Positions 1 to 28,965 of a DNA stretch of 28,965 bases are shown here, piece by piece. The position numbers and the translations under genes were made by a program. The notes beneath the pieces are model-generated. The model was not told the DNA's origin, did not search any database, and was given only the letters and a program-made list of their open reading frames with translations. The DNA is taken from positions 1 through 28,965 of IMG/VR virus record IMGVR_UViG_3300016476_000656. One strand, given 5' to 3'. Source of the DNA: a virus (lineage: Duplodnaviria; Caudoviricetes). Numbering within the stretch: position 1 is the first letter of the stretch; every line of letters starts with the position of its first letter.

Positions 1-1254
1 CTCGGTGCGTGCCCACCTGCGGACGATGACCCAGAAGTGGTCGCCCTGACAGTCGATGGCCAGCGTCACGAACGGAACCGACCCGGGCGGGGCTTCGTCT
101 TTGTCCACGATCTGGCCACGCGGCCCGATGTAGCACATAGCCGACCACTCGTCCTTCATGCCGTAGTCGGATGACTCCGTGCTCACGACGAGCGACCCCT
201 GCTCGTCACTCCATGGCAGGGCGAGGTACTGCTGCTTGAACAGCATACGCGGGGTTATGTCACCGAGCTCGGCGACCTCCTTCGCCTTGATCATATCGAC
301 GGCCAGAGACCCCCAGCTCGTCGAGGCAAGGGCGTTGACGTGCAGTCCGACGTAGCCTGCCTTCTCCGCCTTGGCCGTGGCCACGAACCCGGCCCCGCGC
401 TCGACCTCGTTCGCGATTGTCCGCACCTCGTCGTTGTCCTCCAGCCGCGTCTTGCAGTGGGGGCATTCGTAGGTCGTGCCGTTCTGCACCTGCTCCAAGT
501 CCCAGCCGTCTATGTGCTTCGCGCCGTCAGGAAACCTGATGAAGTCCCACGACCAGGCGCTCGTCTTGGAACACGCCGGGCACGACATCATCCACTCCCG
601 CTGGTCGGTCATCAGATAGAACTTCCAGAACTCCGCACCCTGTCCTTCGATGTTCCCGGGCTGGCTCTCGTAGATCGCCTTAGACGCGAACGCCGCCGCC
701 TTCAGTCGCGACAGGCTCATCGCAATCGCGCCGTTCGGCCACTGCCAGCACTCCGAGCCGAGGACGTATCGGACGTGCAGGGACTGCAGGTGCTTCTCCG
801 TCGAGGCGGAGCGGTTGTGAATCAGCGAGCCGTCCGCGAACCGCAGGGTGCCGGACTTGTCGTTGTCGTCGGCGCTCATCTGCGTGCGGATGTCACCCAC
901 CTGCTCGAACAGCGGGCGCAGCTCATTCAAAGTGAAACCCTTCGCCTTGTCCTGGCTGTCGAGGTAGATGGCCATCGACGCACGGCGGTTCGCCATCAGG
1001 TAAGCCGCGTTGAGTTTCAAGGTAAGCGTCTTCCCGCAGCCGATGGCCCAGGGCATGAACATCCGCGACGTCGTCGATTGGTTGAAGATGCGCACGGCCT
1101 CCGCAATCCACGGCCACCGCTTCGGGTTGTAGCCGCCGTCGAACACGCCGGCCGGAATCTTCTTAACGTTGTGTCGCAGGTAATCGACAGGGTCGGACAT
1201 CGCCGACGGCCTGACGACCGCGAGCATCTCCTTGAACAGTTCTTCGCCGGTCAT
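1..1254 (-). CDS. terL: Terminase large subunit, lambda gpA family (5' part; runs off the window)
   Basis: Hand translation from ATG 1254, which overlaps the terS stop (ATGA), stays open to base 1. Contains Walker A-like MPWAIGCGKT, Walker B-position RYVLGSECW, two CxxC motifs (CPAC, CPHC) and a gpA-type nuclease motif TLAIDCQGDHFWV. Absent from the ORF track because it is truncated. Confidence 0.9.
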   Translation of the reverse strand, partial: MTGEELFKEMLAVVRPSAMSDPVDYLRHNVKKIPAGVFDGGYNPKRWPWIAEAVRIFNQSTTSRMFMPWAIGCGKTLTLKLNAAYLMANRRASMAIYLDSQDKAKGFTLNELRPLFEQVGDIRTQMSADDNDKSGTLRFADGSLIHNRSASTEKHLQSLHVRYVLGSECWQWPNGAIAMSLSRLKAAAFASKAIYESQPGNIEGQGAEFWKFYLMTDQREWMMSCPACSKTSAWSWDFIRFPDGAKHIDGWDLEQVQNGTTYECPHCKTRLEDNDEVRTIANEVERGAGFVATAKAEKAGYVGLHVNALASTSWGSLAVDMIKAKEVAELGDITPRMLFKQQYLALPWSDEQGSLVVSTESSDYGMKDEWSAMCYIGPRGQIVDKDEAPPGSVPFVTLAIDCQGDHFWVIVRRWARTE

Positions 1255-1757
1255 GCTTCGGGTGGGCGGAACATATCCGCCGCGTTGGCGATTTTCTCCC
1301 GGGCCTCGAGCGCCCAAGCCGTCAGGACCGTGATGGCCTTGATGGGGTCCTTCGGGTTCGCGTTCTCGCCGCACTCCGAAGCCAGCGCGTCCAGCCGCTC
1401 GACGATGAGACCCGCGAGCTTGAGCCCGGCCTCACGTGCCTCGGTCGCCTTGATCTGCTCGCGGCTCACAAGCGCTCTACGCTCTCGCTCTTCCTGCAGG
1501 GCGACCAGCGTCTTCAGCGATTGGTTGTACGTGACCTGATACTTCCCGGTCTCGGCGTCGCCTGACCTGAGCAGCAGTTCGTACTTCTCGCGTGCGAGCA
1601 CGACCAGGCGCTGGTGCTTGGCGATCGTCTCCTCGAAGTTCGCGTCGGGGATTCCCTCCACGTCGAGGGATGGCCGCTCCTTTTTGGGTCGCCCCGGCTT
1701 TCGCTTGGAAGGCACCAAATCAAAAACAGGGGTTTTTTGCTCGTTTTCAGAATCCAT
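1251..1757 (-). CDS. Terminase small subunit (probable)
   Basis: Directly upstream of and coupled to terL. Basic KRKPGRPKK N-terminus and helical coiled-coil C-terminus as in Nu1-like proteins. ATG 1757 preferred over GTG 1787. Confidence 0.7.
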   Translation of the reverse strand: MDSENEQKTPVFDLVPSKRKPGRPKKERPSLDVEGIPDANFEETIAKHQRLVVLAREKYELLLRSGDAETGKYQVTYNQSLKTLVALQEERERRALVSREQIKATEAREAGLKLAGLIVERLDALASECGENANPKDPIKAITVLTAWALEAREKIANAADMFRPPEA

Positions 1758-1769
1758 GTTTAAAAAAAC

Positions 1770-1820
1770 AGAGGGGTGGCGAGCCACGCGGCCTTGGGGG
1801 GGCTGGTAAAAGATTCCTTA
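1770..1820 (-). other. Putative cos packaging site
   Basis: Upstream of terS. Minus strand reads GGAATCT, then about 23 nt, then the dyad GTGGC-TC-GCCAC (1776-1787), resembling the lambda cosQ-cosN layout. The terminase is gpA-type. Confidence 0.45.
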
Positions 1821-1838
1821 GACGCCCCATATGGGCCT

Positions 1839-2312
1839 CTAACCACGGTTCCCGCGTGCACGTCGCAAGCCCCCCTCATAACGGCGCCGGAAGCAGCTGA
1901 TCTGCTCATGCACCGATGACACTGCCGACAGCCCCATCATGCGAGCGATGGAGCGCATGGAGTGTTTGCTTCCGAGTCCAAGGCCGATGCGTACCACCTC
2001 GGTCTGCCCACGTAGGTAGGGACAGCGGCGCGATCCGATTGAGTCGAGCACGGCGCGCAGGATGGCGAGCACCTCTGCCCGGTCATAGGTCTGCTGTCTC
2101 CTGGTTGCGTCCTCTCCCTCGTCTTGCCTGAGACGCCAGCAAGCCTTGGCCTCGTCGAGCTCCATGACGTTGTCCCCTGACTTGGGCAGCTCGCGGTAAG
2201 GACGGAAGCCAGCCGCGCGCATCTTGCGTTGCTGTGCCTTGGGCAGGGAATCGAAGTGGGCGTCTACGGCCCTCATATGCCCGGGCGGGATGTTGTCCTG
2301 GGTCTCGCTCAC
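1839..2312 (-). CDS. HTH DNA-binding protein, sigma70 region-4-like; possible late-gene activator
   Basis: C-terminal SMRSIARMMGLSAVSSVHEQIS helix-turn-helix. Lies just before the packaging genes. Confidence 0.55.
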   Translation of the reverse strand: MSETQDNIPPGHMRAVDAHFDSLPKAQQRKMRAAGFRPYRELPKSGDNVMELDEAKACWRLRQDEGEDATRRQQTYDRAEVLAILRAVLDSIGSRRCPYLRGQTEVVRIGLGLGSKHSMRSIARMMGLSAVSSVHEQISCFRRRYEGGLRRARGNRG

Positions 2313-2377
2313 TTGGCTGAGTTGTAGGGGTCTGGATGGGCTGAAGTGAAACTATAATCCCGCAGAGCCTGTTGCGT

Positions 2378-2635
2378 CCGTTTGCAGGCGTTTGCAGGAC
2401 TTGCAAACACGTTAAGCCATTGACCATCAGCGGACTTGCGGACGACTACTACTACTACCTATAACTATATAGATAGATATATATAGAGAGAGGGAAGAGA
2501 GGAGGGTAGGAATAGGGGACTCGTATAAAGGGGGCTATAGCGTGGGAAAGTTGCAAACGGCGGTCGGCAGACGTAAAGCCTTACCACTGCAGACACTTAA
2601 CGTGTTTGCAGATGTAGGCAAAACCGTTGCAACGG
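2378..2635. other. Putative replication origin
   Basis: Non-coding gap after the primase-helicase. Tandem CGTTTGCAGG (2379-2398), perfect 15-bp inverted repeat (2402-2416 / 2596-2610), palindrome CCGTTGCAACGG (2624-2635), AT-rich low-complexity core (about 2445-2490). Confidence 0.65.
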
Positions 2636-2639
2636 CAGG

Positions 2640-5267
2640 CTAGTCGAGGAAGGCCGACCTAGGAATTCGCACCGCTCGATGGACTGAAGCACCGAATCTG
2701 ACCCCGGCGACGTGGGCCGCGCCCGGGACTCTTGCAAACTGATCCTTCCACTTATCCGCCCAGGACGTGTCCATGAACAGGGTGCGCAGGGCCGGGTGGT
2801 GGTTGGAGATCGCGACGGTGTCGTCCTCCAGTCGGATGCCCGAGCGCATGAGGTTCTTGGAGATGGTGTCGGCCTCGTCGGAACGGATTGTGTCCGAGTA
2901 GTAGCCTTGGATGAGCTCGCCGATGGAGCGGGTGTAAGCCTTGCCGTCCTCGGTCTCGAAGCGGACGGACTTGTCGAGCATCCAAGCGAGGGCGCGGACT
3001 TCGTCCTGGTCGGCCTCGTCGGGCATGAAGCCGTGCCAGTTCTGCTTCTCGACCCAAGTGGTGGCTTCCTCCATGGAAAGGACACGCGTCGAGGTCAGGG
3101 AGAAGGCGCCGGACAGGAGAGCGCCGAGTTGGTCGCCGATGCGCTGGTCGCCCAGCTTGACGGCCACGGCCTTGGCGAAGGTCTTGGCGTTGGCGGTGAT
3201 GGACATGGCGTTGGCGAGGGCACGTGCCCGGATGCCTTCGGCGTACTCAGGACGTGCGACGGTCTCGGCCCACAGGGCTTTCAGCTGCTCGAAGCGTTCG
3301 CGGCCGCCGTCGGAGTTGTCCTTACGCAGTTCGAGGGAGGTGATACGGCTCGTGTCAGCACGCTGGTTCGCGGCGACGCCGATGGAGGCGAAGGCGAAGC
3401 ACGAGCGGATCTGATACTCCATGGCCTTGCCGGACGCGGAGCCCTTGCCGATGCCAGCGCCGGTCTCAGCCGAGGCGGCGCGCGCGAGCTCGAGGATGGA
3501 CTGCATCCGCATCTGGCCGCGCTTGTCCTCGGACTCGGCCTCGTCGAAGATGACAGGAAGGGCGTCGGAGCGGAGCCGCTGGCGGATGAACGCCTCGGTG
3601 GTGGCGGACTGCACCAGCAGGGCGAGACGACCGACGAGCGGGTCGAGGATGTTGTTGAGGAGCCAGGTCTTGCCGGATCCAGAAGGTCCGTTGACCCAGA
3701 TGTGCGGACGCCAGCCGAGGACGCCGCAGATGGGAGCGATGACGCACCAGCCAGCGAAGAACTTGGAGAAGATAGGCTCCTTCCAGTTCATCATGTCGGT
3801 GAGGGCGATGAGGCGCGCGGCCTCGGCGTTGGAGATGGGTTCAGCCTGGTCGGCTTCGAGGCGCTGGCCCTGCGTGTAGATCCACTTGGACTGCCACGAG
3901 GGGATGGTGCGCTCTTCGTTGCCGATGAGCAGGCGGTCACCCGCATGGAACAGGACCTGCTCGCCGTCTACCCAGCAACCACGGCCACGGACTCGGCGGG
4001 GCGAGAAGATGCCCTCGCGGTGCGCGGCTTGGATGAGCGCGTTGGCGGCGGCTTTCCAGTCGGCGCCTTCGCGGGATGGGAAGTGGGACTCCCACCAGTT
4101 GGCACCGGCTAGACGAAGGAACGGCAGGTGCTTGTGGTCGTTGGCCGATAGGGCGACGATCTGCTGGGAAGAGTCCGGCAGGTAGAAGTAGACGCCCTCG
4201 TCATGGCCGAGGACGCGGAACGGCCACGGCACGTCGGCCACGGGGTCGGGTTCGCTGGGCAGGGCGGCGTACTCCATGGCCTCGAGCACCTCTGGAGGCG
4301 GAGGGGTTGGCTCGGGCTGGGGCTCAGCGCGGGGCTCGCCACGGATGTGAGCGCGCACCTGGTCAGTGGTCCAGCCCTCGGCTTCGGCGTCGGCGAGGTC
4401 CCAGCCTTCGGCCACGTCGGCGGGAGGGGTGACGATGCGGACGTTGGGCAGTTGCTTGCGGATGAGCTCGATGCACTTGCGCCCGGGCTCGTCGGCATCA
4501 GGCCAGAAGAGCACCTTGCGCTCGGCGAGCGGTGACCAGTCGGCGAGGCTGACGGCCTTGGAGCCGCCCGACCACGTGGTCACGGCGAGGTTCGGCAGCA
4601 GACGCTTGGCGGCGTCGGCGGTCTTCTCGCCCTCGACGATGAGCACCCAGCCTGTGGAGGCCACGACCTCGGGCAGGTTGTAGAGGGGGCGGGGCTTGGC
4701 GAAGGACTTCCAGCGCCAGCCTTCCTTGCCGGACTGATGGCGGCACCACGTGATGGGCAGGACTTCCTTAGAGCCGTCGGCGAGATTAAAGCGGCAGATC
4801 AGGCCGACGCGGTGTCCGTCAGCAGTGTGATAGGTCCACGTGGCGACAGGCTGGCCGTGCTTGTAGTGGTTCAGGTCGGGCTCGTGGCAACCGTTCGGAG
4901 CGTGGGGCAGAGGCTCCCACTCGCTCGCGGCGCTTGGCTTGGACTCGTAGGTGGCGAGAGGAGCGACGGCGGTCAGGTTGCCCAGGGACAGACGCTCGGA
5001 GAGTTCCTTGGCGGCTTCGCCCTGCTTGCACCCACGGATAGCGGCGAGCAGGCTGATGGGGTCGGAGCCCTTGAGGTCACCGGCGAAGTCCGCCCAGCGT
5101 CCGGTGGTCAGGTTGATGGACATGGACGAGCCGGGCTCGCCGTTGATGGAGCCGATGCGGAACTCGTGGCCGTCCTTCTTGCCAGCGGGGAACCACTCCA
5201 TGCAGAGCGATTCAAGGGATGAGAGTGCTGCCGAGTTGACGGCTGCGAAGTCGAGACGAGATGCCAT
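2640..5267 (-). CDS. DNA primase-helicase fusion (TOPRIM domain + P-loop NTPase)
   Basis: TOPRIM motifs VLIVEGEKTADAA and WPDADEPG, Pro/Glu linker, Walker A GPSGSGKT, Walker B VIFDEAE. Start ATG 5267. Confidence 0.88.
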   Translation of the reverse strand: MASRLDFAAVNSAALSSLESLCMEWFPAGKKDGHEFRIGSINGEPGSSMSINLTTGRWADFAGDLKGSDPISLLAAIRGCKQGEAAKELSERLSLGNLTAVAPLATYESKPSAASEWEPLPHAPNGCHEPDLNHYKHGQPVATWTYHTADGHRVGLICRFNLADGSKEVLPITWCRHQSGKEGWRWKSFAKPRPLYNLPEVVASTGWVLIVEGEKTADAAKRLLPNLAVTTWSGGSKAVSLADWSPLAERKVLFWPDADEPGRKCIELIRKQLPNVRIVTPPADVAEGWDLADAEAEGWTTDQVRAHIRGEPRAEPQPEPTPPPPEVLEAMEYAALPSEPDPVADVPWPFRVLGHDEGVYFYLPDSSQQIVALSANDHKHLPFLRLAGANWWESHFPSREGADWKAAANALIQAAHREGIFSPRRVRGRGCWVDGEQVLFHAGDRLLIGNEERTIPSWQSKWIYTQGQRLEADQAEPISNAEAARLIALTDMMNWKEPIFSKFFAGWCVIAPICGVLGWRPHIWVNGPSGSGKTWLLNNILDPLVGRLALLVQSATTEAFIRQRLRSDALPVIFDEAESEDKRGQMRMQSILELARAASAETGAGIGKGSASGKAMEYQIRSCFAFASIGVAANQRADTSRITSLELRKDNSDGGRERFEQLKALWAETVARPEYAEGIRARALANAMSITANAKTFAKAVAVKLGDQRIGDQLGALLSGAFSLTSTRVLSMEEATTWVEKQNWHGFMPDEADQDEVRALAWMLDKSVRFETEDGKAYTRSIGELIQGYYSDTIRSDEADTISKNLMRSGIRLEDDTVAISNHHPALRTLFMDTSWADKWKDQFARVPGAAHVAGVRFGASVHRAVRIPRSAFLD

Positions 5268-5284
5268 AGGGTGCGGGATTGGCA

Positions 5285-5313
5285 ACGGTGTCCCGACGCA
5301 GCAGGTCAGGCAA
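5285..5313 (-). promoter_or_regulatory. Putative sigma70-type promoter of the primase-helicase gene
   Basis: TTGCCT-17 nt-CACCGT, with predicted +1 near the ATCCCGCAC box. Confidence 0.4.
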
Positions 5314-5327
5314 GCGGGAAATTAGAA

Positions 5328-5361
5328 GACTCCCCCGTGCCTTGCGGTAGAGGGGGGAGCC
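5328..5361 (-). terminator. Probable intrinsic terminator after the VRR-NUC gene
   Basis: CTCCCC...GGGGAG interrupted stem with a GCAA loop, followed by TCTTCTAATTT on the minus strand. Confidence 0.5.
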
Positions 5362-5389
5362 GTTGTGCTGTCAGTGTCTCCGCGTCGGA

Positions 5390-5734
5390 CTATTCCGCAA
5401 GCAGGAACCTTACGTCCTCGACCGACCGGGCGATGACGGCGATGCCACCGGCCTTGCGGACGTTGTCAGCCCAGACCTGCTGCTCAGGGCGGACGGTTCC
5501 CTTGGGGGTCTTGACCTCCACGGACACGAACTGGGCGATGCGCTGGCCGACCATGTCTGGGGTGATGAGCACGGACCGCCAGCCGATCAGGTCGCCTGAG
5601 CCGGTGATGAGGCCGTAGCGGATGACCCTGCCGTCTGGGGCTTTGTATGCGCCGACGTTGTTGCGGAAGACCTTGATGCCAGGATGAGAGCCGAGGGCTA
5701 GGCGGATGGCCTGCTGGACGCCCTGCTCGCTCAT
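5390..5734 (-). CDS. VRR-NUC domain nuclease
   Basis: SE..VQ..I, FRNNVG, GSGDLIG, EVKTPKG..RPEQ..W motifs of the PD-(D/E)xK VRR-NUC family. Confidence 0.9.
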   Translation of the reverse strand: MSEQGVQQAIRLALGSHPGIKVFRNNVGAYKAPDGRVIRYGLITGSGDLIGWRSVLITPDMVGQRIAQFVSVEVKTPKGTVRPEQQVWADNVRKAGGIAVIARSVEDVRFLLAE

Positions 5735-7104
5735 TTCTTCTGCCGTGCCTTGAACACGTTATGCGCCCAGCCGTAGGGGTTCTTCATGCCTCGGGCTTTG
5801 CCGACGCGGATGAGGTCCTCCAGGGTCTGAGCAGTGCCCTGCTCCCGCTTGCGCTCGCGGATGGCCTGACGCGCCTTGATCTCTTCGAGCTCGCCGTCTA
5901 CCACGTCAGGGATGCGGTCCTTGACCTCGTAGACGTGCAAGCACTGCGGACAGGTCGGGCTCGGGGTGTGCACGGCGAAGCACTGCGGGCACTGGCGGGT
6001 GCTCTGGACGTCGTCCTGCTGGCCACGCTTGCCCCGCTTGCGGATGCCGTCGAGCGACCAGTCGCGGACCTCTTCGGCTAGGCCGTGCCGTCGGCAGTTG
6101 CCCACGTGGTCGAGGATGATGGCGCGGGGCTTGCCCGGGCTGACGCGGAGGACTCTGCCCACCTGCTGGAGGTGTAGGGAGAGGGAGGCCGTCGGCCTCA
6201 GCAGGATGGCGCACGCCACGATCGGCAGGTCGAACCCCTCGGATACGATGTCCACGGTGACGAGGCCGTGCAGCCGCCCCGATCCAAGGCTGGCCACTCG
6301 GGCGGCTCGCTCCTCTGGTGACAGCGTGCCGTCGAGCACGGCGAAGCGGTAGCCTGCCGCGTTGAACGCCTGGCACACGTGCTCGGCGTGCTTGATGCCT
6401 GTGCAGAACACCACGCAGGGCAGGCCGTCGGCGTACTTGCGGTAGTGGATGACAGCGTCGCCGGTGATGGTCGGCTTGTCCATGCGCTCGGCGATGTCGG
6501 CGCGGTTGAAGTCTCCGGCCACGGTGCGCACGCCTGTGAAGTCCACGGTCTTGGGGGCGAAGTACTGCGGCCGGCAGAGGAAGCCCTGCCCGATGAGGTC
6601 GGCCACCTCGGGTCCACGGATCAGGTCGTCGAACACCTGACCGAGGCCCTTGCCGTCGAGGCGCTGCGGAGTCGCGGTGACGCCTAGCACCCGGGCTTGC
6701 GGCCACTTATCCAGGACGGTCGCCCATGCGCCTGCCGTGGCGTGGTGTGCTTCGTCGATGACGATGAGGTCAGGCGGGCGGACGTGGTCGAGCCTGCGGA
6801 TGAGAGTCTGCACGGAGGCGACCTGCGTGAGGTGGGTAGAGTCGGGCGTCTTGCCTGCCGCGATCAGGCCGTGAGGCACTTCGAGCTGAGTGAGGGCGGC
6901 GTGTGTCTGGTTGAGCAGTTCGGCACGGTGGACGAGCACGAGCGTGCGGTTGCCCTTGGCGGCGGCGTTGGCCGTCACGTAGGAGAAGATGACGGTCTTG
7001 CCGGAACCTGTGGGGGCGACCAGGAGCGGACGACGGCGGCCTGCCCGGAAGGCTTCGCGGACGGCGTCCACGGCGGAGGACTGATAGGGACGAAGGGAGA
7101 ACAC
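5731..7104 (-). CDS. Superfamily 2 (DExH) helicase with C-terminal zinc finger
   Basis: LRPYQ, APTGSGKT, DEAHH, TATP, EGFD, QQVGRVLR, CPQC..CPQC. The real start is probably GTG 7104, not 7278. Confidence 0.92.
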   Translation of the reverse strand: MFSLRPYQSSAVDAVREAFRAGRRRPLLVAPTGSGKTVIFSYVTANAAAKGNRTLVLVHRAELLNQTHAALTQLEVPHGLIAAGKTPDSTHLTQVASVQTLIRRLDHVRPPDLIVIDEAHHATAGAWATVLDKWPQARVLGVTATPQRLDGKGLGQVFDDLIRGPEVADLIGQGFLCRPQYFAPKTVDFTGVRTVAGDFNRADIAERMDKPTITGDAVIHYRKYADGLPCVVFCTGIKHAEHVCQAFNAAGYRFAVLDGTLSPEERAARVASLGSGRLHGLVTVDIVSEGFDLPIVACAILLRPTASLSLHLQQVGRVLRVSPGKPRAIILDHVGNCRRHGLAEEVRDWSLDGIRKRGKRGQQDDVQSTRQCPQCFAVHTPSPTCPQCLHVYEVKDRIPDVVDGELEEIKARQAIRERKREQGTAQTLEDLIRVGKARGMKNPYGWAHNVFKARQKK

Positions 7105-7120
7105 GTGCGGGAATGGGGGT

Positions 7121-7194
7121 AGAATGGTGGGTATAACTGGCGGGGGCAAATTGTAAACATTCAGGATGGACGCGAGGGGTGGGCAGTGTAGTTT
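7121..7194. promoter_or_regulatory. Divergent early promoter pair
   Basis: Minus strand: TTGCCC-17-CATTCT (7149-7121). Plus strand: TGGACG-16-TAGTTT (7167-7194). Lies between divergent operons. Confidence 0.5.
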
Positions 7195-7213
7195 GTTCTC
7201 CTCCCGCACAACC

Positions 7214-7408
7214 ATGAGCACCCAATACATCAAGCCCTCCGCGATCCGCAAAGCCGTCAAGGCTGGCGGCAAGCGCACGTCCTCCGAGTTCCTCGACGCC
7301 CTCGACCGCTACGTCGAGCGCGCCATCGCTCGGGCCATCGCCGAGCACAACGGCGGCAAGAAGACCATCGACGCCTCCGTCGCCGGTCACGTCCTCGGCA
7401 ACCGCTAA
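7214..7408 (+). CDS. Small histone-fold protein (bacterial/phage alpha3-truncated type)
   Basis: 64 aa. IKPSAIRKAVK (alpha1), KRTSSEF (L1), LDALDRYVERAIARAIAE (alpha2), GGKKTI (L2). Matches the pattern of Bdellovibrio Bd0055/HBb-type histones. Confidence 0.72.
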   Translation: MSTQYIKPSAIRKAVKAGGKRTSSEFLDALDRYVERAIARAIAEHNGGKKTIDASVAGHVLGNR

Positions 7409-7412
7409 GACC

Positions 7413-7514
7413 ATGAGCCTCATCAAACTACTGCTCCTCGCGGCCCTCATCGCCACGGTCATCGTCTTCTTCGCCGAAGGCCCTGACCTGCTCACCATCA
7501 TCGACCAGTACTGA
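7413..7514 (+). CDS. 33-aa single-transmembrane protein
   Basis: MSLIKLLLLAALIATVIVFFAEGPDLLTIIDQY. Fills the gap between neighbouring genes and has typical C-ending codons. Confidence 0.7.
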   Translation: MSLIKLLLLAALIATVIVFFAEGPDLLTIIDQY

Positions 7515-7526
7515 TTCTCCCGCACC

Positions 7527-7829
7527 ATGAACCACAAACCTGTCAGCATCACCGATCCTGTCCGCCTCCAGGCGGCCAAGGACATCCTCATCGAACACCG
7601 CGCCAAGGCCAAGGTCAGCGCCTCCTACGAGCTCTACGGCTTCCTGTTCAACGGCAAGACCGTCATCGACCGCATCGACCACGCGCCGACCTCCGGGGAC
7701 TTCGCTCCTCTGATCGGCAAAAAGCGCATCGCCTCGCTGTTCACGGCCTACGACATGGTGGTCGAGTTCCGCAGCGCCTGGAAGACCGACGAGCAGGCCA
7801 AGGTCGTGGCTTGGGAGGCGGCTCAGTAA
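7527..7829 (+). CDS. Hypothetical protein
   Basis: Strong codon bias, operon position, preceded by TCCCGCAC. Confidence 0.8.
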   Translation: MNHKPVSITDPVRLQAAKDILIEHRAKAKVSASYELYGFLFNGKTVIDRIDHAPTSGDFAPLIGKKRIASLFTAYDMVVEFRSAWKTDEQAKVVAWEAAQ

Positions 7830-7863
7830 GGCCATGCCTGACCCCCTCTCCCATCATCCCGCC

Positions 7864-8211
7864 ATGCTCATCGTCAAATCCAACTCCATGCCCCGCCTCT
7901 GGTGGCTCGTCCCCTGGAGCTACGCCCGACAACTCTACCGCAACTGCGTGGCGCTGAAAGCCCTCTGCGACCGACAGGATGATACCATCCGCCTGCAGGC
8001 CAAGACCATCACCGACCTTAAGAAGAACTCGGAATACGAGCGCGTCTACAAGGACGTGGTCGAGACCCTCAAGAACCCGGAACTCGACAGGGGCAAGCCG
8101 ATTGCCCTCTTCAAGGGCGAGGCTTACCTCTACGACCCAGAGGCCAAGCACTTCGCCTACGAGACCGACGCGGCCAAGGCCATCGAACGAGTAAACGAAC
8201 TTAACCGATGA
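7864..8211 (+). CDS. Hypothetical protein (WWLxPW motif + coiled coil)
   Basis: ATG 7864 is preceded by ATCCCGCC; alternative start 7834. Stop overlaps the next ATG. Confidence 0.75.
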   Translation: MLIVKSNSMPRLWWLVPWSYARQLYRNCVALKALCDRQDDTIRLQAKTITDLKKNSEYERVYKDVVETLKNPELDRGKPIALFKGEAYLYDPEAKHFAYETDAAKAIERVNELNR

Positions 8212-8417
8212 CCCTCACCCCATACCAGATCGCCACGCGGCACTTGGCCACTGAGGTTGAATACATCAACAGACTCCTGCATACGCGGGACCTGTCGAAG
8301 GCCAAGGCCAAGCTGATGCTTGCCGACGCCGTTACCGCCGCCGCGAAGGCCGCAGGCGAGACGTTCACCATCAAGTTCGGCATCAACCAGGGGAGGGCTT
8401 GGTTCAGCGTCCTATGA
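8208..8417 (+). CDS. Hypothetical protein
   Basis: ATGA overlaps at both ends. Confidence 0.7.
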   Translation: MTLTPYQIATRHLATEVEYINRLLHTRDLSKAKAKLMLADAVTAAAKAAGETFTIKFGINQGRAWFSVL

Positions 8418-8653
8418 GCGACATCAACCCCAACCGAATGATTCCCCTGCACGTCGCCGACGCCGCCGTCGCGGCTTGCGACAAGGAGATCGCGCAACTG
8501 CGAGCCGAGGTCCAGCGCCTGCGCCACCGGGCGGAAGCCCTCCGCGAGGCCGGGGACGAACTCTGGTTTTGCCTGCGTCACGGCAAGCGACTCACGCACG
8601 CCGAGGTGCAGGAAGCCGTGGAGGACTGGCAGGACGCCAGGGGAGACCGATGA
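8414..8653 (+). CDS. Hypothetical coiled-coil protein
   Basis: ATGA overlaps at both ends; heptad EIAQLRAEVQRL. Confidence 0.7.
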   Translation: MSDINPNRMIPLHVADAAVAACDKEIAQLRAEVQRLRHRAEALREAGDELWFCLRHGKRLTHAEVQEAVEDWQDARGDR

Positions 8654-8853
8654 GCGAGAACCTCGAAGCCGAGAACGCCCGCCTCAAGGCAGAGGTCGAG
8701 CGGCTGACGAATTGTAAGTCTGAAGCCGACCGATTGAAGGCCGAGGTCGAGCGTCTCAAGCAGGAAAAGAACGAATTGGCGGTGATGATTCATCCCGTTG
8801 CGTTGAAAGCATGGATGAACTTGAACGCCGCCAAGGAGGGCAAGCATCCGTGA
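8650..8853 (+). CDS. Hypothetical coiled-coil protein
   Basis: ATGA-coupled; LKAEVERL occurs twice. Confidence 0.7.
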   Translation: MSENLEAENARLKAEVERLTNCKSEADRLKAEVERLKQEKNELAVMIHPVALKAWMNLNAAKEGKHP

Positions 8854-8999
8854 GCCAGAAGCGTCGCCCCGAGCGCATGAAGCCCGGCCTGAAGCAACTC
8901 ACCCCTGCCGAGCGCAAGGTCTACGAGGAACGTCTCGCGGATCATAAAAAGCGCTGGGAGAACCTCTTCGCCCTCAACCGCTGGAAGCCGTCTAAATGA
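8850..8999 (+). CDS. Small basic hypothetical protein
   Basis: GTGA and ATGA overlaps with its neighbours. Confidence 0.6.
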   Translation: MSQKRRPERMKPGLKQLTPAERKVYEERLADHKKRWENLFALNRWKPSK

Positions 9000-9343
9000 C
9001 CACCCCCTACAATCCCCGCACGCCCATCAACGAGCTGCACGACATGATCGACAAGCACGTACCGCAGGCCGAGGCTAAGTTGCAGGCGTTCTACGACAAG
9101 GCCCACGAGACCAGGGCTCTGCTTAAGCGTCTCGGTTGCTGGCCTGCCCCTCGCCCTACTCCACAGCCGCCCAGGCGCAAGGAGACCGGGCGGGGCATGA
9201 TGTCCACGATCGCGAAGATGGCCTACGAGTGGGCGCTCGCGAACGGCAAGACGACCAACGAGGCCGCCGAGGAGTTCCGCTGCACTCCCGACTCCATCCA
9301 CTCCTACCGCCAATACCGCAAACTACCCAAACTGAAACGATGA
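8996..9343 (+). CDS. Hypothetical protein with C-terminal HTH-like motif
   Basis: TTNEAAEEFRCTPDSIHSYR; ATGA-coupled. Confidence 0.65.
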   Translation: MTTPYNPRTPINELHDMIDKHVPQAEAKLQAFYDKAHETRALLKRLGCWPAPRPTPQPPRRKETGRGMMSTIAKMAYEWALANGKTTNEAAEEFRCTPDSIHSYRQYRKLPKLKR

Positions 9344-9768
9344 AAAGACAGACATACAACAAGGACGGAACGGTCGCCAGTTGGACTGATACGACCACCA
9401 CCTACTACCCTCACTGGACGATGGATACCATCCCAGAGGACGCCGCCGTGCCCGAGGCCGTCAACCGCGTGACCGTCGATAACACCGACCTGCCCGGCTC
9501 CGACTGCGAGCGCGACATCAAGCCCCTGCCGTTCTTCTGGTGGCTCAACCCCTGGAAGCACCTCGAGCTGGTGTTCGATGCTTACAGGGACACGACCGAA
9601 GTCTGCAACGCTTGGCGCAGGGCTTACCACCTGCAGTCCGCAGAGGCAGAGCGTCAGCGCCAGCAGGTCTACGACCTGAAGAACGAACTCGACACCATGC
9701 GATCCGAACGCGACGCCGCCAACGATGCCGTCCGCACCCTCCGCAAGAAAGGCAAACGCCGTGGCTGA
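9340..9768 (+). CDS. Hypothetical protein (WWLxPW motif + coiled coil)
   Basis: ATG 9340 overlaps the previous stop; FFWWLNPW followed by heptads. Confidence 0.75.
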   Translation: MKRQTYNKDGTVASWTDTTTTYYPHWTMDTIPEDAAVPEAVNRVTVDNTDLPGSDCERDIKPLPFFWWLNPWKHLELVFDAYRDTTEVCNAWRRAYHLQSAEAERQRQQVYDLKNELDTMRSERDAANDAVRTLRKKGKRRG

Positions 9769-10012
9769 GCTCGAACTCACCGTGCGCCACAAGGGCACCG
9801 AGTACATCGTCCTGCTGGACGTGACCTGGGAGAAGGTGGACGACTCCTTCGACCATGCCTTCGGCACCGAGCACCGCTCCCACTGGGAGGCCGAGGACTA
9901 CGACGTCCAGTCGGTCATCGACGAGGACGGCGACGAGCTCGACGCCGACGAGGTGCCAGGGCTTCACCGATCCATCCGCGACGCCCTCAACGACTATGAC
10001 TACCAACCGTAA
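9761..10012 (+). CDS. Acidic hypothetical protein
   Basis: GTG 9761 overlaps the previous gene; very D/E-rich. Confidence 0.7.
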   Translation: MAELELTVRHKGTEYIVLLDVTWEKVDDSFDHAFGTEHRSHWEAEDYDVQSVIDEDGDELDADEVPGLHRSIRDALNDYDYQP

Positions 10013-10331
10013 GCGCGCCCCCTACGGCGCCGTGAAGGACGCCTGCGCTCAGGCCGACGGCACTGGGGTCACCGCGATGGAGGTCGCCAAGGCCACCGGC
10101 TTCCCGGTCCACTCCATCCGATCCTGCTGCCGAGACTACGGCTTCAGCCTCCGGGCTGTCCGCCGTCCGCAGGGGTCGGTCAAGGAACTGGTGCAGGCCG
10201 CCATAAGCCAGGGGATGACCATCCCGCAGCTGGCCGAGACCTCTGGGATTAACCCCCACACGCTGTACTCCGTCCGCCGCCGCCTCGGCCTAGGGGTCTG
10301 CCTGCCCCGCCAAGCCTCCCTACGCCCATGA
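9996..10331 (+). CDS. Tandem HTH DNA-binding protein
   Basis: Two repeats: TAMEVAKATGFPVHSIRS and TIPQLAETSGINPHTLYS. Confidence 0.7.
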   Translation: MTTNRKRAPYGAVKDACAQADGTGVTAMEVAKATGFPVHSIRSCCRDYGFSLRAVRRPQGSVKELVQAAISQGMTIPQLAETSGINPHTLYSVRRRLGLGVCLPRQASLRP

Positions 10332-10801
10332 CCCTACTCCTTACCCTCACCGCCGGGCTTCTCGCCTCTGAGGCCGTCCCAGAGCCTCTGGTGCAGGCCG
10401 TCGAGCACGTGGAATCCTCCGGCCGTGGGGCGGCTACCCCTGACGGGGACGGCGGCCTAGCCCGTGGCCCCCTGCAGTGGCACTCCGTGGCATGGAAGGA
10501 CTGCTCCGCCGTGCGCCGTAAGGCAGGGCTGGCGGTCTGGCCGTACTCCTCGGCGTCCGACCCTGCCCGGGCAAGGGACTACGCTCGCACCTGGCTGACC
10601 GTCCTCAAGGTCAGGCTCGCCGGGCAGATCGGCAGGCAACCCTTCCCGGGTGAGATATGGCTGGCGTGGAACCTCGGCTGGACGGGCTTCTCGCGGTATG
10701 GCTTCCAGTGGGCGGAGGTGCCTGCGGCCAAGTTCGCGAAGGCAAGGCAGGTGAACACGCTGGCTTGGGGCTTGCCAAAGCGTAAGCCGTCCGCACGTTA
10801 G
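10328..10801 (+). CDS. Lysozyme-superfamily muramidase/transglycosylase with signal peptide
   Basis: Hydrophobic N-terminus, catalytic-type AVEHVESSG, GDGGLARGPLQ and AWNLG motifs. Confidence 0.7.
   Translation: MTLLLTLTAGLLASEAVPEPLVQAVEHVESSGRGAATPDGDGGLARGPLQWHSVAWKDCSAVRRKAGLAVWPYSSASDPARARDYARTWLTVLKVRLAGQIGRQPFPGEIWLAWNLGWTGFSRYGFQWAEVPAAKFAKARQVNTLAWGLPKRKPSAR
10772..10799 (+). promoter_or_regulatory. Putative promoter of the small RNA
   Basis: TTGCCA-16-CACGTT, the same style as the other predicted promoters. Puts +1 at about 10805-10807. Confidence 0.4.
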
Positions 10802-10806
10802 GAGAC

Positions 10807-10884
10807 GAGCCCGGCAAATAACTTGTGCGGGATCGCAAGGGGGCGTCGGGCTCAGGCCACTCGAAAGGGTGGCCTTCTTGTTTA
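10807..10884 (+). ncRNA. Predicted structured antisense small RNA
   Basis: 9-bp closing stem (10807-10815 / 10845-10853), inner hairpin CTTGTG-CGGGAT-CGCAAG, then a terminator. Carries TTGTGCGGGAT, the complement of the early-gene leader box. Confidence 0.6.
10854..10884 (+). terminator. Intrinsic terminator between convergent operons
   Basis: AGGCCACTC-GAAA-GGGTGGCCT followed by TCTTGTTT. Confidence 0.8.
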
Positions 10885-11319
10885 TCGACGGAACCGGCTT
10901 CGCTGGTAGTGGCGGCGGGGCATCGGCACGTTGAACACCTTGAAGGGGATGTCGTCGGCCGTGGCCTGATACTGCAAAGCCCGGGTGGTCATGCCCATGT
11001 CCTTGGCGATGACCGACAGAGGAGCCCAGCCTGCGGGAACCTTCTCCGCCCTGGCTACCTTCTGGGCTTCATGCGCCTGCTTCCAAGTCTTGAACTTGGG
11101 CGACAGGCGAAAGACGACCTTGCCATATTTGATGACTTTACGCTCGGCGAACCCGGCGGCCACCAGCCTGTCGGCGATGTCGCGAGCTCCGCCCATCGTC
11201 GTGTATCCGAGGAGGGGCAACAGTTCCCTGGTATGGAGCCAGCCTTCGTCAAGCTCTGCGGTGCTGGTCAGGGCTGGCTTGTCGGTGACGATGGCCTTGA
11301 GGAAGTCTTGGACGCGCAT
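10882..11319 (-). CDS. Basic putative DNA-binding protein (two HTH/winged-helix-like repeats)
   Basis: ATG 11319 overlaps the upstream stop (TGATG). GWLHTRELLPLLG and GWAPLSVIAKDMGMTTRAL repeats. Confidence 0.6.
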   Translation of the reverse strand: MRVQDFLKAIVTDKPALTSTAELDEGWLHTRELLPLLGYTTMGGARDIADRLVAAGFAERKVIKYGKVVFRLSPKFKTWKQAHEAQKVARAEKVPAGWAPLSVIAKDMGMTTRALQYQATADDIPFKVFNVPMPRRHYQRSRFRR

Positions 11320-12092
11320 CAGATCAGGTCGTAGGCGGTCGAGCAGATGAACTTGCCCTGGAAGCGATGGGCCGTCCAGACCTTGCAGTCGCCGGTGTTC
11401 TCGTCGATGACCCCATGAAGCCAGCCGTTGCACCACTTAGTGGTGGCTAGGCGCCTCAGCGCATAGTCGGCTTTGCTGATGTCCATCAGGCACATCCCCG
11501 ATACGCCGACGATGCTGGCCTCCAGGTGCTCGATGGTGCAGAGGGCGAAGTCGTGGGTGTGCCCATGGATGACCACGTCTCCAGGCCGGCCGAGGGTGCG
11601 TGCCGTCTCGCGGGTGGCGTTGATGCCAGCCCTGAAGCCGTGGCACCCTGTCAGCTTGCCTACGCGGAAGCGGTTGACGTCCGCCTCGGTCTTGCCCTTC
11701 ACGCTGTACCGATGGATCTCCCTGCAGCCGACGGACTCCAAGGCGTCGGCATATGACCGGACGGCGCGCTCGGCGTTCTCACGGCGGTCACCGTTGCGCG
11801 AGAGCATCTGCTCCTCGGCGCGGATGTCATGGTTGCCCTGCAGGTAGATGGTGGGCTTTAGGATTTTCTTGATGAAATAGTTTCCGGCCTTGAGGTCATC
11901 GGCTATGCCTTCCTCTTGGTCTTCTGGAGAAGCCCCACGGCGCCATGCTCCGAAGTCGAAGCAGTCACCTAGGTGGATGCGGAGGGTGGGATTCCACTTG
12001 CCGATGAATGCGCCGAGCGCGTCCTGCGTCTCTTCGCAGACATGGTGGCCGTGGTTGTCTCCGGCGGCGACCCAGCGGATGATATTGCTCAT
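11319..12092 (-). CDS. Calcineurin-like metallophosphoesterase
   Basis: GDNHG, LGDCFD, GNHD, CHG and HGHTH motifs. Start ATG 12092. Confidence 0.88.
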   Translation of the reverse strand: MSNIIRWVAAGDNHGHHVCEETQDALGAFIGKWNPTLRIHLGDCFDFGAWRRGASPEDQEEGIADDLKAGNYFIKKILKPTIYLQGNHDIRAEEQMLSRNGDRRENAERAVRSYADALESVGCREIHRYSVKGKTEADVNRFRVGKLTGCHGFRAGINATRETARTLGRPGDVVIHGHTHDFALCTIEHLEASIVGVSGMCLMDISKADYALRRLATTKWCNGWLHGVIDENTGDCKVWTAHRFQGKFICSTAYDLI

Positions 12093-12709
12093 CGGTAGAC
12101 GCTCAGCTCCTGGGTGAACTGGCGAGCCCACTGGCCGATGCGCTCGACGGACTTGTCGCCGAAGGAGAGCTGCAGGGCGTGGCCGGTGGTGAAGCAACCC
12201 TTGGCCGCCATCTCGGCGATGCTGTAGGCTTCCTGCTCATTCGCGGGAAGGTTGCCGTGGCGCTCGATGTAGATCGGGACGAACGCCCAGCCATGCCTCT
12301 CGGCCTCGGCCTTGAGCTTCTCGTACTCGTTCAGGTAGCGCAGGTCAGGGATGAGGATGACGGAGCCTGTGCTATCGGTCTCGGACAGGGTGTCGTTCAC
12401 CCAGACGCCGATCTCCTTCAGGACCTTCTTCACCCAGACGTCAGGGTCGATGCTCCGGCGGTATTCGCCGTAGGCCACGAGCATGGGGCGGAGCTTGGCC
12501 TTCTCGGCGCTGTCCTCAGTGAAGGCGTTCACCTTCACGCCGACGGAGGCCATGGCTTTCTCCATGTCGGTCTTCAGCGCGTCGGCGAACTTAAGGGTGA
12601 TGACGGAGTAGGACGGCTCGGCCTCTTCGAGGTGGTCGAAGATGGCGTTCGCCAGCGTGTCTTTGCCGCTCCTTGCGAAGCCAGCGATTGGGATCAGGAC
12701 GTGTTTCAT
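12089..12709 (-). CDS. Deoxynucleoside monophosphate kinase (T4 gp1-like)
   Basis: GFARSGKDT P-loop, FADALK, PDLRYLNE. Confidence 0.8.
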   Translation of the reverse strand: MKHVLIPIAGFARSGKDTLANAIFDHLEEAEPSYSVITLKFADALKTDMEKAMASVGVKVNAFTEDSAEKAKLRPMLVAYGEYRRSIDPDVWVKKVLKEIGVWVNDTLSETDSTGSVILIPDLRYLNEYEKLKAEAERHGWAFVPIYIERHGNLPANEQEAYSIAEMAAKGCFTTGHALQLSFGDKSVERIGQWARQFTQELSVYR

Positions 12710-12960
12710 AGGGAAGTCTTTCGGTAGCCTTGCGACCAGAGCAGGTCGGTGATCTTGCGGGAAAGGTTGTCCACCTTGCGCTCGCTGGCCTTCCAGTCAG
12801 CCAGGTGCAGGCCCTCGTGGACGAGCACGCGCAGGTTCTCCTTCGCGCCGACGATGTTCGGGTCTATCTCGATGGTGTTGTCCTTCTTGCAAGCCAGCCC
12901 TGCCGTGTCGCCCGGGAGAGGGCGGACGATGACCTTCGGCACCTTGGGCTTGCGTCCCAT
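12706..12960 (-). CDS. Minimal zincin-like metallopeptidase
   Basis: GLA...IEID...VLVHEGLH...E motif. Confidence 0.7.
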   Translation of the reverse strand: MGRKPKVPKVIVRPLPGDTAGLACKKDNTIEIDPNIVGAKENLRVLVHEGLHLADWKASERKVDNLSRKITDLLWSQGYRKTSL

Positions 12961-12995
12961 GGATAGACGTTCTGGCGGGGCATCTGCGGGTCAGC

Positions 12996-13030
12996 AAACA
13001 ATAAGGCCGACCCCCTTGCGGAGATCGGCC
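12996..13030 (-). terminator. Intrinsic terminator after recT
   Basis: GGCCGATCTCC-GCAA-GGGGGTCGGCC followed by TTATTGTTT on the minus strand. Confidence 0.75.
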
Positions 13031-13053
13031 CGGCACAACGATCCAAGCTGAGC

Positions 13054-13836
13054 CTAAATGTCGATAGGGTCGTCGGCCTTGGGCTCCTGCTGGGGGGCAG
13101 GCTCGGCCTTGGCCTTCTTTACCACGTCCTTGACGGCCTCGGCGGCGGACTGGACAGGCTGGCCGTCCACGGTTCGGCTGCCGAACTCCGCCTGGTTGTC
13201 GTCTTGGATGGCCTGCTGGACCTCACGCGGCAGGCGGGGTAGCCACTTGGCGTGACGCTTGAATACGGTCTTCTTCCACATCTCCAGCGGGTAGGTCGCC
13301 CAAGGGCCGGAAGAGCCTGAGCGGCTGGCCTTACGGATAGCCTCGATCTCAGCCTTGCTCATCTGGCAGGCGGACGTCTCGCCGTCCTTGAAGCGCACGA
13401 TGGAGTAGGCGGCGTAGGGTTCGCCTCGGTCGGAGGCGAGGTCAACGACGTGCTCCTCGACCTTGCCGAGGTTGAATCGGTACTTGTCGTTCTTGCAGAC
13501 CACGTCCGCGTAGACGTGGGCGACTTCGCCGGAGCGCATGATGAGGGCGAGGATGCCCTTGTAGTCGAACTGCAGGGTGGCGTCGTTGCCATAGGGGATG
13601 AGGTGAGCGTGGTGGCCGTCAGGCATCAGACCCCACTGGGCGGCCTGCAGGATGACCGAGGCGACGGAGGCCGGGGTACAGTCCCACAGTTTCGGGTTCT
13701 TGTTGCAGGCGGTGACGACGCAGCGCATGAAGCGGGTCGCGTCCTCGCCCTTGGGGAGGGCTTTGCTGACCTGTTGCTGCAGGCCCTCGGAGCGGACGAG
13801 CTCGGAGGTGTTCTTCGGGATGATGGCGTTGCTCAT
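13054..13836 (-). CDS. recT: RecT-family single-strand annealing protein
   Basis: CTPASV, GLMPD..HAHLIPY, YKGILALIMRSG, SGPW..YPLEMWKKTV..KWLP. Confidence 0.93.
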   Translation of the reverse strand: MSNAIIPKNTSELVRSEGLQQQVSKALPKGEDATRFMRCVVTACNKNPKLWDCTPASVASVILQAAQWGLMPDGHHAHLIPYGNDATLQFDYKGILALIMRSGEVAHVYADVVCKNDKYRFNLGKVEEHVVDLASDRGEPYAAYSIVRFKDGETSACQMSKAEIEAIRKASRSGSSGPWATYPLEMWKKTVFKRHAKWLPRLPREVQQAIQDDNQAEFGSRTVDGQPVQSAAEAVKDVVKKAKAEPAPQQEPKADDPIDI

Positions 13837-13842
13837 GGGAGA

Positions 13843-14631
13843 TTAGGAATTGAACTTGGAGAGGTCGATTTCGATGACGCCCGGGCCGGTCTTCTTAGGC
13901 CAAGCCTTTGGGTCGGTTCCGAACTGATCGCGGTAGGATTTCAGCAGGTCGAGCGCCTTGCGGTAGCGACGACGCCCGGTCTCGATGTCGGCCTCGGTCA
14001 TCACGAACACCTGGACGAAAATCTCTGGGGCGTCCTTGCCCTCGATGGCGATGAAGGCGAAGCCACGGGGACGGCGCTTGGTCACGGCCTCGATGCCGTC
14101 GATGTAGAGCGCGGCCTGTCGGTCATAGCCGAAGTCCCAGACCGAGCGGCGGAAGGCGTAGTGCTCGACGCTGGGGGTGGTCTTCACGTCCACGAGCAGG
14201 CCGTCGTCGCGGTAGCGGTCAGGTCGGCAGCGCATCTGGATGCCGGTGGCCTCGTCCGTCCAGAAGTAGGAGGATTCGTTGACGCCTTCGCCTGAGAGCA
14301 GGGCGTTGGCTTCCTCGTCTTCCTGCACGGCGGTGGCGATGTTCGAGAGTTGGACGAACTCATCGTGGCTCACGATCTCCTTGCCTTCGTTGGCCAGCAG
14401 GAACTCCTCTTCGCGAGCCTTGGCGCCCTTGCCCTTGTCGAGACCCTCGGGCATGACGGCCCAGGTGTCGGCGATGAGCTGAGGCTCGAGGATGATGGTA
14501 TGGACGAGAGAACCCCAGCGGAGGGAAGGGGTCTTCTTGCGGGGCGTGTTCATCAGGCGCGGGGACTCGAGGAAGCGGGAGAGTTTCGAGTTCGAGACCG
14601 CCGGGCTGGCGTGGTATTCTGCGTTGTTCAT
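13843..14631 (-). CDS. RecE/exonuclease VIII-like PD-(D/E)xK exonuclease (DUF3799 type)
   Basis: N..YH, GSLVHTIILEP, RCRPD, DVKTT, YDRQAALY; adjacent to recT. Confidence 0.88.
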   Translation of the reverse strand: MNNAEYHASPAVSNSKLSRFLESPRLMNTPRKKTPSLRWGSLVHTIILEPQLIADTWAVMPEGLDKGKGAKAREEEFLLANEGKEIVSHDEFVQLSNIATAVQEDEEANALLSGEGVNESSYFWTDEATGIQMRCRPDRYRDDGLLVDVKTTPSVEHYAFRRSVWDFGYDRQAALYIDGIEAVTKRRPRGFAFIAIEGKDAPEIFVQVFVMTEADIETGRRRYRKALDLLKSYRDQFGTDPKAWPKKTGPGVIEIDLSKFNS

Positions 14632-14646
14632 GTGCGGGTGGGAAAA

Positions 14647-15531
14647 TCACTTGTCGCCCCGGATGCGGGGGTGGCGGAAGGAGCCTTCGGGCGTCATGTT
14701 CTGGAAGGACACTTCCAGCCAGGAGCCGATGACGGTGTCGCGGTTCTCCCAGATCTCGCGGCGCTGTTCGTCGGTGAAGCCGCCGCCGACTCGGACGAGG
14801 CGCGAGCCGTGCTCGACGACCACGTGGCCCATGGTTCCGGCGAGACGGCCTTTGCCCTCATGGACGGAGACGATGGCGCACTCTTCGGAGTCGACGGCCT
14901 TGACCTTGAGCCAGGCGTTGGAACGCTTGCCCTGCGTGTATGGGGAGGACGTGTCCTTGATCATGGCGCCCTCGAAGCCCTGCGAGACGAAGCGGCGGAA
15001 GGCGTCGTTAGGGGAGAGGTTGTAGAACGAGGGGACGAGGGTGACCTCGGACGGCAGGACGAACTTGGCCATCAGTTCGCGACGAGCGGCGTAGGTGCCG
15101 ACGTCGTCGGGCAGGTCGAGCAGCCAGAGGCGAGCGGAGTCGTCACGATGCTGGGAGCGGATGGCGCCCACGCCGTCGAAGAAGTCGGTGCCGGACACGG
15201 CCTCGCAGTCGAAGGTGAACACGCCGTGCAGGGTGGCCAGAGCGGAGAACACGCCCTCGAAGTGCTGGATGGCAGGGAGCGGGTTGCCGTTGCGGGTCTT
15301 GAACGAGACGGCCAGCGTCTCGCGGCAGACCTCGACGATCACGCGCACGCCGTCAATCTTCGGCTCGCAGGCGAAGGACTCGGGGAGGACGCCCTTGTAG
15401 GGCTTGGCCAGCATGGCCGGGGAGAGGGGAGCCTTGGCTTCGCGGCGAGCGCCCACCTTGAAGCGGGGCTCGGACTCGATCATGTTGAAGATCTGGGCGT
15501 AGAGTTCGGACAGGGGGTCAGGCGAGGTCAT
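14647..15531 (-). CDS. Minimal ATP-dependent DNA ligase
   Basis: Motif I EPKIDGVR, III FDCEA, IV EGAMIK, V WLKVK, OB domain VGGGFTD, and VI RHPRIRGDK. Confidence 0.93.
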   Translation of the reverse strand: MTSPDPLSELYAQIFNMIESEPRFKVGARREAKAPLSPAMLAKPYKGVLPESFACEPKIDGVRVIVEVCRETLAVSFKTRNGNPLPAIQHFEGVFSALATLHGVFTFDCEAVSGTDFFDGVGAIRSQHRDDSARLWLLDLPDDVGTYAARRELMAKFVLPSEVTLVPSFYNLSPNDAFRRFVSQGFEGAMIKDTSSPYTQGKRSNAWLKVKAVDSEECAIVSVHEGKGRLAGTMGHVVVEHGSRLVRVGGGFTDEQRREIWENRDTVIGSWLEVSFQNMTPEGSFRHPRIRGDK

Positions 15532-15550
15532 GGTTGTGCGGGATACGACC

Positions 15551-15578
15551 AGACTGCCCGGGCAGGGGGCGTCGTCAA
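15551..15578 (-). promoter_or_regulatory. Putative promoter of the ligase-RecE-RecT operon
   Basis: TTGACG-16-CAGTCT. Predicted +1 at the A of ATCCCGCACAACCATG. Confidence 0.5.
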
Positions 15579-15592
15579 CGGTAAATCGGCCA

Positions 15593-15619
15593 CCCCCTAG
15601 GAATGCCCTAGGAAGGGGG
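15593..15619 (-). terminator. Possible terminator of the late operon
   Basis: CCCC-CTAGG...CCTAG-GAA-GGGGG imperfect hairpin just after the last lysis-region gene. No clear U-tract. Confidence 0.35.
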
Positions 15620-15621
15620 CT

Positions 15622-15951
15622 TTACCCGCTGGGGGTGTCCTTGCCCCGCCAGAGCCTGAAACCCACCGCCACGGCCACGCCAAGGCATCCAAATGAGAGG
15701 GCTAGGCCGAGGTCACGGACGGACTGCAGGGCTAGGGTGGCCGAGGATAGGTTCCGCTCCAGCCGCTGGGAGTCCGAACGGATGCCCCCATCGGTCACCA
15801 GCATGACCATGGCGTCGGTGTTCTGCAGCTGGTCGAGGACGAAACCAGCCGTCCAGGCTGAGGTGACGGCGGTCAGCCCTGCGAACCCTGTCAGCAGGCA
15901 GACGGCCAGCAGGAGGTTCGAGTCACTTCCTGCGGCGCTTGGCTTTCCCAT
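15622..15951 (-). CDS. Two-transmembrane protein of the lysis cassette
   Basis: ATG 15951; two hydrophobic helices flanking a short coiled coil. Confidence 0.65.
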   Translation of the reverse strand: MGKPSAAGSDSNLLLAVCLLTGFAGLTAVTSAWTAGFVLDQLQNTDAMVMLVTDGGIRSDSQRLERNLSSATLALQSVRDLGLALSFGCLGVAVAVGFRLWRGKDTPSG

Positions 15952-16285
15952 GGGGCTTGGGCTTGGAAACCTTCTCGACCTCTCGGTCTGCCCGGGCCTT
16001 GACCCAGCGGAGCAGCGCGTCGAGGGCTTCGGGCGATGCGTAAGAGACTGCCCCGATGGCGCCCATGCGCAGGCCCGGGGAGGAGATGTAGTCCTGCACC
16101 GCGTAGCCCACGACCACTGCGGTGATCGCGGCGGCGAGGACACGGCGAGCCACCCAGCCCCAGGTCTGCTTCTCGGTGGAGAGCAGGAGCCGGGCGCACA
16201 TGGACAGGCCGCCGATGACCGAGGCCACCACCCCATCACGGACTTCCTTAGGGATGGACTCCGGGTCGATAGGGCTTGTGCTCAT
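15923..16285 (-). CDS. Holin (probable)
   Basis: About three TM segments and a highly basic C-terminus (KPHGKAKRRRK). ATG 16285 overlaps the upstream stop. Confidence 0.7.
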   Translation of the reverse strand: MSTSPIDPESIPKEVRDGVVASVIGGLSMCARLLLSTEKQTWGWVARRVLAAAITAVVVGYAVQDYISSPGLRMGAIGAVSYASPEALDALLRWVKARADREVEKVSKPKPHGKAKRRRK

Positions 16286-17034
16286 TCCTGGGGAGCCTTC
16301 GGTTTGCGGATGAAGCGCCACGACTTGACGGCCACGACGGCGGCGAGGTTAAGGGCGAGGAAACCGAGCGTGCCGAAGAGCACCCACTCGGACTTGTCCC
16401 CGCCGAAGAAGTCGATGAGGGGTCTGGCGGTCGCCGCGACGAGGACGCCTGCTCCGATCGTGAGGCCAGCCACCCACTTCTGGATGCCAAGCAGGTGACC
16501 GAAGAGCAGGGCTACGACGCCGAGGGCGATGGCGTAGGAGCCGTATTCGGTGAGGGTCTGAGCGGACTGCGTGAGGCTGGCCTGCTTGTCGGCCTCGGCC
16601 TTGTCCCTGCGTGCTTGCTCGGCTTCGGCCTGAGCCTTGATGCGTGCGAGCTTCTCGGCCTCGACCTTCTTCTCAAGCTCGTCGGTCTTCTTGTCGAGGG
16701 CGACCTTCTCCGCCCGGATGGCCGCGAGCATCTTCTCGTCAGGCTTGGCCACCAGTGCGCGGAAGTGCTCGACCGACTTGGCCGTGGGTTCACCTGAAAG
16801 GGAGGCCAGCCCCTGCGTCGCGGAGTCGTAGAGGTTAAGCGCCGAGGCGGGACCGGACAGCGAGGGGCGGATGGCCGTGTAAATGGAAAGGTTCTCCGCC
16901 ACCTCGTCCTGCCACACTTTGAGGAGCGTGGTCTGCTGGGCAGGGGCAGGCGGAGGAACCTGCGGAAGCGGAGCCGGAGCCTTGGGCGTGGAGCACCCAG
17001 CCATCAGCAGGCAGATGACCAGGAGCAGGCGCAT
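16282..17034 (-). CDS. Lipoprotein with coiled coil and C-terminal TM helices (spanin-like)
   Basis: Lipobox LMAG-C, Pro-rich linker, heptad stretch and three hydrophobic C-terminal segments; next to the holin. Confidence 0.6.
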   Translation of the reverse strand: MRLLLVICLLMAGCSTPKAPAPLPQVPPPAPAQQTTLLKVWQDEVAENLSIYTAIRPSLSGPASALNLYDSATQGLASLSGEPTAKSVEHFRALVAKPDEKMLAAIRAEKVALDKKTDELEKKVEAEKLARIKAQAEAEQARRDKAEADKQASLTQSAQTLTEYGSYAIALGVVALLFGHLLGIQKWVAGLTIGAGVLVAATARPLIDFFGGDKSEWVLFGTLGFLALNLAAVVAVKSWRFIRKPKAPQE

Positions 17035-17037
17035 GGC

Positions 17038-17169
17038 TTACTTGCCCTTGAGGGCGTCGAGGAGGTTCTTGCCCTTGGCTTCCAGCTCGCTGGCCTTGGC
17101 GGCGTGCTTGCGGAAGACGAGGGCGCCGGCGACGAAGCCGACGAGGAGGGCGAGGATGTGGGTGATCAT
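17038..17169 (-). CDS. 43-aa membrane-anchored protein
   Basis: MITHILALLVGFVAGALVFRKHAAKASELEAKGKNLLDALKGK. ATGA-coupled, strong codon bias. Confidence 0.75.
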   Translation of the reverse strand: MITHILALLVGFVAGALVFRKHAAKASELEAKGKNLLDALKGK

Positions 17170-17357
17170 TGGGAGATGAGTTCGACTTTGACGAGAGGGC
17201 CGAGGTCGGCGGGGGTGATGGGCTCGGAGAAGTGAAACTCACCGATGGCTCCGCCGTACTGCTCGAAGACAGGGCCAGCTTCGCCAAAGATAGCATTACG
17301 GAGCTCTTCCCAACTTGCGACCTTGATGGCGATGGCGGTGACTTTGTAGCGATACAT
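17166..17357 (-). CDS. Small hypothetical protein downstream of the tail fibre
   Basis: ATG 17357 lies immediately after the fibre stop. Confidence 0.6.
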   Translation of the reverse strand: MYRYKVTAIAIKVASWEELRNAIFGEAGPVFEQYGGAIGEFHFSEPITPADLGPLVKVELISQ

Positions 17358-17358
17358 C

Positions 17359-20271
17359 TTAGTAGTTAAGGATGGCGGCACGGCCTCCGCGGAAATAAGA
17401 AGTGCAATTGCCGAACGAGGGAGCGCCAGTCGTCCAGGCTTCTTCACGCCACCAAGCATAAGTTCCTGCGCTTTGGTAGCCCGTAGGGCCGGCGTTAGAG
17501 GTGGCGACCTGACTTCCGTTGATGTAAAGGGTCACGTTGCCTGCGCCGTCGGAATACAGATCCCAGTCGAAAGCGATTTCCTGAGTGACGGCGAAGGATG
17601 ACTGGACGGTCGTCTGTGTGGTTCCGTTGTGGACGACCAGATTGACGAAGCGAGAACCAGCGCCACCAGACCAGCGCCAGCCGAAGCCACGGCGAGTAAG
17701 GTCACCGATGGCGTCGCCTTCGACCTTGCCGTAGTAGAAAGCCTGATTGAACGTAGAATCCGTAAGGAGGACGAAAGAACCGGCACGGCCTGAGAGGTAG
17801 GTCTTCCTGTTGAAGTTGATGTTGGATGCCCAGTTCTCTCGGAAAAGGAACGGCGAGACTTGGTCAACCTGAGAAGCACCGAACGGACGACCGATTACGG
17901 AACTAGCGGCGGTGGCGTTCAGTCGGGAGTTGGTCGTGATGCTGCCGACCTGATTCCACTGAGGAGTCCCGGTCGTGGTGTAAGTAAAGTTGGTTCGGTC
18001 GATGTCGATGTAGTCCTGAGACATCAGCGCCCAGATTTCATTGAGCGGAGGGCTAATCTTCGTGGCGTTCGTAAACTTACGCGTCTCAGTGAGAGTGGCA
18101 ACAGTCGGCACGGCGGCGGTCACGAAGGCCGTCGTCGCGATCTGCGTGGTGTTCGTGCCAGCCGTGGCGGTCGGAGCGGTCGGGGTTCCCGTCAGGGCAG
18201 GCGATGCCAGCGGAGCGCGGGTCGTGTCGGTCGGGTGAACGTGGTCCTGACGAGCGTAGCGGAGGGACGTTCCGACGGCGGCGGTTCCGTCCACCAGCGG
18301 GGTGGCCGAGCCAGCCTGACCAACGACGTAGGCCGTGGTCGCGAGGGCCGTGCTGTTCGTATCGGCGGCGACCGTCACGCCGTTGGTCGTGCCCTGGAGC
18401 GTGGTCGTCGAGGTGCCCGTCGTCGAACCGATGGTAATGTTCGTGGTCGAACCAGCGACGCCGGAGGTGCCGATGTTGACCGTCTTGGTCGAGCCGCTGA
18501 TGGTCGCACCAGTGGCAAGGTTGACCGTGCCCGTGGCCGTCGAGTTTCCGTAGGTCGAACTCGCGTTCGTGAAAGTATTATTGGCCGAGAGTTGAGCCGA
18601 GTTGCCTTGAAGAGCAACGGCTTGACTGAATCCATTGATACGCACCCACAGATTTCCTGTCGTCGTCCACAGGTCGCCGTCAGTCGGCGTGGTCGGGGAA
18701 GTTCCGTGAGGCAGGCGGAAGCCAGCGCCAGCGGTGGTCGAGGCGACCGTGTTGACCTTGCCGGTGAAGGTAGCGCCAGACAGCAGGGCATAGGGCGTCA
18801 GCGCCGAGGACGTGATGAATCCAGAAGGATTGCCCGACAGCGGGTAGAAGTTAGCCGTGACCCAGGACTGCTCGGCCACCGTCTCGGTGACGCCGTTCAG
18901 GCGGACTTGGAGGTCGGTCGTGGTCGTCCAGACGTCGCCGTTGACCGGGGAGGTCGGGCTGACACCGGGGACGATACGCAGGCCGGCGGAGCCAGTCACG
19001 GAAGCCGGGGTCGAGACGAGGCCGGTGAACGTAGCACCAGCCAGCGGAGCGTAGGGCGAGAGCGCCGAGGACGTGATATAACCCGAAGGGTTCGTCAGCG
19101 GGTAGTAGGTCGAGGCCGCAGCCGAGGTCGTCAGATAGGACGACATGCCCGCAATGGTCTGGTAGGTCGAAGCCGCCGTCGAGCTGAGGAGGTAGGGCGA
19201 CAGGGCGGCCGACGTGATGTAGCCCTGAGACGTAACCCAAGACTCGGTCGCGTAGCCCGAAAGAGCAGCCGAGGTGATGTAGCCCTGAGACGTGACGAAG
19301 GACTCGGTCGCATAGCCAGTCAGCGCGGAGGCCGTGATGAATGCGTCCGGGTTCGTGTTCAGGTAGTAGGTCGTGGCCGCGTCGGCGGTCGTCAGGTACG
19401 ACGACATTCCCGCGATCGTCTGGTAGGTCGAAGCCGCGTCGCTCGTTTCGAGCTTGGCGTTCAGCGCCGTGGCAAGGTCGGTCTGGTCGCCAAGCACCCC
19501 GAGGATTTCGCCCCACTCGACGGTCTGAAGCGGAACGATGCCGCCCACGTTGACCGTCCAAGCGGAGTAGGTTCCCGAGCCCGTGTGGTTCTGCACGTCC
19601 ACCGTCATCGCACCCGTGCCGGAGTTGTAGGCCGTGACCTTGCCGTGCATGTGATGCAGGGTCGGGTCGCTGGTCAGCGAGATGGTGACGTCCTGGTTCG
19701 GGGTGTACGCGAGGCCCGTGCCGATGGTCAGGTTCTTGATTCCGTTGCTGACCGTCAGGCTGGAGGTCGAGGTCGTGACGTAGCGGTCGCCCGGGATGAG
19801 GGTCTGGAACGTGGCATCGTAGGCCGTGCCTGAGTTCTTGACCAGGACCTGACCAACGGTGCCTCCAGTGGGCAGGCCAGCCGCGATCGGGGCGTAAGTA
19901 GACGCGGCAGAGGCCGTCGTCAGGTAGGCCGTCATGCCCGACAAGGGCTGATAGGTAGAGGCCGCCGTGGCGCTGGTGATGTAGGGGACGAGCGCCGTGG
20001 AGGTGATGAAGCCGTTCGGATTGCTCGCGTCGTACTTCGAGCTCAGGGCGGTCCAGAGGTCCCCTTGCGCCGACAACGTGCCGACGATGCTACCCCACGT
20101 GCCCCCTTCTCCGGGAGGTCCGGGTGGGCCTTGAATCCCTTGGGGCCCTTGTATCCCCTGCGGCCCGGGCACGCCGACGCTACCCGACAGGGTGCCAGGG
20201 ACGGCGCCGACGATGGAGCCTGAGATGGAACCGAAGGTGCTTTCGGTCGAGGTGATGGTTCCGAAGGGCAT
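17359..20271 (-). CDS. Tail fibre / receptor-binding protein
   Basis: Collagen GXY run, many Y(I/L)T..AASTY repeats, APLASPALTGTPTAPT fibre motif and a beta-rich C-terminal domain. Confidence 0.88.
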   Translation of the reverse strand: MPFGTITSTESTFGSISGSIVGAVPGTLSGSVGVPGPQGIQGPQGIQGPPGPPGEGGTWGSIVGTLSAQGDLWTALSSKYDASNPNGFITSTALVPYITSATAASTYQPLSGMTAYLTTASAASTYAPIAAGLPTGGTVGQVLVKNSGTAYDATFQTLIPGDRYVTTSTSSLTVSNGIKNLTIGTGLAYTPNQDVTISLTSDPTLHHMHGKVTAYNSGTGAMTVDVQNHTGSGTYSAWTVNVGGIVPLQTVEWGEILGVLGDQTDLATALNAKLETSDAASTYQTIAGMSSYLTTADAATTYYLNTNPDAFITASALTGYATESFVTSQGYITSAALSGYATESWVTSQGYITSAALSPYLLSSTAASTYQTIAGMSSYLTTSAAASTYYPLTNPSGYITSSALSPYAPLAGATFTGLVSTPASVTGSAGLRIVPGVSPTSPVNGDVWTTTTDLQVRLNGVTETVAEQSWVTANFYPLSGNPSGFITSSALTPYALLSGATFTGKVNTVASTTAGAGFRLPHGTSPTTPTDGDLWTTTGNLWVRINGFSQAVALQGNSAQLSANNTFTNASSTYGNSTATGTVNLATGATISGSTKTVNIGTSGVAGSTTNITIGSTTGTSTTTLQGTTNGVTVAADTNSTALATTAYVVGQAGSATPLVDGTAAVGTSLRYARQDHVHPTDTTRAPLASPALTGTPTAPTATAGTNTTQIATTAFVTAAVPTVATLTETRKFTNATKISPPLNEIWALMSQDYIDIDRTNFTYTTTGTPQWNQVGSITTNSRLNATAASSVIGRPFGASQVDQVSPFLFRENWASNINFNRKTYLSGRAGSFVLLTDSTFNQAFYYGKVEGDAIGDLTRRGFGWRWSGGAGSRFVNLVVHNGTTQTTVQSSFAVTQEIAFDWDLYSDGAGNVTLYINGSQVATSNAGPTGYQSAGTYAWWREEAWTTGAPSFGNCTSYFRGGRAAILNY
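19201..19320 (-). repeat. 60-bp tandem duplication within the tail fibre gene
   Basis: Lines 19201 and 19261 are near-identical (GYATES[FW]VTSQGYITSAAL twice). Confidence 0.9.
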
Positions 20272-20274
20272 GGC

Positions 20275-20586
20275 TTAGGCGGTGACGGTTTCCTCCACGA
20301 TCACGCGGAAGAGCTCAGAGTGGGACGTGCCGGAGGGGAACACGAACTTGATGTCCCAGCGGTAGGGTCCGAGTTCCCACGCGGCGGTGGAGCCGGAGTA
20401 GGACACGGTGAAGGACAGGCCGTCCACGGCCTTGGTCACGGTCAGCGGGTACTCCGTGCCGCACTTGTCCTTGATGGTCGATGTCAGGGTCGTGCTCAGC
20501 AGGTTAGCGGGGCCGGTCTCACCCGGAGTCCAGGCGAAGGTGCAGGCGAAAGTATTACCCTGCTGGAAGTACGCCGTGTTCGACAT
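20275..20586 (-). CDS. Small beta-sandwich structural protein (BppU N-terminal-like fibre adaptor)
   Basis: QGNTF...WELGPYRWDIKF pattern; directly upstream of the fibre. Confidence 0.6.
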   Translation of the reverse strand: MSNTAYFQQGNTFACTFAWTPGETGPANLLSTTLTSTIKDKCGTEYPLTVTKAVDGLSFTVSYSGSTAAWELGPYRWDIKFVFPSGTSHSELFRVIVEETVTA

Positions 20587-20589
20587 AGG

Positions 20590-20616
20590 TATACCTATTG
20601 TGGCGGATTTCGGGTT
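20590..20616 (-). promoter_or_regulatory. Late-promoter-like motif, copy 1
   Basis: AACCCGAA-ATCCGCCA-CAATAGGTATA then CCT-ATG. Confidence 0.7.
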
Positions 20617-20623
20617 TTATCCG

Positions 20624-21127
20624 TCAGAAGGCGGTAAGGTTGCCGATTGATACCACGTCCCCTGCGTCTGGCTCGTTTAGGGTAGGTCCAGACCAGACTT
20701 GACGGTATTCATCCCATAGGGTCGAGGTGATTGTCGTCGTGCGTCCGTCGGTGAAGGCGATGGTGGCGCCTGTCATCACTGCCTTGGCTTCGTCAGTCAC
20801 GGCATAACTCTCGAACCCTGTCGGACTTCCAGCCTTCGCCTGAGGGGGTTGAGCCCAGATACGATTGCCACCGATAAATGGCGGGAATGAAACCGTGAAT
20901 ACTTGGTTCCAGATGGTCGGCTGGACCTCGTCTGTTGCGCCAGCGGACAGCGGCCTTGGACGCCAGCGAATGAGTCCTGAGCCTGAGGCCGATGCCTTCT
21001 GGCCTGATCCGTAGGTGATGTGGTAGTCGCCTAGGTCCGTGACGTCGTAGTTCTGCTGGAGGCACCAGACGCAACGGAACTTGCCCCACGTTGACGTCGC
21101 TGTTGCGCTGCCTACTCCTGTGGCCAT
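20624..21127 (-). CDS. Hypothetical tail-associated protein
   Basis: TGATG overlap with the upstream gene; tail module position. Confidence 0.65.
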   Translation of the reverse strand: MATGVGSATATSTWGKFRCVWCLQQNYDVTDLGDYHITYGSGQKASASGSGLIRWRPRPLSAGATDEVQPTIWNQVFTVSFPPFIGGNRIWAQPPQAKAGSPTGFESYAVTDEAKAVMTGATIAFTDGRTTTITSTLWDEYRQVWSGPTLNEPDAGDVVSIGNLTAF

Positions 21128-22950
21128 CAGATTCGGGCGTAGTAGTAGGTCGCCGTGGCCGAGCCGAGCTTGATGCGGTCAGCCCACAGGGAGCCGGTGA
21201 CGAACTGGGTGACGGAGCCGTCGGGGTTGATGTCGGCCACCTTGACGTAGCCGAACGAATTGGTGTCCGCAGGCATGGTCGCCGCGATCTCCCACTTGAA
21301 GTCCGTGTTGTTGGCCGGGAAGGTGCTCGAAGCGAACGGCAGCTTGAGGTAGACGTAGTAAGCGCCGGTGGCCACGGTGATGGGCGTGCCGACTCCGTTC
21401 GGGACGAGGTTGTTGACCGTGCCAGAGATGATGGAGTAGGTGGAGTTGCCTGCCGACTCTCCGTCGAAGATGACCTTGAAGGGGTGCATAGAGTCGGGGG
21501 TAGGCTCTTCGGTGCATCCGGCCACGATGGTGTAGTCGGGCTTGACGCTGGTCATGGCGTTCAGATTCTGCATTCCATCAGTGGTCACGTCCCCAGAGAA
21601 GCCGGTGCAGCCGAGCACATCGGCGCGGTTATTGATGTCCTTCCACGCCGGGCTTCCGTCCTTGTTGAGATTGTATGGGTCTTCGGCCTCGGTCACGCCT
21701 GCCTTGTTCATCAGCTGGGACATACCGAACTGCTGCGCGATCGTAAGGTCGAGCGTGCCGGTATGGTATTGGATGATGTTCAGGTCGTAGGCATAGCTCG
21801 TGACGGAACCCGTGTTGATGGTCAATGGAGGTACTGCAATGCCCTGCAATTGATTGACGAAGGTGACGTAGTAGACGGAGTCGGAATACTTGGAAACCTC
21901 GACGTTCCCGACCATCGTGAACGGCGTGTCGTTGCCAGGGATAAGGAAAGCAGTGATGGACTCAAGGCAGGCTTTCAGCGTCAGCTCGTTGGAATAGACA
22001 GGAACGGTAGCGCTGTAGAAGTTCGTCACCGGGAACGGCACCGTAGAAGTGAAACCTCCGCAGGTGATGGTGACTGCCCCGCCAGAAGGGTTTCCGTCGA
22101 ACTTAATCTTTTGGATCATGTTCGTGAAACCGACGACGGCTGGCTGGACGATGCTGGACGAGGCGGTGAACGTAGGGCTTGCCAGGGCGTTGACCTGAGC
22201 GATTGCCTTGTAGTTGTAGCCGAATCTACGCGGATTGAACCAAGTGGTATGGCAGTGCCCCCAGTCGCCAGGAAGGCCGGTATCGGCGGCGGCATATCCC
22301 TCCATCTTCTGCACGTTCATCGTGTTCTCGTAGATGGAAGGACCTGTGCCCTTCTGAATCTTGGCGTCGTCGGTGGTGTTGTCGGACGTAATGATGGCCA
22401 GCGTAGGCAGTCCTGTATTCACTACCGCGCTCGCGTCAAAAGGAGTCACGCCAGGCTGTACGTCCCACTTGAATCCGTAGAGCGTGTATGCCGTAAGCGT
22501 GTCTGGAATCTTATAGCCTCCGCCATCTTCCATCCAGAAGAAGGCTTCTCCGTCAGGGTCACTCTCAGGCGCAGCGCCAGGGTAGACGTTGGACGACCTC
22601 ATTCCAGTCGGACAGATCTGCACCTTGCTGGCCTCGGCCTGACCGAGCTGAGTGAAGGCTCCGTCATAGATGACAGGCATATTCGTCCCGCTGTAGGCGA
22701 TGCTGCCCTTGGCGATCTGCAGGAACCGCTCGCCGTTGACCGACACGATACGGCACTGGAACGGGGCGGGACGGTTTACGGCCAGAGGACTGTTGACCAA
22801 CTGCTCTGGGATGCGCGGCGGAGGGACAGGGAACTGAACGCCTAGGTAGACTCCGTCGCCCATTGGTGGCGTCCACGGCTTCTGGATGTCCAGGCTGTAT
22901 CCGCTGGACGATGCGCTGAATCCGTATCCGTTCCCGGGTTGGAGGCTCAT
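21127..22950 (-). CDS. Tail tip / baseplate-like protein
   Basis: 607 aa, beta-rich, second gene after the tape measure. Confidence 0.6.
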   Translation of the reverse strand: MSLQPGNGYGFSASSSGYSLDIQKPWTPPMGDGVYLGVQFPVPPPRIPEQLVNSPLAVNRPAPFQCRIVSVNGERFLQIAKGSIAYSGTNMPVIYDGAFTQLGQAEASKVQICPTGMRSSNVYPGAAPESDPDGEAFFWMEDGGGYKIPDTLTAYTLYGFKWDVQPGVTPFDASAVVNTGLPTLAIITSDNTTDDAKIQKGTGPSIYENTMNVQKMEGYAAADTGLPGDWGHCHTTWFNPRRFGYNYKAIAQVNALASPTFTASSSIVQPAVVGFTNMIQKIKFDGNPSGGAVTITCGGFTSTVPFPVTNFYSATVPVYSNELTLKACLESITAFLIPGNDTPFTMVGNVEVSKYSDSVYYVTFVNQLQGIAVPPLTINTGSVTSYAYDLNIIQYHTGTLDLTIAQQFGMSQLMNKAGVTEAEDPYNLNKDGSPAWKDINNRADVLGCTGFSGDVTTDGMQNLNAMTSVKPDYTIVAGCTEEPTPDSMHPFKVIFDGESAGNSTYSIISGTVNNLVPNGVGTPITVATGAYYVYLKLPFASSTFPANNTDFKWEIAATMPADTNSFGYVKVADINPDGSVTQFVTGSLWADRIKLGSATATYYYARI

Positions 22951-22953
22951 GGC

Positions 22954-23868
22954 TTAGAGGACGCTGCCTCTGGGGTATACTTCCTGCGGCCAGCCCTGCA
23001 CGCTATAACGCACCTCATAGTTCACCTTGTAGAGCGAACCGAAATCCTGCACGTTCACCTGCGATAGGAGCAACTGGTCATATTCTCCGTTCTCAGGGGA
23101 AGAAGTCCAAGACGTTCCAGCATAGGTCGGGATGATGTACGGCAGCTTGTCGAACCAGTTGTTGTTGTCGGACGTGCTGTTCAGCAGGTTCAACGCCTGG
23201 TTAACCTTGGATGTCTCAGTCGTGTAGAAGTGGCCGGAGAAGGAGCTCGTAGGGGCAAGGTAGTTGGTCTTGCCGTAGAAGTGCTTGAAGGCAGGATTGA
23301 CGAAGCCGATGAACCGACCGCCCTGCGCGTCCTCGAAGCAGGCGCCGTTATTGCCGACGTAAGATTGCTTCTTGTTAACGACCGCGACAGTGCTTCCGGT
23401 GACGATCTGGATGAAGTCTGCAGGATTCTTGATTTCGACCAGAGGGCCGATGGGAGACTGTGTGAACGGAGGAGCACCGGCGATATGGGCACCGTAGCCG
23501 TCACCGCCGTCAGTGAAGAAGTTCGGGTTGGTCGTGATGTTCTCAGCCGTCAGGCCGTTCGCGGCAGAGACCTCAGGGTTGGTCACCTGTCCGCTGTTCA
23601 CGCTCGGGTCGATGCCGATGTAGTCCACGCTGATCGTGGCGATGCCGAGCGCTTCCCAGCTGATGGAGTACTTATGCAGCTTGAGGAAGCTGTAGGCCGG
23701 GTCTGGGTGCGGAGTGCCGCGCATCAGGAACGCCGTCAAGGACGCCGTGTGGTCGCACTTGTAGCGGGTCGTCGAAGTCATCAGGCCGTAGCCGTCAGAG
23801 CTGACCGTCCATCCAGCCTGGATGACAGGGGTGACGAGGTTGTTTCCTTTTTCTACGAGGTTGGGCAT
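22954..23868 (-). CDS. Tail protein (distal tail position)
   Basis: Directly after the tape measure gene; call rests on synteny only. Confidence 0.55.
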   Translation of the reverse strand: MPNLVEKGNNLVTPVIQAGWTVSSDGYGLMTSTTRYKCDHTASLTAFLMRGTPHPDPAYSFLKLHKYSISWEALGIATISVDYIGIDPSVNSGQVTNPEVSAANGLTAENITTNPNFFTDGGDGYGAHIAGAPPFTQSPIGPLVEIKNPADFIQIVTGSTVAVVNKKQSYVGNNGACFEDAQGGRFIGFVNPAFKHFYGKTNYLAPTSSFSGHFYTTETSKVNQALNLLNSTSDNNNWFDKLPYIIPTYAGTSWTSSPENGEYDQLLLSQVNVQDFGSLYKVNYEVRYSVQGWPQEVYPRGSVL

Positions 23869-23872
23869 TGTG

Positions 23873-24751
23873 TTATTTGAGGACTGCGGACACGGCCTTC
23901 GGGTTCTGGGTGGACATCCAGCTGGTGCCCTTGACCGTGTTGCTGTTCACGAGTTGCTCGAGAAGGCGGTTGGCCGTCCGCTGTTCTTCGAGCTGAGAGT
24001 TCATGGCCTCGAGCACCGGGTTGGCGCCGACGCCGATCACGTTGCCGAAACCTTCAGGTCCTTTGAATGTGGTGGCCATGCTATCGACCTCCTTCTGCGC
24101 ACGGACTTGGGCTTCGGCTGCGGCCTTCTGGGCGGCAAGGGCTTCTTCCTCCTTCTTCTTCGCGGCGATCTCAGGGCCGAACTTCTCGGCGTCCCGGGCG
24201 GCGGAACGCTCCTGGGCAATCTTCTGGATGTCCTCGTTGGCGGCGGCGTTGTTGATGCCAAGGTACATCCCGACGCCTTCGATGAATCCTCCGAAGGACT
24301 GCTTACGCTTCATGAACTCGGAGATGATTGCGTCGCCTTCACCGCCGAAGCCTAGGAAACCGCCTTGGCTCATGGCCTTCTTGGTTTCCTCCTCAGCCCC
24401 GACCTTGGCCAGCTCGCGCTCCTTCTGCTCCTGCTCGCGTCGGGCGTTCTCCCGGGCGAGCTGAGTCTGGCCTGCAGTGACGAACTTGGACTCTCCCTTC
24501 GTGGCAAGGTCTCGGGCGTCTTGGATGCGCTGCTGATTCTTCTCGATGGCCGAGGAGATCATGTTCATGGCGCCGTTGAGCAGGACCATCGGCGCGGCGA
24601 ACGAAAGGAACAGGTCCTTGCCGAAGGACTTGAACTTGTTCTCCACGCCTTGGATGTTCTTCTCCAGGGTGGAGATGGACTTCTTGACCTTGTCCGTGAC
24701 CTGATCGACGTTGGTTTCTCCGTCGAGACTGAACTTAACAGAGTTGCTCAT
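23873..24751 (-). CDS. Short tape measure protein (probable)
   Basis: All-helical A/E/K/Q-rich sequence with a hydrophobic patch; follows the tail tube and chaperone genes. Confidence 0.65.
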   Translation of the reverse strand: MSNSVKFSLDGETNVDQVTDKVKKSISTLEKNIQGVENKFKSFGKDLFLSFAAPMVLLNGAMNMISSAIEKNQQRIQDARDLATKGESKFVTAGQTQLARENARREQEQKERELAKVGAEEETKKAMSQGGFLGFGGEGDAIISEFMKRKQSFGGFIEGVGMYLGINNAAANEDIQKIAQERSAARDAEKFGPEIAAKKKEEEALAAQKAAAEAQVRAQKEVDSMATTFKGPEGFGNVIGVGANPVLEAMNSQLEEQRTANRLLEQLVNSNTVKGTSWMSTQNPKAVSAVLK

Positions 24752-25284
24752 GGCAGTTTTTCAAGTGAGTCGATGAGGGCTTCGTCCTCGGTGGTGAGCA
24801 CCTTGAGGTCGGCGCCCTTGCTGATTGCGAAGGTGCAGTTGAGCCAGATAGCCTGGCACTCCGGCATCGTCCATGCGCGTTCTTCTGGGATGCCGTTGGA
24901 GATTAGCGAGGCCACGACCGTCAGGACCCAAGGGGTGCCGCTGGTCTCGCTGGCCTTCGCTCGCTTCTCCCAGAACTTAGGCCACGCCTCGATGAGAACG
25001 TGCTGAGAGAACCGCTCGACCTGTTCTGCGAAGTAGTCTTGGTTCGCAGTCATCTTACCAAGGTGCCAGGAGTCCCTCCAGGTCAGTTTGTCGATGCGCT
25101 CACCGGCGCAGATCTTGACGGCCACCAGCAGGTCCACCGGGCGGACGCGGGTTCCAGACCTTACGAGAGGGCTTTCGGCTGCTTCCAGTTTCACCCGGTG
25201 AAGCAGGCAGAACGGAGAAACAAAACGGCCCAGGATCTTAGTCTTTCCTGGGTCCGTGAAAGCGGATGTGAACCGCTTATCCAT
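24748..25284 (-). CDS. Tail assembly chaperone (probable)
   Basis: Between the tail tube and tape measure genes; GIPEERAWTMP resembles chaperone C-termini. Confidence 0.55.
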   Translation of the reverse strand: MDKRFTSAFTDPGKTKILGRFVSPFCLLHRVKLEAAESPLVRSGTRVRPVDLLVAVKICAGERIDKLTWRDSWHLGKMTANQDYFAEQVERFSQHVLIEAWPKFWEKRAKASETSGTPWVLTVVASLISNGIPEERAWTMPECQAIWLNCTFAISKGADLKVLTTEDEALIDSLEKLP

Positions 25285-25288
25285 GCGC

Positions 25289-25666
25289 TTAGGCGATGGA
25301 CTCGTAGCCGATAGCAGTGACCGTCACGGCGGAATAGCCGCGATTACTGCCCTTCTCTGAGACCTTCGAGACCCATCCCGAGAACGAGGTAGAAGCGGTA
25401 CCTCCAGCGTAGGACGAGGCGGTGTTTACCGTAAGGGAGAAGGCGGAGCCGAGCTGAGGAATCGCCGAGGTCTTCGCGATAAGCTCAACGGAAATCTGTG
25501 TCCGTCGGTCGTCACCGCGCCAAGCGATGGTCATGCCATCCTCGTCCACGATGGTGGCCTCGGAGGTGAACTCGCCGTCGTTGGTGTAGGACTGCACCAC
25601 GGCGTTGGAGACGGTGGCACCGGCAATGCCGTAGATTGCGGTTACCCCTTTGACGATTGCGGCCAT
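25289..25666 (-). CDS. Major tail tube protein (probable)
   Basis: 125 aa beta-rich, FSGWVSKVS...VTVT pattern, has its own late motif. Confidence 0.65.
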   Translation of the reverse strand: MAAIVKGVTAIYGIAGATVSNAVVQSYTNDGEFTSEATIVDEDGMTIAWRGDDRRTQISVELIAKTSAIPQLGSAFSLTVNTASSYAGGTASTSFSGWVSKVSEKGSNRGYSAVTVTAIGYESIA

Positions 25667-25692
25667 ATACCTATTGCTGGCTAGTTCGGGTT
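25666..25692 (-). promoter_or_regulatory. Late-promoter-like motif, copy 2
   Basis: AACCCGAA-CTAGCCAG-CAATAGGTATA; the last A is the A of ATG. Confidence 0.7.
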
Positions 25693-26128
25693 AGGGCTGG
25701 GGGTTCACAACCACCAGCACATCATAGGCAAAGACCGATGCCCAGGAGCGTTCGTTTACCCCCTCGTCCTCGGAGGTAGGGGTGACGTCATAGCAGAGGG
25801 CATCGCCCCCGGCCACGAAGGCGTCCTTGATGAGGTCAAGGTCCTGCATTGCCCCGGCGATCGCGGCGCATCGGGCACGGTGTTCGGTCAGGGTGACGTC
25901 ATCGGCGGAGTCGAACACGGTCACGCGGACCCCGCAGTTGTAGTTGCCGAGGCCATCAGGGAAGTCGTTGGGCAGGCGAGCCGAGTCGCAGAGGACGACG
26001 GCCTTCGGCAGGACGTTCGTATCGGCAGAGTCCCCCGTGTAGAAGTTGACCCCGGCCAGTTCGGACTGGCTGGAGAGGTAGTTGGCGAGGACGGCCTCGA
26101 CGATGTGGCGTGCGGATTTGTAGCCCAT
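25691..26128 (-). CDS. Tail terminator / completion protein (probable)
   Basis: Acidic, about 145 aa, LPKAVV motif, just before the tail tube. ATG 26128. Confidence 0.55.
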   Translation of the reverse strand: MGYKSARHIVEAVLANYLSSQSELAGVNFYTGDSADTNVLPKAVVLCDSARLPNDFPDGLGNYNCGVRVTVFDSADDVTLTEHRARCAAIAGAMQDLDLIKDAFVAGGDALCYDVTPTSEDEGVNERSWASVFAYDVLVVVNPQP

Positions 26129-26135
26129 GGGAAAG

Positions 26136-27098
26136 TTATTTCTTACGGCGGTTTGCTCGTTCGATTGTCTTCTCAAGACGAGCCTGGATGGCCGCCTTCA
26201 TTTGTCGAACGCGATTGCCGTAGACGATGTTCTCGGTGCCTGCCTCGGTTGAGACGTTGTTGATGTTGCCGATAAAGTTCTGCACCGTCATGTTGATGCG
26301 CTTCGGGTTGACGGACTGGCTGAAGACTCCCTGGGATGACCGGACGTTGGCGTCCACCCAAGGGGCGTCGTAGGCACCGTAGTTTCGCTCCTTGCCCTTC
26401 TTATCGACGGACTTGGGCACCTGCCTCATGGCGGCAGCCCATCCTGCCTTGACGCGGCCTACCTTCAGTTGGCGGTTGGCGATGTAGGCGTTCAGGGCTG
26501 ACGTGCTATCGACGAAGTACTGAGGACCGCCGATGGGCTGGTTGCGCTTCCAGCGTCCGTTCACGGCGTTCTTGTACTTGTCGTGGATGCCTCGCAGGTC
26601 GGTGGTAAGCCCGGCGACTGGGCGGTAGGTGCCGTTGATGTTCGCCTTGTTCAGGTAGTTCTTAGCCTTTGCCTGCGCGCGCTGCCAGTTGGTGTCGTCC
26701 ATGATCTTGCGCATGATCGGGGACAGGGAGCGAATCTTGGACTCCGTCACGTCCTGGTGCAGTTGGAAGAACGTCTGGGTGTCGTTGCCCTTGATGGCGT
26801 TGATGATCTGCCGAAGGAACACGGCCTTGGCCTTCACAGGGGAATCCTGCGGGATGAAGATGCGGCGGACATCGTTTCCGAGCTTGTTCTTGCCAGCCTT
26901 CTGGGCGGCCACGCTCAGGCCACGGCCGCCGCCCTTGGGCATGGGAGGGGTGAAGGTCATGGCGTCTCGGCACATCAGCCTGATCTGCTCACGGCCAATC
27001 ATCTCAAGGTCGCCCTGGACTTCCCTGGTGAACTCCTTGAGCATCATCGTGAAATCAATCCACGACTTGGGGTCGATGGCTGGCCGGGTCTTAGCCAT
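26136..27098 (-). CDS. Basic neck/tail-completion protein (HK97 gp10 position)
   Basis: Synteny, very K/R-rich, TPP...G and GRVKAGW motifs. Confidence 0.5.
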   Translation of the reverse strand: MAKTRPAIDPKSWIDFTMMLKEFTREVQGDLEMIGREQIRLMCRDAMTFTPPMPKGGGRGLSVAAQKAGKNKLGNDVRRIFIPQDSPVKAKAVFLRQIINAIKGNDTQTFFQLHQDVTESKIRSLSPIMRKIMDDTNWQRAQAKAKNYLNKANINGTYRPVAGLTTDLRGIHDKYKNAVNGRWKRNQPIGGPQYFVDSTSALNAYIANRQLKVGRVKAGWAAAMRQVPKSVDKKGKERNYGAYDAPWVDANVRSSQGVFSQSVNPKRINMTVQNFIGNINNVSTEAGTENIVYGNRVRQMKAAIQARLEKTIERANRRKK

Positions 27099-27469
27099 TA
27101 CTGGTTATCGTCGATGCACTCGAGCTCGATGACGGCGCTGGCCTGCTTGTAAGCCTGCCCCTTGATGCGTAGGACCTGACCGTTGACCGTCAGTTTCTTC
27201 CCCTCGGCTAGGAAGGCCGCAGGGACGCCGGAGACGATTGTGGCTACCTGACCCCCAACCCGGCCATCAGAAGCCGTCCAAGGGGCCGTGGCGGCGGCGA
27301 AACGCACCGTCCACATCTTCTGGTCCACGAAGCCCCCCGCGTCGAACTTGGGGGTGTTCATCGGGCGGGACAGGGCGACCAGGAACAGGTTGCCGTTGAC
27401 GGTGGCCGGGACGCCTACGTCCGCGAGGATTACCTTCAGGTCTGCGAGAAAGGTCGAGTAGATGCTCAT
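27098..27469 (-). CDS. Head-tail joining / head closure protein (probable)
   Basis: After the capsid gene; GKKLTVNGQVLRI resembles the lambda FII-like pattern. ATG 27469. Confidence 0.55.
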   Translation of the reverse strand: MSIYSTFLADLKVILADVGVPATVNGNLFLVALSRPMNTPKFDAGGFVDQKMWTVRFAAATAPWTASDGRVGGQVATIVSGVPAAFLAEGKKLTVNGQVLRIKGQAYKQASAVIELECIDDNQ

Positions 27470-27488
27470 GGGAGGAAAAGGGGGGTAC

Positions 27489-27513
27489 AAAAAAGCCCCC
27501 ATTGCTGGGGGCT
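27489..27513 (-). terminator. Intrinsic terminator after the major capsid gene
   Basis: AGCCCCCA-GCAA-TGGGGGCT-TTTTT. Confidence 0.9.
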
Positions 27514-27533
27514 GTTCAGAGGCTCAGCCCCGA

Positions 27534-28388
27534 TTAGGGGTTGTAGACCGAGGCGATGGTGCCCGAGGTGATCGCCTTGTTCGCGCCGAACATCAGTTCC
27601 ATGGAGCCGATGACGTTGCGGGTGCTCTTATCGACCCAGACGTTGTAGTAGACGTTCAGGCCGAGACCTTCGACCGGGACGACTTCGCGGACGAGGAAGT
27701 CCGAGCCGACGGCTTCGAGGTCCGGGGCGGCAGCGGCCATCGCGATGGCCTCAGCGGAGCAGGCGAAACCAGCCAGTTTCGATTCGGAGGGGAACTGGGA
27801 AGCGTAGAACACGCCGCCGTCGAAACCGTAGGCACCAGCGGAGAGCGGGAGCGAGGTCGTCGAGGTCGGGATGAGCTGGCTGTAGATGCCCGGGTTCACG
27901 ATGAGGGTCTTGCGACCGGCCTTGGAGACGCCAGCCCAGAGAGCCTTCAGGTTGGCCGAGCCAGGGGTGACGTCCGCGTCAGCGGCGGTGACCGTGGCGG
28001 CGCCGAAGTTGGCGACGGTGATCGGGGCGGTGGCGGCGGCCCAGATGGAGTCCGCGAGCTTGTCCATGTTGATCTTCAGGATCTTCTCGAGGCGGATGCC
28101 GTTCTGGACATCAGCGTAGGAGAGGCCGAAGGGCTGGTAGAGGTGGTTCAGCGTGACGGCGGTGGCGCCGAGGGTGCTGTCGCCGATGCTGTTGAACGAG
28201 GTCGGGTTGGTCAGCGTGGAGCTGCCAGCGGTCGAGAGGGCGACCTGGACGACGTCCTTCGGGCGCTTCACGTCGCCGGAGAAGTCCGAGGCGAAGTTGG
28301 CGAGACCGGCGAGGCGGTTGGCGAGGGAGGTGAGGCTGAGCTCGGCGACGGTATCGACGATCAGAGCGCTGTTGATGGTGTTAGCCAT
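27534..28388 (-). CDS. Major capsid protein (HK97 fold, probable)
   Basis: Follows the scaffold gene, strong codon bias, followed by a terminator. Plausible coat motifs (FASDFS, LIVNPGIYSQL, ELMFG). Confidence 0.8.
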   Translation of the reverse strand: MANTINSALIVDTVAELSLTSLANRLAGLANFASDFSGDVKRPKDVVQVALSTAGSSTLTNPTSFNSIGDSTLGATAVTLNHLYQPFGLSYADVQNGIRLEKILKINMDKLADSIWAAATAPITVANFGAATVTAADADVTPGSANLKALWAGVSKAGRKTLIVNPGIYSQLIPTSTTSLPLSAGAYGFDGGVFYASQFPSESKLAGFACSAEAIAMAAAAPDLEAVGSDFLVREVVPVEGLGLNVYYNVWVDKSTRNVIGSMELMFGANKAITSGTIASVYNP

Positions 28389-28415
28389 GAGTGTTTATTG
28401 GGTGGAGGTGAAAGA

Positions 28416-28965
28416 TTATTTGGCGGCGAAGAGGACGGCCTTGTGCTTCTTGAAGAACGCACGGCGCTCAGGACCGGCAGGCATCGCGGCGTACTGCTCG
28501 GAGAGCGAGAGCGCGGCGGCTTCGGCGGTGCCGACGGCCTTGACCGGCTCGACGCCCGAGGAGGCGAGGATGGCGGCGGCTTCCTTGGCACCGGACTGGG
28601 CGGACGCTTCGAGAGCGGCGACCTTGGCGTTGGCTTCTTCCAGCTTGGCGGTGAGTTCAGCCAGGGCGGAGTCCTTCGCGGCGATGGTCACCTTGGCGGC
28701 GTCCAGTTCGGCGGAGACGTTGACGGCGGCGGCTTCGACGCTCTTGCGGAGGTCGTCGCGCTCGGCGGTCAGGGAGATGATCGCGGCCTCGGCGGCCTTG
28801 AAGCGTTCTTCGATGGTGTTAGCCATGGTATAACTATTGCGGGGCAGTTCGGGTTGGATGGCTTTCGCGTCCTCGTCTTCGAGGCGTGAGGCTTCGGCTT
28901 CAGCCCACTTTGCCGTGCGCATGATGTCGCCAGAAGTGGGTCCACCCCAGAGCGCCCAAGCCACG
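28416..28965 (-). CDS. 3' end of a head maturation protein; scaffold domain from internal ATG 28826
   Basis: Open from the window edge (AWALWGG module). Ala/Glu/Lys coiled coil and C-terminal ERRAFFKKHK capsid-binding-like helix. Confidence 0.7.
   Translation of the reverse strand, partial: VAWALWGGPTSGDIMRTAKWAEAEASRLEDEDAKAIQPELPRNSYTMANTIEERFKAAEAAIISLTAERDDLRKSVEAAAVNVSAELDAAKVTIAAKDSALAELTAKLEEANAKVAALEASAQSGAKEAAAILASSGVEPVKAVGTAEAAALSLSEQYAAMPAGPERRAFFKKHKAVLFAAK
28829..28855 (-). promoter_or_regulatory. Late-promoter-like motif, copy 3 (intragenic)
   Basis: AACCCGAA-CTGCCCCG-CAATAGTTATA then CC-ATG. Confidence 0.7.

Follow-up and report, generated by a model that had tools for sequence, protein, structure and literature searches.

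Phages are known to make antisense RNAs that prevent the ribosome from binding, each directed at one or two sites in the operon from which it comes. The c4 RNA of P1 and P7 and the CI RNA of P4 are small structured phage RNAs that use exposed segments to pair with the leaders or ribosome-binding sequences of phage genes; they are cut from the operon that they control, where they have one or two sites, and Rfam holds a C4 family. Among bacterial small RNAs, CpxQ and SroC are derived from 3'-UTRs and share the terminator of an mRNA; both are encoded by the host, their ends have been mapped, and they are known to depend on a chaperone.

In passages of Pope et al. (2011; PMC3203893), the start-associated sequence (SAS) of Cluster K mycobacteriophages is described as a 13-bp asymmetric box located 3-7 bp upstream of non-structural gene starts. 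According to the same passages, it occurs in one orientation at a subset of the non-structural genes, sometimes overlaps the preceding gene's stop codon, and has a single reverse copy in the K1 phages (PMC3203893). The function of the SAS was called unknown in 2024 and 2025, in passages of two later papers (PMC11373665, PMC12699233). The L5-type repressor, as covered in parts of PMC9283540, binds over twenty asymmetric 13-mers, which lie in short intergenic spaces and whose orientation follows transcription; these stoperators are 13-bp DNA sites, and the repressor has two domains.

The locus described here belongs to a virus record of 28,965 bases that is classed as a fragment; the whole of this stretch is called the window below. 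A box with the core CCCGCAC was found next to gene starts, and its complement was found in a hairpin within a convergent intergenic gap. In comparison with P1/P7 c4 and P4 CI, the box occurs on six or more scattered genes on both strands, and the element in the gap matches no Rfam family and has no sequence kinship with P1 C4. With CpxQ and SroC, the element has in common that a seed hairpin lies directly upstream of the terminator of a coding gene and that a strong dedicated promoter is lacking. Like the L5 stoperators, the box is present as many asymmetric copies in short intergenic spaces, oriented with transcription; unlike them, it has a core of 7-8 nt that lies within 4 nt of the starts, and its odd copy lies in a strand-specific RNA hairpin.

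The SAS and the box have in common that they are short, asymmetric, clade-specific boxes, which stand in one orientation near the starts of non-structural genes. In both cases, a single copy in the opposite orientation lies away from gene starts (in 21/21 genomes here, and in phage Anaya), and this reverse copy is an invariant stretch or loop of a covarying hairpin. The two sequences are unrelated, however, and the hosts differ. The SAS comprises 13 bp (GGGATAGGAGCCC) with a Shine-Dalgarno core, whereas the box described here is 7-11 nt long, C-rich and devoid of such a core; reading (A)TCCCGCAC(AA), it has no purine-rich core and does not fit the SAS consensus.

Gene Organization of the Window and Anatomy of the Gap Element

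The genes of the window were named through Pfam and PHROGs (Table 1). No similar DNA was found in the GenBank phages, and searches of 185,579 species genomes with gene 10328..10801 and with the primase-helicase yielded no relatives. Shine-Dalgarno motifs are absent from the genes of the window and of the distant relatives, and the leaders are C/A-rich and G-poor. ORF 7214 is the first gene of the plus-strand block.

The element is held by the 80-nt convergent gap (10802-10881) between gene 10328..10801 on the plus strand and gene 10882..11436 on the minus strand. A nested hairpin was predicted by RNAfold, with internal loops between the outer and inner stems, and it is followed by an intrinsic terminator. 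The terminator stem (10854-10875) continues into a U-rich tail (TCTTGTTTA / TCTTGTTTAT), and the GC-rich stem-loop and U-rich tail that characterize a Rho-independent terminator are both found at 10854-10884, where the terminator scan reports a terminator too; the minus strand of the gap has no U-run. The mRNA of gene 10328..10801 shares this terminator with the element. Half of the candidate seed lies within the paired inner stem. The minimum free energy of the element is -45.9 kcal/mol on the plus strand, compared with -36.8 kcal/mol on the minus strand. When the Rfam covariance models were used for searching, the element was without a match at E-values up to 10 and the window was without a match at the gathering score.

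An earlier sequence-only reading of this DNA had proposed most of these features. Its coordinates and its fold, with a 9-bp stem, a CGGGAU loop and a GAAA-loop terminator, are borne out by the sequence itself, RNAfold and the terminator scan. The name "histone-like" that it had given to ORF 7214 obtained no backing from Pfam or PHROGs. It had seen no obvious protein repressor, which is wrong, as an HTH protein is encoded at 9855..10331; its suggestion that an RNA might replace such a repressor is without support. No kinship to the P1 C4 RNA, which it had cited as a known immunity factor, emerged from the Rfam search of the element and the window, and an immunity role for the element is unsupported.

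Table 1. Positions of the genes, structural parts and boxes in the window. For the boxes, the number of complementary nucleotides is counted against UUGUGCGGGAU (10823-10833), and fractions give the orthologous leaders in which CCCGCAC is exact.
Feature	Position	Strand	Remarks
Terminase large subunit	1..1374	-	Left window end; Pfam/PHROGs
Primase-helicase	2640..5267	-	ATG at 5267; Pfam/PHROGs
VRR-NUC nuclease		-	Pfam/PHROGs
Helicase	5731..7104	-	Start is GTG 7104; Pfam/PHROGs
Block of small genes	7214 to 10801	+	Includes the HTH protein gene
HTH protein gene	9855..10331	+	Pfam HTH_23, E 1.1e-5; two genes' distance from the element
Gene 10328..10801	10328..10801	+	Last of the plus-strand block; 157 aa, hydrophobic N-terminus
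Gene 10882..11436	10882..11436	-	Stop codon overlapped by the terminator tail
RecE-like PDDEXK gene	13843..14631	-	ATG 14631; Pfam/PHROGs
Ligase	14647..15531	-	ATG 15531; Pfam/PHROGs
RecT; dNMP kinase; metallophosphatase		-	Pfam/PHROGs
Unnamed long gene block	15.6-27.5 kb	-	Probably structural
Promoter-like TTGCCA-16-CACGTT	10772..10799	+	Weak; TTGCCA 10772-10777, CACGTT 10794-10799, 16-nt spacer
Nested hairpin	10807..10853	+	RNAfold
Outer 9-bp helix	10807-10815/10845-10853	+	RNAfold
Inner 6-bp stem	10822-10827/10834-10839	+	Apical loop CGGGAU at 10828-10833
Candidate seed, invariant stretch TTGTGCGGGATC	10823..10834	+	Complement of the start-associated box
Intrinsic terminator	10854..10884	+	9-bp stem 10854-10862/10867-10875, GAAA loop, tail UCUUGUUUA
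Primase-helicase leader box ATCCCGCAC	5271..5279	-	9 complementary; 3 nt before ATG 5267
Helicase leader box TCCCGCAC	7105..7112	-	8 complementary and one G-U; abuts GTG 7104; 26/26
ORF 7214 leader box CTCCCGCACAA	7201..7211	+	10 complementary; 2 nt before ATG 7214; 5/5
ORF 7527 leader box TCCCGCAC	7518..7525	+	8 complementary; 1 nt before ATG 7527; 23/23
Weak box ATCCCGC	7856..7862	+	7 complementary; 1 nt before internal ATG 7864
RecE-like leader box CCCGCAC	14632..14638	-	7-8 complementary; abuts ATG 14631; 36/36
Ligase leader box ATCCCGCACAA	15534..15544	-	11/11 complementary; 34/34

Placement of the Box at Gene Starts

CCCGCAC occurs eight times in the window, as against 9.1 ± 3.4 times in shuffled sequences, and its count is not above chance. 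Its placement at gene starts is non-random. Six of the eight copies end 0-4 nt upstream of a start codon in the sense orientation; the genes concerned are those of the primase-helicase, the helicase and the ligase, the RecE-like gene, ORF 7214 and ORF 7527. The remaining two are a sense copy at 9015, inside ORF 8996, and the antisense copy in the gap, and no copy is present in the structural module (15.6-28 kb). When 21 related genomes were examined, 168 copies were found, comprising 90 start-adjacent copies, 21 gap copies and 57 copies elsewhere, with one antisense gap copy per genome (21/21). The start-adjacent share of CCCGCAC in these 21 genomes, 54%, was the highest among 42 7-mers of the same composition, for which the median was 6.7%. 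Each of the eight copies has the orientation of the operon around it or, in the case of the gap copy, of the neighboring minus-strand operon.

In the orthologous leaders, the box is constant, the sequence just 5' of it diverges widely, and the upstream genes change (Table 1). For the primase-helicase, CCCGCAC was exact in 19 of 21 orthologous leaders, and the other two read CCCGCAT, a C-to-U variant in which a G-U pair with the seed would remain. This was the single box variant (two leaders); the seed and the boxes are otherwise invariant in all the relatives found. The leaders that have no box (those of RecT, the dNMP kinase and gene 10328) are short, pyrimidine-rich and variable. The box of the RecE-like gene lies 8 nt after the ligase stop codon, with upstream flanks that vary widely among orthologues, and the box of ORF 7527 starts 4 nt past the stop codon of a 33-aa ORF (7413..7514). 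In both cases, only a few nucleotides separate the preceding stop codon from the ATG, and the box takes up this space, which argues for a role in the mRNA and against its being part of a promoter.

The sequence-only reading had placed all of its target boxes in the sense orientation next to a start codon. Six of the eight copies lie in this way; the copy at 9015 is inside a gene, and the start at 7864 is ambiguous because ATG 7834 opens ORF 7834..8211; ATCCCGC at 7856..7862 is doubtful as a target. The complementarity that it had described between UUGUGCGGGAU and the leaders was found at every leader that it had listed, from the ligase (11 nt) to the 7864 site (7 nt). The single antisense copy was confirmed as well, the gap being the sole place in the window where one is found. 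Within ORF 7834..8211, ARAGORN called a 92-nt tRNA-Phe on the minus strand (8057-8148); this call is probably false because Rfam gives no support for it.

Conservation and Structure of the Element in Relatives

Relatives of gene 10328..10801 were collected from IMG/VR (19 at 76-86% amino-acid identity). A profile search added one close relative and 17 distant ones (37-59% identity), and a metagenome scan added 44 close and eight distant loci, some of its contigs being the sequences of IMG/VR records. An identity gap was apparent in the metagenome scan, with relatives at 74-86% on one side and those at 53% or less on the other. In every close relative, the element was located directly 3' of the homologue of gene 10328..10801, and the opposite minus-strand gene differed among the relatives. 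A covariance model built on ten relatives matched 23/23 and 44/44 clade loci, and 0/15 and 0/8 distant loci. The distant (outgroup) loci also had no CCCGCAC at gene starts. The joint presence of the box and the element in the clade and their joint absence outside it amount to a single evolutionary event.

When 16 distinct relatives were folded singly, the nested hairpin and the terminator were recovered in each. In two alignments fitted to the covariance model, and hence biased toward the model structure, 99.3% and 99.6% of the cells were paired, with five and six pairs altered on both sides; none of 500 shuffles paired as well, and when the partners were slid by one column about 50% of the cells were paired. 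The outer helix and the terminator drift through G-U pairs and compensatory changes. One pair of the outer helix, for example, was GU in nine, GC in six and AU in two of the distinct sequences, and pairs of the terminator stem covary in the relatives (GC:13 with AU:4, and UG with CG). The candidate seed TTGTGCGGGATC was identical in all of the full-length rows (67 instances, 35 of them distinct). The sole change in the inner hairpin was located on the other strand, where a G-to-A substitution at the position of 10835 turns a U-G pair into a U-A pair (in L237/L241). The structure belongs to a plus-strand RNA, because its G-U pairs become A-C mismatches on the minus strand, which folds worse. 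As judged from these comparisons, the predicted element is a real, conserved, structured plus-strand RNA that ends in a terminator.

The correspondence between the element and the box was also analyzed along the element. When the complements of the start-adjacent boxes were profiled, the peak was found at 10825-10826. In 20000 dinucleotide shuffles of the element, GTGCGGG appeared in 386 and GTGCGGGA in 46.

Sister elements with an altered seed were searched for with the 14-mer core, which gave 119 loci; 16 of these were genuine instances, all of the same clade, and the rest were chance matches. A scan with the 20-mer of the terminator gave 26 loci, which included seven unrelated terminators and none with an altered seed. 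The 3' internal loop GAGGGCAG was also considered for a further contact, with CUGCCC of the helicase leaders; this contact was not accepted because only some of the genomes with the same RNA have it.

Pairing Energies and Origin of the Proposed RNA

The duplexes between the seed and the boxes have energies of -16.1 to -18.2 kcal/mol. Opening the full seed costs 8.1 kcal/mol, and the loop CGGGAU is free at 0.3 kcal/mol. The 12 invariant nucleotides match 7-11 nt at six start regions, as would be expected of the seed of a trans-acting RNA. Cofolding of the whole molecules gave ddG values of about 0 for the leaders of the ligase and the primase-helicase, and control leaders were equal or better. 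In a duplex scan of the window, the ligase leader was tied for sixth place, behind GC-rich sites that are unlinked to gene starts. The box leaders were not separated from the controls by the duplex scan of the window or by full cofolding.

The sequence-only reading had placed a promoter-like TTGCCA-16-CACGTT upstream of the hairpin. The sequence is present, and it overlaps the last codons and the stop codon of gene 10328..10801, but the -10 part is a weak hexamer in the least conserved stretch of the region, and a sigma-70 consensus scan of 7000-11500 reported no promoter. The geometry TTGCCA-16-CA(C/A)(G/A)(G/T)T-7-stem is kept in most of the 45 distinct relatives. Excess synonymous conservation was considered as a sign of a promoter and rejected: the 3' end of gene 10328..10801 is highly conserved, but no more than the rest of the gene. 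Among RNA runs (six listed, with shares of 0.23 or less), four yielded assembled contigs of relatives at 85-99% only; these contigs carry no read ends, and the libraries may contain DNA.

Proposed Mechanism and Alternative Explanations

The most likely reading, with a probability of about 0.5, is that 10807-10884 acts as a trans-acting antisense RNA that masks translation starts and is either derived from a 3'-UTR or weakly self-promoted. A discrete RNA of ~78 nt could be released by cleavage of the gene 10328..10801 mRNA at its 3' end, or transcription of it could start at TTGCCA-16-CACGTT. Pairing would begin at the free loop CGGGAU and then extend to the inner stem, along its 5' half, and the RNA, once it lay on a box adjoining the start codon, would block initiation. 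The presumed effect is repression, by which the replication and recombination genes would be shut down or timed while the plus-strand block is transcribed. Of the trans-acting RNA that had been proposed from the letters of the window, the conserved plus-strand RNA stands, as does its invariant core as the complement of the box; the energy scans, on the other hand, do not separate the targets. The observation is confirmed, and its interpretation is partly supported.

A serious rival, though a rather unlikely one, is that the box is a stoperator-like asymmetric DNA site for a phage DNA-binding protein. The HTH protein encoded at 9855..10331, just upstream of the element, would be a putative binder, the copy in the gap would simply add a site where the minus-strand operon ends, and the hairpins around it would be merely the terminator region of the plus-strand operon. 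Such a site would be in keeping with the co-orientation of the sense copies and the gap copy with local transcription, since the minus-strand operon that terminates next to the gap runs in the direction of the gap copy, and the L5-type repressor, which binds oriented asymmetric 13-mers in short intergenic spaces (parts of PMC9283540), provides a precedent. The leaders, however, conserve 7-8 nt where stoperators have 13 bp, and the 12 invariant nucleotides in the gap lie within a hairpin that, by its G-U pairs, works on the plus strand only. The variants observed weigh in the same direction: the antisense RNA is favored because the sole box variant (C to U) and the sole inner-stem variant (U-G to U-A) both retain RNA pairing.

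Another account, which we regard as unlikely, is that the box is a start signal at the RNA level, recognized either by the ribosome or by a protein of the host or the phage, and a stand-in for the Shine-Dalgarno sequence in a host that does without it. The complementarity in the gap would then be due to chance, and the element would be nothing more than a double-hairpin terminator or a 3'-end stabilizer. The box does sit at the Shine-Dalgarno position, in C/A-rich, G-poor leaders that have no Shine-Dalgarno motifs in the window or in the distant relatives; its copy number is not above chance, and the energy scans fail to single out targets. A plus-strand operon needs a terminator anyway, but a stabilizing hairpin needs no invariant sequence while its outer helix drifts, and a complement to the box would arise by chance with a probability of ~0.002-0.02, yet it falls exactly on the 12 invariant nucleotides. 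This account also has to contend with the recurrence of the layout in Cluster K phages, where the box is unrelated.

It is very improbable that the gap copy leads a real gene on the minus strand, or serves there as a promoter for a transcript antisense to gene 10328..10801: a GTG or TTG stands 2 nt past the box on the minus strand in 19/21 genomes, but GTT is found at that position in the window and in L010, the downstream ORFs, of 10 to 133 codons, differ in frame among the relatives and run antisense to a protein-conserved gene, and TAnnnT is absent 8 nt upstream, unlike in the first-gene leaders of the divergent region. The minus-strand ORF was rejected, as its frames are neither conserved nor in register, and the case that the sequence-only reading had named against itself, a gap copy leading a real minus-strand gene, fails on the GTT of the window and on the unconserved frames.

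A Similar Layout in Cluster K Phages

In Anaya, gp96 and gp97 are separated by 385 bp of non-coding DNA, and the reverse copy of the SAS is located there. Read on the plus strand, this anti-SAS (CCUCCUAUCC) forms the apical loop of a predicted nested hairpin, and the 175-nt region has a z-score of -4.4. The 71-nt stretch around the anti-SAS hairpin is retained, with 80-100% identity, by 122 records of Mycobacterium phages; in the Adephagia record, the hairpin is at about 58,654-58,713. When eight phages were aligned (Anaya and seven others), the anti-SAS loop was invariant, and the stems varied through G-U pairs, with one compensatory pair (GC:5/AU:3). In the full-text literature covered, no paper proposing an anti-SAS RNA was found.

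By this analogy, a box together with an anti-box RNA might be a general control device of phages that has arisen more than once, a tentative idea that we hold to be possible and somewhat short of probable. If the antisense RNA is as proposed, a clade-specific tag at the starts of replication and recombination genes, read by one hairpin RNA, would gate this module after transcription. A single RNA would then reach six or more tagged genes, located on both strands, and a post-transcriptional regulon would be built from a tag of 7-11 nt in a host that apparently does without the Shine-Dalgarno sequence. The same logic would explain the SAS of Cluster K, unexplained since 2011. Cluster K phages can be propagated on a laboratory strain, Mycobacterium smegmatis mc2 155, and have published RNA-seq, so that the role of the SAS is directly testable there.

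A reverse-oriented start-associated sequence in Cluster K phages

The Cluster K mycobacteriophages were found to carry only one reverse-oriented copy of their start-associated sequence (SAS), and this copy is located in a non-coding gap of 385 bp. The reverse SAS, CCTCCTATCCC, forms the apical loop of a nested hairpin, the loop of which is invariant while the stems covary among the eight Cluster K loci (L261-L268). The sequence surrounding it is conserved across 122 Mycobacterium phage records.

Features located in the window and in Cluster K phages
Feature	Position	Strand	Remarks
Reverse-oriented SAS copy	L261:34871-34883 = record 59870-59882		Mycobacterium phage Anaya JF704106; also loci L262-L268
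64-aa product (MSTQYIKPSAIRKAVKAGGKRTSSEFLDALDRYVERAIARAIAEHNGGKKT...)	window 7214-7408	plus	
Hydrophobic N-terminus and invariant VESSGRG...GxLQWH stretch	window 10328-10801	plus	gene before the element
tRNA-Phe call, 92 nt	window 8057-8148	minus	ARAGORN; within ORF 7834..8211
TAAGCC ATG-type junction	window 7834	plus	
TAAGCC ATG-type junctions	window 17034, 20271, 22950, 25284	minus	

Box context and a possible second contact

The first genes of both divergent blocks (helicase, ORF 7214 or their positional equivalents) were compared in the window (7112-7213) and in the homologous divergent regions of relatives. A TAnnnT hexamer, such as TAGTTT, TAGCGT or TAACCT, was often observed exactly 8 nt upstream of the box CCCGCAC, so the mRNAs of these genes may start at the box or just before it. 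In many relatives (L027-L045, L209-L251), the RecT homologues have CCCGCAC 14-20 nt past the first base of the start codon (ATGAGCAACACACCCGCACTC), a copy that the window RecT lacks; at this distance into the gene, it is predicted to be reachable by the initiating ribosome.

The 3' internal loop of the element (the plus-strand nested hairpin with the antisense box copy) reads GAGGTGCTG in a single lineage, L041 (= L022), and GAGGGCAG elsewhere, and the helicase leader reads CCTGCACC in this lineage versus CCTGCCCC in the others. These paired changes could represent a co-varying second contact; however, the CUGCCC motif is absent from other genomes carrying the common RNA, which counts against such a contact.

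Small genes, translation starts and gene junctions

The 64-aa product, which by eye we take to resemble a histone fold, matched nothing in Pfam or PHROG, even at an E value of 5. The gene directly upstream of the element was likewise without a Pfam or PHROG match; its VESSGRG...GxLQWH stretch resembles a lytic transglycosylase active site. The tRNA-Phe call is probably false, given that Rfam showed no tRNA at gathering score.

Shine-Dalgarno motifs are absent upstream of most start codons in the window and in the distant relatives (L046-L063), and the leaders of both are G-poor and C/A-rich (for example, ...ccacccaccaacacc ATG in the distant relatives), which together suggests a host using Shine-Dalgarno-independent initiation. 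The stop-start junction TAAGCC ATG, with the variants TAAGGCC ATG and TAAGCGC ATG, is recurrent: it separates genes within the 15.6-27.5 kb block and also precedes the gene at 7834.
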